From NCBI GenBank assembly GCA_045803545.1, contig JBJMOW010000002.1, positions 256,001-320,000 of the forward strand: a stretch of DNA of 64,000 nucleotides, read 5' to 3'. Position 1 is the first letter of the stretch, and each line of letters opens with the position of its first letter. Below are positions 1 to 64,000 of this stretch, piece after piece. Position numbers and translations under genes: made by a program. The stretch is from Gemmatimonadaceae bacterium (lineage in GTDB: Bacteria > Gemmatimonadota > Gemmatimonadetes > Gemmatimonadales > Gemmatimonadaceae). The notes below the pieces were generated by a model. That model was given only the letters and a program-made list of their open reading frames with translations. It was not told the DNA's origin and did no database searches.

Positions 1-961
1 CAGGCGCGAGTACGAGCTTGGCCTGTTCGTTATCGAAATAACAGTACGGCCACCCATAGTCGCCGCCCTGCTCAATTCGGAGGAGCTCTTCGGCCGGGAG
101 ATTCTGTCCCTGAGTGCTGTTGTAAAGTTTCGGCCAGTTGTCGTAGAGCTGATCGCGTCCGTGCTGAGTGGAGTAAAGCTGACCGCTCGGATCAAACGCG
201 ATTCCGACCGCGTTGCGAATTCCAGTCGCGTACCGCCCGGCCGACGAGAACCGCTGGTTGGTTTTGTTCGCATCGTATTTCCAGATGCCGGCGCGCGTGT
301 GCAACTCGGGGCAGCCCTGGCGTCCCGGCGAGTTCAAGGTGCGGTTTTGGACCTGACACGAATTCGTCGCCGATCCGACATCCATGAAGATGTTGCCGCT
401 GCCGTCGATGACGAACGGATGCATTGGATGGTCGCCGTTCGCCGGTAAACCATCTACGACGACCTGCTCGGCTGCTGTCGGCGTCATGCTATCGGTGGAG
501 ATCGCGTAACGCGCGATGCGTTTGCTCGCAGTGTCGCCTTCCTCTGCGTAGAGAGCGCCCTTATAAAAACCGATTCCAGTGCCGCCGCCATTGTGTTGGG
601 ACGCATCGGGACCAAACCGGCGGATTATGTCTGCCTTTCCATCGTTGTTGGTGTCACGCAGCGCAACGATGAACCCGCCCGGATGTGTCGGGCCCTGGAA
701 ATAAGGTCCGCTCCAGGTGTTGACGTATACGTCGCCATTGGAGTTGACGGCGATGTGCCGCACATGCCCTACAGTGTCAGCAAAGATCACCGCGCAAAAA
801 CCGGCGGGCAGGGTAATGCCACCGTTGTCAGTGGCGCACGCAGCATTGCTGGTTGCAGTCGAGGACGATGTCTGAGTGTCTGAGGACTGGCTGTTCTCAC
901 TCTTGCTGCAGGCAATAAACGCCAGCAGCGTGATGCTGCTGATCCAACGCGTGGCTTGCAT
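1..961 (-). CDS. Glucose/sorbosone dehydrogenase family lipoprotein (partial, runs off the window start)
   Basis: Not in the ORF track. Manual minus-strand translation from ATG 961 gives MQATRWISSITLLAFIAC (lipobox), ITLPAGFCAVIFAD and GDYGWPYCY. Confidence 0.85.
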   Translation of the reverse strand, partial: MQATRWISSITLLAFIACSKSENSQSSDTQTSSSTATSNAACATDNGGITLPAGFCAVIFADTVGHVRHIAVNSNGDVYVNTWSGPYFQGPTHPGGFIVALRDTNNDGKADIIRRFGPDASQHNGGGTGIGFYKGALYAEEGDTASKRIARYAISTDSMTPTAAEQVVVDGLPANGDHPMHPFVIDGSGNIFMDVGSATNSCQVQNRTLNSPGRQGCPELHTRAGIWKYDANKTNQRFSSAGRYATGIRNAVGIAFDPSGQLYSTQHGRDQLYDNWPKLYNSTQGQNLPAEELLRIEQGGDYGWPYCYFDNEQAKLVLAP

Positions 962-981
962 CCGGTTGCTCACGATAAAGG

Positions 982-1254
982 TTAGCGTCGAGACGGCACT
1001 CGGCGTCCACTCACTGGGCCGAGATCGATTGTGAGGGCAAGCACCAGTCCGACGATGGGCCAAAACGTCCAGTGGCCGCCAAACCAGTTATGGACTGCCG
1101 AGTACCACAGGAGTGTGGTCGGGAGAAATACGAAGCCGACGACCGGCCAGAGGATGTTGTCGAAGACACCGCGGAACCAGTGAGTAAAGAACCATAGCAA
1201 CGCGACGACTAGCCGCGGCGTCGCCAGAGCCAGCAGGGTCATGAAACATGGCAT
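982..1254 (-). CDS. Small integral membrane protein
   Basis: 90 aa hydrophobic ORF (PRLV..LLWF, GFVFLPTTLLWY), tightly packed behind the upstream genes. Confidence 0.75.
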   Translation of the reverse strand: MPCFMTLLALATPRLVVALLWFFTHWFRGVFDNILWPVVGFVFLPTTLLWYSAVHNWFGGHWTFWPIVGLVLALTIDLGPVSGRRVPSRR

Positions 1255-1257
1255 CGG

Positions 1258-1677
1258 TCAGGATCCCCCGCGCGAACTGCGCTTCGAAGTTGAGCTGGAC
1301 GATCTGAAAAACCCGGTTTCTCCCGCTTTCAGCCCGGCGACTGCCGGCCCTTCACCAACAGCGCTTTTTTCCGCATTGATCGTGCGAGGCGCTGCGACAA
1401 GAAAAACGGCCCACATTACAAGCGGCGGCAACGCCAACAAGAGCGCGACGGACAGTAATGAAGTCGAGCCTGAGTAAGTCGTGATTCCGTCCTGTATCAC
1501 GGTGGCGTTCAGGCGGCCATCACCGAATGCTGCGTTGACGTTCCCTTTGCCCGGACCTGCCTGGGTCACACGCCATATTGCGGAGATCGCCGGTGAAAGT
1601 CCGACGACGATCAATGCCAGCCAATAGGCCGACCAGGCTAGCAGAAGATTTCTAACGCGAAACGGTCGACGTTTCAC
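1258..1677 (-). CDS. Hypothetical two-TM membrane protein
   Basis: Two hydrophobic segments; overlaps the upstream gene; operon-like spacing. Confidence 0.7.
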   Translation of the reverse strand: MKRRPFRVRNLLLAWSAYWLALIVVGLSPAISAIWRVTQAGPGKGNVNAAFGDGRLNATVIQDGITTYSGSTSLLSVALLLALPPLVMWAVFLVAAPRTINAEKSAVGEGPAVAGLKAGETGFFRSSSSTSKRSSRGGS

Positions 1678-1927
1678 TTCGTTCGGCTAACAGTTTAGCT
1701 GAGAATCTCTGGGCTTCGGCGATGCGCTCGACCTCGACGGCGATGGCGTCAACCGACTGTTGTAACAGGTCGAAGCGTTCCTGAAATGCGAGTACGTTCG
1801 GTGTCTCGCGCGGTGTTGGCTTCTTTTGAATGCCGCGTATGAATGCGACGGTGATTGCGGAGAGGGCGCCCACCAATCCGACTATGATTACGGCGACAAC
1901 TGCAAAGTTTGCTACGTCAGGATCCAT
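1652..1927 (-). CDS. Single-TM coiled-coil protein (VDAIAVEVERIAEAQRF family), paralog of 41367-41666
   Basis: N-terminal TM helix plus LQQSVDAIAVEVERIAEAQRFSAKLL; GAGGA RBS. Confidence 0.8.
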   Translation of the reverse strand: MDPDVANFAVVAVIIVGLVGALSAITVAFIRGIQKKPTPRETPNVLAFQERFDLLQQSVDAIAVEVERIAEAQRFSAKLLAERSETSTVSR

Positions 1928-1956
1928 CTCATCCTCAAAAGGCGTTTCCTGAATAC

Positions 1957-1983
1957 TTACGCAACAGACACTCGATGGTTTCC
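1957..1983 (-). promoter_or_regulatory. ECF (SigW-like) promoter GGAAAC-N16-CGTAA
   Basis: Matches TGAAAC-N16-CGTA spacing, about 30 nt upstream of ATG 1927. Confidence 0.55.
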
Positions 1984-2009
1984 GCTTGTCGGGTCAAGTT
2001 AGTGGAATA

Positions 2010-3161
2010 ATGGCGAATCCGCGTGGGTACGATGTAATCGTCATTGGGCTTGGCGGGATGGGAAGCGCCACTCTCTTCCATCTCGCCCGTCGTGGTGTGC
2101 GCGTCCTCGGTCTGGAACAGTACGAGCCGCGCCACGATCGCGGTTCGTCGCATGGCGACAGCAGGATCATCCGCGAGACTTACTTCGAGCATCCGTTGTA
2201 CGTTCCGCTCGTTCGGCGCGCTCACGAGTTGTGGCGTGACCTGGAGACGGCGAGCGGCAAGTCGTTGATGACGATCAACGGCGGCTTGATGATCGGTCCG
2301 CGCGAAGGCAGCGTGGTGGTTGGCACGCTGACAAGCGCGCGCGAGCATGGATTGCCGCACGAAATTCTGTCGGCTGACGAAGTAAAAAAGAGGTATGCGC
2401 CTTTCGAAATCCCCGGTGATGAGATCGCGGTCTTCGATCCACGTGCGGGCTATATCGATCCAGAGAACTGCTCGCAGGCACATCGCGAGCTTGCTACGGC
2501 CGCCGGGGCAGAGAGTCGTTTCACGGAGCCAGTGGTTTCATGGAGCGCTAAGGGCGGGCGCGTCAAAGTCGTTACCCGAAGCGGCTCGTTCGAGGCGGAG
2601 AAGCTTCTCATCGCCGCTGGTTCCTGGACCAATTCGCTGGCGGCGGACGTCAGCATCCCGCTGGAGGTGGAGCGTCAGACAGTATTCTGGTTCGATCCAC
2701 CCGCGCCTCGCGTCGATTACGAATCTCGCCGCTTTCCGATCTACGCTTATGAGTTCAAGCCAGGCGTGATTTGCTACGGCTTTCCCGAGTTGGCGAAAGG
2801 CGTGAAGGCGTCGGTGATGCACGATGGGAAAATCGCGGCCGCGCCCGAAACTGTCGATCGAGTCGTTACGGAGACCGATGTTGCGCCGCTCCGAGCCGCG
2901 TTAAGCAAAGTGCTGCCATCTCTCGCTCGAGCTCCGGTGCGTGACTCGACGACCTGCATCTTCACCAACACGCCCGATCACGATTTCGTGATCGACTTCC
3001 ATCCAGCCTACCCCAACGTTCTGATCTCGTCGCCATGCTCCGGCCACGGCTTCAAGTTCGCGAGCGCGATCGGCGAGCTGCAAGCGGATCTGCTGACAAC
3101 GGGTAGATCGCGGTTCGATTTGACGCCGTTTCGGATTGGGCGATTTCGGACTGCGGACTGA
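2010..3161 (+). CDS. solA: N-methyl-L-tryptophan oxidase / monomeric sarcosine oxidase family
   Basis: GLGGMGS FAD motif, GSSHGDSRIIR, CSGHGFKF. Confidence 0.9.
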   Translation: MANPRGYDVIVIGLGGMGSATLFHLARRGVRVLGLEQYEPRHDRGSSHGDSRIIRETYFEHPLYVPLVRRAHELWRDLETASGKSLMTINGGLMIGPREGSVVVGTLTSAREHGLPHEILSADEVKKRYAPFEIPGDEIAVFDPRAGYIDPENCSQAHRELATAAGAESRFTEPVVSWSAKGGRVKVVTRSGSFEAEKLLIAAGSWTNSLAADVSIPLEVERQTVFWFDPPAPRVDYESRRFPIYAYEFKPGVICYGFPELAKGVKASVMHDGKIAAAPETVDRVVTETDVAPLRAALSKVLPSLARAPVRDSTTCIFTNTPDHDFVIDFHPAYPNVLISSPCSGHGFKFASAIGELQADLLTTGRSRFDLTPFRIGRFRTAD

Positions 3162-3356
3162 ACTGATAACTGCCGCGCTGGTAGCTGATAGCAGCTGGCT
3201 AATAGCTATTCGCTGCAAGCGACGGGACAGATCACGCTAGAATCAGAGGACAGGCGTTGTGTTCGCCTTTATGCCATGAGATCTGTCCCTTTGCAGGCAG
3301 CCTATAGCTATTAGCCTAGCTGCTATCAGCTACCAGCGAGGTAGTTGCAGTCCGAA
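3145..3356. repeat. Long imperfect inverted repeat between convergent genes
   Basis: Arms 3145-3233 and 3280-3356; perfect 21-bp core 3176-3196 / 3318-3338; built from TAGC-containing units of about 7 nt. Confidence 0.9.
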
Positions 3357-3360
3357 GTGG

Positions 3361-4218
3361 TTAGAAGTTCAACTTGCTGATGTAGTCATAGTCTCTCCTC
3401 ACGCTATCGATGGGCGCCGCCGGGTAGGTCTCCTGCTCGACGTAGAGGTGCTTCTGGTCGATGTTGTCGATCATCGCGAACAGGCGCCGGAAATTCACGA
3501 CGCCTTTGCCGAGCTCGACGTCGTGATCGGCGGGGATGCTCGGCGCGTCCTTGATGTGGAACAGCGAGTAACGCGGTCCGTATTTCTGCATGTACTCGAG
3601 CGGGTCCTTCCCCCCGACGGCGGCGTTGCCGGTGTCGAGCTGCAGTGCAACCACAGCCGGGTCGGCCCGCTGCACGAAAACATCGTACGGCGTTGTCCCA
3701 TTGATGTTGCGGAAGTCCCAGGCTTCATCATGGAAGCCGATGCGGATGTTGCTGCGCAGGGCTCGCGCGCCGGCTTCGTTGAACCGATCGGCCCAGCGCC
3801 GATAGTCATCGAGACCGAGCTTCTCGGCGTCGGGCAGGCTGGCCACGATCAGGTACTGATGCGCGAGGATTCGCGCCGCTTCGATCTGCGGCTCGAGGTT
3901 GTCGAAGATCCCCGGCTCGACGTGCGTCGACGGTGCAGCCAGACCGTTGCGATCGAGAATGGCGCGCAGCTGCGCGGGCGGCATCCCGAAGTTGTTCATC
4001 GAACTGAGCAACTCGACCTCCTTATAGCCGGCTCTCGCGATGTTGACGAGCGTGCCTTCGAGATCGCGGCGCGCATCATCACGCAGGGTGTAGAGTTGGA
4101 TTCCAACCTTCTTCAGCGTTCGTCCGCCGACCGCGCTACCGGCACCTGACGAAGCGCAGCCGACTTGCGCTCCGACTGCTGCGAGGCCGAGCGCTTTTAC
4201 GAATTCCCGACGTTTCAT
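3361..4218 (-). CDS. Sugar phosphate isomerase/epimerase (TIM barrel), Tat-exported
   Basis: MKRREFVK twin-Arg signal, GIQLYTLR, HIKD, YVEQE. Confidence 0.88.
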   Translation of the reverse strand: MKRREFVKALGLAAVGAQVGCASSGAGSAVGGRTLKKVGIQLYTLRDDARRDLEGTLVNIARAGYKEVELLSSMNNFGMPPAQLRAILDRNGLAAPSTHVEPGIFDNLEPQIEAARILAHQYLIVASLPDAEKLGLDDYRRWADRFNEAGARALRSNIRIGFHDEAWDFRNINGTTPYDVFVQRADPAVVALQLDTGNAAVGGKDPLEYMQKYGPRYSLFHIKDAPSIPADHDVELGKGVVNFRRLFAMIDNIDQKHLYVEQETYPAAPIDSVRRDYDYISKLNF

Positions 4219-4393
4219 TGCGTTTCTCCTAGGTTCTGGTGGGCGTCCAGGGCAAACCCTGTAGGGTTATTGAATCCGGAATACTTCGCGTCGCATCCTC
4301 TTCCTATCGGTTATGGCCAGGGCTTACGATATTCTCCGCCGGCGGGCACTCGCAAGACACCACCTAATCGCAGCCGAGGGCTGGGAGACCGGA

Positions 4394-5752
4394 ATGTCGA
4401 AAAGCAATTTCTCGCGACGTGAGTTCATCGAGATGAGCGCGGCAGCAGCGGGCGGCTCGATTGGCGCGCGGACGATTTTCCTGAAACCGGAGTCCGAGCC
4501 CGCACGGAAGAAAGTCGCGCCCAGCGATACGGTGCGGTTCGGGATCATCGGCGTCGGCATGGAGGGATCGGGCCTGCTGGGGACGTCGATTCAGCTGCCC
4601 GGGGTCGAATGCGCGGGCGCCGCCGATCTCTATGACGGTCGACATACGCTCGCGCGCGAGATCGTGCGACCGGACCTGCCCGTAACTCGTCGCTATCGCG
4701 ATCTGCTGGACAACAAGAACATTGACGCGATCGTTGCCGCCGTTCCGGATCACTGGCATCGACAGGTCGTCATCGACTCCGTCAACGCAGGTAAAGACAT
4801 CTACTGCGAAAAGCCGATGTCGCACACCGCCGCCGACGGCGTCGCAATGGTCGATGCTGCCAAGAAGACCAATCGCATCGTTCAGATAGGATCCCAGCGA
4901 GTCAGTTCACAAGTCTGCGCCAAGGCGAAGGAGATCATCGCCTCGGGCGTGCTCGGCGATCTGATGCTGGCCGAAGGGTGGATGGGGCGCAACGATCCGT
5001 GCGGTGCCTGGCAATACCCGCCGCCGCTCGACCTGTCGCCCGCCAATCTCGATTGGGACACCTGGCAGGGAGACGTGACTCCGAAGGTGCCGTTCAATCC
5101 GTTGATCTTCGCGCGCTGGCGTTGCTGGAAGGAATACGGCACTGGCGTCGCGGGTGACCTGCTGGTGCATCTCATCAGCGGCATGATGTTCATGATGGGC
5201 ATCAATCAGCCGGCTCGTTTTGCAGCTGCCGTCGGTGGAATTCGGCACTGGAAAGACGGCCGCAACATGCCCGATGTTCACTCGGTGGTCTATTACTTCG
5301 GCGATCTACCCGTCTATATGCGGCTAAATCTTGCCTGTGAAATGGGCGAGACATACCGCATTCAGGGCTCGCGCGGGCTGCTCGAGGTCAACGGCCAGAG
5401 CGTCAGCTTCACCCCGCAGCTTGGCGTCGACACCTATCCCTGCTACTACGAGGGGAGCTTCCCGCGTGCGATGCGCGAACAGTACGAGAAGCAATGGCAC
5501 GCGGAAAACGACGAGAAGTTTGCAAAGATGCCGGCGCAGGAATCGATGACTTATCGAATGGCGGACAATTACGACGATTATCGTCCGCACCTGGCGAATT
5601 TCTTCGACGCAGTACGTACGCGAAAACCCGTAGTGGAGGATGTCGTGTTCGGCCACAACGCCGCGCTCGCCTGTCACATGGCGAACGAATCGTACTTCAG
5701 AAAGACGTCGGTGGTGTGGGACACAGGATCGCGAACAATCAGGAACGGCTAG
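4394..5752 (+). CDS. Gfo/Idh/MocA family oxidoreductase, Tat-exported
   Basis: SRREFI signal, GIIGVGMEG, PDHWH, YCEKP; start placed at ATG 4394 after GGGAG. Confidence 0.9.
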   Translation: MSKSNFSRREFIEMSAAAAGGSIGARTIFLKPESEPARKKVAPSDTVRFGIIGVGMEGSGLLGTSIQLPGVECAGAADLYDGRHTLAREIVRPDLPVTRRYRDLLDNKNIDAIVAAVPDHWHRQVVIDSVNAGKDIYCEKPMSHTAADGVAMVDAAKKTNRIVQIGSQRVSSQVCAKAKEIIASGVLGDLMLAEGWMGRNDPCGAWQYPPPLDLSPANLDWDTWQGDVTPKVPFNPLIFARWRCWKEYGTGVAGDLLVHLISGMMFMMGINQPARFAAAVGGIRHWKDGRNMPDVHSVVYYFGDLPVYMRLNLACEMGETYRIQGSRGLLEVNGQSVSFTPQLGVDTYPCYYEGSFPRAMREQYEKQWHAENDEKFAKMPAQESMTYRMADNYDDYRPHLANFFDAVRTRKPVVEDVVFGHNAALACHMANESYFRKTSVVWDTGSRTIRNG

Positions 5753-6213
5753 CGAACGAAGATCTCACTCCGCTGTCTGAGGCCGGCCGCTTCCATCATC
5801 AAGTAGCGGTCGGTGATCTGCGCGAAAACCCGTGCGAGGATGGTGCCGAGGAAACCACTGTAGGTCACCGACAGCTCGACGTGACTTCCTTGACCTGAAC
5901 GCTGCACTCGATGGTTCGCGCTGGCGACGATCCCGGGGCGCCGCATTACCCAGGTAAAGCTCCGCGATGGATCGAGCGCGGTGACTTCCCACACTGCGGC
6001 CAGGAATTTCGGTTGCTTGATCCGTACGCGGCTGCCAATACGTAGGGGGCCGGTGTCGAGACGCTGGACCTCATCGACGCTTTCCGTCCACTCGGGCCAG
6101 AGCTCGACGGCTGTCATCACTTCCCAAACGCGGTCGGGCGGCGCATCGATCTTGAGCGCGATCTGAAAACGTCGTGGGTGGTCGAGCTCGACGCGGCGGT
6201 TGGTGCGGCTCAC
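5749..6213 (-). CDS. SRPBCC (START-like) family protein
   Basis: IDAPPDRVWEV..VELWPEW..SV; C-terminal EAAGLRQRSE helix. Confidence 0.82.
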   Translation of the reverse strand: MSRTNRRVELDHPRRFQIALKIDAPPDRVWEVMTAVELWPEWTESVDEVQRLDTGPLRIGSRVRIKQPKFLAAVWEVTALDPSRSFTWVMRRPGIVASANHRVQRSGQGSHVELSVTYSGFLGTILARVFAQITDRYLMMEAAGLRQRSEIFVR

Positions 6214-6231
6214 TGCTGCAGCGTCTAGGGT

Positions 6232-6465
6232 TTAGGCTCGCGCTCCCTCGTCCGACCGCCGCCCTCCCCGCTGCAGCAACCAGCCGAGTACGAACATCAC
6301 ACCACCGACGACTAGGAAGAAGGTCGCCACGGACATTTCAGTGGGGAATGAGCTGCGCCACATGCTGCTCGTGCGAGTAAAGATCGCAATGATCAGAATG
6401 GTGACGGCAAAGGAAAGAAAAATTCCGCCGACACCCATCAGTCCGGCTGAGAGGAATGATCGCAT
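6232..6465 (-). CDS. Small two-TM membrane protein
   Basis: 77 aa, two hydrophobic helices, fills the gap between same-strand genes. Confidence 0.6.
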   Translation of the reverse strand: MRSFLSAGLMGVGGIFLSFAVTILIIAIFTRTSSMWRSSFPTEMSVATFFLVVGGVMFVLGWLLQRGGRRSDEGARA

Positions 6466-6501
6466 TGATTGCGGGTTAGATCGCGCGAAAGTTAACCGGT
6501 T

Positions 6502-7449
6502 CTATCGAGCGGGAGTGATCACGATGTTCCTGTACTCGACTGGCCCATGATCGCCTTGCAGGTAAATCGGTCCCGGCGCACCCTCGTAACTGTCGATTGC
6601 ACCGCCGGTCGGGCCCGGAATCTCACGATTGCAGATCACTTGCTTCCCATTGGCGACGACCGTGATCATGCGACCAATCAGCGTGATGTCGTAAGTCTGC
6701 CACTGTCCAGCGGGGAGCGCCGCGATCTCTGTCGGCGCGAGGAATCCGTAGACGCCGCTGAAACGATGCGAGTCTGGCTCCTGTCCGTAATCATCCTCGA
6801 TCTGCACTTCGTGGCGTCCGCGCAGATAAACGCCGCTGTTGCTTCCCTTCGGATAACGGAATTCGACGTGAAGCTTGAAATCGCCAAAGGTTCTTACCGT
6901 TCGCAAATTGACTCCCGACTTCGGGCTCGTCAGCACACCGTTCCGGACGAACCACTGATTGGTGACGCCCATCGGTTGCCAGCCATTCAGATCGTTGCGG
7001 TTGAGAAGATTGATCGGCGTACTCCACACCGGCTCGCGACTACGCGCCATACGCGGCGCGCGCACGCCCTGCCATCTCATAATGCTGTTGTCCGGAAAAA
7101 TCATCGTGCCAACAAGGCGATTGCCCTGCAGGCGGAACGATACGCGGAGGTCGCCATCACCACCTTCCCACTGATGCGGCACCGCGAAGTGCAGTGAGTC
7201 GCCTTGCGCGATGATCTGCGTAATCGGACGTGCGCTGCCGACGATTCCCACAATCCTACCCACCAATGCATCTCGGCCCGATGAATCGATCTCGATCCAC
7301 GACGGCGCCGTTCCCTGCGGCGTTGTAATCGTGATATCCCAGCGGCCGATCAGTCTTACGTCGCGCACTGGCCTGGGAAGGCGGTTCGCCTGCGCCACTG
7401 CCGTGCTCGAGGTGAGAACGGCAAGCATCAAAGCAAAGCAACGAGTCAT
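6502..7449 (-). CDS. DUF1080 (3-keto-disaccharide hydrolase family) secreted protein with N-terminal extension
   Basis: Signal peptide; FGDFKLHVEF, SNSGVYLRG, EVQI, GPIYLQGDHGPVEYRNI. Confidence 0.88.
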   Translation of the reverse strand: MTRCFALMLAVLTSSTAVAQANRLPRPVRDVRLIGRWDITITTPQGTAPSWIEIDSSGRDALVGRIVGIVGSARPITQIIAQGDSLHFAVPHQWEGGDGDLRVSFRLQGNRLVGTMIFPDNSIMRWQGVRAPRMARSREPVWSTPINLLNRNDLNGWQPMGVTNQWFVRNGVLTSPKSGVNLRTVRTFGDFKLHVEFRYPKGSNSGVYLRGRHEVQIEDDYGQEPDSHRFSGVYGFLAPTEIAALPAGQWQTYDITLIGRMITVVANGKQVICNREIPGPTGGAIDSYEGAPGPIYLQGDHGPVEYRNIVITPAR

Positions 7450-7465
7450 CGAGTGTATCTCCGAA

Positions 7466-8167
7466 TCAAGCGTGGCCAGCCCACGACGGCTTGCCATCGT
7501 AGGGAATGCAAGGGTCATAGCGACCGGGAGCTTCGGTGTAGCGCTGTGCCTGCGTCATTCCGATCTCGGATGTGAAATAGCCGAGGAGCGCCAATTCCTT
7601 CATCATGCCGAAGTATTTGCTCGGCGGCGCCTCGGTGATCTGCGTCGCCTTCACGCCCTGGGGTGTCGGCGGGTTCTGCTGGCGCTCAGCGAGGAACTCG
7701 TCTGACTTTCTCCGGGCTTCTGCCTTCATCTTCTCGGAGTAGTCGTACTGCTGCTTGTCGAGCGTCTGCAGCATTTCCAGCCGTTGCTGCGCCGTCGCTT
7801 CCATGAAGGTCTTGCCGTATTTGTCCTTCATCGCGTCGTTCAGCTTGCCCATGCCCTCGCGGAAGACCTTGTCGTCGTCAGCGCTGTAGGTGTCTCTCAC
7901 CATCAGCGCCATGAAGGCGCCCGTCTGCGCTGCTTTTGCGCCCGGTGTAGTCGTCGTCGGCAGAATGGTGTCGGCGATTTCGTCGAGGTAGGCGACCTCA
8001 TCGTTGGTGAAATTCGCGCCCACCTTGTATTCACGTCGACACGCCGTGACGAATGCGCCGCTGCCAAGCACCGCGACGCCACCGATCAGCGTCGTGATGC
8101 GGAAGACAGCTTCGCGGCGCGATATCAATTCGGGCGTATCGATGATTGCGATGTCGTTATCAGTCAT
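7466..8167 (-). CDS. Gluconate 2-dehydrogenase subunit 3 family (Tat partner of GMC)
   Basis: SRREA, IADTILPTT.TPGAKAA, KELALLGYFTSEIG. Confidence 0.88.
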   Translation of the reverse strand: MTDNDIAIIDTPELISRREAVFRITTLIGGVAVLGSGAFVTACRREYKVGANFTNDEVAYLDEIADTILPTTTTPGAKAAQTGAFMALMVRDTYSADDDKVFREGMGKLNDAMKDKYGKTFMEATAQQRLEMLQTLDKQQYDYSEKMKAEARRKSDEFLAERQQNPPTPQGVKATQITEAPPSKYFGMMKELALLGYFTSEIGMTQAQRYTEAPGRYDPCIPYDGKPSWAGHA

Positions 8168-8179
8168 TGATCGCTCCAA

Positions 8180-9859
8180 TTAAAGATTCTGGCGCTTTAA
8201 CTCATTGACCGCGAAGTCTGCTGCGCGGGCAGTGAGTGCCATATAGGTAAGCGAAGGATTTACGCAGGCCGCCGACGTCATGCACGAGCCGTCGGTGACG
8301 AACACATTCGGGGCATCCCAGACCTGATTGTGCGGGTTCAGCACTGAGGTCTTCGGATCGCGGCCCATGCGTGCCGTTCCCATCTCGTGGATGCCCATGC
8401 CCGGGAAATACCCGCCGTCGTACACCATCACGTCTTTCACACCGCAGGCGTTGAGCAACTCCGCCATGTCGACCTGCATGTCGCGCCGCATCGTGTTCTC
8501 GTTCTCGCGGATCATGCAATCGATCGCGATGACCGGCATGCCCCACGCGTCTGTCTTCGATTTGTCGATAGAAACCGTGTTGCGGTGATCCGGCAGCATC
8601 TCTCCGAACGCCGTCGCGCCGATGCTCCATTGACCCGGCATGGCCATCGAGTCCTTGAAGGCGCCTCCGACGCCGAGCTCCGCGACCGCACGGCCCCAAT
8701 CTTCACGACCGGCCCCGCCCTGGTAGCCGAATCCGCGCAGATATTGCCGCTTGTCACCAAAGAGATTGCGGTAGCGGGGGATGTAGAAGCCGTTGGGACG
8801 GCGACCGAAGTAGTACTTGTCGTCGAGACCTTCGAGCTTGCCCTGTGCGCCGACGCGGAAGTGGTGATCCATCAGGTTGTGGCCGAGCTCGCCAGAGCTA
8901 CTGCCGAGTCCGCCGGGCCAGATATTGTTGGCGGAACGAAGCAACAGCCACGTCGAGTTGATCGTCGACGCACACAGGAAGATGATCTTCGCCTTGTAAT
9001 CGGTGACCTGCTTGCTCTGCGCATCCATCACGCGCACGCCGGTCGCGCGCTTCTTGTCCTTGTCATAGATGACTTCGCTGACGATCGCAAACGGCTTGAG
9101 GGTCAGATTGCCGGTTTTCGCCGCGTGAGGCAGCGTCGATGACTGTGAGCTGAAGTACGCACCATAAGGGCAGCCGAGCCAGCACGCGTTGCGATACTGA
9201 CACTGCGTCCGGCCATCATGCGCCTGCGTCAGATTCGCAGAGCGGCCGGGAATGATCCGGCGATGCGGTCCAAAAATCTTGTTCGCTTTGTCGGCGACCA
9301 TCTGCTCGCCACAGTTGAGCGGCATTGCCGGCAGGAACTGACCATCGGGGAGCTGCGGCATTCCCTCGTGCGAGCCGTTGATGCCGGCGTGTTTTTCGAC
9401 GTAATCGTACCACGGCGACATCTCAGCGTAACGGACCGGCCAGTCGACGGCGACACCTTCCCTGGCGTTCGCTTCGAAATCGAGATCACTGTGGCGATAG
9501 CTCTGGCGTCCCCACATCAATGAGCGTCCGCCAACGTGATAGCCGCGGTACCAGTCGAAGCGCTTTACCTCGGTGTAAGGCGAATCCCTGTCGGATGCCC
9601 AATAGTCGAGATTGGTCTCGTTGAGCGGATAGTCGCGCTTGAGAACCGGATACTCCTCTTCCATCGCGCGGGTACGCCCGCCGCGATGCGGATACTGCCA
9701 CGGCGCTTTGGTCGCGTTTACGTAGCCCGTGATGTGTTCGATGTTCTTGCCTCGCTCGAGGCAGAGAACTTTAAGGCCTTTTTCCGTGAGCTCCTTACAG
9801 GCCCAGCCGCCGGAGATTCCGGACCCCACCACGATCGCATCGTACTCTGTGTTCTGCAT
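8180..9859 (-). CDS. GMC family oxidoreductase (glycoside 3-dehydrogenase-like)
   Basis: GSGISGGW, Cys cluster CQYRNAC..GCP, IHEMGTARMG, NPSLTYMAL. Confidence 0.92.
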   Translation of the reverse strand: MQNTEYDAIVVGSGISGGWACKELTEKGLKVLCLERGKNIEHITGYVNATKAPWQYPHRGGRTRAMEEEYPVLKRDYPLNETNLDYWASDRDSPYTEVKRFDWYRGYHVGGRSLMWGRQSYRHSDLDFEANAREGVAVDWPVRYAEMSPWYDYVEKHAGINGSHEGMPQLPDGQFLPAMPLNCGEQMVADKANKIFGPHRRIIPGRSANLTQAHDGRTQCQYRNACWLGCPYGAYFSSQSSTLPHAAKTGNLTLKPFAIVSEVIYDKDKKRATGVRVMDAQSKQVTDYKAKIIFLCASTINSTWLLLRSANNIWPGGLGSSSGELGHNLMDHHFRVGAQGKLEGLDDKYYFGRRPNGFYIPRYRNLFGDKRQYLRGFGYQGGAGREDWGRAVAELGVGGAFKDSMAMPGQWSIGATAFGEMLPDHRNTVSIDKSKTDAWGMPVIAIDCMIRENENTMRRDMQVDMAELLNACGVKDVMVYDGGYFPGMGIHEMGTARMGRDPKTSVLNPHNQVWDAPNVFVTDGSCMTSAACVNPSLTYMALTARAADFAVNELKRQNL

Positions 9860-9893
9860 CAGCGCCTCTATGTAATGCGGAGTGCACGTGGAA

Positions 9894-9913
9894 TGTTGGT
9901 GACATCACCAACA
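9894..9913. promoter_or_regulatory. Palindromic operator candidate TGTTGGTGA-CA-TCACCAACA
   Basis: Perfect 9-bp arms, 35 nt upstream of GMC ATG 9859. Confidence 0.5.
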
Positions 9914-9973
9914 GATCGCGTCCGAATATGTGCGTTGGTATGGGCGCGACTCAAGAACCTTTCGAATCGGTGT

Positions 9974-10759
9974 TTACCCCAAACCGGCGGCCGCCTCACG
10001 ATCGGCAAGAATTTCTCCAGCGGCGAATTCATGTATCACCGTCGCCGGCCATTGGGGATCGTAACGCTCGGCTTTGAGAACCCGCGAGAGCGATTCTCTC
10101 TTGGCTGCCCCTGTCAGCACCATGACTCCAGCGCGCGCCGCGGTGATGGTCGCAATCCCCATACTTACACCGTGGCGCGGTACAGCATCGATCGAACCGA
10201 AAGCGGGAAAGGTCTGCAGATTGTCGCGTCGTGTTTGTTCGGAGAGCTCGACAATCCTCGTTCGACTTTCTCGTGGACTCGCCGGCGGATTGAACGCGAC
10301 GTGACCGTCCGATGCTCCGGAAGCGAGGACGAAGAAATCGATTCCGCCGGCTTCCTCGATCCGGGCCTCATACTGCTCCGGATCCACCGGATCGGGAAAC
10401 CACACGTTGCCTTCAGCCAACTGAAATTCTTTCGGTAAATGCTCGTTCCATCGTCGAATGATTTCATGGCGCGCGAAGTAATGACACGACCACGGCTTGT
10501 CTGCCGGCGCGTTCTCGCGTCTCTCAATCACATATTCGTCCATCATCGCCAACACGACGTGAGACAGGTCCTGGGGCGCCGTCGACAGGCGCCTGCCAAT
10601 CGCGCCGTAAATCGGCTTTGGAGTCCGGCCCGTCGGGCAGCCCAAGACGTACCGTCGCCCTTCGGCGCGCGCTCGATCGATCTCCGACAGCAACCGATTG
10701 CCGAGGACGGATCCGATTTCGTCCGCCGTTTCGATCACATTGAGGCGAGCTCTGGACAT
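9974..10759 (-). CDS. Glucosamine-6-phosphate deaminase/isomerase-like protein (divergent NagB family)
   Basis: LGCPTGRTP, MDEY, GGID, DGHVAFNPP, SMGIATI, PATVIH. Confidence 0.8.
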   Translation of the reverse strand: MSRARLNVIETADEIGSVLGNRLLSEIDRARAEGRRYVLGCPTGRTPKPIYGAIGRRLSTAPQDLSHVVLAMMDEYVIERRENAPADKPWSCHYFARHEIIRRWNEHLPKEFQLAEGNVWFPDPVDPEQYEARIEEAGGIDFFVLASGASDGHVAFNPPASPRESRTRIVELSEQTRRDNLQTFPAFGSIDAVPRHGVSMGIATITAARAGVMVLTGAAKRESLSRVLKAERYDPQWPATVIHEFAAGEILADREAAAGLG

Positions 10760-10765
10760 TCCTGG

Positions 10766-11452
10766 TTACGCTGCGAGGCGCGCCAGGCCGAGCGCGTCCA
10801 CAATCACGTGAGCGACAATGGTTGGCCACAGTCGACCAGTTCGAACGTAGTACCACGTCAGGACAATCGCGATTGGCAGGACGGAAACGAAGGCAAGGTT
10901 GCCCTGATAGAGATGCACCGACACTCTGAGTATGATGCTGACCGCACACGCAGCGGCGATCCCGAAACGCGATGTGACTGCGGGAATCGCGTAGCCGAGC
11001 CAGAGGAACTCTTCAAAGATTGGATTGATGAGAGAGGCGGCAACAACGACGGTCGGCGAGATGTGGCCGGTGAACTGACGCGCCTTGAGGAACGCCACCA
11101 TGTCGTGCACAAAAGCAGACGTCACCAGCACCGAGACGTATAGCGCGACGATCAACGCCACCCAAATCAGCAGCCCACGGACAATGTCCGGGCCCTCGGG
11201 CGCCGGTGTGATCGACAACGGATTCCAACCCCGCCGCAAGAGGAAGGGTAGAATGGCAGCGGTGATGGCGGCCTCCAGGCCAAGCGTCATCAGCAAACGC
11301 GCGTCGCTGAACACCACCGCTCCGTTGTGGAGCAAACGCCAGCGAACCGACGAGGAAAGAAAGAGAACAGTCGGGATTCCCAGTACGAGTGCGATCTCGC
11401 TCAGCGACGGACGCCGGGCGACCGACACGCGCGTTGCCGGCTCTTCCGTCAT
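10766..11452 (-). CDS. CPBP (CAAX/Abi) intramembrane glutamic endopeptidase
   Basis: NPIFEE, HLYQG, LWPTIVAH...D. Confidence 0.85.
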   Translation of the reverse strand: MTEEPATRVSVARRPSLSEIALVLGIPTVLFLSSSVRWRLLHNGAVVFSDARLLMTLGLEAAITAAILPFLLRRGWNPLSITPAPEGPDIVRGLLIWVALIVALYVSVLVTSAFVHDMVAFLKARQFTGHISPTVVVAASLINPIFEEFLWLGYAIPAVTSRFGIAAACAVSIILRVSVHLYQGNLAFVSVLPIAIVLTWYYVRTGRLWPTIVAHVIVDALGLARLAA

Positions 11453-12355
11453 CTAATCATGAGCTGAAAGAGCAACGCTCGCCGCACCGACTATCCCTTC
11501 CCAGCCGTCGAACGTGGAGCACACGATCTCGACTCGATCGCGAAAGTCGTCACCGGCGCGCGCGTGAAAACTTGCTCGGGTAGGCTTGATGAGGGTGTCG
11601 CCTGCCGCCGCGAGCCCCCCGCCGATCACAACGCGCTCGGGAGAAAAGATCGGAGCGAGCGAAGCGAGCCCGAGTCCGATGAAATCTCCGATTGCCGCGA
11701 TCGCATCGCTAGCCGTCTTGTCGCCGTTGCGGGCGGCATTGATTACGTCGCGCGCTGCCCGACCATTCGCTCGCTCGGATAGCGCGGCGGAACACGCAAC
11801 CGCTTCCAGGCAACCGCGCGCGCCACAGGTGCATCGTCGTCCGCCGGGCTGGACGATTACATGACCGATATCACCCACACACTCGCCGGTGAACCGCAAA
11901 AGCTTTCCGGCGACGATAACCCCGCCACCGACGCCAGTCCCGAACACCATGCCCAGCAATCGGGTCGCACCTCTTCCCATCCCGAATCTGTATTCGGCGA
12001 CCGTGCTGGCATTGGAGTCGACTTCGAGCTGGCAATGCAGCTCGAACCTTTCCTCAAACGCTCGCCGCAGAGGAAAATCGCACAGCTCCCGCAGATTCGC
12101 GTTGGCGACCATCATCGTGTGCTCGCGATTCAGAAAGCCGGCGATCGATACACCGATCGCGACCACCTGATTTCGTTCGTCAGTCACTGCATCGAGCATT
12201 GGCCGCAGCTCGTTGGCGATCGCGTCAACGAGATGCTCTGGCTCGCTGCCCGTTTTCGTGGGAATGGTGGCGCGGCGAAAGATCCTTCCGTCTTCGCCAA
12301 CTATTCCGATTTTGGTGTTAGTCCCTCCGATGTCGACTGCACCCGCCAGTCGCAT
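11453..12355 (-). CDS. ROK family sugar kinase
   Basis: DIGGTNTK, GTGVGGG, GH, CTCGARGCLE; no HTH. Confidence 0.9.
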   Translation of the reverse strand: MRLAGAVDIGGTNTKIGIVGEDGRIFRRATIPTKTGSEPEHLVDAIANELRPMLDAVTDERNQVVAIGVSIAGFLNREHTMMVANANLRELCDFPLRRAFEERFELHCQLEVDSNASTVAEYRFGMGRGATRLLGMVFGTGVGGGVIVAGKLLRFTGECVGDIGHVIVQPGGRRCTCGARGCLEAVACSAALSERANGRAARDVINAARNGDKTASDAIAAIGDFIGLGLASLAPIFSPERVVIGGGLAAAGDTLIKPTRASFHARAGDDFRDRVEIVCSTFDGWEGIVGAASVALSAHD

Positions 12356-13461
12356 TAAAGCGCAGCCTTCGCCAATTCCGGCTTTTTCCAGAGATCGATT
12401 GGCTTGACGATGCCCCTCGGTCGGAAAGGAAGGGTAATTTTTCTGCCGAGACCGGCAGACGCGTACGCGGCGTAGAGAATCTCCTGGACCACGCGTCCGG
12501 TCTCGCCATCCGAGATCGGCGTCTCTTTTCCCCTGACGCAGCGCGCGAAGTGACGCATCTCCTGCGGGAATCCGTAATTCCAGTGCTCCTCGAACACCGG
12601 ATACGTCCAGCCTTTCGTCGAGGAGGCTTTCTCGACCGCGTACCCGAAGCCGACTTCCGAGTAAGTCGGCAGTGCGTTGCCCATCAGCATGTCGGCGTAG
12701 GTCTGGCCCTTATCGCCAAAGACCTCAATGCTGTCGTCCATTCCGCCGGGTCGATTCCAGCTGCTCTCCACCATGCCGATCGCGCCATTCTCGAATTCCA
12801 TGATGGTGATCGCTTCATCTTCACCTTGAGAGCGTTCGCGATGGTGGATGTTCGCCATGTGCGAGTAGACGCTTTTGACTTTTTGCTTGCCGAGGAACCA
12901 CCAGCAGAAGGCGATGCCGTGGCAGCCGAGATCCATCAGTGCGCCGCCGCCGGATTTGTTGACGTCCCAGAACCAGTCGGAGTGCGGCCCGGAGTGTTTT
13001 TCGCCCTGTTTCACCAGGTGCACACGCCCAAACGCTCCTTCGTCCGCCATCTGCTTCGCTTTGACGTATTTAGGTGCGAAGAAGAGCTCTTCGGCGTACA
13101 GAAGTAGAACGCCTGCTTCCTTGCAGGCGTTGCTCATCGCGTCCGCTTCTTCGAGCGTGACGCAGAGTGGCTTTTCACAGACGACGTGCTTCCCGGCCTT
13201 GGCGGCGTCGATGGTGATCTGCGCGTGCAAGTTGTTGGGCGCCGTGATGGAAATCATCTCGACATTGTTGTCACGCAGCATCTCGCGATAATCGGAGTAT
13301 GCCCTCGCGATTCCGTGACGCTTCGCAAAGTCCTCCGCATTGCCTCTGGTCGGCGATGCCACCGCGACGACTTCCATTTCTTCTGGCATCGCCCTCACCG
13401 AAGCGGCAATGCAGTCGGCCTGAAAACGTGAGCCCACGATCCCGATTCTTACTTTCGACAT
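12355..13461 (-). CDS. Gfo/Idh/MocA family oxidoreductase
   Basis: IGIVGS, HVVCEKP, GGGALMDLGCH; ATG 13461 after GGAGG. Confidence 0.9.
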   Translation of the reverse strand: MSKVRIGIVGSRFQADCIAASVRAMPEEMEVVAVASPTRGNAEDFAKRHGIARAYSDYREMLRDNNVEMISITAPNNLHAQITIDAAKAGKHVVCEKPLCVTLEEADAMSNACKEAGVLLLYAEELFFAPKYVKAKQMADEGAFGRVHLVKQGEKHSGPHSDWFWDVNKSGGGALMDLGCHGIAFCWWFLGKQKVKSVYSHMANIHHRERSQGEDEAITIMEFENGAIGMVESSWNRPGGMDDSIEVFGDKGQTYADMLMGNALPTYSEVGFGYAVEKASSTKGWTYPVFEEHWNYGFPQEMRHFARCVRGKETPISDGETGRVVQEILYAAYASAGLGRKITLPFRPRGIVKPIDLWKKPELAKAAL

Positions 13462-13477
13462 CTTAGCGCCTCCCGCC

Positions 13478-14023
13478 TCACGCCCACGCGCGCTGGCCCG
13501 GCTGGAGGGGTACACAGCCGACCCATTTACCCGGCGTCATAATGTAGCGGAGCGCCTTGGTTGTGCCGATTTCCGAGGAGAAGTACGCCTGCAGCGATAA
13601 CTCGCGAAGCAGCGTGAAGTAATGCTCGCCATTCTTTGCCTTCGCCTCAGCGTCTATCCGACGAAGCCAATTCTCGCGATTCGCCTGCGACATCGAAGAG
13701 AAATGATCGCCTACCGTGCTCCTGAACTGTTTGAGCCCGTCGACGACGAGCTTCTGCTTGTCCGCCTCGTAGCAATCCGTCAGCAGCAGATTCATGACAG
13801 GCCCGACTCCGGCCGCCTTCGCTCCGGGAGATCCCGCCGTCGTCGGGAGCAGCGTGTCGGCTATTGTCTCCACCAAAGACTGATCATCCTCACTCAGCAG
13901 GGACGATCCCGCTTTTCCCGATTCGCGCCCGCACGCCGTCGTCACGCCCGCCGAGATCACAAGCACTCCGCCCAGCAGCAGGCCCGTCGTTCTTACAGCC
14001 TCGCGTCGATTCATCGGATGCAT
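13478..14023 (-). CDS. Gluconate 2-dehydrogenase subunit 3 family
   Basis: NRREA, IADTLLPTT..SPGAKAA, AYFSSEIG. Confidence 0.88.
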   Translation of the reverse strand: MHPMNRREAVRTTGLLLGGVLVISAGVTTACGRESGKAGSSLLSEDDQSLVETIADTLLPTTAGSPGAKAAGVGPVMNLLLTDCYEADKQKLVVDGLKQFRSTVGDHFSSMSQANRENWLRRIDAEAKAKNGEHYFTLLRELSLQAYFSSEIGTTKALRYIMTPGKWVGCVPLQPGQRAWA

Positions 14024-14086
14024 AACAATTCCCCGTCCTCAGTCAGTCAGCAATTGTCGCTGCCTTTGTTCACAGCCCGGTCGTTT

Positions 14087-15784
14087 TCAAAGATTCTGCC
14101 TGCCCATTTCCTGAGTTGCGTGATCCACGGCACGCGCGGTCAAAGTCATATACAGAATTGAAGGACTCTGATTACCGGTCGACGCCATGCACGCGCCGTC
14201 AGTGACGAAGACGTTCTTGCAGGCGTGCAGTTGATTCCATTTGTTGAGCAGGGAGGTTTTTGGATCGGCGCCCATCCGCGCCCCACCCATCTCGTGGATG
14301 TCGAGGCCGGGCGCCCAGTGGGTGTCGTGCACTTCCACGTCGTGGCACCCGGCCACGCCCAGCATCTCCTGCGCCTGCTTTTGCCAATCACGAATCATGG
14401 CCTCCGCATTGTCGTCATATCCGACAGACATAACGAGCAACGGAATTCCCCATTGATCCTTCTGGGTCGGATGCAAGCTCACCGTGTTGGTTTCGCGCGG
14501 GATGGTTTCGCCCTGCATGTACATGTAGATGCCCCATGGCCCCGGCTTGGTGAGTGATTCCTTGTAAACGCCACCGACGCGCTCTACCGTCGTCGGTTCG
14601 CCGCGCTCCCGGTATCCGCCGGTGAAGGTCGTGTAGCCGCCTACGAAGTCAGCATCTGCATCCTGTTTACCGAGATTCCGAAAGTTGACGAGAATGCACT
14701 CCGTCGGATTCTTGCCATAGAAGTATTTGTCCTCAAAGCCATCGAGCTTTCCGCTGGCGCCCGTTCTGTAGTTGTGATGACAGATGTACTTGCCCAGAAG
14801 TCCGCTGTCGTTGCCGAGGCCATGCGGGAAACGATTTGATGTCGAGTTCAACAGAATGAGGTTGCTATTGAGCGCAGAAGCGTTCACGAAGACGATGCGC
14901 GAGCTGTATTCGGTGACCGCGTGAGTTTCGGCGTCGATGACCCGCACGCCGGTCGCCTTGCCCTTCGCTTCGTCGTAGATGATCGAGTGGACTACCGAGT
15001 GCGGCCGAATGGTCAGGTTGCCCGTCTTCGCCGCCCAGGGCAACGTCGACGCGTTGGAGCTGAAGTATCCGCCGAATGGGCATCCGCGCATGCAAAGATT
15101 TCGCGCCTGGCACGTGCCACGGCCCTGCTGCAGATGGATCTCTTTCGGCTGAGAGAGATGCGCCCAGCGACCCTGCACGACGTGCCGGTTTCCATACTTT
15201 GCCAGCAAGGCATCGCGCAAATGTCTCTCGGCGCAGTTGAAGTCGAATGGAGGCAGAAACTCTCCATCCGGCATCGCCTCCAGATGGTCAGCGTTTCCGC
15301 AGACGCCGATGAATTTCTCGACGTGCGAGTACCATGGCGCGACGTCGTCGTACGTGATCGGCCAGTTCATCCCGTATCCCAGTTTTTCCGGCGCGACGAA
15401 CTCGTGCTTGCTCCAGCGCTGGCAGGCGCGACCCCAGATGATTGACTTGCCGCCCACCTGATAACCGCGGATCCAGTCGAACGGCCGCTGCTGGACGTAC
15501 GGATGGTCTCGGTCCTTGATGAAGAAATGCATGGTGTCTTCGCCGTACCCAGCCGCCTTGCTGATCAGCGGGTTCTCCTTGAGGACCTCACGCGACAAGG
15601 AGCCGCGGTGCGGCAGCTCCCACGGGTTCAGGTTCATGGTCGGGTAGTCCTTGATGTGGACTACGTTGCGGCCACGCTCGAGCACGAGGGTTTTCAGTCC
15701 CTTCTCGCACAATTCTTTCGCAGCCCATCCTCCCGAGATTCCGGAGCCGACAACAATTGCATCGTACGACGTGTTTTCTTTCAC
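14087..15784 (-). CDS. GMC family oxidoreductase
   Basis: GSGISGGW, CQARNLCMRGCP, IHEMGGARMG; GTG start. Confidence 0.92.
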   Translation of the reverse strand: MKENTSYDAIVVGSGISGGWAAKELCEKGLKTLVLERGRNVVHIKDYPTMNLNPWELPHRGSLSREVLKENPLISKAAGYGEDTMHFFIKDRDHPYVQQRPFDWIRGYQVGGKSIIWGRACQRWSKHEFVAPEKLGYGMNWPITYDDVAPWYSHVEKFIGVCGNADHLEAMPDGEFLPPFDFNCAERHLRDALLAKYGNRHVVQGRWAHLSQPKEIHLQQGRGTCQARNLCMRGCPFGGYFSSNASTLPWAAKTGNLTIRPHSVVHSIIYDEAKGKATGVRVIDAETHAVTEYSSRIVFVNASALNSNLILLNSTSNRFPHGLGNDSGLLGKYICHHNYRTGASGKLDGFEDKYFYGKNPTECILVNFRNLGKQDADADFVGGYTTFTGGYRERGEPTTVERVGGVYKESLTKPGPWGIYMYMQGETIPRETNTVSLHPTQKDQWGIPLLVMSVGYDDNAEAMIRDWQKQAQEMLGVAGCHDVEVHDTHWAPGLDIHEMGGARMGADPKTSLLNKWNQLHACKNVFVTDGACMASTGNQSPSILYMTLTARAVDHATQEMGRQNL

Positions 15785-15856
15785 TGTGAGCGACCTCGAC
15801 GTCCTGGCAGAGAGTTGCGGCTAGAAATTAGACTCGGCGCGGGGCACTGGCGAGCG

Positions 15857-16432
15857 ATGGCTAAAGGACAAATCGACTTTTTCAGCGAGACACCGAAATA
15901 CCCTGAGGGCTTTCGCTACAAGCGCGAAATCATTTCTCGCGACGACGAGCAGGCCCTGATAGCTGAGATTCGCACGCTGCCGCTCAAGGAGTTCGACTTC
16001 CACGGATTTCAGGGCAAGCGACGGGTGCAGAGCTTTGGCTGGCGCTACGATTACGACGATGAGCGAATCAAACAGGCCGAGCCAGTTCCAGAATTCCTGC
16101 TGCCGCTACGCGAGCGTGCTGCGCGTTTTGCCGATCTCGTGCCGGATGAGATCCAGCACGTTCTCGTCACCGAGTACGATCACGCCGGCATCGGCTGGCA
16201 CCGGGATAAGGCGAACTTCGAAGACGTTATCGGCGTATCTCTTCTTGCGCCATGCACCTTTCGACTGCGGCGCAAGGTCGGCTCGAGCTGGGAGCGAGTG
16301 TCGTTGGAGGCGGAGCCGAGGTCGGCTTATCTGATGCGCGGGCGATCGAGGACGGAATGGGAGCACAGTATTCCGGAGGTCGACGGGCTCAGGTACTCGA
16401 TCACGTTTAGAACGCTGCGCAAAAAAGCTTAA
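15857..16432 (+). CDS. AlkB-like 2OG-Fe(II) dioxygenase
   Basis: IGWHRD (HxD), WEHSIP, RYSITFR; probable start ATG 15857. Confidence 0.87.
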   Translation: MAKGQIDFFSETPKYPEGFRYKREIISRDDEQALIAEIRTLPLKEFDFHGFQGKRRVQSFGWRYDYDDERIKQAEPVPEFLLPLRERAARFADLVPDEIQHVLVTEYDHAGIGWHRDKANFEDVIGVSLLAPCTFRLRRKVGSSWERVSLEAEPRSAYLMRGRSRTEWEHSIPEVDGLRYSITFRTLRKKA

Positions 16433-16477
16433 CTGCAGTTGTCCTCAGCGGTTTGCGACTCCGATTAACTTTCCTGC

Positions 16478-17689
16478 ATGCCAGATAAATCCCGCACTCC
16501 CGTAATCGTCGGCGCAGCCCGCACCCCGATTGGAAGATTTCTCGGCGGACTCTCCCCACTAAGCGCCCCTGAGCTCGGCGGGATCGCGATTCGCGAAGCG
16601 CTGAAGCGCTCGAAAGTCCCGGCCGACGATGTTCAGGAAGTCATCATGGGCCACGTGCTGCAGGGTGGGACCGGCCAGGCACCAGCGCGCCAGGCCGCGC
16701 TAAAAGCCGGACTTCCGCCGACTGTATCAGCCGTCACTGTCAACAAGGTTTGCGGTTCTGGGCTAAAGGCTGTGATGCTCGCGTCCCAGGCGATCAAGGC
16801 GGGGGACGCCCAGGTAATCGTGGCCGGCGGTCAGGAATCGATGTCGAACGCCCCTTACTACCAGTACGGAATGCGCGGTGGCGTCAAAGCCGGAGATCAG
16901 ACTCTGGTCGATGGGATGATCAAGGACGGACTTTGGTGCGCGTCGTGTAACGTCCACATGGGTCGGCACGCCGAGTATACGGCGAAGAAGGCGAGTGTCA
17001 GTCGCGAGGATCAGGACGTGTTCGCCGAGTCATCGCATCGCAAGGCGGTCGCAGCGATCGATTCCGGAAGATTCAAGGACGAGATCGTGCCGGTACAAAT
17101 TCCCGGGAAGAAAGGCCCGACCGTCGTCGATACTGACGAGTCACCGCGTCGTGATACTAGCCTCGATGCACTCGCCAGGCTGAAGCCGGCGTTTCCAGGA
17201 AAGAACGGTGACAACGAAGATCTCACTGTCACAGCCGGGAACGCCCCCGGTCTAAACGATGGCGCGGCGGCACTCGTCGTTGTCTCGGAGGCGTACGCCG
17301 AAGAGCATAACCTCGAGATTCTTGGTCGTGTGACCGGATATGCGACGGGTGCAACAAAGCCCGAAGATCTCTTCTTCGCGCCGATCAAAGCCGTTCGCAA
17401 CCTGATGAAAAAAACCGGCTCGCAGATCGGCGACTACGATCTGATCGAAGCCAACGAAGCCTTTGCGTCGCAATCGATCGCGGACGGTCAGGAGCTCGGC
17501 TGGGACTGGCAGCGCGTCAACGTGAACGGTGGTGCAATTGCGTTGGGCCATCCGATCGGCGCGAGCGGAGCGCGGGTCCTCACGACCCTCCTTTACGCGA
17601 TGAAGCAGCGGGGCGCGAAGAAAGGACTCGCGACACTTTGCCTCGGCGGCGGTGACGCGGTTGCGCTCAGCGTCGAGCGCACGAACTAG
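16478..17689 (+). CDS. Acetyl-CoA C-acetyltransferase (thiolase)
   Basis: [24 protein letters not shown]. Confidence 0.95.
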
Positions 17690-17692
17690 AGT

Positions 17693-18553
17693 TTGACCGG
17701 CGCACCGCCACGTTCGCGAGCCAGACGGTCGCTACGACCGTTCTGGCTGATACCCGTTTTTTATCTCATTTGCTTTGTCGCCCTCGCGATTCTCGAGACG
17801 GGCGCTGCATTTGTCGGCATACCGGGCGTACAAAATCCGCGATCGATCGCATATCAGTGGGTGGTCCTGCTGAGCGTCGTGTTCGCGACGTGGGCGATGC
17901 TCCGCATCGACAAACAAACGTGGACCTTCGTTGGACTCGGTCGTGAAGCCGCTGCTCCGCCCGTGCTAATCAACGGAGCATTGCTCGGCGCCGCGACGAT
18001 TGGCACGGCGTGCCTCGTTCTGTTGGGCACCCACATGCTTCGAATTGAGCCAACTGGGCAGGGAAGCTGGTGGGGGGCGGCGGGGCAGTCAGCACTCGCG
18101 CTGCTACCGGCCGCGTTTTTCGAAGAGCTGTTCATGCGCGGGTTTCTATTCGCCGTGCTGCGTCGCGCTGGCGGATGGCGACTCGCGTTGATCGTGACGA
18201 GTGTAGTTTTCGGTCTGCTACACGCCTGGAATCCGGGTGCAGACGCGGAATCGATCCTGGCAGTGATCGTGGCTGGTTTTTTCCTCGGTGCAATACTGCT
18301 GGCGACTGGAAGTCTGTACGCTGCCGGGGCGGCGCACTTTGCATGGAACTGGGTGATGGCCGGCGCGCTTCACATCGCCGTCAGCGGAATCGCGTCGAGT
18401 GATGCCGACTATCGGACTGTCGAAACGGGTCCGGATTGGCTGACAGGCGGACCCTGGGGTCCGGAAGGCGGACTCGCGGCAGTGGCGGCGATGTTCGTCG
18501 CGATCTTCTATTTGTACGGACGCTATTTGCGCGGAATGGAGCACAGGAAATGA
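17693..18553 (+). CDS. CPBP intramembrane glutamic endopeptidase
   Basis: [25 protein letters not shown]. Confidence 0.88.
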
Positions 18554-19401
18554 CCGACCGCATTGCCGTTGTAGGAGCGGGGCAAATGGGGAACGGCATT
18601 GCGCACGTTTTCGCGCAATACGGTTTCCCGGTGACGATGATCGACGTCTCTCAGGACGCGCTCGATCGAGGACGATCGACCATCGCAAAAAACGTCGAGC
18701 GTCAGGTCAAAAAGGGCGCCATTCCCGCAGATGAGCAGGTGAAGATCCTGTCCCGGATAGATCTCAGCATGGAGCTGGATGCGGCGGCAGGGGCATCTCT
18801 GATTATTGAAGCGGCGAGCGAAGATAGCGGTCTCAAGTACCGCATCTTCACCGACCTCGATCGCGTCGCGAAACCGGACGCAATTCTCGCTACCAACACG
18901 AGCTCAATCTCGATCACTGAAATCGCTCGCCGCACCAGCCGTCCCGAAAAAATCATCGGCATGCACTTCATGAACCCTGTCCCGGTGATGAAGCTGGTCG
19001 AGATAATTCGTGGCTTGGCGACGTCCGACGAGACGACGAAGCGAGTGATGGACTACGCGCTCGAGCTGCAGAAGACGCCGGTCGAGGTGAACGACTACCC
19101 TGGCTTCGTCTCCAATCGCGTCCTGATGCCGATGATCAACGAAGCAGTCTATTGCCTGATGGAGGGAGTCGGGAAACCGGAAGCGATCGATCAGGTGATG
19201 ACGCTTGGCATGAATCACCCGATGGGACCGTTGGCGCTGGCCGATCTGATCGGCCTCGACACCTGCGTTGCAATCCTCGAAGTCCTGCGCGACGGACTGG
19301 GCGATCCGAAGTACCGGCCCTGTCCGCTGCTGAAGAAGTACGTTGCCGCCGGTTGGTTGGGCCGAAAATCCGGGCGCGGCTTCTATACCTATAGTAAGTA
19401 G
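18550..19401 (+). CDS. hbd: 3-hydroxybutyryl-CoA dehydrogenase
   Basis: [33 protein letters not shown] overlap with the upstream stop. Confidence 0.93.
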
Positions 19402-19407
19402 CCCGCC

Positions 19408-20571
19408 ATGTCCTGGGCGCTCCATCCACTCACCGAAGAGCAGACGGAAGTTCAAAAGCTCGCGCGTGGATTCGCGCAGGCTGAGATCACTCCGCACTCC
19501 TCGGAGTGGGACCAAAAGGCGTACTTCGAGCCGACTCTGGTCAAGAAACTCGGGGAGCTAGGTTTCCTCGGCATGATGCTGCCGGAGGAGTACGACGGCC
19601 TCGGCACCGACACCGGCACCTACCTTATCGCGCTCGAGGAGATTGCCGCCGCTGATGCATCAGTCGCCGTTCTCATGAGCGTGCACAACTCACTTCCGAC
19701 GCAAATGATTCTTCGTTACGGAAGCGAGGCGCAAAAGCAGCGATTTTTGAAGAAGATGGCGCGCGGTGAGATACTGGGCGCCTTTGCTTTATCCGAGCCC
19801 GACGCCGGCTCCGATGCGTCAGCGCTTTCGACCCAGGCTGTCAAGGACGGTAATTGCTGGGTTCTGAACGGGACCAAGAGCTGGGTCACCAACGGCAATA
19901 CTGCCGGCGCGATCATCGCCATGGCTCGTACGGATTCCAGTGGCGCCCGACGCGGTGCGCGCGGGATCGGTGCGTTCATCCTCACGCCTGATCTGCCCGG
20001 CTTCAACGTCGGTAAAAAGGAAGACAAGCTTGGATTGCGCGCCTCGCCCACGGTCCAACTCAACTTCGACAACCTTCGCGTGCCAGCCGAGAATCTGCTC
20101 GGCGATGAGACTCAGGGTTTTGTTTATGCGATGCAGTCCCTCGATAACGGTCGCCTTGGAATTGCAGCACAGGCGATTGGAATTGCGCGCGCGGCGCTCG
20201 AGCATTCGGTGGCGTACGCCGGAGAGCGTCGGCAGTTCGGTAAATCGCTAAAAGAGTTCGAGGCGATTCAGTTCAAACTCGCCGACATGGCGATGCGAGT
20301 GGCTGGATCGCGCGCGCTGTTGCATGCAGCGGCGGCAGCGAAGGATCGCGGTCAAAGCATTCGTCAGTTCAGCTCGATGGCGAAGCTCATGGCGAGCGAG
20401 ACAGCGATGTGGGTGACGACGCAGGCGGTGCAGATCTTCGGCGGTTACGGGTACGTGAAGGACTATCCCGTCGAGCGGCTGATGCGCGATGCGAAAGTCA
20501 CCGAGATTTACGAGGGCACGTCCGAGATCCAGAGGATTGTGATCGCGCGGGCACTCTACGGGCAGTCATAA
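19408..20571 (+). CDS. Acyl-CoA dehydrogenase (short/branched chain)
   Basis: ALSEPDAGSD, GTKSWVTNG, IYEGTSEIQ. Confidence 0.93.
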   Translation: MSWALHPLTEEQTEVQKLARGFAQAEITPHSSEWDQKAYFEPTLVKKLGELGFLGMMLPEEYDGLGTDTGTYLIALEEIAAADASVAVLMSVHNSLPTQMILRYGSEAQKQRFLKKMARGEILGAFALSEPDAGSDASALSTQAVKDGNCWVLNGTKSWVTNGNTAGAIIAMARTDSSGARRGARGIGAFILTPDLPGFNVGKKEDKLGLRASPTVQLNFDNLRVPAENLLGDETQGFVYAMQSLDNGRLGIAAQAIGIARAALEHSVAYAGERRQFGKSLKEFEAIQFKLADMAMRVAGSRALLHAAAAAKDRGQSIRQFSSMAKLMASETAMWVTTQAVQIFGGYGYVKDYPVERLMRDAKVTEIYEGTSEIQRIVIARALYGQS

Positions 20572-20589
20572 CTTTTTCCGGATACTCGA

Positions 20590-21624
20590 TTGAAGCTGTT
20601 CGACACCCTTGCAGAAATGGGACACGAAGAGGTCGTGATGTGCAGCGACCCTTCGATTGGATACCGCGGTATTCTCGCGGTTCACAGCACGAAGCTCGGT
20701 CCCGCGCTTGGCGGCACGCGCTTCTGGCAATATGCGACCGACGAGGAAGCGATCATTGACGCGCTGCGACTTTCGCGCGGTATGACCTACAAGAATGCCG
20801 TCGCGGGTCTCAAGCTCGGAGGTGGCAAATCCATCATCATCGGCGACAACAAAACCACGGACCGTGAGAGGATATTCCGGGCTCACGGGCGTTTTATTGA
20901 ATCGCTCGGCGGTCGTTACATAGCCGCCGAGGATGTCGGCACCAGCACCAGGGACATGGACTACGTCAAGCTCGAGACGAATCATGTCGCGGGCCTTGCG
21001 GGGAAATCGGGCGATCCTTCGCCGGTAACCGCGCACGGAGTATTTCGGGCGGTGCAGGCATCAGCCAATCACACGTGGGGATCGGACAGCCTGGAAGGAA
21101 AAACAGTCACCATCCAGGGCTGCGGCAGTGTCGGGAGTTATCTCGCAAAGGAGCTGCACGAGGCGGGTGCCAAGCTGATCGTTTCGGACATCGATTCGGC
21201 GAAAACGGCACGCGTTGCGAAGCTCACCGGTGCAAAGGTGGTTGAAGGTGACGCGATTTTCTCTGCTGACGCCGATATCTTCTCGCCCTGCGCGCTCGGC
21301 GGAATCATCAACGACACGACAATACCGAAACTGAAGGTTCGCATCGTCGCGGGCGGCGCGAACAATCAGCTGCTGGAGGAGCGTCACGGCGACGAGCTAA
21401 TGCGGCGCGGGATCCTCTATGCGCCGGACTACGTCGCAAACGCCGGCGGTGTGATTAACGTTTATGGAGAGGTGGCCGGCTGGGATGCGCAGAAAGCCCT
21501 GGACAAGGCCGACGACATCTACGATACAGTCCTCAAGGTTTTTGACATCGCCGAGCAGATGAATATCCCCAAGTACGAAGCGGCAGACCGTCTGGCGGAG
21601 CGCAGGCTGGCGGAGGCGAAATGA
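20590..21624 (+). CDS. Leu/Val/Phe dehydrogenase
   Basis: LGPALGG, GGGKS, AEDVG, GANNQL, PDYVANAGG; TTG start. Confidence 0.92.
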   Translation: MKLFDTLAEMGHEEVVMCSDPSIGYRGILAVHSTKLGPALGGTRFWQYATDEEAIIDALRLSRGMTYKNAVAGLKLGGGKSIIIGDNKTTDRERIFRAHGRFIESLGGRYIAAEDVGTSTRDMDYVKLETNHVAGLAGKSGDPSPVTAHGVFRAVQASANHTWGSDSLEGKTVTIQGCGSVGSYLAKELHEAGAKLIVSDIDSAKTARVAKLTGAKVVEGDAIFSADADIFSPCALGGIINDTTIPKLKVRIVAGGANNQLLEERHGDELMRRGILYAPDYVANAGGVINVYGEVAGWDAQKALDKADDIYDTVLKVFDIAEQMNIPKYEAADRLAERRLAEAK

Positions 21625-22067
21625 GTGAGATGATTCCGATTGCGTCGGATCACGCTGGCGTCGAGATGAAAAACCGGCTGATGTCCGAGCTGAAAAAACT
21701 GGGTTACGACCCGGTTGATTTGGGGTCGAACGATCCCAAAACCCCCGATGACTACCCAGACTTCGGGCATCCTGTCGCCAGGGAAGTGTCCAACGGCGAT
21801 GCGAAGCGGGGCATTCTTCTCTGCGGTAGCGGTGTCGGCATGGACATCGTCGCCAACAAGCACCCGGGTGTGCGCGCCGCTCTGGCGTGGGAGCCTGAGA
21901 TCGGAGCGCTGTCTCGGAAGCACAACGACTCGAACGTGCTGGTGCTGCCGGCTCGCTTCATGAGCGACGACGCGGCGATCAAAACCATGAAGCAGTGGCT
22001 GGATACTAAGTTTGAGGGTGGGCGCCACGAGCGGCGCGTCAACAAAATCGAGCCAAAGGACACCTGA
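21621..22067 (+). CDS. rpiB: Ribose-5-phosphate isomerase B
   Basis: SDHAG, DYPD, CGSGVG, HNDSN, FEGGRH. Confidence 0.93.
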
Positions 22068-23380
22068 TGCCACAAACTCAGGCACCACCGCAACGGAGCA
22101 TCGGTCGTAGCGCGATGCCGGAAGGCCACATCGGACAGTCGGATCCCGATGTCGCCCGGCTCATCGATCAGGAAGTGGATAGACAGCGCAATGGGCTCGA
22201 ATTGATCGCCAGCGAGAACTTCGTCTCGCAGGCAGTGTTAGAAGCGATGGGCACACCGCTCACCAACAAGTACGCCGAGGGCCTTCCCGGAAAGCGGTAT
22301 TATGGCGGGTGCGAAGTCGTCGATAAGATAGAGCAGCTCGCCATCGATCGAGTGAAAAAGCTTTTCAACGCCGAGCACGCCAACGTCCAGGCGCACTCCG
22401 GCGCGCAGGCAAATGCCGCTGTGTATCTGGCGTTCCTCAAGCCCGGCGATGTAGTGCTCGGTCTCGACCTCTCGCAGGGCGGGCACCTCACTCACGGATC
22501 GCCGGTCAATTTTTCCGGTCTGCTTTATCACGCGATTCACTACGGTGTAGGCGACGACGGTCGCATCGATTACGCCGCGATGCAGCGCATCGCTAGGGAG
22601 CAGAAGCCAAAAATGATCATCGCTGGCGCCAGCGCCTACGCTCGCATCATCGAGTTCGAGCCGTTCGCTGAAGTCGCTGCCGAGATCGGCGCAAGGTTCG
22701 TCGTCGACATGGCGCACTTCGCCGGGCTCGTCGCGACGGGATTCCACCCGTCGCCGGTGCCGCACGCTGATGCGGTGACCAGTACGACCCACAAAACTTT
22801 GCGCGGTCCGCGCGGCGGTTTGATTCTTTGCAAAGAGGCCCACGCCAAGGCGGTCGACAAGGCGATGTTTCCAGGAACGCAGGGCGGTCCACTCGAGCAC
22901 GTCATCGCCGCCAAGGCGGTCTCATTTAAAGAAGCGCTCGAGCCGTCGTTCAAAGACTATTGCGGCCAGATCGTCAGGAACGCAAAGACACTGGCGAATG
23001 CGCTGATCGAGCGCGGATTCAACGTAGTTTCAGGCGGCACCGACAACCACCTGATGCTCGTTGACCTGCGGAACAAGAACGTTACCGGCAAAGTTGCAGA
23101 GAAAGCGCTCGACGAAGCGGGGATCACGGTGAACAAGAACACTGTCCCAAAGGAGACCCAGTCTCCGTTCGTGACGAGCGGCATTCGTATTGGAACTCCG
23201 GCCGTTACGACGCGCGGCATGAAGGAGCCGGAGATGCAGCTCATCGCTGGTTTGATTGACCGGGTCCTCGCCAGCGCCGGTGACGCAAACGTCGCATTGT
23301 CAGTCAGAGAGGAAGTACTCGACTTGACGAAACGTTTCCCACTCTACAAATCCTTTTCCTCAATGGAGAAAAAAGGGTAG
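22067..23380 (+). CDS. glyA: Serine hydroxymethyltransferase
   Basis: [30 protein letters not shown]. Confidence 0.97.
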
Positions 23381-23381
23381 C

Positions 23382-23768
23382 ATGGCTGAGCTGGCATTTC
23401 GCGAAGGAATAATGGATCGCATTCGAATTCGTGAGCCGCGCTTTCACGAGCAGGCTTACTTGTTCGTGCTCTCAGCTCTGGAAATGTGTCAGGCGCAGCT
23501 CACTGCGCGGCGGCATATCACCGGCGTTGAGCTTGCCCATGCCTGTCGTGAGCTCGCTCTGGAGCGCTACGGCCTGACGGCGAAGCTGGTGCTCGATTAT
23601 TGGGGCATTACAGCGACCGCGGATATTGGCGACATCGTCTTCACCCTTGTGGATTTGGGATTTCTGCTCAGCCAGCCGCAGGACTCGCGCGACGAGTTTG
23701 TCGGCGTGTTCGACTTCGACCTGGCATTCGAGCGGGATTATCCCTGGAACTGCGCGCAACAGGCGTAA
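23382..23768 (+). CDS. Minf_1886-like conserved hypothetical protein
   Basis: AYLFV..AL, HITG.EL, WGI..T.D.G.IVF.LV. Confidence 0.78.
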   Translation: MAELAFREGIMDRIRIREPRFHEQAYLFVLSALEMCQAQLTARRHITGVELAHACRELALERYGLTAKLVLDYWGITATADIGDIVFTLVDLGFLLSQPQDSRDEFVGVFDFDLAFERDYPWNCAQQA

Positions 23769-23786
23769 AACCAGAACATCCCAGCA

Positions 23787-25334
23787 ATGCCCGTCTGGGT
23801 GGTCGGCGCCAAGGAATCTGCAGAGCGCGATCGGGCAGCCATTGAAAACGGAACCCCCTCACGCGTGCTGATGCAGCGCGCCGGCAACGCTGCTGCCGGC
23901 GAAATAGTGCGGCGCTACCGCGATCGTCTAAATGATGGTGCCGTTGTATTCGCCGGACCTGCCAACAATGGCGGTGACGGTTGGGTCGTGGCAGCTGCAC
24001 TGGCGGACGCCAATGTTCGCGTCAGCGTGTTTCAGGCGGCCGAGGCCGATCCCCGAAAATCGCCAGATGCTGTGGCCGAGCGCGACCACGCACTACCCCG
24101 AGTGACGGTGGTGAAGGAGGTGCCGCACGATGCTGGCGTCGTGGTGGATGGACTCCTGGGTACCGGCTTCGATGGCGAGCCTCGTGGAGAAGTCGCGCTC
24201 GGGATTAGCCGCGTGAATGCGCTGCGTGAGAGTGGAGCGACGGTCGTCGCGCTCGACGTGCCAAGCGGATTGAATGCAACGGATGGAAAACACGGCGCCT
24301 GCGTTGTCGCCGACCTTACCATAAGCTTTGGCGGCGTAAAAAGAGGAACTCTGCTCGCCCGCGATTGCTGCGGAGAGATCGTCGCGATAGACATCGGTCT
24401 CGACGACCACGGCGGCCCGGCGCCGGCCCGTTCACCACGAGTTCCCGAACTGGTGACAGGCGAATGGGTTTACTCGCGCGTGCCGACGATTCGATACGAT
24501 GCGCACAAAGGTGCGCGCAAGCATCTGGCGTTCATTGGTGGCGGACCGGGAATGCCGGGCGCAGTCGTTCTGGGTGCGCGCGCTGCGCTGCGCAGCGGGA
24601 TCGGCCTTGTCCGAACAATGGTCGCGCCAGAGAACACGAGCGGCGTACTCGCTGCCGTTCCCTCAGCGCTCAATTCTCACTGGCCAGAGAGTGACGACGC
24701 GATCAAGTCCGAGATCGCCAGCTGGGCCGACGCGATCGTCATCGGCCCGGGCCTCGGCAAAACGCAGTCGTCCAGAGAAATGGTGGAGCGCGTCCTTCGA
24801 TCGACGGATCTGCCCGTTCTTCTCGATGCTGATGCTCTCAATGACTACGCCGGCGACACGGCATCTCTTGCGAAACTTCTGCTTGGCAAGAGAGCATTAG
24901 TGACACCGCACGTTGCCGAATTCGCCAGACTCATGGACACCGCCGCCGATACCGTACTCGCGAATCGATTCGATATCGGCAACGATCTGGCCCAGAAAAT
25001 CGGAGCAATCGTGCTGCTCAAAGGATCCCCAACAGTGATTTTCTCACCGACCGGTGATCGCCTTGTCGTTGCGCGAGGAAGTGCCGCGCTCGGCACTGGT
25101 GGCAGCGGAGACATCCTGGCTGGCATCGCGGGAACTTTGCTGGCGCAAATGGATGACCCGATGGATGCGGCAGCGTGCGCCGCATGGATTCACGGCCGGG
25201 CGGCGGAATTATGCGAGCACGTTCGTGGCACGACTCTCGAGGACGTCCTATACGCGTTGCCACGCGCGTGGAACGAGCGTGAGGCAGCACCGATCGCGCC
25301 GGTCACAGCTGTTCTCCCGGCAGTCGCCAGATGA
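23787..25334 (+). CDS. nnr: Bifunctional NAD(P)H-hydrate epimerase/dehydratase
   Basis: G..NNGGDG, DGLLGTG, DVPSG, IGPGLG, GTGGSGD. Confidence 0.92.
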   Translation: MPVWVVGAKESAERDRAAIENGTPSRVLMQRAGNAAAGEIVRRYRDRLNDGAVVFAGPANNGGDGWVVAAALADANVRVSVFQAAEADPRKSPDAVAERDHALPRVTVVKEVPHDAGVVVDGLLGTGFDGEPRGEVALGISRVNALRESGATVVALDVPSGLNATDGKHGACVVADLTISFGGVKRGTLLARDCCGEIVAIDIGLDDHGGPAPARSPRVPELVTGEWVYSRVPTIRYDAHKGARKHLAFIGGGPGMPGAVVLGARAALRSGIGLVRTMVAPENTSGVLAAVPSALNSHWPESDDAIKSEIASWADAIVIGPGLGKTQSSREMVERVLRSTDLPVLLDADALNDYAGDTASLAKLLLGKRALVTPHVAEFARLMDTAADTVLANRFDIGNDLAQKIGAIVLLKGSPTVIFSPTGDRLVVARGSAALGTGGSGDILAGIAGTLLAQMDDPMDAAACAAWIHGRAAELCEHVRGTTLEDVLYALPRAWNEREAAPIAPVTAVLPAVAR

Positions 25335-26284
25335 CAAACAGCACCAACGCGCGCAACATCGCGCTCGGTCCCGGGCGCGAGTTCGACATCGTGCGGACTC
25401 TGCTCGATGAATGGGGACGGACAGCAGAGCGAATCGGCGACGACGCGGCCGTCCTCGAGGTCCCTCCAGGCGAGCGCGTAGTCGTCACAACGGACACCTC
25501 TGTCGAGGGCGTTCATTTCAAACGCGAGTGGCTCAATCATTTCGAGATCGGGTATCGCGCAACCGTCGCCTCGCTCAGCGATCTCGCGGCGATGGGAGCG
25601 CGTCCACTCGGAATCGTCATCGCACTGACCCTGCCCGACGGCGATCAACAGGAGGCACGCGAGCTCGCCACCGGAATTCGCGAGGGCGCGTCGGCGGTAA
25701 TGTGTCCAATCGTGGGCGGCGATCTGTCGTCGGGATTATCGCTATCGCTGACGATCACCGCGCTCGGCAGCGTCGCCAGACCTTTGACGAGGGCGGGTGC
25801 GAAAGTTGGCGATAAGGTCTATGTGACAGGAGAGCTCGGTGGGCCCGCGGCCGCATTACGCTCCTGGCTGGCTGGAACGCCGCCGAGTGAACGGGATCGT
25901 GCGAGGTTCGCCGCGCCGGTTCCTCGCATCGAGCCGGCAATTGCTCTGGCCGCACGCGGCGCTTCGTCGGCAATCGACATCTCGGACGGCCTCGTCGCCG
26001 ACGCGGGGCACGTTGCGGCTGCAAGCAACGTTGGCATAGAGATCGACGCCGAGCGCGTCCCGCGGGTTCCGGGTGTCACTAGTGAACAAGCAGTAGCATC
26101 CGGCGAGGAGTACGAGCTTATCGTTACGGCTAAGGACATCGACGCTCGCGCATTTTCGGCTGAATTCGGACTCGATCTGACGGAGATCGGCCGAGTGGTT
26201 GCCGGCCCCCCTCGAGCTACGCTGATGCAAAACGGTCGACCCATCGCGACACCAGGTGGATTCGATCACTTCGAGAGCAGATGA
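25331..26284 (+). CDS. thiL: Thiamine-monophosphate kinase
   Basis: IGDDAA, SDLAAMGA, IDISDGL, GEEYEL. Confidence 0.93.
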   Translation: MTNSTNARNIALGPGREFDIVRTLLDEWGRTAERIGDDAAVLEVPPGERVVVTTDTSVEGVHFKREWLNHFEIGYRATVASLSDLAAMGARPLGIVIALTLPDGDQQEARELATGIREGASAVMCPIVGGDLSSGLSLSLTITALGSVARPLTRAGAKVGDKVYVTGELGGPAAALRSWLAGTPPSERDRARFAAPVPRIEPAIALAARGASSAIDISDGLVADAGHVAAASNVGIEIDAERVPRVPGVTSEQAVASGEEYELIVTAKDIDARAFSAEFGLDLTEIGRVVAGPPRATLMQNGRPIATPGGFDHFESR

Positions 26285-27090
26285 TTTCTTTCATACGCAC
26301 TGTACTGCTGTATACGATGGCGTTTTTCGCCACGCTCACAATCGGCTCGACCGTCATCGTCGCTGCTCTACTGGGCGTCAAAGACAAGCCGGGTGGGCTA
26401 TTCGACAACGCGCCCCGCTGGTGGTCTTCGCTCATCCTCTGGGCTGCCGGAATCAAGGTGCGTGTCCATGGCATGGACAACGTGGAGGGCGTCGGTCCGC
26501 ACATCTTCGCCTCCAATCACGTGAGCTGGTTCGACGTGCCCGCCCTCGCCAAGATTCTCCCGCACTACAAGTTCGTCGCCAAAGCTGAGCTGTTCAAAGT
26601 TCCGATATTTGGTCAAGGCATGCGCTCAGTCGGTATGATCGAGATCCAGCGTGAGAACCGAAAAGCAGCGTTTGGCGCCTACGACGTAGCGGCGGAGAGG
26701 ATCCGTGGCGGCGCGTCGGTAGTCGTATTCCCGGAAGGTACCCGCGGTCGCGCTTACCCCCTGCGACCGTTCAAGAAGGGACCCTTTGTCCTCGCGATCG
26801 CCGCCGGGGCTCCGATCGTGCCGATCATCGTCCACGGCACGATTGAGATAATGCCAAAAGGCACTCTCAGGGTTCAGCCCGGCACGATCGATGTACATTT
26901 GCTGAAGCCTGTAAGCACTACCGGCTACGATTACGATCATCGTGAGGCGTTAATGGAGGCAGTAAGAACGAGAATGGCGGACGCGATGCGCGAGTTCTAC
27001 GGCGTCGATTCTCCGCCGTCTCCGCCATCGCGATTGACGTCATCGCGCGAACTTCTGTCCTCAGATAGTCTGCCCACCGAAACGCGGTAG
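26281..27090 (+). CDS. plsC: Lysophospholipid acyltransferase (PlsC-like)
   Basis: NHVSWFD (HX4D), FPEGTR, PIVP. Confidence 0.88.
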   Translation: MISFIRTVLLYTMAFFATLTIGSTVIVAALLGVKDKPGGLFDNAPRWWSSLILWAAGIKVRVHGMDNVEGVGPHIFASNHVSWFDVPALAKILPHYKFVAKAELFKVPIFGQGMRSVGMIEIQRENRKAAFGAYDVAAERIRGGASVVVFPEGTRGRAYPLRPFKKGPFVLAIAAGAPIVPIIVHGTIEIMPKGTLRVQPGTIDVHLLKPVSTTGYDYDHREALMEAVRTRMADAMREFYGVDSPPSPPSRLTSSRELLSSDSLPTETR

Positions 27091-28401
<1,311 letters not shown>

Positions 28402-28427
28402 ATCGAGCGCTGACGGTCTAGGATGTA

Positions 28428-28727
28428 ATGAAGCGATATGTATGGTGGGCGCTGATCGCAGCGGCGGTTTTTTTCGCATTGCAGGGTGGCGAGTACAGCA
28501 CCCGGGATCTGTTCCTGCTGCGCAATCGAACGGGCCGTTTGACCCATCAGGTCGATTCGCTCCAGCGACATGTTGATTCGCTGGCGCGATATCTACGACT
28601 GGTGAAAGGCGATAGCGCGACGCAGGAGCGCATTGCGCGCGAGGAATTCGGAATGGTTCGCGGCGACAAGGAGATTCTTTATCGCTTTGGCGACGCTCCC
28701 GGGTCTACCGGTGATAAACCGCGATGA
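28428..28727 (+). CDS. ftsB: Septum formation initiator (FtsB/DivIC family)
   Basis: TM plus coiled coil plus ERIAREEFGM; typical position after eno. Confidence 0.82.
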   Translation: MKRYVWWALIAAAVFFALQGGEYSTRDLFLLRNRTGRLTHQVDSLQRHVDSLARYLRLVKGDSATQERIAREEFGMVRGDKEILYRFGDAPGSTGDKPR

Positions 28728-28745
28728 TTACTTTACCAGTCTCAT

Positions 28746-28819
<74 letters not shown>

Positions 28820-28922
28820 TTTACTGTGATATCGAAGTTTAAATACCCACTCTAGTTCGCAGCTCGCAACTGATGCGACGTGCGGGCGAGAGTGGGTATT
28901 TGCACTTCGGCAGCGCGCGCAC

Positions 28923-28996
28923 GGCTGGGTAGCTCAGCTGGTTAGAGCACGGCACTCATAATGCCGGGGTCGCGGGTTCGAGTCCCGCCCCAGCTA
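28923..28996 (+). tRNA. tRNA with CAT anticodon, probably elongator tRNA-Met (Ile2 not excluded)
   Basis: Acceptor GGCTGGG/CCCAGCT, anticodon arm CGGCA-CTCATAA-TGCCG, T arm GCGGG-TTCGAGT-CCCGC. Confidence 0.93.
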
Positions 28997-29093
28997 TTTC
29001 GGCGAAAGACGGGCAAGTCCCTAATCTCACAAAAGGTTACGGGCTTGCCCGTTCTGCATTCCGGCGGGCGCTTGACTGGTCACTGAACCACTT

Positions 29094-29115
29094 AAGCACC
29101 ACGAGAAGCACCACG
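29094..29115 (+). repeat. Candidate integrase arm-type sites, left pair (AAGCACCACG x2)
   Basis: Copies at 29094 and 29106, 12-bp period. Confidence 0.7.
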
Positions 29116-29271
29116 GCCCTCCGGGAGCCAGAAATCCGCCCTCGGCGGAACCCGTTCACGTTCGATCCGCGCAACCTCACAACCGACCCGGTCAGGTGCG
29201 CTGAGATCGAGCGAGAGCAGGCAGCGCTCTTCGCGATGTGGCTGTCCGATACCTGGGCGAAGATCCTCTGA
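29116..29271 (+). pseudogene. Apparent 3' fragment of a phage-like gene
   Basis: Open frame with no plausible start, ending ...WLSDTWAKIL* in a TGATG overlap with the next gene. Confidence 0.45.
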
Positions 29272-29783
29272 TGAAGGGCCCGAGCTTCAATCTGGTGCCC
29301 CTCAATCGGGACGAAGCCGACGCATTCGTTCGGCAGCACCATCGCCATCATGGTCGCTCAGCCGGCCACCGCTTCGCGCTGGGAGCAGCTGTCGGCAGCG
29401 AGATCGTCGCCGTCTGTCTTGTCGGACGTCCGGTCGCGCGCGGCAACCAAGACGGCTTCACCGTCGAAGTCACCCGCCTCGCGTCCGATGGGACGAAGAA
29501 CGCCTGCTCGTTTCTCTACGGGGCAGCCCGGCGAGCTGCTTTCGCGCTCGGCTTTCGGCGGATCATCACCTACACGCTGCCCGAAGAAGGCGGCGCGTCA
29601 CTCCGCGGTTCAGGGTTTCGTCTGGTCGGTGAGCGCGGCGGCGGGTCGTGGTCGGCCAGGCACAGGACATCTGGCTGTCCGCTACGTCATCATGGGCCCG
29701 GTGCTGATGGTTTGGGGCGATCTCGAAAGCGCCGTCTACCGTTGGAGCTCGGTCATCTCGTGGAAGTTCCTCGCGGGGTGTGA
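29271..29783 (+). pseudogene. XF1762-like phage protein, C-terminus replaced after about 29654
   Basis: EA.AFV..HHRHH, VGRPVAR..DG.TVEVTRLASDGTKNACSFLY, ITYTL..E.GASLR..G, GGGSWS; family similarity ends there. Confidence 0.7.
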
Positions 29784-30162
29784 TCTCCAATATTTCGAAT
29801 CAAAGTGCGAGGCGAGTCCCAAGGGTCGGGACTACTTCGACTTCGACACTGATCTCGCCCTCGCGGACTTCGACGAGGTCATTAAACAGCGCGTCGACGA
29901 AGGTTGGGATGAATCGAACCCCGACCTTATAGCAGAAGCGCGGCGCACGATCAGGTACGGCGCTGATGAATGGCGCGAGTGGTTGCGCGCGAACGGCCAT
30001 GAACTGTTCGGCGACAGCTGGTATGAGTGGGTGCCAGACCTCGGAAAACGGATCGCTCAGACCTGCGCCGCGCACCTCGTCGGGATCAAGATGGCGGTCG
30101 CTCAAATGGCCGAAAAATCGACGGATTCTCAGCCCGCGTTGGCAGGCGCAGAAGCACCATGA
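29653..30162 (+). pseudogene. 5'-truncated phage-like hypothetical gene
   Basis: Protein-like sequence from RPGTGHL...LMVWGDLESAVYRW...CDLQYF.SKC.AS; the upstream part of this ORF is a shadow of the XF1762-like gene. Confidence 0.55.
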
Positions 30163-30173
30163 GAAGCACCATG
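30152..30173 (+). repeat. Candidate integrase arm-type sites, right pair (AAGCACCATG x2)
   Basis: Copies at 30152 and 30164; same period and orientation as the left pair. Confidence 0.7.
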
Positions 30174-30254
30174 ACGCTGCGTGTAGGTGCCGCAGTACGC
30201 CGCACGATGCCGTTGGTAAGGCGGGTGTACGCTATTATAGTAGGGGCAACCCTA

Positions 30255-30299
30255 ACTCATAATGCCGGGGTCGGGAGTTCGAGTCTCCCCCCAGCTATT
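30255..30299 (+). repeat. att site: displaced 3' half of tRNA-Met
   Basis: ACTCATAATGCCGGGGTC-GGGAG-TTCGAGT-CTCCC-CCCAGCTA; 5' half of the tRNA absent. Confidence 0.9.
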
Positions 30300-30317
30300 C
30301 CCTAAACGCGGTCGGCA

Positions 30318-30436
30318 ATGACGATTCGGCGGATGGACAACGTCCTCATCGTTGTCGACGACCTCGAGGCGGCCAACGCTTTCTTTCGCCGAACTTGGTA
30401 TGGAGCTCGAAGGCGAGACGACGGTCGAGGCCGAGG
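30318..30436 (+). pseudogene. VOC/glyoxalase family pseudogene fragment
   Basis: MTIRRMDNVLIVVDDLEAANAFF, one extra base near 30387, then AELGMELEGETTVE, then truncated. Confidence 0.75.
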
Positions 30437-30439
30437 GCA

Positions 30440-31051
30440 TCATTCTCGGATTGGCCGAGGACCTCCGCTCATACCGCGGAAGCGCAGTAGCAAAGACACG
30501 AGCGTCAACCCAATAACTGCCCCCACAGCGTTCAGAATCACGTCGTTGACGTCCGCTAATCGATAGCTACCCCAGGCTCGCGAAAAGTACTGAACGGTCT
30601 CGACGCTGATTGAAACAGCAATCGCGATCAGTATTCCCTTCAAAAAGCCGATACGCCTCCAGGCGAGCGGGATCAGGATGCCCAGCGGGACAAAGAGCAA
30701 CACGTTGCCCCTTGCGTTGTACAGGCAAAAGAATCGGGCATTCGGATCTGTGCGTGAGATCGCGGGCGGACAGGTCAGCGCTGCCAGATTTGGGTGCAGC
30801 TCCATTCCCATCGTATCGTCGGCATGCAAGCGCGATGGACGGTTGGGGGCGAGCGTAGCAGAGGCAAGGCCGGAGAGATAAAGGACGAAGGTCAGGAGCA
30901 CGAGTTCGCGTCGTAAAGCCAGCGGTTGTCTCGAAGTGCGAAGGCGGTACAACCGAAAGAGCAGCCAACACGGAACGACGATCGCGCTCAGGGCGAAAAA
31001 CGGAAAGAAAAAACTGCGATATACGAGAAACGGATAGAATAGACGAGGCAT
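30440..31051 (-). CDS. VanZ family membrane protein
   Basis: GNVLLFVPLG, S.S.E..QY, R.ADVNDVILN..G. Confidence 0.88.
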   Translation of the reverse strand: MPRLFYPFLVYRSFFFPFFALSAIVVPCWLLFRLYRLRTSRQPLALRRELVLLTFVLYLSGLASATLAPNRPSRLHADDTMGMELHPNLAALTCPPAISRTDPNARFFCLYNARGNVLLFVPLGILIPLAWRRIGFLKGILIAIAVSISVETVQYFSRAWGSYRLADVNDVILNAVGAVIGLTLVSLLLRFRGMSGGPRPIRE

Positions 31052-31080
31052 ATCGGCAGATCGTTGTTGACCGTAACCAC

Positions 31081-31118
31081 AAAAAAAAGGCCCGTCGAAT
31101 TTACGACGGGCCTTTTTT
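31081..31118. terminator. Intrinsic terminator after the Pal-like gene (bidirectional form)
   Basis: A8-GGCCCGTCG-loop-CGACGGGCC-T6. Confidence 0.88.
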
Positions 31119-31130
31119 CTCAGGGCTGAT

Positions 31131-31703
31131 TTAGAAGCCAGTCAAAATCACAAACTCGTCGCGACGATTCTTGGAGCGGCAATCTTCTTCTCTGGTGGCT
31201 GTGCAAGCGGGACGCTCTTCGCCGTAGGCAGCGATGCGAATTCTCGAGCCATCGACGCCACGGTCCGTGAAGTAGCGGTGTGCGATCGCGGCGCGACGCT
31301 GACTCAGCGCGAGGTTGTACTCGTCCGAGCCGCTGTCATCAGCGTTTCCTTCGATGCGTAGCTGTACGCTCGGATTGCGCTGCAGCGCATCCACTTTCTG
31401 ATCGAGGAGGCGCATTCCCTCTTCGGTGACTTCGGATCGATCGAATTGGAAATAAACCGGAGTAGTGAGCGCTTCTCTGTCGCCCGCGCGGCTCTTCGAG
31501 CGCGCGGCAGCTGCCGCGGCAGCAGCCGCATCAGAGTCATTCGCGTCCGATTGAATCTTGGAGTTCTCGCGTTGCGCCGCATCCATTGCAGCGGCGGTTG
31601 CTGAAGTCGACGTCGATGGGGCAGTGGCCGCGTGATGCCGCGCGCAGGCGCTCGTCAACGCAGCAAACGAAAGCAATGAGATCGAAAGTATTGTTTTATG
31701 CAT
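31131..31703 (-). CDS. OmpA/Pal family lipoprotein
   Basis: Lipobox LTSAC; VYFQFD, IEGNADD.GSDEYNLALSQRRA, YGEERP, NRR.EF. Confidence 0.88.
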   Translation of the reverse strand: MHKTILSISLLSFAALTSACARHHAATAPSTSTSATAAAMDAAQRENSKIQSDANDSDAAAAAAAAARSKSRAGDREALTTPVYFQFDRSEVTEEGMRLLDQKVDALQRNPSVQLRIEGNADDSGSDEYNLALSQRRAAIAHRYFTDRGVDGSRIRIAAYGEERPACTATREEDCRSKNRRDEFVILTGF

Positions 31704-31814
31704 TGGGCTCAGGTCACAGGTGAGATTCATCTACCTGACGAACGACCTGTGAGTTCCGCCACTTAAGCTGAGCCGAAGAAGCGCCGGGACCCGCTTATTA
31801 CGCTTTCACACACC

Positions 31815-32288
31815 TCATCGGAAAAAACTCGCGTCGTCGTAATAGTCCGTGAAGCGTTTGATCCTGCCGTCGTCGACTTCAACGACCGATGCGCCGCGAC
31901 CGGAGGTCCGTCGATTGGAAACCTGCTTGCCTGACGGATCTTTTCCAGTGTAAGTGCCTGTCCAGGTCCATTCGATGCCGACGAGGCGGCCGTCTTCCAT
32001 ACTGTTGGTGACATTCCATTTGAAGTCCGGCTCGGCGGTGATCAAGCCACGCAGGAATTCGTTCACCGCTTTTGCGCCGACGCCGCGAAAATTCTGCGCG
32101 ACGTCTTCATGAACGCCGTCACCGGCCAGCAGTGTATCAATTGCCGCTGTATCGTGCGCGTTCCAAGCCTGCACATACGCCAGAGCGACCGCCTTGTCGC
32201 CTGCCACGGGCTGTTGCTTTGAATAGACGGCGCACGAAATGGTAGCGAATGCGAAAAAAATTGGAGCAGTGTACGAGCGTCCTCTCAT
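31815..32288 (-). CDS. SnoaL-like/NTF2 family (ester cyclase) lipoprotein
   Basis: YVQAWNAHD, PDFKW, EWTWTGT, DGRI....DYYD. Confidence 0.8.
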   Translation of the reverse strand: MRGRSYTAPIFFAFATISCAVYSKQQPVAGDKAVALAYVQAWNAHDTAAIDTLLAGDGVHEDVAQNFRGVGAKAVNEFLRGLITAEPDFKWNVTNSMEDGRLVGIEWTWTGTYTGKDPSGKQVSNRRTSGRGASVVEVDDGRIKRFTDYYDDASFFR

Positions 32289-32505
32289 TCCCCGCCTCCA
32301 TCAGGTCGTTTCAGCCGTCTATACCGAGCGTTGCTCGATACGCTGCATTCCCGCTGCGCGGGGCGCAAGTGTGTTGTGTACCAACCCTGCGCCGTTCAAA
32401 GCGCGGTCCCACATCCGACTGCGCATCAAGGTTTCTTGCAGTTGTTCGCTCTACCCCGTAAGGTTTGCTCGCTGGTGAGCCGCAACCTTCCGACGAGAGG
32501 TGGCA

Positions 32506-35343
32506 ATGCGACGCCCGTTCTGGCAGCTGGTCATTGTTATTGGCTTTCCTCTGTTGGCAATCATTCTTGCTCCGCGCGTGACCACTGCGCAGGGCGGCGT
32601 AGTGCGCGGACGGCTTACTGACTCCGCCGGCGTCGCCATCGCGCGAGCTACGGTCACCCTCGAGCCCGGCGGATTGCGCGCAACGACGCGCGATAATGGC
32701 GAGTACGCAATCACGCGCGTTCCACCCGGCGTCTACACGCTGCGAGCGCGCCGGCTTGGTTATCTCATCCCGGCAACTACAGTGACGCTTGCGGAAGGGC
32801 AAACAGTAACGCAGGACTTCACCGTGACGCACTCGGTGGTCTCGCTCGGAGAAGTGGTCATTGGATCGCGCGCGCGGCACACTGCCGCGGACGAGTTACC
32901 GGTCCCCGTCGATGTTTTCACGCCAGAGATGATCCAGGCCCAGGGCACCACCGAGACCGCTCAGATTCTGTCGCAGCTATCGGCCTCGGTGAATTTCCCA
33001 CGCCAAAGCGTGTCTGACGCGACGGAGATCGTGCGACCCTTCACGATGCGCGGGTTGAGCCCGGATCACACGCTGGTGCTCATAAATGGAAAGCGCCGAC
33101 ATCACACCGCGCTGATTCATTACTACGGCGCCGGTGAAGGCGCTGGGTCGAGCGGCATCGACATGAATTCGATCCCGGCCAGTGCCATTGGCCGAATCGA
33201 GGTTCTTCGTGACGGCGCGGCTGCGCAATACGGATCGGACGCGATTGCCGGCGTCGTCAACGTACTTCTGAAGGATGGTGCAACATCGCCGTTCTTCACC
33301 GCGGATCTCGGTGAGTATTGGACCAGCAAACAGAATCCGGCTGCGCTTCCGAATTCTGGCGGCTCGCGGCCGGCTTACCCGCACGACGGAAGAACTTTCG
33401 ACATCAATGGCGGCTGGGGAGTTCCACTCGGCCGAGGCTCGCTCGGGTTGTTCGCCGAGTACCGCGATCGGCAGCCGACTAACCGTGCCGGACCTGACCC
33501 GACAGACATGTTCGTTGCGGGCGATGCCGACGGAGTGGTGGACGGGAATCTCGTTTCCAAGAACAACGCGATCGGAATGCCGAACCATCACTGGGGCGAT
33601 GGCGCGTCCAAGGATCTGATGACCTTCTTCAACGCCTCCTTCCCGTTCACACCCTCTAACGCATCCGCCGGTCTCTACGCGTTCGGCGGGTATAGCTACC
33701 GTCAGGGAGCCGGTTTCGGATATTTTCGACCGCCATCGAGCGAGCGAAACTGGACGCAGATCTACCCAAATGGTTTCCTTCCGAAGTTCGCTCCCGATGT
33801 TCTCGACTTTTCCGGAGCCGGCGGTGTGCGCGGATTATTGTCCGGCTGGTCTTACGACCTCGGCGGAACGATCGGCCACAACGGGTTCAAGTACAATCTT
33901 GAGCACACCCTGAATACGTCGTTGGGACCGTGTCTGACAACGGCGTGCGCACCGGGAGCAGATGGCGTTCTGGGTACCGCAGACGATCCCGGCATCCCCA
34001 ACAAAACGAGCATTTTTGCCGGAGAGCTCAAATACACCGAGGCGATTCTCAGTCTGGACGCCAGTCACGAATACGCGGCGGGCCTCGCGTCGCCACTCAA
34101 CGTGGGCATCGGCACCGCGTTCCGCACCGAGCGTTACGTCATCGGGGCCGGTGAGACTGCCTCTTACATCAACGGCTTTCATCCGGCGCAGGATGGCAGT
34201 ATCGCGCCGTCAGGGTCACAGGTCTTTCCTGGATTCCGCCCCCAGGATGCGACGAACGCGGACCGGAACAACGTCAGCGCTTATGTTGATCTCGAGGCCG
34301 ACATAATTCCGCGCGTACTGGCCGACGTCGCCGCGCGTTACGAGCACTACAGCGACTTTGGCAGCAAGGTCACTGGAAAGCTCGCGATGCGGTACCAGCC
34401 AACTTCACAACTCACCTTGCGTTCGGCAATCAGCACGGGTTTCCGCGCCCCGTCGCTCAATCAGAGCTACTACTCGAGCGTCGTCACCAATTTCGCCGCA
34501 GACCCCAACACCGGCAATCCGGTTCCGTTCGAGATCGGGATCTTTCCAGTAAACTCACGAGAGTCCCGCGCGCTTGGCGCGCGACCGCTTAAACCAGAAT
34601 CGTCGCGGAATATCAGTGCCGGATTCGCGCTGACGCCGATCGAAAACCTCACGTTCACCGCGGACTTCTACTACATCGCGATTGACGATCGCATCACCAT
34701 CACGGGTTTTCTCGGCGACGGCACTGACAGCGTTTCCCGCATCCTGGCCAATATCGGATCGCCTGCGACGACCGCGCAATATTTTACCAACGCGATAGAT
34801 ACCAGGACGCGAGGTCTTGACTTGACTGGCAGCTATTCGCGGGCGACCCTCGGGGGAACGGCCGGCCTCAATGCAATCTTCAATTTCAATCGCACGACGA
34901 TCCCAAACGAGGACAACATTCCTTTGCCGGCGGAGCTTCAGGGGACTGGCGTGACCCTCGTCAACAAATACGACGAAGGGGGCCTGTTGGCGATCACCAA
35001 GGAGCGCCCGGCATGGCGAGGGACGGTCACCGGCACGTACTCGCGCGGATTGTGGAATGGCATGGCGCGCTACGCTTACTACGGCAAGTATACCTCAGCG
35101 CTTTACAGCTATAGTGGCGGCGACGTGCAGAACTATCGGAACAAGAGTCTGGTCGACGCAGAGATCGGCTTCTCACCAATACAGGGCTTCAAACTGTCGA
35201 TTGGTGGACGAAATCTTTTTGACGTCTATCCGGACCGTATGAACGAGGGAAACGGGTTCGACATTTTCCCGTGGCCCCCGGCATCGCCATTCGGCTACAA
35301 CGGTCGGTACCTGTACTCCCGTGTCGAGCTGACAGGCCGATGA
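32506..35343 (+). CDS. TonB-dependent receptor with N-terminal carboxypeptidase-regulatory-like domain
   Basis: Signal peptide; plug LVLINGKR..IEVLRDGAAAQYGSDAIAGVVN; STGFRAPSL; NLFDVYP. Confidence 0.93.
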   Translation: MRRPFWQLVIVIGFPLLAIILAPRVTTAQGGVVRGRLTDSAGVAIARATVTLEPGGLRATTRDNGEYAITRVPPGVYTLRARRLGYLIPATTVTLAEGQTVTQDFTVTHSVVSLGEVVIGSRARHTAADELPVPVDVFTPEMIQAQGTTETAQILSQLSASVNFPRQSVSDATEIVRPFTMRGLSPDHTLVLINGKRRHHTALIHYYGAGEGAGSSGIDMNSIPASAIGRIEVLRDGAAAQYGSDAIAGVVNVLLKDGATSPFFTADLGEYWTSKQNPAALPNSGGSRPAYPHDGRTFDINGGWGVPLGRGSLGLFAEYRDRQPTNRAGPDPTDMFVAGDADGVVDGNLVSKNNAIGMPNHHWGDGASKDLMTFFNASFPFTPSNASAGLYAFGGYSYRQGAGFGYFRPPSSERNWTQIYPNGFLPKFAPDVLDFSGAGGVRGLLSGWSYDLGGTIGHNGFKYNLEHTLNTSLGPCLTTACAPGADGVLGTADDPGIPNKTSIFAGELKYTEAILSLDASHEYAAGLASPLNVGIGTAFRTERYVIGAGETASYINGFHPAQDGSIAPSGSQVFPGFRPQDATNADRNNVSAYVDLEADIIPRVLADVAARYEHYSDFGSKVTGKLAMRYQPTSQLTLRSAISTGFRAPSLNQSYYSSVVTNFAADPNTGNPVPFEIGIFPVNSRESRALGARPLKPESSRNISAGFALTPIENLTFTADFYYIAIDDRITITGFLGDGTDSVSRILANIGSPATTAQYFTNAIDTRTRGLDLTGSYSRATLGGTAGLNAIFNFNRTTIPNEDNIPLPAELQGTGVTLVNKYDEGGLLAITKERPAWRGTVTGTYSRGLWNGMARYAYYGKYTSALYSYSGGDVQNYRNKSLVDAEIGFSPIQGFKLSIGGRNLFDVYPDRMNEGNGFDIFPWPPASPFGYNGRYLYSRVELTGR

Positions 35344-35435
35344 TGTTTCCACTGGCGCCGGCTCAATACCCGCCGCGATGAGAACCGTTCTTGCTTAACA
35401 AGCCGGTACCGATTTCGGCGTTGAGGAGGAATTGA

Positions 35436-36686
35436 GTGCCGACAGATCCTGCCACCTATCCGCTGCAGTTAGCGGCGATTCTATCCGATCGACTGCGGAC
35501 GGCCAAACAGGAGCTGGTGACCCAATGGCTGAACCGGATCACCGCTCGCGTGGCTATCTCGAGCAAGCGCGTTTTTCCGACTCACGAATTGCTCAACCAC
35601 GTCCCGCTTCTCATCGAGGGAATAGCCGGGTACCTGAAACGTCCCGAACGCGACATCGACGCCAAGGCGCCGGTCGTTGCGAAGGCGATGGAGCTCGGTG
35701 CGTTGCGTCACGCCCAGGGTTTCGACGCCTACGAGATTCTCAAAGAGTACGAGATGCTGGGCGAGATCATCTTCGGCTTCCTTGCCGATACCTCCGAGAC
35801 AGTCCCCGGTGATTACGCCCGGCGCGATTTTCTTATTTGCTGGCAGCGACTGGCGCAGGCCATGGAGCTGATTCGTCAGGCGACGATGAGCCACTTTCTT
35901 CGCCTGTCCGATGGGCAAGTCAACGAGCGTGAGAGCAGACTCAGAAAATTCAATCGCACCGTTGCCCACGAGCTGAAAAACAGGATCAACGCCATCAGCG
36001 CCGCATCGGCGGCGTTGTCGCAGGAGTGGGTGCCACCCAGCGAACGAAAGGAGTTCGAGGAGATCATTGCCAAGAACTCGCGGGGTCTCGAGAAAACGCT
36101 CGGCAGCCTCGAGTCGCTCTCGAGAACGCAGGCGGATTCACGGCACTGCCGCAATGTGCTTTTGCCTGAGGCGGCGAACGAAGCAGTGCGTGAGCTCGCC
36201 GATGCGGCGAACGCGAAGGGCGTCGATGTGCGAATTGCCGACGATCTTCCCCCGATCGAAGTCGACGCAGCGGTCGTCGAGCTCGCGCTCATGAACTATG
36301 TATCGAACGGCATCAAATACTCGGACACTGGCAAACAGCAGAAATGGGTGTCGATCAGCGCCGCGGTCGAGGCGCCCAATACCGAGCACGATCGCGAGGT
36401 CGTGATTCGCGTCGCTGACAACGGCATCGGCATTCCCGCAGATCGGCGTGAGCAACTATTCCGGGAGTTCTATCGCGCGCACGACGAGACCGTCACCGAC
36501 GCCGCGGGCACTGGTCTCGGACTGAGCATTGTGCGCGAAGCTGTCGAGGCCATTGGCGGACGCGCGTGGGCAGAGTTTCCCGAAAATCAGGGAAGCGTCT
36601 TTGCCTTCTCCGTCCCGTCTCGCAGACGGGAAGACCTGCGTAGAGCAGAGGCTGGCGCCCAGGCAAAGGAGCCCGCCAGCGGATAG
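35436..36686 (+). CDS. Cytoplasmic sensor histidine kinase with RsbRD-N-like helical input domain
   Basis: H box VAHELKN, N box NYVSNGIKY, DNGIGI, GTGLGL; no TM; GGAGG RBS. Confidence 0.9.
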   Translation: MPTDPATYPLQLAAILSDRLRTAKQELVTQWLNRITARVAISSKRVFPTHELLNHVPLLIEGIAGYLKRPERDIDAKAPVVAKAMELGALRHAQGFDAYEILKEYEMLGEIIFGFLADTSETVPGDYARRDFLICWQRLAQAMELIRQATMSHFLRLSDGQVNERESRLRKFNRTVAHELKNRINAISAASAALSQEWVPPSERKEFEEIIAKNSRGLEKTLGSLESLSRTQADSRHCRNVLLPEAANEAVRELADAANAKGVDVRIADDLPPIEVDAAVVELALMNYVSNGIKYSDTGKQQKWVSISAAVEAPNTEHDREVVIRVADNGIGIPADRREQLFREFYRAHDETVTDAAGTGLGLSIVREAVEAIGGRAWAEFPENQGSVFAFSVPSRRREDLRRAEAGAQAKEPASG

Positions 36687-36781
36687 CGCGGCCACTGACC
36701 TCGGGATTTCTCCCATGGTCGCCGTTCATTGCGGACGCCCGGTGAGTTCTCCATACTAGCTGTCACTCTCACCCCGTTCTC

Positions 36782-37648
36782 GTGACTCTACACTCTCGCC
36801 GACAATTTCTCACAACCTTGGGCGTTGGCGCTCTTGGCCTCGCCGGAATCAACGCCGCATCTTCCTGCGCCAGCGGCTCGGGCGCCGCCGGTTCTCGAAA
36901 GCTCAAGAAAGTTGGACTGCAGCTGTACACGGTGCGGAATCTGATGCAGCAGGATATGCCGGGGACTCTCGCGCAGGTTGCCGCTGCCGGATACAAGGAA
37001 GTCGAGTTCGCTGGCTACTTTGGTCGCACGCCGGAACAAGTGCGGCAACTGCTCGCTCAGAACGGCCTGACCTCACCCTCTTCGCATCTTCAGTTCGACC
37101 CTTTTGGCGGCAACGCCAATGATGTTCTCGCGTTCTCCAAGGCCATTGGTAACGAGTGGGCGGTGATTCCTTACATCCCTGAAGAGCGGCGCAAAACGAT
37201 GGACGACTGGAAGCGCATTGCCGCTATGCTGAACAGCATCGGCGCGCAAGCGAAAACACAGGGGCTGCGTCTCGCGTACCACAACCACAATTTCGAGCTC
37301 GCCGACATGGGTGGTCAGCGACCCCTCGATTACATGCTCACCAATACCGATCCGTCGCTGGTCGATTTCGAGATGGATTTGTACTGGGTGGTTTTTGGTG
37401 GCGGAAACCCGATCGATTTCTTCAACCGCTATCCTGGCCGATTCCCGATGGTCCACGTCAAGGATTCCGCTGGACCGCCGGACAACAAGATGGCCGACGT
37501 CGGCAGGGGCACCATCAACTTCGCGTCGATCTTCGCACTCAGCGACAAGGCCGGCATCAGGCACTATTTCGTCGAGCGGGACGATGCGACCGATGAACTC
37601 GCGAGTATCCGCAATAGCGCTCAGTATTTGATCAATTTCACTTACTGA
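36782..37648 (+). CDS. Sugar phosphate isomerase/epimerase, Tat-exported (paralog of 3361-4218)
   Basis: SRRQFL, GLQLYTVR, YHNHNFE, EMD, HVKD, VERD. Confidence 0.9.
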   Translation: MTLHSRRQFLTTLGVGALGLAGINAASSCASGSGAAGSRKLKKVGLQLYTVRNLMQQDMPGTLAQVAAAGYKEVEFAGYFGRTPEQVRQLLAQNGLTSPSSHLQFDPFGGNANDVLAFSKAIGNEWAVIPYIPEERRKTMDDWKRIAAMLNSIGAQAKTQGLRLAYHNHNFELADMGGQRPLDYMLTNTDPSLVDFEMDLYWVVFGGGNPIDFFNRYPGRFPMVHVKDSAGPPDNKMADVGRGTINFASIFALSDKAGIRHYFVERDDATDELASIRNSAQYLINFTY

Positions 37649-37706
37649 TCTTGGATCTCGCAAAAACCGTTTTGAAAAAACTGAATTCATCGAGGAGCTG
37701 TAGCAG

Positions 37707-39263
37707 ATGACGGGCAAGAAGGTCACGCGCCGCCAATTCGTTGCTGACGCCGGCAAGATCGGCCTCGGCGTGATGATTGTCCCGCGACACGTGCTCGGCG
37801 GCGTCGGCTATCAGGCGCCGAGCGATACGATGAACTTCGCGGTGGTCGGCTTTGGCGGGATGGGATCGGAGAACGCCCTCGAGCTTGCGAAGACCGAGAA
37901 CCTCGTCGCCTACACAGATGTCGACTGGGCTTACTCAGCGAGTAAGGTCGCTGAAAAGCTCAAGGACAACGACAAGAAGGATCGGCCGGAAGGCATCACA
38001 CTAAAACAAAAATTCGACAAGGCCACGCGGTATTCCGATTTCCGCGAGATGCTCGACAAGCAGAAAGACATCGACGGCATTGTCATCGCCACTCCAGATC
38101 ATCTGCATGCAGTGGTGGCGAAAGCGGCGATGCAGAACGGCAAGCACGTCTACGTGCAGAAGCCGCTCACGTATTCAGTCCACGAAGCGCGAGTGCTACG
38201 TGACATGGCGCTCGCCAATCCGAAGATCGTGACCCAGATGGGAAATCAGGGTCATTCAAGTGAAGGGGCGCGGCTCGTCAATGAGTGGATACAGGCAGGC
38301 ATCATCGGCCCCGTCCACGAGGTCCATGTCTGGACCAATCGTCCGGTGGTGTACTGGCCGCAGGGCGTTCCGCGTCCCACTGGCTCTCCACCCGCGGCGC
38401 CGCCGCCCAGTCCTTTCGGAAATCCGTACAGCTTCCGCTATGTGAATCAGCTGCTGGCGTCGGCGTTGGGTTCGTATCCGGTGCCACCCGGATTGCACTG
38501 GGATCTGTATCTCGGTCCAGTCGCGGAAGACGTCCCGTATCATCCGATCTATCACCCGTTCAACTGGCGCGGCTGGGTGTACTTCGGCGTCGGCGCGCTT
38601 GGCGACATGGGTGCGCACCTGATCGATCACCCGTTCTGGGCGCTCGGTCTTACTTATCCCACGAGCATCGAGGCCACGTCGACCCAGTGGGGGACGATCC
38701 CCGTTCCGCCCGACCCCAACGCTCCCGCAGGCAGTCGCGAGAATCGCGGTTACAACAAACCAGTATCGTATCCGGTCGCGACGCAGGTGCACTATCAGTT
38801 CGCTGAGCGAGGCAATCAGCCGCCGGTCAAACTCACGTGGTACGATGGTGGTTTGTATCCACCGCGTCCCGATGTTTTGCCGGATGATGTCACGCTCAAG
38901 AGCGAAGGCGGCGTGATCTTCATCGGCGAGAAGGGAATTCTGATGCACGACACATATGGCTCGAACCCGCGCCTCTTCCCGGTCTCACTGATTGAAGACG
39001 CGGCACTGGTGCCGAGGACTTATGATCGGATTCCCTGGAGTCACGAAATGAACTGGGTGAAGGCGATCAAGGGCGAGGCAAAGGCTAGCTCGCCATTGGA
39101 GTACGCGGCGCAGCTCACCGAGACAATGCTGCTCGGTATCGTCGCGCTCCGCACGGGTCAGGGAACGAAGATTCTGTATGACGGACCGAACATGCGCGTA
39201 ACCAACATCGCAGACGCGAATCAATACCTGACGCGCGAGTACCGTCCCGGCTGGGCAATCTGA
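37707..39263 (+). CDS. Gfo/Idh/MocA family oxidoreductase, Tat-exported
   Basis: TRRQFV, GFGGMG, TPDHLH, YVQKP, QMGNQG. Confidence 0.9.
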
Positions 39264-39287
39264 GTCAAACCCTTCGCGAGGAATGCC

Positions 39288-40034
39288 ATGTCAACTGCAG
39301 TTTCGGCACGATTAACAACTATTTCCCTGATCGCTCTGGCCTTTGTTGCGTGCACCCCGATGGGGAACAACTCGCAAACCGCGAGCAGTGCCGCGGCGAC
39401 GGGGACATCCGGGTTGAGTGCTGAACAGACCGCCGCCGGCTGGCGCCCGTTATTTGATGGCTCGAACACAGACGCCTGGCGCGGTTACAAGACGCAGACG
39501 CTGCCGGCTGGTTGGCACATCGCCGATGGCGTGCTGACGAAGACGGGATCGAGCGAGGACCTGATCACGAAGGATCAATTCGCGAACTTCGAGCTGGCGA
39601 TGGATTGGAAGCTGAGTCCGGGCGGCAATGCCGGCCTCTTTTATCGCGGGACAGAAGAGTACGACCACATCTACTGGAGCGCACCTGAATATCAGCTGCT
39701 CGACGACGCAGGCCATCCAGACGGTAAGAGTCGCCTGACTTCGGCCGGCGCGGATTACGGCCTTTATCCCTCGCGTGCCGGTGTTGTCAAACCGGCTAAC
39801 GAATGGAACTCGACACTGCTCGTGGTCAACGGCAATCGCGTTCAGCACTGGCTCAACGGACAGAAGCTGCTGGAGTACGATCTCGGCGGCGCGGACTGGC
39901 AACAGAAGGTCGCGGCCAGCAAGTTTGCCGCCTATCCGAACTATGGAAAAGCCAGTCGTGGCTACATCGGCATCCAGGGTGACCACGATGGAACTCTCTC
40001 ACTTCGCAACATTCGAATCCGGGTCCTTCCATGA
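39288..40034 (+). CDS. DUF1080 family lipoprotein
   Basis: FVAC lipobox; [33 protein letters not shown]. Confidence 0.9.
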
Positions 40035-41314
40035 ACGCACGTACGCGTCTGTCGGCGATGATGTTCCTCCAGTACTTCATCTGGGGGGTCTGGTTCGTCA
40101 CCATGGGCACCTACCTCGGTCAAACGCTTCACTTCACCGATCGTCAGATCGGTTTGTCGTATGGAGCCACCGCCATTGCCGCGCTTGTCTCCCCGTTTTT
40201 CATGGGCGTCGTTGCCGACCGATACTTCTCCAGTGAGAAACTGCTGGCACTGCTGCACCTGGTCGGCGGTGTCGTGATGTACCTGGTATCGCTGCAGACG
40301 AATTTCGGCTCGTTCTATCCACTGCTGATTCTCTACGCGCTCTGCTACATGCCGACGCTGTCGCTCACCAATTCGATCTCCTTCCATCACGTCAACGATC
40401 CAGGTCGCGATTTCCCCTTCATTCGCGTGCTGGGTACGATCGGATGGATCGTGGCCGGCATCATCGTCGGAAAAGTCTTTCACGCTGACGCCCTGGTGTT
40501 GCCGATGCGTCTCGCTGCCGGCGCATCTATCATCATGGCTGCTTACTCGCTGGCGCTTCCGCACACCCCACCGCCCAATGCCGGCGGCAGATTCAGCATG
40601 CACGATGCACTGGGACTGGATTCCCTCGCCCTGCTGAAGAACCGGGACTTCTTCATTTTCGTGGCGGGTTCATTCCTGCTCTGCATCCCGCTTCAGTTCT
40701 ACTACACCTTCGCCAATCCATTCCTGAATGAAGTGAAGGCGCCGGATCCGGCGTTCATCCAGACTTTCGGTCAGATGTCCGAAATCTTCTTCATGCTGCT
40801 GCTGCCGGTGGCTCTGCGGCGACTCGGCATCAAGGTGATCATGCTCGTGGGCATGGCGGCATGGGCGCTTCGATATCTCGCGTTTGGAATGGGTGCGGTC
40901 GGACCGGTGATGGGACTGCTGTACCTCGGAATCATCCTGCACGGCGTCTGCTACGACTTCTTCTTCGTCAGCGGACAGATTTACACCGATCAGCGTGCCG
41001 GCGAGAAGATCCGTGCTGCTGCGCAAGGCATGATCAACTTCGTCACCAACGGGCTCGGTTATTTCGTCGGCGCTTTCGTTTCGGGAGCGGTCGTCAATCG
41101 GTACGCAACCGCCAATGCCTCCTGCAGTGCCGAAGCGGCGGCTGCCCGTCAGTGCCTGCAGGTCACCCACGACTGGCATTCCATCTGGCTGGTGCCTTCG
41201 GCCGGAGCAGCGCTGGTGTTCATTCTGTTCGCGATCCTGTTCAAGCCGAGAGGGGGCGCGCCTCAGGCGGCCGTACCCGAGCCGGCGGTTGGTCCGGGCG
41301 GCGTACCGGCGTAA
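40031..41314 (+). CDS. Nucleoside:H+ symporter family MFS permease (NupG-like)
   Basis: [36 protein letters not shown]. Confidence 0.9.
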
Positions 41315-41366
41315 CAAACTCGAGGCGGGAGCCGTATGGCATTGAAAGCCCACCGGGAATGACATA

Positions 41367-41666
41367 ATGGATCCATTCCGAATGGTCGTCGCGATCGTGG
41401 TCGTCATCGCGGTGACCACGACAATCAGAACTTTACTTACTACCATCTTTGGTCGCCGCAGTTATCACGGAGGCGAGTCGCGCGAAACACGCGAGTCTGG
41501 CCCAATCGCCGACGCGAGACTTTCCCGTCTCGAGCAGGCGGTCGATGCGATAGCGCTCGAGGTCGAGCGGATCTCGGAAGGCCAGCGATTTACAACCAAG
41601 CTCCTTAGCGAGCAGGCCAGGCAGGGCGGCAAGCTCAGTCGTGAGCTCACCAACACTCCAACCTGA
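41367..41666 (+). CDS. Single-TM coiled-coil protein, paralog of 1652-1927
   Basis: RLSRLEQAVDAIALEVERISEGQRFTTKLL. Confidence 0.8.
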   Translation: MDPFRMVVAIVVVIAVTTTIRTLLTTIFGRRSYHGGESRETRESGPIADARLSRLEQAVDAIALEVERISEGQRFTTKLLSEQARQGGKLSRELTNTPT

Positions 41667-41680
41667 CGTCGAGGTCAGCA

Positions 41681-41911
41681 ATGTCGAACCGCAAGCTCGC
41701 GGTCGGTTGCGCAATCGTTGTGCTGGGAATTGCAGCGTGCGCGAAGGACGATTCGAGCGAAACTACAACTCGCTCGACCATGACAGAACGACAGAAGGAC
41801 AGCCTGATCGCACGGTCGCCGATTCCCGGAGCGAAAGCTGTGCAGAAGTCGATGAACGTCGCTGATTCCGCCTCGGCGCGGGCGCAGAGAGCAGTCGACA
41901 CTTCTCAGTAA
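41681..41911 (+). CDS. Small lipoprotein
   Basis: IAAC lipobox; GAGG RBS. Confidence 0.72.
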   Translation: MSNRKLAVGCAIVVLGIAACAKDDSSETTTRSTMTERQKDSLIARSPIPGAKAVQKSMNVADSASARAQRAVDTSQ

Positions 41912-41960
41912 AAGCCCGCGGCATTTGAAAACGGGCTGTCCTTTGCACTGACTGTAGCTC

Positions 41961-43583
41961 ATGTCAGTTGCAAGGGCGCTCGAGCGTGACGGCGCAGCAG
42001 AAGAACAACCACTAGTCGAGCCAATCGCGGCGCTCCCCGAGGGCGCTCCCCACAAATACCTGATCGCGTTCGCGGTGGTGCTGGCGGCGTTGATGCAGGT
42101 CATCGACAGCTCCATCGTCAACGTCGCTTTGCCCGACATGATGGGCAACCTCGGCGCGAGTCTCGATGAAATCGCGTGGGTTTCCACGGGCTACATCCTC
42201 GCCAGCGTAATCATCATCCCTCTCACCGGATGGCTTGGAGATTTCTTCGGCCGCAAGCGTTACTTCGTCGGCTCGATCGTAATCTTCACCGTCACCAGTT
42301 TTTTGTGTGGAGCGTCCGGCTCGCTGTCGGAGCTGGTATTCTGGCGAATCGTGCAGGGGCTCGGCGGCGGTGCGCTGATGACCGTCTCACAAGCGGTGCT
42401 GTTCGAGTCGTTCCCGCGTCGAGAGGCGGGTATGGCGATGGCACTGTTCGGACTGGGCGTGATGGTCGGTCCGACAATCGGTCCTACACTCGGCGGTTGG
42501 CTGACCGACAACTACGGCTGGCCGTGGATTTTTTACGTGAACCTGCCGGTGGGTGTGCTGGCGTCGATGATGATCATTGCATACGTCCACGATCCCGAGC
42601 ACCAGAAACGGCCGCCGTCGGTGGATTACATCGGGATTGCGCTGCTGGCGATGAGCGTCGGCTCTCTACAGTACTTGCTGGAGTACGGACAGCGCGAAGA
42701 CTGGTTCCAGTCCAGCACGATGACGTTGCTCGCCGTTGTCAGCGCCGTGGGCGGCGTCGGGCTGCTGTGGCGAGAGATGACGACCGATCACCCGGTGATT
42801 GATTTCCGGGTGCTTCGACACCGTCAGATGTGGGTCGGTACTCTGCTGGGCGTGGTGATGGGTGTCGGTTTGTTCGCCTCAGTGTTCACGCTTCCCGTGT
42901 TTCTGCAGGGCAACCTCCGGATGACGGCGCAACAAACGGGCATCGTACTGTTGCCGGGCGCCCTGGCGACCGCGGTGTCGATGGCGGTCGTCGGCCGGCT
43001 CACCAATCGCTTCGATCCCCGCGTCCTGATCACCATCGGCGCATTGCTTTTCGCCGCCGCAATGATTCGGCTCTCACGAATCACGGGCGAGAGTGGGAGT
43101 GGGGACTTTTTCTGGGCGTTGATCATGCGCGGCGTCGGACTCGGCATGATGTTCGTCCCGCTGACGACGGTCACGCTCGCCGAGCTCGATCATCGCGAGC
43201 TGCCGCAGGGCACCGGGCTTTACAACTTCTTCCGTCAGCTCGGCGGCTCACTGGGAATCGCCGCGATCGCAACCCTGTTGTCGCATTACACCGCTCAATT
43301 TCGTGCGATTCTCTCCGAACACATCTCGTACGGCGATCCGACGACGATGACGCGCGTCGACATGCTGACGCGCGGGATGATGGCGAGAGGTGCAGATATG
43401 GCCACAGCGCGTGCGAGAGCGCTGGAGATTCTGGATCGCGAGTTGATGGCGCAGGCGAGCGTCGTGGCGTATAGCCGGATCTACGTGCTGAGCGCGATCC
43501 TCATTCTCGCATTGATTCCGCTGCTGCTATTGGTGCGGCATACGAAGGGAGCAGCGGGCGGAACGCAGCACGTCATGGAATAA
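41961..43583 (+). CDS. DHA2 (EmrB/QacA) MFS efflux permease
   Basis: D.SIVNVALP, GP.IGPTLGG, WPWIFYVNLPVG, FRQLGGS. Confidence 0.92.
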   Translation: MSVARALERDGAAEEQPLVEPIAALPEGAPHKYLIAFAVVLAALMQVIDSSIVNVALPDMMGNLGASLDEIAWVSTGYILASVIIIPLTGWLGDFFGRKRYFVGSIVIFTVTSFLCGASGSLSELVFWRIVQGLGGGALMTVSQAVLFESFPRREAGMAMALFGLGVMVGPTIGPTLGGWLTDNYGWPWIFYVNLPVGVLASMMIIAYVHDPEHQKRPPSVDYIGIALLAMSVGSLQYLLEYGQREDWFQSSTMTLLAVVSAVGGVGLLWREMTTDHPVIDFRVLRHRQMWVGTLLGVVMGVGLFASVFTLPVFLQGNLRMTAQQTGIVLLPGALATAVSMAVVGRLTNRFDPRVLITIGALLFAAAMIRLSRITGESGSGDFFWALIMRGVGLGMMFVPLTTVTLAELDHRELPQGTGLYNFFRQLGGSLGIAAIATLLSHYTAQFRAILSEHISYGDPTTMTRVDMLTRGMMARGADMATARARALEILDRELMAQASVVAYSRIYVLSAILILALIPLLLLVRHTKGAAGGTQHVME

Positions 43584-43628
43584 GTCGCTGATGAACTGCT
43601 TGCTGGCTCCTCGCACTAAGCAGCGCTC

Positions 43629-45245
43629 TTACCGCTTTCCCGCCGGCTTCGAAGGAGCTTCCGCGCTGGCTCCTGCTGCGCGCGCATCATCCGGATCCGC
43701 GAAGCTCACATCCTTCCCGCGCTGCTTGAGCATGTTGAGGATGCCGACCTTATCGGTCGCCTTGAAATAGGCTTCCTGCGGCTCGACCTGCTTCTGGTCC
43801 ACCAGCTCCACCAGCGCGTCGTTCATCGTCACCATTCCCAGGCGACGCGAAGTCTGCAGCACTGAGGGAAGCTGGAAGGTCTTGCCTTCGCGAATCAGGT
43901 TCGAGACTGACGGCGTAGACAACATGATCTCGCGTGCCGCGACACGGCCGCCGCCAATTTTCTTGCACAGCACCTGCGAGATGACGCCCTTGATCGATTC
44001 GGAGAGCATCACGCGGATCTGCTCCTGACGATCGGGTGGGAACTGGTCGATGACGCGGTCGACGGTGCTGACCGCGGTCGATGTATGGAGCGTGCCGAAA
44101 ACGAGGTGACCGGTTTCAGCTGTCTCAATTGCCATCGAAACCGTCTCCAGGTCGCGAAGCTCACCGACGAGCACGATGTCCGGATCCTCACGCAGTGCGG
44201 CGCGCAAGGCGTGCTTGAACGAAGAGGTGTGCACTCCGACGTGGCGCTGGGTGATCAGGCACTTCTTGCTCTCGTGAACGAATTCGATCGGATCTTCGAT
44301 GGTGATGACGTGGTCCGAGCGGGTGCGGTTGATCAGGTCGATCAGCGCGCACAGCGTCGTCGACTTACCTGAGCCCGTCGGGCCGGTGACGAGAACCAGG
44401 CCCTTCGTCAGATGACAAAGGCGCTGCACTTCCGGCGAGATTCCCATCTGCTCGACGGTGACGACCGCCGCAGGAATGGCGCGGAATACTGCGCCTGTCC
44501 CTTTTCGCTCACGCAACGCGTTACCACGGAAGCGCGCGATGCCAGGAATCTCGTGTGCGAAGTCGCTGTCGTTCAAGTCTTTGAACTCTTCGCGATTCCG
44601 CTCGAGCATCACTGCGTCCAGCATCGCCTCGATGTCTTCCGAGGAAAGCGCCGGTTCATTCGCGATCGGCAGAATATCGCCGCTCGCGCGAAGCAGCGGC
44701 GGCGACCCGGCTCGCAAGTGAAGATCGGAAGCCTTGTGCGTGATCAGTGCCCTGAGCAGAGTCTCCATCTTCTCGAGCGCGCGGCCTCCGCCCAGCGAGG
44801 AACGCGGAGTCGCGGCTGCCGGAGTCGGTCTCGCTTCGGCGCGCGCAGGAGCGGGAGACGACACGGCCGGTGTCGACGCGATCGCTGCCGTCGGCGTAAA
44901 GCCGACAACGGGCGAAACCGGCGCCGGATTCGTCTTGGGCGACGCGGCAGTGGCTGGCTCGATGCGGGCGCCGATTTTTCCATTCTGCGTCATCGAAACT
45001 TCGAACGTTCCATCCGCGCAGCTATACTGGAATCGTACGCTGCCCTGGGCGTCGAGCTGGTGCGGCTGATTTGCCGGCGCAATCTCACGCACCAGCGTGA
45101 GGATCTGCGCGCTTGTCAGCGCCTGCTTCATCACCGGACGTGGCTGATCCTTGATGGTCAGCGTCGCGATCTCGCCCTCGGTCAGAACGAGCGATGTCGC
45201 TTTGTTGGTGATGAGAAGATTGAGAAAGCGATCTAGCTGCGCCAT
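43629..45245 (-). CDS. pilT: PilT/PilU family type IV pilus ATPase with extra N-terminal domain
   Basis: ASDLHL, GPTGSGKSTT, TIEDPIE, ALREDPD, GHLVFGTLH. Confidence 0.9.
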   Translation of the reverse strand: MAQLDRFLNLLITNKATSLVLTEGEIATLTIKDQPRPVMKQALTSAQILTLVREIAPANQPHQLDAQGSVRFQYSCADGTFEVSMTQNGKIGARIEPATAASPKTNPAPVSPVVGFTPTAAIASTPAVSSPAPARAEARPTPAAATPRSSLGGGRALEKMETLLRALITHKASDLHLRAGSPPLLRASGDILPIANEPALSSEDIEAMLDAVMLERNREEFKDLNDSDFAHEIPGIARFRGNALRERKGTGAVFRAIPAAVVTVEQMGISPEVQRLCHLTKGLVLVTGPTGSGKSTTLCALIDLINRTRSDHVITIEDPIEFVHESKKCLITQRHVGVHTSSFKHALRAALREDPDIVLVGELRDLETVSMAIETAETGHLVFGTLHTSTAVSTVDRVIDQFPPDRQEQIRVMLSESIKGVISQVLCKKIGGGRVAAREIMLSTPSVSNLIREGKTFQLPSVLQTSRRLGMVTMNDALVELVDQKQVEPQEAYFKATDKVGILNMLKQRGKDVSFADPDDARAAGASAEAPSKPAGKR

Positions 45246-45246
45246 G

Positions 45247-45744
45247 TCAGTCCAGTGGGCGAACGCGATCGATGAGCGAGCGATTGATCAGTCGCGCTTC
45301 GTTCGACGTATAGAGTGTGAGGAACCGGGACGTGAGCGCGTTGAGGTAATCGAGCACACGCGCACGGTCCGGACGTGCTTCCAGGCGAATGGAGCCGAGT
45401 CGAACCTCGCCGCCGATCAGAATGATCTGCAGCAGGGCAGTTGGAATTGGTCCTTCGCTTGGGTTCTGATCCGAGGCGTCTTCGCCGCGGTTTGCTGCAA
45501 CTTCGGCGACGCGCTCTTTCGAGATCAGAATCACTTCGCCAGTCTCCATCTCCAACGGAAAAAACGTTGTCGTGTCGTTGAAGACTTCGGAGACATCGGC
45601 GAGCTCGAACGGCCGAAACGAGGAAAGATGAATGAACACGTTTCCACGAATTTCTTCGCCGCTCAACATCGTGAGAATCACCGCTTTTCGAGTCGTCTCG
45701 ATGCGGTAGAGATTCGCGGTGTCACTTGTGTAAGGCATCGGCAC
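45247..45744 (-). CDS. Hypothetical protein with two tandem small beta domains
   Basis: Internal repeat GEEIRG.V...FFPL....LISK..V / GGEVRLG.I...RVLDYLN....FL.L....LINR..I; ends 1 nt before pilT. Confidence 0.72.
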   Translation of the reverse strand: MPMPYTSDTANLYRIETTRKAVILTMLSGEEIRGNVFIHLSSFRPFELADVSEVFNDTTTFFPLEMETGEVILISKERVAEVAANRGEDASDQNPSEGPIPTALLQIILIGGEVRLGSIRLEARPDRARVLDYLNALTSRFLTLYTSNEARLINRSLIDRVRPLD

Positions 45745-45941
45745 GCGCGATCTGGGTTAGGCGTGGGTGCTTCGTTCTTACAAAGACTGTTTTCCGACCT
45801 CAGCCGTCACGTATTTTTGAGCTGAATTTCCCTCTTGCGACGGGGGTATTTCCCCTTCTGGCCAACACAAAGGTGATGCGCCAACTACCCTAGTGTCCCT
45901 GGGCCTTAATTCGTACTTTCCCGTGTCCTTTTCAGCCCGGG

Positions 45942-47666
45942 ATGGCGATGACTACTGGCTTTGCGCTTCCGTTCTTTCAACCGCAACGACCGACGTACGA
46001 CGTTGTCATAGTAGGCTCCGGCGCTGGCGGCGGGATGGCCGCCTACACGCTGACTCGCGCCGGCGCAAACGTCCTGCTGCTCGAGGCGGGCGGGCCTTGG
46101 GACAATCTCAAGGATTCACAGATGCTGCGATGGCCGTACACATCGCCGCGTCGTGGAGCTTCCACGCCGGACCGGCCGTTTGGTGAATTCGATGCCTGCG
46201 TCGGCGGCTGGGAGCTTCAGGGCGAGCCGTTCACGGTAGCCGAGGGAAATGAATTCAGGTGGTGGCGCGCCCGGATGGTCGGCGGGCGGACCAATCACTG
46301 GGGCCGTATCTCGCTCCGCTTCGGTCCCAACGACTTCAAGGCGAAGAGTCGAGACGGGCTCGGCGACGATTGGCCGATCACCTACGAGGATGTCGCGCCC
46401 TACTACGACCGACTGGACAAACTCGTCGGCGTATTCGGCAACAATGACAACCTGCCCAATCACCCTGGCGGATATTTTCTACCGCCGCCGGCGCCGCGTT
46501 GTTACGAGCTGATGGTCAAGGACGCCGCCGATCGACTGAACATCACCTGTGTCTCGGCCCGGCTGTCGATCATCACCAAGAATCACAACGGCCGCATGGC
46601 CTGTCACTACTGCGGGCAGTGCAATCGCGGCTGCCGCACCAACTCGAACTTCACCGCGACCAACGTGCTGATCGCGCCGGCGCTGCAAACCGGGCGCCTG
46701 ACACTGCGCACGAACTCGATGGTGCGCGAAGTCACGCTCAATGATCGCGGGTTGGCGAGCGGCGTCACTTATATCGACACAAAGACCGGCACCGAGCAGC
46801 ACGCTATGGGGCGTGTCGTGGTACTCGCGGCGAGCGCTTGTGAGACTGCCAGACTGCTTCTCAACTCGAAGTCTCCAAGATTCCCGAACGGGTTGGCCAA
46901 CACCAGCGGTCTCGTCGGCAAGTACCTCACCGACACCACTGGCACCGATGTCGGCGGATTTGTCCCGAAGATGATGAACCACGTTCCGCACAACGAAGAC
47001 GGCGTTGGCGGAATGCACATCTACATGCCGTGGTGGCTGGACAATCGGAAGCTCGATTTCCCGCGCGGATACCACATCGAGACGGGCGGCGGCCTCACCG
47101 GGCCACCGGAGTACGGATTCCTGAATGGCATCCAGAACTATCCGACGGGTGGGGGATACGGCAAAAAGCTCAAGGACGACTATCGCCGGTACGCCGGGGC
47201 GCAAATCTATTTCTCGGGTCGCGGCGAGATGATCCCGAATGACAAGAGCTACTGCGAGATCGATCCGGTGATGAAGGACAAGTACGGCATCCCGGTGCTT
47301 CGATTCCACTGGGAGTGGGCGGATTACGAGTACAATCAGGTTCGCCACATGCAGCAGACTTTCCGCTCACTGATCGAACAGATGGGCGGGCAGGTCTTCA
47401 GTTCCATGCCAGATCGGCAAAAGGGATACGGCATCGCGCGCGGCGGTGAGATCATCCACGAGCTCGGCACTACTCGCATGGGTAGCGACCCGTCGAAGGC
47501 TGTAGTCGATGCCAATTGTCGGGCCCATGACGTGAAGAACCTTTTCATCACTGATGGCGGTCCGTTCGTGTCGCAGGCCGACAAGAATCCGACGTGGACG
47601 ATCATGGCGCTTTCGATGCGCACGAGTGACTTCATTACCGGCGAGACAAAGAGGGGGGCGCTCTAA
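45942..47666 (+). CDS. GMC family oxidoreductase
   Basis: GSGAGGG, CHYCGQCNRGC, IHELGTTRMG, NPTWTI. Confidence 0.92.
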   Translation: MAMTTGFALPFFQPQRPTYDVVIVGSGAGGGMAAYTLTRAGANVLLLEAGGPWDNLKDSQMLRWPYTSPRRGASTPDRPFGEFDACVGGWELQGEPFTVAEGNEFRWWRARMVGGRTNHWGRISLRFGPNDFKAKSRDGLGDDWPITYEDVAPYYDRLDKLVGVFGNNDNLPNHPGGYFLPPPAPRCYELMVKDAADRLNITCVSARLSIITKNHNGRMACHYCGQCNRGCRTNSNFTATNVLIAPALQTGRLTLRTNSMVREVTLNDRGLASGVTYIDTKTGTEQHAMGRVVVLAASACETARLLLNSKSPRFPNGLANTSGLVGKYLTDTTGTDVGGFVPKMMNHVPHNEDGVGGMHIYMPWWLDNRKLDFPRGYHIETGGGLTGPPEYGFLNGIQNYPTGGGYGKKLKDDYRRYAGAQIYFSGRGEMIPNDKSYCEIDPVMKDKYGIPVLRFHWEWADYEYNQVRHMQQTFRSLIEQMGGQVFSSMPDRQKGYGIARGGEIIHELGTTRMGSDPSKAVVDANCRAHDVKNLFITDGGPFVSQADKNPTWTIMALSMRTSDFITGETKRGAL

Positions 47667-48307
47667 TGGCAAAGGACATTTCTCGCCGTGAAGCGGTGCA
47701 GGCTCTCGCCGCACTCCCCGCGGCTGTCTTCTGGTCGACCGCCGAGCTGGAACGGGCGCGCAAGTTTGTCGACAACGCGTTGAGCGCAACGGCACAGGGG
47801 AAAGCATTCGCGCCGAAGTTTTTTAGCGCCGCCGAATGGAAAACCGTGCGTGTGCTCTGCGACATGGTAATTCCGCGCGACGAGCGCTCGGGCGGCGCCG
47901 TCGACGCGGGCGTACCAGAGTTCATGGATTTCACGATGACGGATCGGCCGCGCTATCAGCAGAGAATGCGAGATGGGCTCGCGTGGATCGATGCTGAATC
48001 CAACCGGCGGTTCGGGAAGCCGTTTGCTGCCGCGACTGCAACACAGCGTGAAGCGATTCTCAACGATATCGCGTGGCCCGCGCGTGCTCCCGCATCGATG
48101 AAAGATGGGGTCGATTTCTTCAACGGCTTCCGCGATCTAACTGCGTCGGGATATTGGTCCAGCGAGATCGGGGTGAAGGATCTCCGCTACATGGGGAACG
48201 TATTCAATCCGAACTGGAATGGCTGCCCGCCGGCAGCTCTGAAGAAACTCGGCGTCACCTACGCAAAATTCGACAGAACCAAGCTGCGTCTCACCCCCGA
48301 AGGATAG
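47666..48307 (+). CDS. Gluconate 2-dehydrogenase subunit 3 family
   Basis: SRREA, DMVIP.D..SGGA.DAGV, GYWSSEIG. Confidence 0.88.
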   Translation: MAKDISRREAVQALAALPAAVFWSTAELERARKFVDNALSATAQGKAFAPKFFSAAEWKTVRVLCDMVIPRDERSGGAVDAGVPEFMDFTMTDRPRYQQRMRDGLAWIDAESNRRFGKPFAAATATQREAILNDIAWPARAPASMKDGVDFFNGFRDLTASGYWSSEIGVKDLRYMGNVFNPNWNGCPPAALKKLGVTYAKFDRTKLRLTPEG

Positions 48308-48332
48308 ACCTTAACCATCGACGCGAATTGAC

Positions 48333-49586
48333 ATGACAGATCGACTTGGCATTGGTTTCGTCGGCAGCGGGTTCAATGCCCGCTTTCACATCCTCTCGCT
48401 GACCTCTGTCCGCGAGATCGATGTCCGCGGCGTGTACAGCCCAAACGAAAAGAACGCGGCGTCAACGGCAGCGCTCGCCCGCGAGCTCGATGTCGGCGAG
48501 GCGAGGCCGTACAAATCCATACGCGACATGGTCGCGGATCCGGCGATCAATGCGCTTTGGCTGTGCGGTCCCAATCAGGCACGCATCGACAACATCACCG
48601 AGATCGTCGACGCGATCAAATCGGGAGCCGGTACGTTGCGCGGCCTGGCGTGTGAGAAGCCGCTCGCGCGCAACGTCGCTGAGGCAAAAAAAGTCGTCGA
48701 CATGGTCAAGAGCGTCGGACTCGCCACCAGTTACCTCGAGAACCAGTTGTACTCGCCCGACATCACGCGCGGTAAGGAATTGATCTGGGCGCGTGGTGCA
48801 TCGCTTACCGGTCGGCCGTATCTGGCGCGTGCCGCCGAGGAGCACAGCGGCCCGCACATGCCATGGTTCTGGCAGGGCAACATGCAGGGCGGGGGCGTGC
48901 TCAACGACATGATGTGTCACTCCGTCGAAGTCGTGCGACACTTGCTCACCAAACCGGGCTCCCCGCGGTCGTCGATCAAACCAGTGCGGGTCAGCGGTCA
49001 CATCGCTTCACTGAAGTGGTCACGGCCGCATTATGCCAAACTATTGTCGGAAACGATGGGCAAGGATGTCGACTACACCAAACGGCCGTCCGAGGATTTT
49101 GCCCGCGCCACCATCGAATACGAATCGGAGGAGGGCGAGCCGCTGGTGGGCGAGGTGACCACCTCGTGGAGTTTCGTCGGCGCCGGACTCCGCCTGTCAG
49201 CGGAGTTGCTCGGTCCGGAGTATTCCATGTCCTGGAACACGCTCGACTCGAGCCTGAAGTTGTTTTTCAGTCGTGAAGTGAGCGGCAAGGCGGGTGAGGA
49301 CCTGGTCGAGAAGCAGAACGCCGAGATGGGCCTAATGCCTGTAGTCGCCGAGGAAGCCTCGGTCTATGGGTATAGTGCCGAGAACCGGCAGACCGCCCGA
49401 GCGTTTCTGAAGGGCGAGAAGCCCATGCTCACATTTGATGACGGGCTCGAGGTCGTCAAAATCCTGATGACGGCCTATATGAGCGCCCAGACCGGCCGTA
49501 CCCTCGATTTCCCGCCCAAGGACTTGGACTCCTTTGTACCGGCGGTCGCGCAGGGGAAGTGGAATCCGAGGGGACGTGCGGGATGA
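48333..49586 (+). CDS. Gfo/Idh/MocA family oxidoreductase
   Basis: GFVGSGF, CEKPL, EEHSGPH, GGGVLNDM.CH. Confidence 0.88.
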   Translation: MTDRLGIGFVGSGFNARFHILSLTSVREIDVRGVYSPNEKNAASTAALARELDVGEARPYKSIRDMVADPAINALWLCGPNQARIDNITEIVDAIKSGAGTLRGLACEKPLARNVAEAKKVVDMVKSVGLATSYLENQLYSPDITRGKELIWARGASLTGRPYLARAAEEHSGPHMPWFWQGNMQGGGVLNDMMCHSVEVVRHLLTKPGSPRSSIKPVRVSGHIASLKWSRPHYAKLLSETMGKDVDYTKRPSEDFARATIEYESEEGEPLVGEVTTSWSFVGAGLRLSAELLGPEYSMSWNTLDSSLKLFFSREVSGKAGEDLVEKQNAEMGLMPVVAEEASVYGYSAENRQTARAFLKGEKPMLTFDDGLEVVKILMTAYMSAQTGRTLDFPPKDLDSFVPAVAQGKWNPRGRAG

Positions 49587-49646
49587 GGGATGGGGGATGA
49601 GGCCGAAAACGAAGGCTCATCCCCCATCCCCCATCCCTCATCCCGC
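49578..49646. repeat. Heptamer-repeat hairpin (GGGATGR x3 / YCATCCC x4)
   Basis: Tandem 7-mers in inverted orientation; the first unit contains the TGA stop of the upstream gene. Confidence 0.88.
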
Positions 49647-49649
49647 CTC

Positions 49650-49666
49650 TTGGCACGGCCAATGCT
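49650..49666 (+). promoter_or_regulatory. Sigma-54 promoter candidate TTGGCACGGCCAATGCT
   Basis: GG-N10-GC with TGGCACG, 35 nt before ATG 49702. Confidence 0.6.
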
Positions 49667-49701
49667 ATTGATGAGCTGTGACATCGATTAGGATTATGGG
49701 A

Positions 49702-50016
49702 ATGAGACTCGCTCATCTGACACTAGCAATCGCAACCGCCGCCACCTTCGGGTGTGCAACTGAAAGGGCAGTCGCCCCACGCTCTGCCAATCCGGGTATG
49801 ATCGCGCAGGTTTCGCCGAATGCGTTGACGACACCGCCGCTTTACGTCGTTGACGGGGTGCGCCTGAAGCTCGATCAGGTTCCCGTTCTCAACTCCGATG
49901 ACGTCCTCTCTGTTAGCGTAGTGAAGGGACACCTCGCGCTGCAGAAATACGGTCCTGAAGCCGCCTACGGTGTGGTCATAGTTCGGACAAAAGCCGGTAA
50001 CGTTCCGCAGACCTGA
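49702..50016 (+). CDS. Small lipoprotein with a stand-alone SusC/TonB plug-like signature
   Basis: TFGC lipobox; PLYVVDG...SVSVVKG..A...YG..AAYGVVIV.TK. Confidence 0.75.
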   Translation: MRLAHLTLAIATAATFGCATERAVAPRSANPGMIAQVSPNALTTPPLYVVDGVRLKLDQVPVLNSDDVLSVSVVKGHLALQKYGPEAAYGVVIVRTKAGNVPQT

Positions 50017-50042
50017 GCAGCTGTCTCGACAGGTTAGCCGAT

Positions 50043-50082
50043 CAACAAAAGGGCACCCTTCGCGGGTGCCCTTTGTTGTTTT
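50043..50082. terminator. Bidirectional intrinsic terminator
   Basis: AAAGGGCACCC-loop-GGGTGCCCTTT between convergent genes. Confidence 0.85.
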
Positions 50083-50087
50083 CCTCG

Positions 50088-50327
50088 CTAGCTGGACCTG
50101 TCGCCGTGTGACCTTCGGCCGCCCTTCCTCATCGGCTCGTGGTTCTCCGGCTCGCCGTATCCGCCGCCGCCGGGCTTTTCACCTCCGCCGTGGACCTTGT
50201 TCACGGTCGCCCAGGCCCGCCGCTCGGCCTCATCCTTGGATACGCCTCTCGTCTCGTAACCCTCTTCTATGTGCTCCGCCTGCCGTTTCTCTTTGTCAGT
50301 GTATTTCGATTTGTCTCCGCGAGGCAT
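50088..50327 (-). CDS. Small hydrophilic conserved protein (MPRGDKS..TDK.KR.AEHIE family, often labelled plasmid stabilization protein)
   Basis: AEHIEEGYE.RGV...EAERRAWATVNK; AGGAGG RBS before ATG 50327. Confidence 0.82.
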   Translation of the reverse strand: MPRGDKSKYTDKEKRQAEHIEEGYETRGVSKDEAERRAWATVNKVHGGGEKPGGGGYGEPENHEPMRKGGRRSHGDRSS

Positions 50328-50358
50328 TTCTTCCTCCTGTTTGCCCGTGAATCGATTC

Positions 50359-50375
50359 TGCAGACCACGTACCGG
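50359..50375 (-). promoter_or_regulatory. Sigma-54 promoter candidate CCGGTACGTGGTCTGCA
   Basis: GG-N10-GC spacing, about 30 nt before ATG 50327. Confidence 0.45.
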
Positions 50376-50423
50376 CCTGAGCGTCTGGCACCGGGTTGCT
50401 ACTGATAGCATTTTCTTCTGCGA

Positions 50424-53246
50424 ATGACTTCACCTTTCGAGCGTCCGGGACCCGGCAGACTCCCTCCACTGCCTCGCTCGCTACGCCGAGTCGTACTGTC
50501 GATCGTCGCTCTTGTATTCATCGGCCTCGTCATTGTGCCGTGGCTGGCGACTTTCTTTACAGACTGGCTCTGGTTCAAGGAGATCGGGTTCCAGACGGTT
50601 TTCGCAACCTCGCTCGTTGCCCGCATCGCATTGTTTGTTATTGGCGGCGCCGTTGCGTTCGCCTGGTTTTACGGCAACGTCCGCATTGCGCGTGGTGCCG
50701 GTACCGGGTTTCCGGTGCTCTACATCAATCGTGGAGACGGTGTCTCCGTCGATATCTCTCGCACATTCACGAGGATGTTCCTTCCGGCTGCGGTGCTGAT
50801 CGCTTTGGTGACGGCGATCTCCCTTTCGGCATCGTGGCTGACTGTGCTCAAGGCATTCAACGCAGTACCGCTCGGCCAGCGTGATCCGCTCTTCAATCGC
50901 GACATCTCGTTCTACCTGTTTCGATTGCCGCTGATTTCCGCTGTACTCGGCACTCTCATAACGCTGACGTTCCTTGCGATCATCGCGTGCACGGCGATGT
51001 ACTGGCTTCGCAACGAGATCACCATGCCGCCGCGTCGCTCCACGGCGAAACCTCGGGCTGCGCGTCACCTGGGCGGTTTGGTGGCGATCCTTTTCATCCT
51101 GCTCGCCATTCGGCTGTGGATCGTTGGCACCGCCGACTTGCTTTATTCGACGACGGGCCCGCTGGTTGGCGCCAGCTACACCGACGTGAATGTTGGATTG
51201 CCCGGCGTCTACATCAGCGCGGTTGCTGCGATCATCACTGCGGTGTGGGTGATCTACGGCGTCATGCGCGACAAACTGGTCTGGTCCGCTGTGTCAGGAG
51301 CAATCTTCTACGTGGTGATCAGCGTCTTCGCGCGCGGGGTGGTTCCGGCGGTGTTTCAGCGGCTGATCGTAGCGCCGAACGAGTTGTCACGTGAGACACC
51401 CTATTTGCGGTCGCACATAAATGCGACGCGGCAGGCGTGGGGACTCGATCGCGTTGAATCGAGAGACCTCTCTGGTGAAGTGCAGTTGACGATGGGGGAC
51501 ATCAGGGCAAATAGCGCAACCGTCGACAACGTTCGCTTGTGGGAGCGGGATCTCCTCATGCAGACCTTCAAACAGCTGCAGGAGATCCGCACCTACTATG
51601 ACTTCGTTTCCGTGGACGACGATCGCTACATGGTCGACGGGCGATATCGGCAGATCCACATCTCCGCTCGCGAATTGAATTCGCAATCGCTGCCGACGCG
51701 CACTTTCATCAACGAACGGCTGACGTTCACTCATGGAATGGGCGTGACGATGGCGCCCGTGAATCAGGTGACCGACGAAGGTTTGCCGGTGTTGTTCATC
51801 AAGGATCTCCCGCCAGTCTCGACGATCTCTGTCAAACTCGCGCGGCCACAAATCTATTTTGGCGAGCTCACCGACGAGTACGTATTTGTCGGCACGCGTC
51901 AGCAGGAATTCGACTACCCCGCTGGGGACGCGAATATCTACGCGACTTATACGGGGCTGGGTGGTGTTCCGGTCGGTTCGTTCTGGCGGAAGCTGCTTTA
52001 CGCGTTCCAGTTCGGCTCACTGAAGATTCTGTTGTCCGATGACATCAGGGACAACGCGAAGATTCTCTATCGGCGGGATATCATGGAACGGGCCACCACC
52101 GCTATGCCGTTCCTCAGCTTCGACAGCGATCCGTATCTGATGGTGAGCGACGCGGGTCAGCTCAAATGGATTCTCGATGCGTACACTGTGAGCGATGCGT
52201 ATCCGTATTCACAGCGCACCTCGAACGGCACCAGCTACATGCGCAATAGTGTGAAGGTCGTCATCGATGCGTACGACGGCACGGTGGAAGCTTATATCGC
52301 AGATCCGACCGACCCGGTCATACGCACCTACGCGAACGTTTTTCAGGGAATCTTCAAGCCAATTTCTGCGATGCCGGTGGATGTGCGGCGTCACGTCCGA
52401 TATCCGGGCGATCTCTTTCGACTGCAAACCGCGTTGCACGCGACGTATCACATGACGCAACCGGATGCGTTCTACCATCGCGAGGACCAGTGGCAGATTC
52501 CCGGCGGGGCGGACAATTCTACGAACGCCAACCCGTTCATGCGCCACATCATCATGAAGCTGCCGGGTGAGAAAAATCCCGAGTTCATCTTCATGACGCC
52601 CTTCACTCCGCGCGGCAAAGACAACCTCGCGGCGTGGATGGTGGCGCGGATGGATGGCGAGAACTACGGCAAGCTCTCTGTATATCGTTTTCCGCGACAA
52701 AGTCTCGTCTACGGTCCGCGCCAGATCGCCAATCGCATTAACCAGGACACGGAGATCTCGCGGCAGCTGACGCTGTGGGATCAGCGAGGCTCACAGGTGA
52801 TTCGCGGCGAGCTGCTCGTAATTCCAATCGAGGAATCGCTGATCTACGTTCAACCGATCTATCTACGTGCCGAAGGCGGCAACATTCCGGAGCTCAAGCG
52901 AGTGGTCGTCGCGCACGAGAACCGCGTCGTAATGGGCGAGACCCTCGAGGAAGGACTGAACGCCTTGTTTGGTCCGGGTGCAGCGACCACGTCGAGACAA
53001 ACAGTTACGAGCGTCCAGGATTCGCTAAGCACCCTCGGCACTACCCAGCCCGGGGTGGTGGCCGGCGGCGTAACCGCTCCGAGCGGCGCTACTCCGTCAG
53101 GTCCGGTCGGCGATCTGCTTCGACAGGCGCAGGCGGCGTACGATCGCGCGATCGCCGCGCAGCGGGCGGGGAACTGGTCGGAGTACGGCCGGCAGATAGA
53201 CCAGCTCGGCGCCGCGCTCCGTGCGCTCCGGGCCGGTCAGCACTAG
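50424..53246 (+). CDS. UPF0182 family membrane protein
   Basis: DWLWF.EIG, DPLF.RDISFY, NVRLW, FTHG.G, YMRNSVK, LIYVQPIY. Confidence 0.93.
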   Translation: MTSPFERPGPGRLPPLPRSLRRVVLSIVALVFIGLVIVPWLATFFTDWLWFKEIGFQTVFATSLVARIALFVIGGAVAFAWFYGNVRIARGAGTGFPVLYINRGDGVSVDISRTFTRMFLPAAVLIALVTAISLSASWLTVLKAFNAVPLGQRDPLFNRDISFYLFRLPLISAVLGTLITLTFLAIIACTAMYWLRNEITMPPRRSTAKPRAARHLGGLVAILFILLAIRLWIVGTADLLYSTTGPLVGASYTDVNVGLPGVYISAVAAIITAVWVIYGVMRDKLVWSAVSGAIFYVVISVFARGVVPAVFQRLIVAPNELSRETPYLRSHINATRQAWGLDRVESRDLSGEVQLTMGDIRANSATVDNVRLWERDLLMQTFKQLQEIRTYYDFVSVDDDRYMVDGRYRQIHISARELNSQSLPTRTFINERLTFTHGMGVTMAPVNQVTDEGLPVLFIKDLPPVSTISVKLARPQIYFGELTDEYVFVGTRQQEFDYPAGDANIYATYTGLGGVPVGSFWRKLLYAFQFGSLKILLSDDIRDNAKILYRRDIMERATTAMPFLSFDSDPYLMVSDAGQLKWILDAYTVSDAYPYSQRTSNGTSYMRNSVKVVIDAYDGTVEAYIADPTDPVIRTYANVFQGIFKPISAMPVDVRRHVRYPGDLFRLQTALHATYHMTQPDAFYHREDQWQIPGGADNSTNANPFMRHIIMKLPGEKNPEFIFMTPFTPRGKDNLAAWMVARMDGENYGKLSVYRFPRQSLVYGPRQIANRINQDTEISRQLTLWDQRGSQVIRGELLVIPIEESLIYVQPIYLRAEGGNIPELKRVVVAHENRVVMGETLEEGLNALFGPGAATTSRQTVTSVQDSLSTLGTTQPGVVAGGVTAPSGATPSGPVGDLLRQAQAAYDRAIAAQRAGNWSEYGRQIDQLGAALRALRAGQH

Positions 53247-53281
53247 CGGCATTCCGCGCTCTTCGGTCGCGAGAATGAATC

Positions 53282-54058
53282 TCATGTCGCCCGCTTGAGA
53301 AATTCCTGAACGGCTTTGCGGTAGCTCCGTCCGGTTGTGATGCGCTTGCCGTTCCGCAGAATCAGCAGCTGATCGCCCTGGTCGAAGGGCTGCGCTTCGC
53401 GCACCTGCGCCGTATTGACGATCGTCGAGCGATGGACGCGCAGGAAGCGATTGTGCGGCAACCGCGCCTCGAGTCGGCTCAGTGGCTCACGAACATCGTA
53501 CGCCACTTCGGCGAGATGGATGCGAGCGAGATCGTCCCGCGCCTGGATCCAGTAGATCTCGTCGGGGTCGAGGAAAAGGATCTTTCCGTTGACCTTTACG
53601 CCAATGCGATTCTTCGGTGCATCCAGCTGGCCGACGTACTTCAGCAGCGCGCTCAGCTGGGACGAGACGCTCGACTGTGGCGCCTCGCGGATTCTTTTCT
53701 TGGCGCGATCGAGCGTCTGGTGAAAGCGTACGTGATCGACGGGCTTGAGCAGGTAGTCGAACGCGCCGAACTCGAACGCCGAGACAGCATAGTCGTCGAA
53801 GGCAGTCACAAAAATCACAGGCGGCATTTTGTCCGTCCCAACTTCAGTGATGACGTCGAAGCCATCGAGCTCCGGCATCTGAACGTCGAGAAAAACAAGG
53901 TCGGGAGCGTGCGCCCGGATCGAGGCAACCGCCTCCAGTCCGTTCTGGCATTCTCCCACCACCTGAACGTCAGGCACCCGTGAGAGAAGAGTGGTAAGAC
54001 GCTGACGTGCCAGCGCCTCATCGTCTATCACAAGAACGCGCATCGGTTGTTCGATCAT
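53282..54058 (-). CDS. LytTR family response regulator
   Basis: DDE, FLDVQMP, FVTAFD, DYLLKP, FLRVHRSTIVN. Confidence 0.93.
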   Translation of the reverse strand: MIEQPMRVLVIDDEALARQRLTTLLSRVPDVQVVGECQNGLEAVASIRAHAPDLVFLDVQMPELDGFDVITEVGTDKMPPVIFVTAFDDYAVSAFEFGAFDYLLKPVDHVRFHQTLDRAKKRIREAPQSSVSSQLSALLKYVGQLDAPKNRIGVKVNGKILFLDPDEIYWIQARDDLARIHLAEVAYDVREPLSRLEARLPHNRFLRVHRSTIVNTAQVREAQPFDQGDQLLILRNGKRITTGRSYRKAVQEFLKRAT

Positions 54059-55389
54059 GACTGCACCGCTGTTGCCATTTTGTCGTCGATACTGCCGTCG
54101 CCGTTACGTGGCGGCGACAGCCGGCCGAGCCTGAAGGGAATTGTGATCCGAACCGCATAGCCACCTTCCGGCCGCGGCCCGCTCTCGAATTCGTGGTGCT
54201 CCCCGTACAAGTGCATTAAACGCGTTGTCGTGTTGGTCAGCCCGAGTCCGCTGCCGCGTGAACGCTCACGCGACCGTCTGGCTCGGACGCCAACTCCGTC
54301 ATCGACGATGGCAATAGCCAGCTTGTCGCCGATCCGGCGTGCCGTGACCTGGACGTAACCGGCACCGGCCCGTGGGCTGATACCGTGGCGAATCGCGTTC
54401 TCCACCAGCGGCTGCAGGATGAGACTCGGCACCAGCGCGCCGCGCACGCCGTCTTCGATGTTGCAATTGACGGTGAGGCGATCCTGGAACCGCACGCGCT
54501 GAATTGCGACGTAGCGATCGAGCAGACCAAGCTCCCGCTCGAGCGGAACTTCCTGCTCACTCGAGGTCGAGAGTACGAGCCGAAGGAAGTCGCTAAGCTC
54601 CGACACCATTCTTTCCGCTGCTGGCGGATCGGTGGCGATCAACGCGATCGCTCCGTTAAGGGCATTGAACAGGAAGTGTGGATTGAGCTGTAGCTTGAGG
54701 GTGTCCAGTTCCGATTGCACCAGGCGAGTTACGACGCGTTGACGTTCTGCCGATTCCTTGCTCGCTTCGCGCACAAGGTGCTCGACCCAGGACGTTGCAT
54801 AAGTCGAGACGATACCAAAGACGCCCAGCAGAATCAGCTTGGCTGCCTCGTCCAGTGGAGTGATGCGAGCTGTCTGCACCGCGGTGATCGGATCGATCGT
54901 TACCGGCACACGGTTCGTCGCCCATAACCAGAGCAGCAGCGCCGAGTACTCCAAAAAGGCCAATATGGAAATGAACGCGGCTTTACGAACGGAGGAAGCG
55001 ACTGGTCTTCCGGCGAGGACTACGAAATACATCAGAAAAATCGGCGAGCGCAGCGCCAGCACACCCGACTGCGCAACGGCGTAGCCACCGATGATCGCCG
55101 TTACAGCGGTGACGTCGACTATCGGGTTGATAGCCGAGAGCCAGTCGGGGAGCTCCGCGCGCTTATACCAAATGGCATACTGAGCGACGGTCCACAGCAG
55201 CGTGGGCACCAGCACAACGACATTGGCGACGTTGAGCGACCGCGAGAGATGCGGCGCGTACATGAGTGCCGCGGCTGTGAGCAGAAACACCACCGCCCCA
55301 CGCAGGCCGTTGAGAATTCGCTCGGCGCGGTCGCGCCTCAGGCGAAGGCTTTGTGGCGGCGGGAATGCGTGGGCGGCAAAAAGCTGCAT
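54055..55389 (-). CDS. LytS/YehU-type membrane histidine kinase
   Basis: Multiple TMs; QLNPHFLFNALN; QPLVENAIRHG; DDGVG. Confidence 0.92.
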   Translation of the reverse strand: MQLFAAHAFPPPQSLRLRRDRAERILNGLRGAVVFLLTAAALMYAPHLSRSLNVANVVVLVPTLLWTVAQYAIWYKRAELPDWLSAINPIVDVTAVTAIIGGYAVAQSGVLALRSPIFLMYFVVLAGRPVASSVRKAAFISILAFLEYSALLLWLWATNRVPVTIDPITAVQTARITPLDEAAKLILLGVFGIVSTYATSWVEHLVREASKESAERQRVVTRLVQSELDTLKLQLNPHFLFNALNGAIALIATDPPAAERMVSELSDFLRLVLSTSSEQEVPLERELGLLDRYVAIQRVRFQDRLTVNCNIEDGVRGALVPSLILQPLVENAIRHGISPRAGAGYVQVTARRIGDKLAIAIVDDGVGVRARRSRERSRGSGLGLTNTTTRLMHLYGEHHEFESGPRPEGGYAVRITIPFRLGRLSPPRNGDGSIDDKMATAVQS

Positions 55390-55670
55390 TAAGTGAATTT
55401 GAATGAGGCGAGGTGGCTGGGGTAGCAGGCCGACGAGGTACCTGCTACCCCCGACGCCGGCTGGGTGTGCTCGCCGACGTCGTTGCCGTAAGAACCCTCA
55501 TCACGGACTCCACGCTCCTCGTCGCCTTCAATCGCGTGGAAAAAGTGTCTGCGTGTGTCGTCGGTAGAAACTAGGGTCATCACTGTGTTGGACGAGTCGT
55601 CGACAGGTGGAGGAACATGCTTGCGAGGCGAGCGACGAAATGCAGGCGGTGAAGGAGTCTTTGCGCGCGA

Positions 55671-56648
55671 TTGCAGTCGCTGGCGCGCTGCGTGCGAATG
55701 CGACTTCCGGTGAATTACGGGCTCCTTCCGGGCGGTAACGCCGGGTCCAAGTTTCTACTTACCGTCGGCATGGCGGTGGTTGCGGTCGTCGTCAGTGCGG
55801 TTTTGCGAAGGACGGCGCGCGCTGCGTTGACCGATGGCGAGAGGGGCCGCGCGCTCTTCTGGACGGATCAGGCGATCAAGCTACTGGCGCTTGGCGCGTT
55901 TATAGTCGCGATCGCGTTGCTCTGGTCTCGCGATCTGGCAGGAATCGGCGGCGCGGTAGGGGTGATTGGGGCCGGAGTCGCGGTTGCGCTGCAGCGCGTG
56001 ATTACTTCGTTTGCCGGCTACTTGATCATCCTGCGCGGCAAAGTCTTCAGCGTCGGCGACCGCATCACTTTTGGCGGTGTGCGCGGTGACGTTATAGGTC
56101 TCGGCCTCATGCAGACAACGGTGCTCGAGATGGGCCAGTCCCCGCCGGAACGGAAGGAGGATCCCGCTACCTGGGTGCGTGGCCGCCAGTACACCGGCCG
56201 CGTCGTGCGCGTTACCAACGACAAAATCTTCGACTTTCCCGTTTACAACTTCACACGCGAATTTCCATTCGTTTGGGACGAGATCATGCTTCCGGTAACC
56301 TACGAAGCCGACTCCCGGAGAGCGGAAGCGATCATGCTCGATGCCGCCCGCAAACGAACTGCAGACCTGATGGGCGAAGCGAGCCCCGCTCTCGATCGCC
56401 TGCGCAAGGTCTATTACATCGAAGGAGAAATCGAGTTAGAACCGCGCGTCTACATGACGATCACTGACAATTACGTAGAGCTCGCCCTACGCTTCCTCTC
56501 GCGCGAGCCCGGAGTGAGGTTGTTGAAAGACTCGCTCTATCGCGACATTCTGGATGGATTCAGGAACGCGCACATTGCTTTCGCATCAACCACCACCGCG
56601 GTCGACGTCCAGCATCCTGTCGAAGTGAGAATTCGGCCTGCCGACTGA
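55671..56648 (+). CDS. MscS family mechanosensitive channel (start uncertain)
   Basis: Three TMs, AGVAVALQ, FSVGDRI..GGVRGDV. Confidence 0.88.
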   Translation: MQSLARCVRMRLPVNYGLLPGGNAGSKFLLTVGMAVVAVVVSAVLRRTARAALTDGERGRALFWTDQAIKLLALGAFIVAIALLWSRDLAGIGGAVGVIGAGVAVALQRVITSFAGYLIILRGKVFSVGDRITFGGVRGDVIGLGLMQTTVLEMGQSPPERKEDPATWVRGRQYTGRVVRVTNDKIFDFPVYNFTREFPFVWDEIMLPVTYEADSRRAEAIMLDAARKRTADLMGEASPALDRLRKVYYIEGEIELEPRVYMTITDNYVELALRFLSREPGVRLLKDSLYRDILDGFRNAHIAFASTTTAVDVQHPVEVRIRPAD

Positions 56649-57717
56649 CGCTGAGCGCTCTGAAGCAAGGAACCTGGTTCTAGCCCACGGGTGGAACGCC
56701 ACGGCTTACCAGATCCTCAATCCAGGCATCGACCTCTGGTTCACCGCGGACCGCTCCGCTGTCATAGGCTACGTGCGCTACGGGAGGGCGCGCGTTATCG
56801 CAGGCGCTCCGGTGTGCGATTTGTCACGTCTCGATGATGTCGCAGCCATGTTCGTCACTGAAACGCATCATTGTGGTGAATACGTGTGTTATTTCGGTGC
56901 GGGAGATCGCCTCGATTCGCGCTACAGCGCGGACCGGGCATGGTCGCGCGTCCTGCTTGGCGCGCAGCCATCGTGGGATCCGCACCACTGGCCCCGCGCC
57001 GTCGCGCGGCGCTCGTCGCTGCGTGCACAATTCAATCGCGCGCGCAACAAGGGTGTGCGCATCGAACAATGGCCTGCGCAGCACGCCGAGAACCATCCAG
57101 CGCTACGGCGATGTTTGGCCGAGTGGCTGGAAACCCGAAATCTGCCGCCGTTGCACTTCCTCGTTGAGCCGGAAACTCTCAGCAATCTGGCCGATCGTCG
57201 CGTATTTGTAGCGGTAAAGGGCGAACGCGCAGTGGTCGCATTCACTGTGCTCTCTCCAGTACCGGCGCGAAATGGCTGGCTGGTCGAGCAGATCGTGCGC
57301 GGACGGTCGGCGCCGAACGGCACCGCCGAGCTGTTGCTCGATTTTGCTGTGAAAAGTGTCGCCGAGTCGGGCTCGACGTATGTGACACTGGGCCTTTCTC
57401 CTCTATCGCAGCGCGCCAATGTTGTCGAGCTGAGCGAGCCGGCGTGGCTCAAGTTCGTGCTTAGCTGGCTGCGGCTTCACGGAGCGCGGTTTTACAACTT
57501 TGGCGGACTTGATTCGTTCAAAGCGAAATTCAATCCCGAACGTTGGGAGCCGATTTACGCGATTTCGGAGGGAAATCCTTTTCCGTCGCGTGCGCTCTAT
57601 GCAATTGCGGGTGTGTTCAGCGGCGGCAATCCGATCAAGCTCGTCGCGATTGCATTAATTCGGGCGGTTCGTGAGGAGATTGTTCGTCTGCTGGGCCGGA
57701 CTCGGCACGCCGCATAA
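56638..57717 (+). CDS. DUF2156 / aminoacyl-phosphatidylglycerol synthase C-terminal-domain protein; probable CTG start
   Basis: GAPVC, LR.Q.NRARNKGV, APNGTAELL, LGLSPL, FYNF.GL..FKAKF.P..WEP; frame open from 56629 with HGWNATAYQIL upstream of the GTG at 56773. Confidence 0.8.
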   Translation: MPTDAERSEARNLVLAHGWNATAYQILNPGIDLWFTADRSAVIGYVRYGRARVIAGAPVCDLSRLDDVAAMFVTETHHCGEYVCYFGAGDRLDSRYSADRAWSRVLLGAQPSWDPHHWPRAVARRSSLRAQFNRARNKGVRIEQWPAQHAENHPALRRCLAEWLETRNLPPLHFLVEPETLSNLADRRVFVAVKGERAVVAFTVLSPVPARNGWLVEQIVRGRSAPNGTAELLLDFAVKSVAESGSTYVTLGLSPLSQRANVVELSEPAWLKFVLSWLRLHGARFYNFGGLDSFKAKFNPERWEPIYAISEGNPFPSRALYAIAGVFSGGNPIKLVAIALIRAVREEIVRLLGRTRHAA

Positions 57718-57817
57718 ACTGACTCCAGGAAAGGACAGTGGTGGCCAATACATTGGACACAGCGCTGGTGCGTTCGGCCTGGCTGTCGTCTTTAAGGGGC
57801 TTACGGGACCGTCTCGG

Positions 57818-57833
57818 TGGCACGGATGGCGCA
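57818..57833 (+). promoter_or_regulatory. Sigma-54 promoter candidate TGGCACGGATGGCGCA
   Basis: GG-N10-GC with TGGCACG; palindrome TGGCCAAT-AC-ATTGGACA at 57742-57759 upstream. Confidence 0.45.
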
Positions 57834-57949
57834 ACAGTGGACGGCGATGGAAGCCACCGTTTCCATCGCTGATGGAGAATCGTAACTGTATACAATCTTT
57901 CGGGCCGCGCGTTGTGCGGCTCAAACAAACCAGTAACGCGCGAGGTCGC

Positions 57950-58423
57950 ATGCTCATGAGGCACACGAAGAGAGCCCTGAGCGTCATAGCGGTGATGCTT
58001 GTCGCCGCATGCACGGACAACTCAATCAACAGCCCCTACGGCAACGTAGCGGGGACGTATCAGCTCACCGTTTTTGCCGGACGCACCCTGCCGGCGACGT
58101 ACACATATTCCGCGGGCCAGGTCAGCGCACTGCCTAACGGCGGTACGATTCAATGGACCGACGGGACAATGGTCCTCAACAGCAACGGCACGTTTGTCGA
58201 GACCAACAACTTCATCGAAACGCCAAACGGCGGGAATTCACAGTCCGGATCGTTTGTCAGCAGCGGCACTTACACTGTCAGTGGAACCAACTTCACGTTA
58301 TCCGCGCCGGCTCAGAGCGGCGTCGCGCAGCGGTTCGCCTCGGGAACCATCGAGTTCGATACGATCAACTACGACGAGGACAACGGCGACGGCACTACTT
58401 CGTCGTACGAGTACAAGCGTTAA
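57950..58423 (+). CDS. Beta-rich (lipocalin-like) lipoprotein
   Basis: LVAAC lipobox; VAGTY.L....G..LP; L..NGTF; SGTY; start at 57950 or 57956. Confidence 0.75.
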   Translation: MLMRHTKRALSVIAVMLVAACTDNSINSPYGNVAGTYQLTVFAGRTLPATYTYSAGQVSALPNGGTIQWTDGTMVLNSNGTFVETNNFIETPNGGNSQSGSFVSSGTYTVSGTNFTLSAPAQSGVAQRFASGTIEFDTINYDEDNGDGTTSSYEYKR

Positions 58424-58443
58424 CCGCGGTTACCTCGCACGTT

Positions 58444-58475
58444 AAAGGGCGCTCTCGTGGGAGCGCCCTTTTTTT
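58444..58475 (+). terminator. Intrinsic terminator
   Basis: GGGCGCTC-loop-GAGCGCCC-T7. Confidence 0.88.
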
Positions 58476-58515
58476 GTTATCCTACCCTGCGAAACACTTC
58501 TTCGAGGAGGGCACA

Positions 58516-58767
58516 ATGAACGGACTGCTAGCCTGGATCATCGTCGGTCTCGTCGCCGGAGTTCTTGCGTCACTGGTGATGGGCGGTGGGTACGGAATCA
58601 TCGGTGACATCATCATCGGCATCGTGGGCGCATTCATCGGCGGCTGGTTATTCAGCACCCTGGGTGTTTCATCCCCGTTCGGTGGGATGGGCGGACAGAT
58701 CTTCGTCGCCTTTGTCGGAGCGGTGGTTCTACTCTTCCTGCTGCGCCTGGTTCGCCGCCGAGCTTGA
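58516..58767 (+). CDS. GlsB/YeaQ/YmgE (transglycosylase-associated) membrane protein
   Basis: WIIVGLVAG.LA, GIVGAFIGG, A.VGAVVLL; GAGGAGG RBS. Confidence 0.9.
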   Translation: MNGLLAWIIVGLVAGVLASLVMGGGYGIIGDIIIGIVGAFIGGWLFSTLGVSSPFGGMGGQIFVAFVGAVVLLFLLRLVRRRA

Positions 58768-59219
58768 AGTCTTCGCCGCGAAAGCAATCCGCCAAAGTCG
58801 CGCCGGACATCGTTCCGCGCACCTTCGGCTACTCGGGGACACCGCTAATCCAGAAGCTCGGGATCAAGCCGGGCGCGCGGACACATTTCGTGTCCGCGCC
58901 TCCGCAGCTGTCGCAGCTGATGGGCCCGCTTCCACCTGGCGCCGTCTCGTCGGTGCGCGGGAAGCTGGATTTCGCGCTGCTATTCGCTAAAAGCTTTACC
59001 GAACTCACGAAGAGCTTCGCGAAGCTGCGCGATCGGCTCGAAGCCAACGGCATGCTGTGGGTCTCGTGGCCAAAGAAGACGTCGGGTGTGGCGACCGATC
59101 TCACCGAGTCTGCGGTGCGCGAGTACGGCTTGAATAACGGGCTCGTAGACGTGAAGGTCTGCGCGATCGACGACACGTGGTCCGGACTGAAATTCGTGCG
59201 GCGGTTGTCCGACCGGTGA
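58764..59219 (+). CDS. DUF3052 family protein
   Basis: GYSGTPL..KLGIK, LWVSWPKK.S, GLVDVKVCAID..WSGLK. Confidence 0.85.
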   Translation: MKSSPRKQSAKVAPDIVPRTFGYSGTPLIQKLGIKPGARTHFVSAPPQLSQLMGPLPPGAVSSVRGKLDFALLFAKSFTELTKSFAKLRDRLEANGMLWVSWPKKTSGVATDLTESAVREYGLNNGLVDVKVCAIDDTWSGLKFVRRLSDR

Positions 59220-60139
59220 AAATTCGCGCAGCGCTATTGAACGGCCTCATCGACTACGCCGGCTTGTTCCCGCCTGCCGGTGAAGACATGCGGACGGCAG
59301 TCGATAATTACTCTCGATATCTGCGCGGCCCTGACCGTGCCGCCCTCGGCAGATTTATAGTGCCATTCGCGCGTCTCGATGAATTCGAGGATGCCGCCAC
59401 CGACCATTTTCCGCGCGACGGCGATGCCGGCCAGCCATGGCGTATCAGCGTTCTCGTTGCCGACGATGTAAGGGCCGCCGCGATCGACATGGGGAAGTTC
59501 AACGCCCGCTACTCTGGCCGCAGCCGTCGCGGTCGCTCGACTATTGACGTCGTGGAGCTGAAAGCCGCCACCATCGAAGAGGTGGCGAATCAGCAGCGTG
59601 ATCTGCCTCGCGTCTTTACCTCCTATTTCGAGATTCCGTTGACGGTCGATGTTCCGTCGCTCGTGACTGCGATCGCAGAAGTGTCAGCGCGGGCGAAGAT
59701 ACGCACCGGAGGGCTCACGCCGGAGGCGTTCCCATCTCCCGAGTCGATCATCGACTTCATGCTTGCCTGCAAGGCGCAGTCAGTCGCGTTCAAGGCGACA
59801 GCCGGACTTCACCATCCAATCCGCGGCGAATACCGCTTCACCTACGAAGCCGACAGCGCCAAAGGCACCATGTACGGATTCCTCAACGTCTTCCTCGCCG
59901 CAACACTGGTCGCGGCCGGAGAAGACGAGAGCATCGCCGTCGCCGCCCTCGAGGAAACCAACCCGGCAGCGTTCGAGTTCCACGATGACTATCTCCAGTG
60001 GCGCGACAAGAGAATCACTGCGCCACAACTCGCCGCCGTGCGTGAACGAAGCGCGATATCTTTTGGGTCGTGCTCGTTCACCGAGCCGATCGACGAGCTC
60101 GCGCCGCTATTCCGTCAGACCCAAACCAGCCGCACGTGA
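59216..60139 (+). CDS. Conserved uncharacterised protein associated with fahA
   Basis: LIDYAGLFPPA, KIRTGG, FKATAGLHHP, GFLNV, SFGSCSF.EP; GTGA overlaps at both ends. Confidence 0.8.
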   Translation: MKIRAALLNGLIDYAGLFPPAGEDMRTAVDNYSRYLRGPDRAALGRFIVPFARLDEFEDAATDHFPRDGDAGQPWRISVLVADDVRAAAIDMGKFNARYSGRSRRGRSTIDVVELKAATIEEVANQQRDLPRVFTSYFEIPLTVDVPSLVTAIAEVSARAKIRTGGLTPEAFPSPESIIDFMLACKAQSVAFKATAGLHHPIRGEYRFTYEADSAKGTMYGFLNVFLAATLVAAGEDESIAVAALEETNPAAFEFHDDYLQWRDKRITAPQLAAVRERSAISFGSCSFTEPIDELAPLFRQTQTSRT

Positions 60140-61458
60140 ACGAGACTCACGAACCCTCACTTACATCGTGGATCGAATCCGCGAATTCGCCGGAAACTGA
60201 CTTCCCGATTCAGAACCTGCCGTTCGGCGTGTTCTCGCGTAAAGGCGACGCAGAACGTCGAGTCGGAGTCGCGATCGGCGATCAGATTGTCGACATCGGC
60301 GAATCTTTGAGCGCTAATCTGTGGACCGGCCCGGCACGCGACGTCGCGCGCTGGTGCGATCGACCGAATCTCAACGAATTGATGCAGGCGCCCCGCGATT
60401 CGCTGTCACAGTTTCGCGGCCGCCTCAGTCAGCTCCTCTCCGGTACGCCTGGAGACAGCGGCGGAATAAATCCGCTCCCACCAGGCGCACTCGTCCCGAT
60501 GGCCGAAGCCGATTTATTTCTGCCGGCGCAGATTGGCGACTACACCGATTTCTACGCCTCGATTTATCACGCGACCAACGTCGGGAAACTGTTTCGGCCG
60601 GAGAGTCCGCTGATGCCGAACTACAAGTACGTCCCCATCGGATATCACGGTCGCTCGTCGTCGATTGTCGTCAGCGGGACCGAGGTTCGACGTCCGCGCG
60701 GTCAGTTCCTGCCACCTGATTCGAAGATTCCAAGCTTCGGCCCATCCGAGATGCTCGACTATGAAGCCGAGGTCGGCTTCTTCGTCGGTGTCGGCAATGA
60801 GATGGGGAAGCCCATACCAATCGAAGAAGCCGAGGCGCACATTTTTGGCATCTGCCTGGTGAATGACTGGTCGGCGCGCGACATCCAGTCATGGGAATAC
60901 CAACCGCTTGGACCCTTCCTCGGCAAGAATTTCGGAACGACTGTCTCCCCGTGGGTGGTGACCTGGGAAGCTTTGGAGCCCTATCGAGTCCCTGCCTTCT
61001 TTCGTCCGCCCAACGATCCGCAGCCCTTACCGCACCTTTCGTCGGAGCACGACCGCAACGAAGGCGGCATCGACCTCAACATCGAAGTATTTATCCGGTC
61101 GCTGTTAATGCGCGAAGGACGGCTGCGTCCGTTCAAGTTGAGCAACGCCTCGCTGGCGGACATGTATTGGACCCCGGGCCAGATGCTCACCCATCACACC
61201 AGCAACGGCTGCAACATGCGGCCAGGCGATCTCTTCGCGAGCGGTACCGTGTCGGGCCCGGACTCTCACTCGCAGGGCTGCTTGCTCGAGCTGACTCGTC
61301 GTGGCGCCGAGCCGGTGGTTCTCCCGACCGGGGAAGAACGGCGCTTCCTCCACGACGGCGACGAGATCATCATGCGCGCCTATCTTCAACGTGAGGGTGC
61401 TGCCCGCATCGGACTTGGCGAGTGCTCTGGCCTCATAGTCGCATCATCGAGAGCCTGA
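60136..61458 (+). CDS. fahA: Fumarylacetoacetase
   Basis: FPIQNLPFG, GDYTDFYAS..HA, YHGRSSS, NDWSARDIQ.WEY.PLGPF. Confidence 0.95.
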   Translation: MNETHEPSLTSWIESANSPETDFPIQNLPFGVFSRKGDAERRVGVAIGDQIVDIGESLSANLWTGPARDVARWCDRPNLNELMQAPRDSLSQFRGRLSQLLSGTPGDSGGINPLPPGALVPMAEADLFLPAQIGDYTDFYASIYHATNVGKLFRPESPLMPNYKYVPIGYHGRSSSIVVSGTEVRRPRGQFLPPDSKIPSFGPSEMLDYEAEVGFFVGVGNEMGKPIPIEEAEAHIFGICLVNDWSARDIQSWEYQPLGPFLGKNFGTTVSPWVVTWEALEPYRVPAFFRPPNDPQPLPHLSSEHDRNEGGIDLNIEVFIRSLLMREGRLRPFKLSNASLADMYWTPGQMLTHHTSNGCNMRPGDLFASGTVSGPDSHSQGCLLELTRRGAEPVVLPTGEERRFLHDGDEIIMRAYLQREGAARIGLGECSGLIVASSRA

Positions 61459-61477
61459 TCCAACCAATCGACAAGCG

Positions 61478-61984
61478 ATGCCGAGTACCTCCAGCGAGCC
61501 ACTGTATGCGGTTCGCAGATCTTCTATTCACGGTCGTGGTGTGTTCGCGACTCGACACATCAAGAAAGGAACGCGGATCATCGAGTACACCGGCGAGCGA
61601 ATCAGCAACCGCGAGGCCGACCGGCGATACGACGACAGCCGCATGAAGAAGCACCACACCTTTCTTTTCACTCTCGACAAGAAAACGGTGGTCGACGGCG
61701 CGATCGCTGCCGGCGGCAGCGTCGCCAGTTTCATTAACCACTCGTGTGATCCGAACTGCGAAGCAATTATACGCGGCAAGCGGATCTACATTCACGCCAA
61801 GCAGGACATCGATCCGGGCACCGAGCTCGCTTACGACTACCAGTATGAGCGCACCGGCGAAGATGACGAAGAGCTGGAAAAGTTCTACTTTTGCCGCTGT
61901 GGTGCGGACAACTGTCGTGGTACCATCATGAAACCGCCTCCGAAGAAAAAGTCCGTGCGCCGAAAGCGGATGACGCGCAGATAA
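61478..61984 (+). CDS. SET domain protein-lysine methyltransferase with post-SET motif
   Basis: IHGRGVFA, IEYTGE, INHSCDPN, EL.YDY, CRCGADNCRG. Confidence 0.92.
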   Translation: MPSTSSEPLYAVRRSSIHGRGVFATRHIKKGTRIIEYTGERISNREADRRYDDSRMKKHHTFLFTLDKKTVVDGAIAAGGSVASFINHSCDPNCEAIIRGKRIYIHAKQDIDPGTELAYDYQYERTGEDDEELEKFYFCRCGADNCRGTIMKPPPKKKSVRRKRMTRR

Positions 61985-62065
61985 CACGTCTCAGGCCGGG
62001 CTGGACTTCATCCGTATTGGCTGGTTATGGTGGATTAGATCAAAAAAACCCCCTGGAGAATCAGC

Positions 62066-64000
62066 ATGCGCTTTGTCACTCCCACCCGTGCGCTCGCACT
62101 ACTCGTCCTGATAAGCGGCTCGGCAGCGGCTCAGAATGCCGTCCCGATGCAGAGCAAACCGCTCGATCCCGCCAACCTCGACCGTTCCGTTTCGGCATGT
62201 ACTGATTTTTATCAGTTCGCCAATGGCGGCTGGGTGAACAGTCACCCTGTGCCTCCCGCGTACTCGACCTGGGGCAGCTTCGCCGAGCTATCGGAGAACA
62301 ATCAGAGCAACCTGCTAACGATTCTTCGCAACGCGTCGGCGAGCGGCGACAAACAGGCCAACGCTGATTTGCGTAAGCTCGCCACGTACTACTCGTCCTG
62401 CATGGATTCCGCGACCACCGAAAGTGCCGGTTATCAGCCGATCCAACCGGCATTGGCGCGGGTCGCGGCGATCACCAATCGCGCTCAAATCGAGGCCGAG
62501 GTTGCGCGCCTTCACTCGCAGGGCATTTCTGCGGTGTTCGGGTTCGGTTCCCAGCAAGATGCGAAAAACAGCTCGCAGGTGATCGCCGGCATTCGGCAGG
62601 GCGGTTTGTCGCTACCGGATCGAGAATACTATTTGAATCAGGACAAGAGCTACGCGGATATTCGCGCGAATTACACCGACCACGTCGCGAAGATGTTTCA
62701 ACTGGTTGGGGAAAGTCAGGCGCAGGCCACCGCCGACGCGCAGAGAGTGATCGGTCTGGAGACCGCGCTCGCCAGGCCAGCGAGAACCCGCGTCGAGCTG
62801 CGCGACCCGAATCGCAATTACAACAGGATGACGGCCGCCGAGCTGGCGCAGCTGGCTCCGCGTTTCAATTGGCCGCGCTTCTTCACCGGTGAAGGCCGCG
62901 CGGACATTTCGACGATCAACGTGCAAAACCCCGACTTCCTCAAAGCGGTCGATAGCCTGATGGCGACTGTTCCGCTCGAGGATTGGAAGGCGTACCTCCG
63001 CTGGAAGATTCTCGACACTGCCGCCCCGAGTCTCAGCTCGGGATTCGTCAACGAGGATTTCCGATTCAGCAGCACCCTCAGCGGCGCCAAGGAGCAGCTT
63101 CCGCGCGATAAGCGTTGTGCGCGCGCGACCGACCAGGGACTTCGTGATGCGCTCGGTCAGGCGTACGTGTCGCAATTCTTCACGCCCCAGGCAAAGTCGC
63201 GCGCCCTCGAGATGGTCAACAACCTCCAGTCCGTTTTTCGCGATCGCCTGCAGACCCGTGCCTGGATGGGCGACTCGACCAAGGCGATGGCGAGCGCGAA
63301 GCTCACTGCATTCAACAAAAAGATCGGATACCCCGATAAGTGGCGTGACTACACGAGTCTGACAATCAAGCCGGGCGCGTTTTACAACAATGCGCTGGCC
63401 GTTCGGGAATACGAGCGGAAGCGCGACCTCGCAAAGATCGGTCAGCCGCTCGACCGCGCGGAGTGGGGAATGACACCCCCGACAGTAAATGCGTACTACA
63501 GTCCGACATACAACGAAATTGTTTTCCCGGCTGGCATCCTTCAGCCGCCTTTCTTCGATCCCAATGCCGACGACGCGGTGAATTACGGCGGCATGGGTGC
63601 CGTGATCGGGCATGAGATGACGCACGGCTTCGACGATCAGGGCGCGCAGTTCGACGCTCAGGGCAATTTGCGCAATTGGTGGACGGCGTCCGATCTCGAC
63701 AAGTTCAAGCAGGGGACCGGCCTAGTCGCGTCCCAGTTTGATTCGTACAGCGTGCTGGACTCGGTGCACGTCAACGGCAAACTGACGCTGGGTGAGAATC
63801 TCGCGGACCTTGGCGGTCTCTCGATCTCATACGCCGCGCTCGAGAAAGCACTGGCGCAAAAGGGTCGGCCACCGCTCATCGACGGGTTTACGCCCGAGCA
63901 GCGCTTCTTCCTGGCGTGGGCGCAGATCTGGCGGTCCAACACCACTCCGGCACGGCAGCGCGTGTTGATAAACACTGACCCGCATGCTCCGGCCCGTTGG
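62066..64000 (+). CDS. M13 family metallopeptidase (partial, runs off the window end)
   Basis: Not in the ORF track. Manual translation gives signal peptide, CTDFYQFANGGW, VNAYY, IGHEMTHGFDDQG, TLGENLAD. Confidence 0.93.
   Translation, partial: MRFVTPTRALALLVLISGSAAAQNAVPMQSKPLDPANLDRSVSACTDFYQFANGGWVNSHPVPPAYSTWGSFAELSENNQSNLLTILRNASASGDKQANADLRKLATYYSSCMDSATTESAGYQPIQPALARVAAITNRAQIEAEVARLHSQGISAVFGFGSQQDAKNSSQVIAGIRQGGLSLPDREYYLNQDKSYADIRANYTDHVAKMFQLVGESQAQATADAQRVIGLETALARPARTRVELRDPNRNYNRMTAAELAQLAPRFNWPRFFTGEGRADISTINVQNPDFLKAVDSLMATVPLEDWKAYLRWKILDTAAPSLSSGFVNEDFRFSSTLSGAKEQLPRDKRCARATDQGLRDALGQAYVSQFFTPQAKSRALEMVNNLQSVFRDRLQTRAWMGDSTKAMASAKLTAFNKKIGYPDKWRDYTSLTIKPGAFYNNALAVREYERKRDLAKIGQPLDRAEWGMTPPTVNAYYSPTYNEIVFPAGILQPPFFDPNADDAVNYGGMGAVIGHEMTHGFDDQGAQFDAQGNLRNWWTASDLDKFKQGTGLVASQFDSYSVLDSVHVNGKLTLGENLADLGGLSISYAALEKALAQKGRPPLIDGFTPEQRFFLAWAQIWRSNTTPARQRVLINTDPHAPARW

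Follow-up and report, generated by a model that had tools for sequence, protein, structure and literature searches.

A probable 1.3-kb prophage remnant in a Gemmatimonadaceae tRNA-Met gene and a reading frame that crosses attP in a related phage

CIMEs (cis-mobilizable elements) and microCIMEs have lost their integration and transfer genes and kept attL and attR, with classical CIMEs measuring 1.2-13 kb according to the available text of two papers (PMC5704250, PMC7563491). The element described here lies in a window of 64,000 nucleotides, the whole stretch of a Gemmatimonadaceae genome that was analysed. It resembles the CIMEs of those texts in keeping attL and attR after the loss of integration and transfer genes, in a size within the 1.2-13 kb range and in its place in a tRNA hotspot with tandem remnants (PMC5704250, PMC7563491). 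Unlike CIMEs as there described, it appears to stem from a tailed temperate phage and not from an ICE or IME, and it has no intact cargo gene. Its ends match a terminase-bearing phage and its interior genes belong to PHROG families, and it is therefore filed as a defective prophage remnant, though CIME-like in working. Phage genes lie between phage att sites, and genes for excision, replication or particles are missing; as it has no integrase of its own, it does not group with phage satellites, IMEs or MGIs either.

Cryptic ('grounded') prophages, in the part of PMC6379469 available, are likewise unable to excise alone and reduced by deletion, whereas here about 3% of the inferred parent remains, the att sites are intact and it is the recombinase that has been lost, not the sites. 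With the class A anticodon-loop tRNA islands, as the accessible text of PMC4383910 presents them, the element shares a tRNA 3' fragment displaced downstream and identity starting at the anticodon loop; it would be rejected by the filters given there, because it is shorter than 2 kb and lacks an integrase. The same text describes integrase genes that extend across attP in Mx8 and SSV (PMC4383910). A literature search found no prophage-integration paper for the phylum Gemmatimonadota. The kind of remnant is already known, and the stump itself is ordinary genome decay; what is new is the attP-bridging frame of the parent family.

The window holds two tRNA-Met genes, of which the second, presumably of the elongator type from its sequence features, is the insertion target. 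A first, sequence-only reading of this DNA had pointed out a second copy, 1301 bp further on, of the tRNA 3' half beginning at the anticodon loop, and tandem AAGCACCAYG pairs with a 12-bp period inside both ends. Both observations hold: the two halves share 45 nt at 91% identity, and the motif copies were found at 29094/29106, 97 nt after the tRNA end, and at 30152/30164, 81 nt before the repeat. A search for the pattern of arms plus core yielded L056, a 43,209-bp phage contig (CheckV 100%), which serves as the reference for the following features.

28923-28996, plus strand: target gene tRNA-Met(CAT), from the tRNA call
28954-28998, plus strand: attL homology block formed by the tRNA 3' half (anticodon loop onward), with T-stem allele 1
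29008-29052, plus strand: P'-side hairpin just behind the tRNA
29094-29115, plus strand: P' arm-type direct-repeat pair, period 12, the same pair as in phage L056 and in the prophage end L120
29271-29654, plus strand: Mom-like gene (phrog_1384), cut after about codon 128
29652-29655, no strand: fusion junction (about 29653), at which both genes are cut and the phage interior was presumably lost
29656-30162, plus strand: phrog_5051 gene with ~45 residues missing from its start; the stop codon falls within the first P-arm repeat
30152-30173, plus strand: P arm pair of arm-type direct repeats (period 12), at a distance of 104 nt from the core, which follows it, as in L056
30255-30299, plus strand: attR homology block, tRNA 3' half, T-stem allele 2

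The U tail of the hairpin at 29008-29052 is weak, and the terminator scan made no plus-strand call. In L056 the order is an xis-like gene, Int (a tyrosine integrase of 390 aa), a short ORF of 74 aa, the P arm pair, the tRNA-Met 3' half, a hairpin, the P' arm pair, accessory genes and the terminase. The right end of the element is 85% identical to L056 over 155 nt, and the left end 70% identical. Because L056 joins both arms as an attP beside xis and integrase, the two ends in the window are real att ends, which bears out the earlier suggestion of attL and attR with the arm-type repeats of a tyrosine integrase; this integrase may be of the anticodon-loop type. This full-length relative has the motif at its ends, and its spacing from P arm to core, 104 nt, is that of the window; on the P' side the spacing is 97 nt in the window, 118 nt in L056 and 76 nt in L120. 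The latter is the left end of a prophage that occupies the same divIC-tRNA locus, shares the P' arm and the lead frame and has a terminase. The direct repeats on both sides of the core, common to the window and L056, make up a lambda-type (arm plus core) arrangement, and their position suggests that the 22-bp repeats would be bound by the integrase.

The tandem 22-mer occurs twice in the 3.70-Mb assembly (93% complete), both times at this element, with about 2e-6 occurrences expected from base composition. By itself the arm motif is not diagnostic: of 74 matches to the motif 20-mer in metagenome and genome contigs a single one lies beside this tRNA, many are His/Lys/Glu-type coding repeats, and none of the other 73 has an L056-type Int at E<=1e-3. 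Among nine viral contigs with the 18-mer, Int and core accompany it in L056 only. The one exact 22-mer match in viral contigs (L035) has no tRNA and a different context and was put aside as unrelated; likewise, two of the three viral-contig matches to the arm-plus-core pattern are chance matches in coding DNA, which leaves L056 as the real one. The actual parent phage was not found, as L056 lacks the Mom-like gene and has another last gene before the P arm; homologous viral loci sought with the phrog_5051 piece, P0001 and P0145 gave none, and the L056 Int retrieved only L056. For practical use, the element defines a tRNA-Met attB/attP pair with arm sites, for which L056 offers the matching Int and Xis, and it could serve as an integration tool.

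The sequence-only reading had overlooked what lies inside the element, namely two truncated phage genes, and about 0.8 kb of inserted DNA beyond attR. The Mom-like fragment matches phrog_1384 at E 4e-29; in place of the ~20 conserved C-terminal residues it has a tail out of frame that runs to 29783, and all 12 aligned Mom homologues (of 120 listed) run about 20 residues past the point at which the window copy diverges. The second fragment matches the phrog_5051 profile at E 4e-11 and lacks the first ~45 residues in comparison with 10 aligned homologues (of 24 found) of 188-214 aa. Its GAEAP/GAKAP C-terminal tail, encoded here by the arm repeat, is also present in 3 of the 10, and the gene is therefore a natural neighbour of the P arm. 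The interior contains no intact cargo and looks as if two cut phage genes had been fused by accident. The absence of internal stops from both fragments suggests a recent loss. The arms show no better preservation than the pseudogene pieces they enclose, so that their state is explained by recency.

We consider the element, with a probability of about 0.7, to be a recent and extreme prophage remnant without sign of mobility, whose parent, likely of about 43 kb, had inserted in the tRNA-Met gene. A temperate phage of that likely size would have integrated, and an internal deletion would have removed everything between the first and last phage genes, the integrase included, leaving behind attL, attR and both arm pairs. 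The size of the parent, taken from L056, the loss by one or several nested deletions and the recent age are all inferred. The chance that one random deletion in a 43-kb prophage leaves both stumps this short is about 4e-4, so that a further assumption is needed, whether nested deletions, selection or a minicircle origin; these are proposals, and nested deletions and a minicircle would give the same sequence.

The minicircle origin, although unlikely, survives best among the alternatives. On this view the element was small from the start: while the phage was free and circular, a deletion over a short range would have produced a 1.3-kb attP minicircle, which the integrase of the phage inserted in trans while the helper was lost; the non-autonomous piece would have moved a single time. 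Across attP in the circular form, the distance between the breakpoints would be small, about 1.26 kb (655 nt and 602 nt from the cores), so that the 4e-4 coincidence falls away, and the product, with its single junction, would be identical in sequence to that of a prophage deletion. A single junction is also left by nested deletions, however, and this course of events requires infection, integration of a fragment and survival of the cell without the helper, for which there is no direct trace.

A maintained non-autonomous mini-island, excised and spread by helper phages and kept for its mobility in trans as the sequence-only reading had proposed, is considerably less probable still. Both cores and both arm pairs are intact, the P arm spacing equals that of L056, and the element is present in X1, X2 and X3, three runs of one study of which X1 may be the source sample. 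X6, a fourth run of the same study, contains a near-identical strain with an empty site (joint 28998 to 30307), and X7, from a second study, a 212-nt left-end piece with 5 differences. The tRNA at the empty site of X6 has the attL allele and a 1-nt flank difference, however, and it is therefore not a precise product of anticodon-loop excision; the X7 piece, a left end only, would fit a related full phage. Absence of the interior, which is uncovered in X4, X5, X6 and X8, can be demonstrated only where a contig joins across, as in X6. No attP-circle joint was found in the contigs of eight runs, which are shallow and drop rare forms. Comparison of the locus across strains gave empty sites, in X6 and in the relative G014, and no second copy: the phrog_5051 protein had no match in the 108 other genus genomes, many of them incomplete, the arm-plus-core pattern had none in 400 class genomes, and both ends were found together at none of the 74 loci with the 20-mer.

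The element also has no intact cargo, replication gene or cognate integrase. As had been claimed, there is no integrase between the ends, since none of the four PF00589 matches in the genome falls in the window; from their neighbours these four recombinases can be read as XerD, XerC, an integron-like enzyme and the integrase of a tRNA-Pro island. A search for tRNA-Met-linked integrases flanked by the motif had been proposed. Phage L056 has such an integrase, and none was found in the assembly of the window's genome: the best tblastn hit to the L056-type Int has E 1e-3, at the locus read as XerD, and a profile search for it matched only the three non-island recombinases. The L056-type integrase family itself occurs in 13 of 301 family genomes (E<=1e-50), many times beside tRNA-Met. 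The assembly is 93% complete, and an integrase could be missing from it. The tRNA-Pro island integrase was considered as a helper in trans, given the GCACCA core common to the arms, and was judged non-cognate because it aligned over only 44-66 residues at about 30%. Its island (G000:C4:586892-598380) spans 11.5 kb and has its own integrase and period-12 arm pairs with the GCACCA core in the opposite orientation. At G000:C4:1001939-1005053 two more tRNA-Pro 3' halves, neither called as a full tRNA, lie about 3.1 kb apart with no PF00589 match between them, a second integrase-less islet.

No packaging site or oriT was recognised by eye in the element, which by itself is most likely immobile; that it could be excised in trans is plausible. 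Under the prophage reading, an incoming phage of the same family could excise the remnant as a 1301-bp circle, which would be lost because it can neither replicate nor be packaged; alternatively, a family phage that integrates in tandem could take it along in cis.

Assembly collapse of a larger prophage, to which the short and shallow contigs and the want of a single piece spanning the whole element might point, is barely credible and is dismissed: an independent short-read contig from X2 bridges the junction (29540-29714, 0 differences, more than 31 nt on either side), contigs from X1 and X3 cross it with shorter overhangs, the X1 depth is flat (about 4-6 inside the element, 4-5 in the covered flank pieces), and the genome has no Terminase_6N match and no L056 gene elsewhere.

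The four differences between the two tRNA halves make up a compensated T-stem allele, found in an intact tRNA in other members of the genus. Crossover in the anticodon loop should place the T-stem allele of the phage in the intact tRNA. The intact tRNA here shares its allele with the empty sites of G014 and X6, and the attR allele is that of L056 and of the two closest attP-spanning proteins, a distribution that suggests strand exchange or resolution 3' of the T stem. Against such an exchange, identity starts at the anticodon loop in the attR and attP sites compared, two more distant phages (L196, L199) have the other allele, and in X4/X5 the attR-type allele of a related strain is followed by that same VanZ flank.

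In G014, the closest relative found (85% identity over the upstream flank), the empty locus consists of the tRNA followed directly by a hairpin and a Pal/OmpA-like gene. The element and the ~0.8 kb beyond attR (a broken VOC gene and VanZ) are insertions because both are absent from this locus. The VOC/glyoxalase pseudogene (30318-30480) has a frameshift and an internal deletion and is followed by VanZ (30440-31051, minus strand); this segment is an insertion of older date, and its far end has no att copy. The interval between tRNA and Pal is a hotspot, ranging from 51 bp to 11 kb in the 23 loci, out of 63, that have both markers, and behind tRNA-Met the relatives show several decayed islands, broken integrases and one-armed islets. 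One of these is in G028, where the first 3.5 kb behind the same tRNA-Met (L036) hold tandem integrase-less islets on the minus strand, the first of 2.3 kb with an intact peptidase-like gene and the right arm pair only, the second of 1.2 kb with a shorter att copy. In G047 (L039, 3051-3276) a tRNA-Met 5' half broken at the anticodon loop precedes a complete tRNA-Met that has a different anticodon stem, and the 3' half that matches the broken 5' half is found 10 kb on. Between the two tRNA-Met genes of the window lies an inverted repeat with 36-bp arms (28833-28909); in the same place relatives have other hairpins or multi-kb inserts (G018, G029).

With regard to the parent family, positions 10006-10398 of L056 hold a frame of 130 codons whose start lies on the stop of the gene preceding the P arm; it continues across the tRNA half and the hairpin and ends on the start of the next gene. 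Its two parts are found at the opposite ends of the element.

30159-30305, plus strand: 5' part of the bridging frame, its ATG overlapping the phrog_5051 stop (ATGA), with 33 codons to the core
28954-29271, plus strand: 3' part of the bridging frame, open for 104 codons from the core, its stop overlapping the Mom-like start (TGATG)

In the integrated state the 5' part is cut off by a host-side stop, and the 3' part has no ATG, GTG or TTG of its own until 12 codons before its stop. The window keeps both halves in register despite several indels in comparison with L056, and the frame would be whole only on excised DNA. It has no PHROG match. Of the five homologues returned by a protein search, two are full length and resemble the halves in the window more closely than L056 does; the homologues were not added to the count below because they had been found through being open.

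For this count, att sites were sorted by the direction of the integrase, and the window by its homology to L056. An in-frame start overlapping a stop 20-60 codons upstream of the core is present at 7 of the 8 sites with the integrase pointing into the core (5 of 6 when L138 and L139, which come from the unpublished genomes G453 and G454, are left out), against 0 of 8 in the opposite layout, 0 of 6 unsorted sites and about 0.1 per site in shuffles. The pattern had been seen by eye in five of the eight before the test, and only L195, L196 and L199 are therefore prospective. L196 has its start 20 nt within the end of the integrase gene and not on the stop of that gene, and in L138 the integrase has a frameshift. 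The window is related to L056 (aligned score 76 of 100); the others score 32-51. At the eighth site (L195, 2803-4068) it is the integrase frame that reads across the tRNA-Met core, and its stop comes 21 codons beyond the core. On the P' side, a frame open for at least 45 codons and ending on the next start was found in 5 of 7 sites, L202 and L195 being the exceptions, and in 2 of 11 controls. Among the phage-type members, L196, L199 and L207 also have a bridging frame coupled to both an upstream stop and a downstream start.

The frame may keep ribosomes on the transcript across the tRNA half and the hairpin, in the excised phage only. Tentatively, and at somewhat less than even odds, we propose for this Gemmatimonadota phage family that attP lies mid-operon and that the coupled frame acts as an excision-gated switch, preserved whole in the remnant. 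Only after excision would ribosomes carry expression on to the accessory and packaging genes that lie downstream; in the prophage the tRNA transcript, being untranslated, would stop at the hairpin. If the frame does gate expression, the prophage would silence late genes that lie behind a strong tRNA promoter and excision would switch them on; the 1.3-kb remnant would then be a ready-made minimal test cassette.

Rewiring of a gene or transcript by att recombination has precedents in mycobacteriophage BPs, whose repressor is split by attP, and in the retroregulation by lambda sib, and the bridging frame would resemble both in this respect. Unlike the BPs gene, it is no repressor, and it overlaps an upstream stop and a downstream start. 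L195 is of the Mx8 type, and the rewiring of a gene or transcript is likewise shared with Mx8 and SSV as described in the available text of PMC4383910. Unlike in Mx8 and SSV as there described, a separate small frame and not the integrase crosses attP in the lineage of the window and in L056. Literature searches, which mostly miss subscription papers, found no separate coupled frame that bridges attP. Lastly, the P arm of the window contains a promoter-like site (30213-30241) that scores 9/12, near chance level, and whose -10 region falls inside a 17-nt block identical in L056; it could be a core-facing promoter or an Xis/IHF site.
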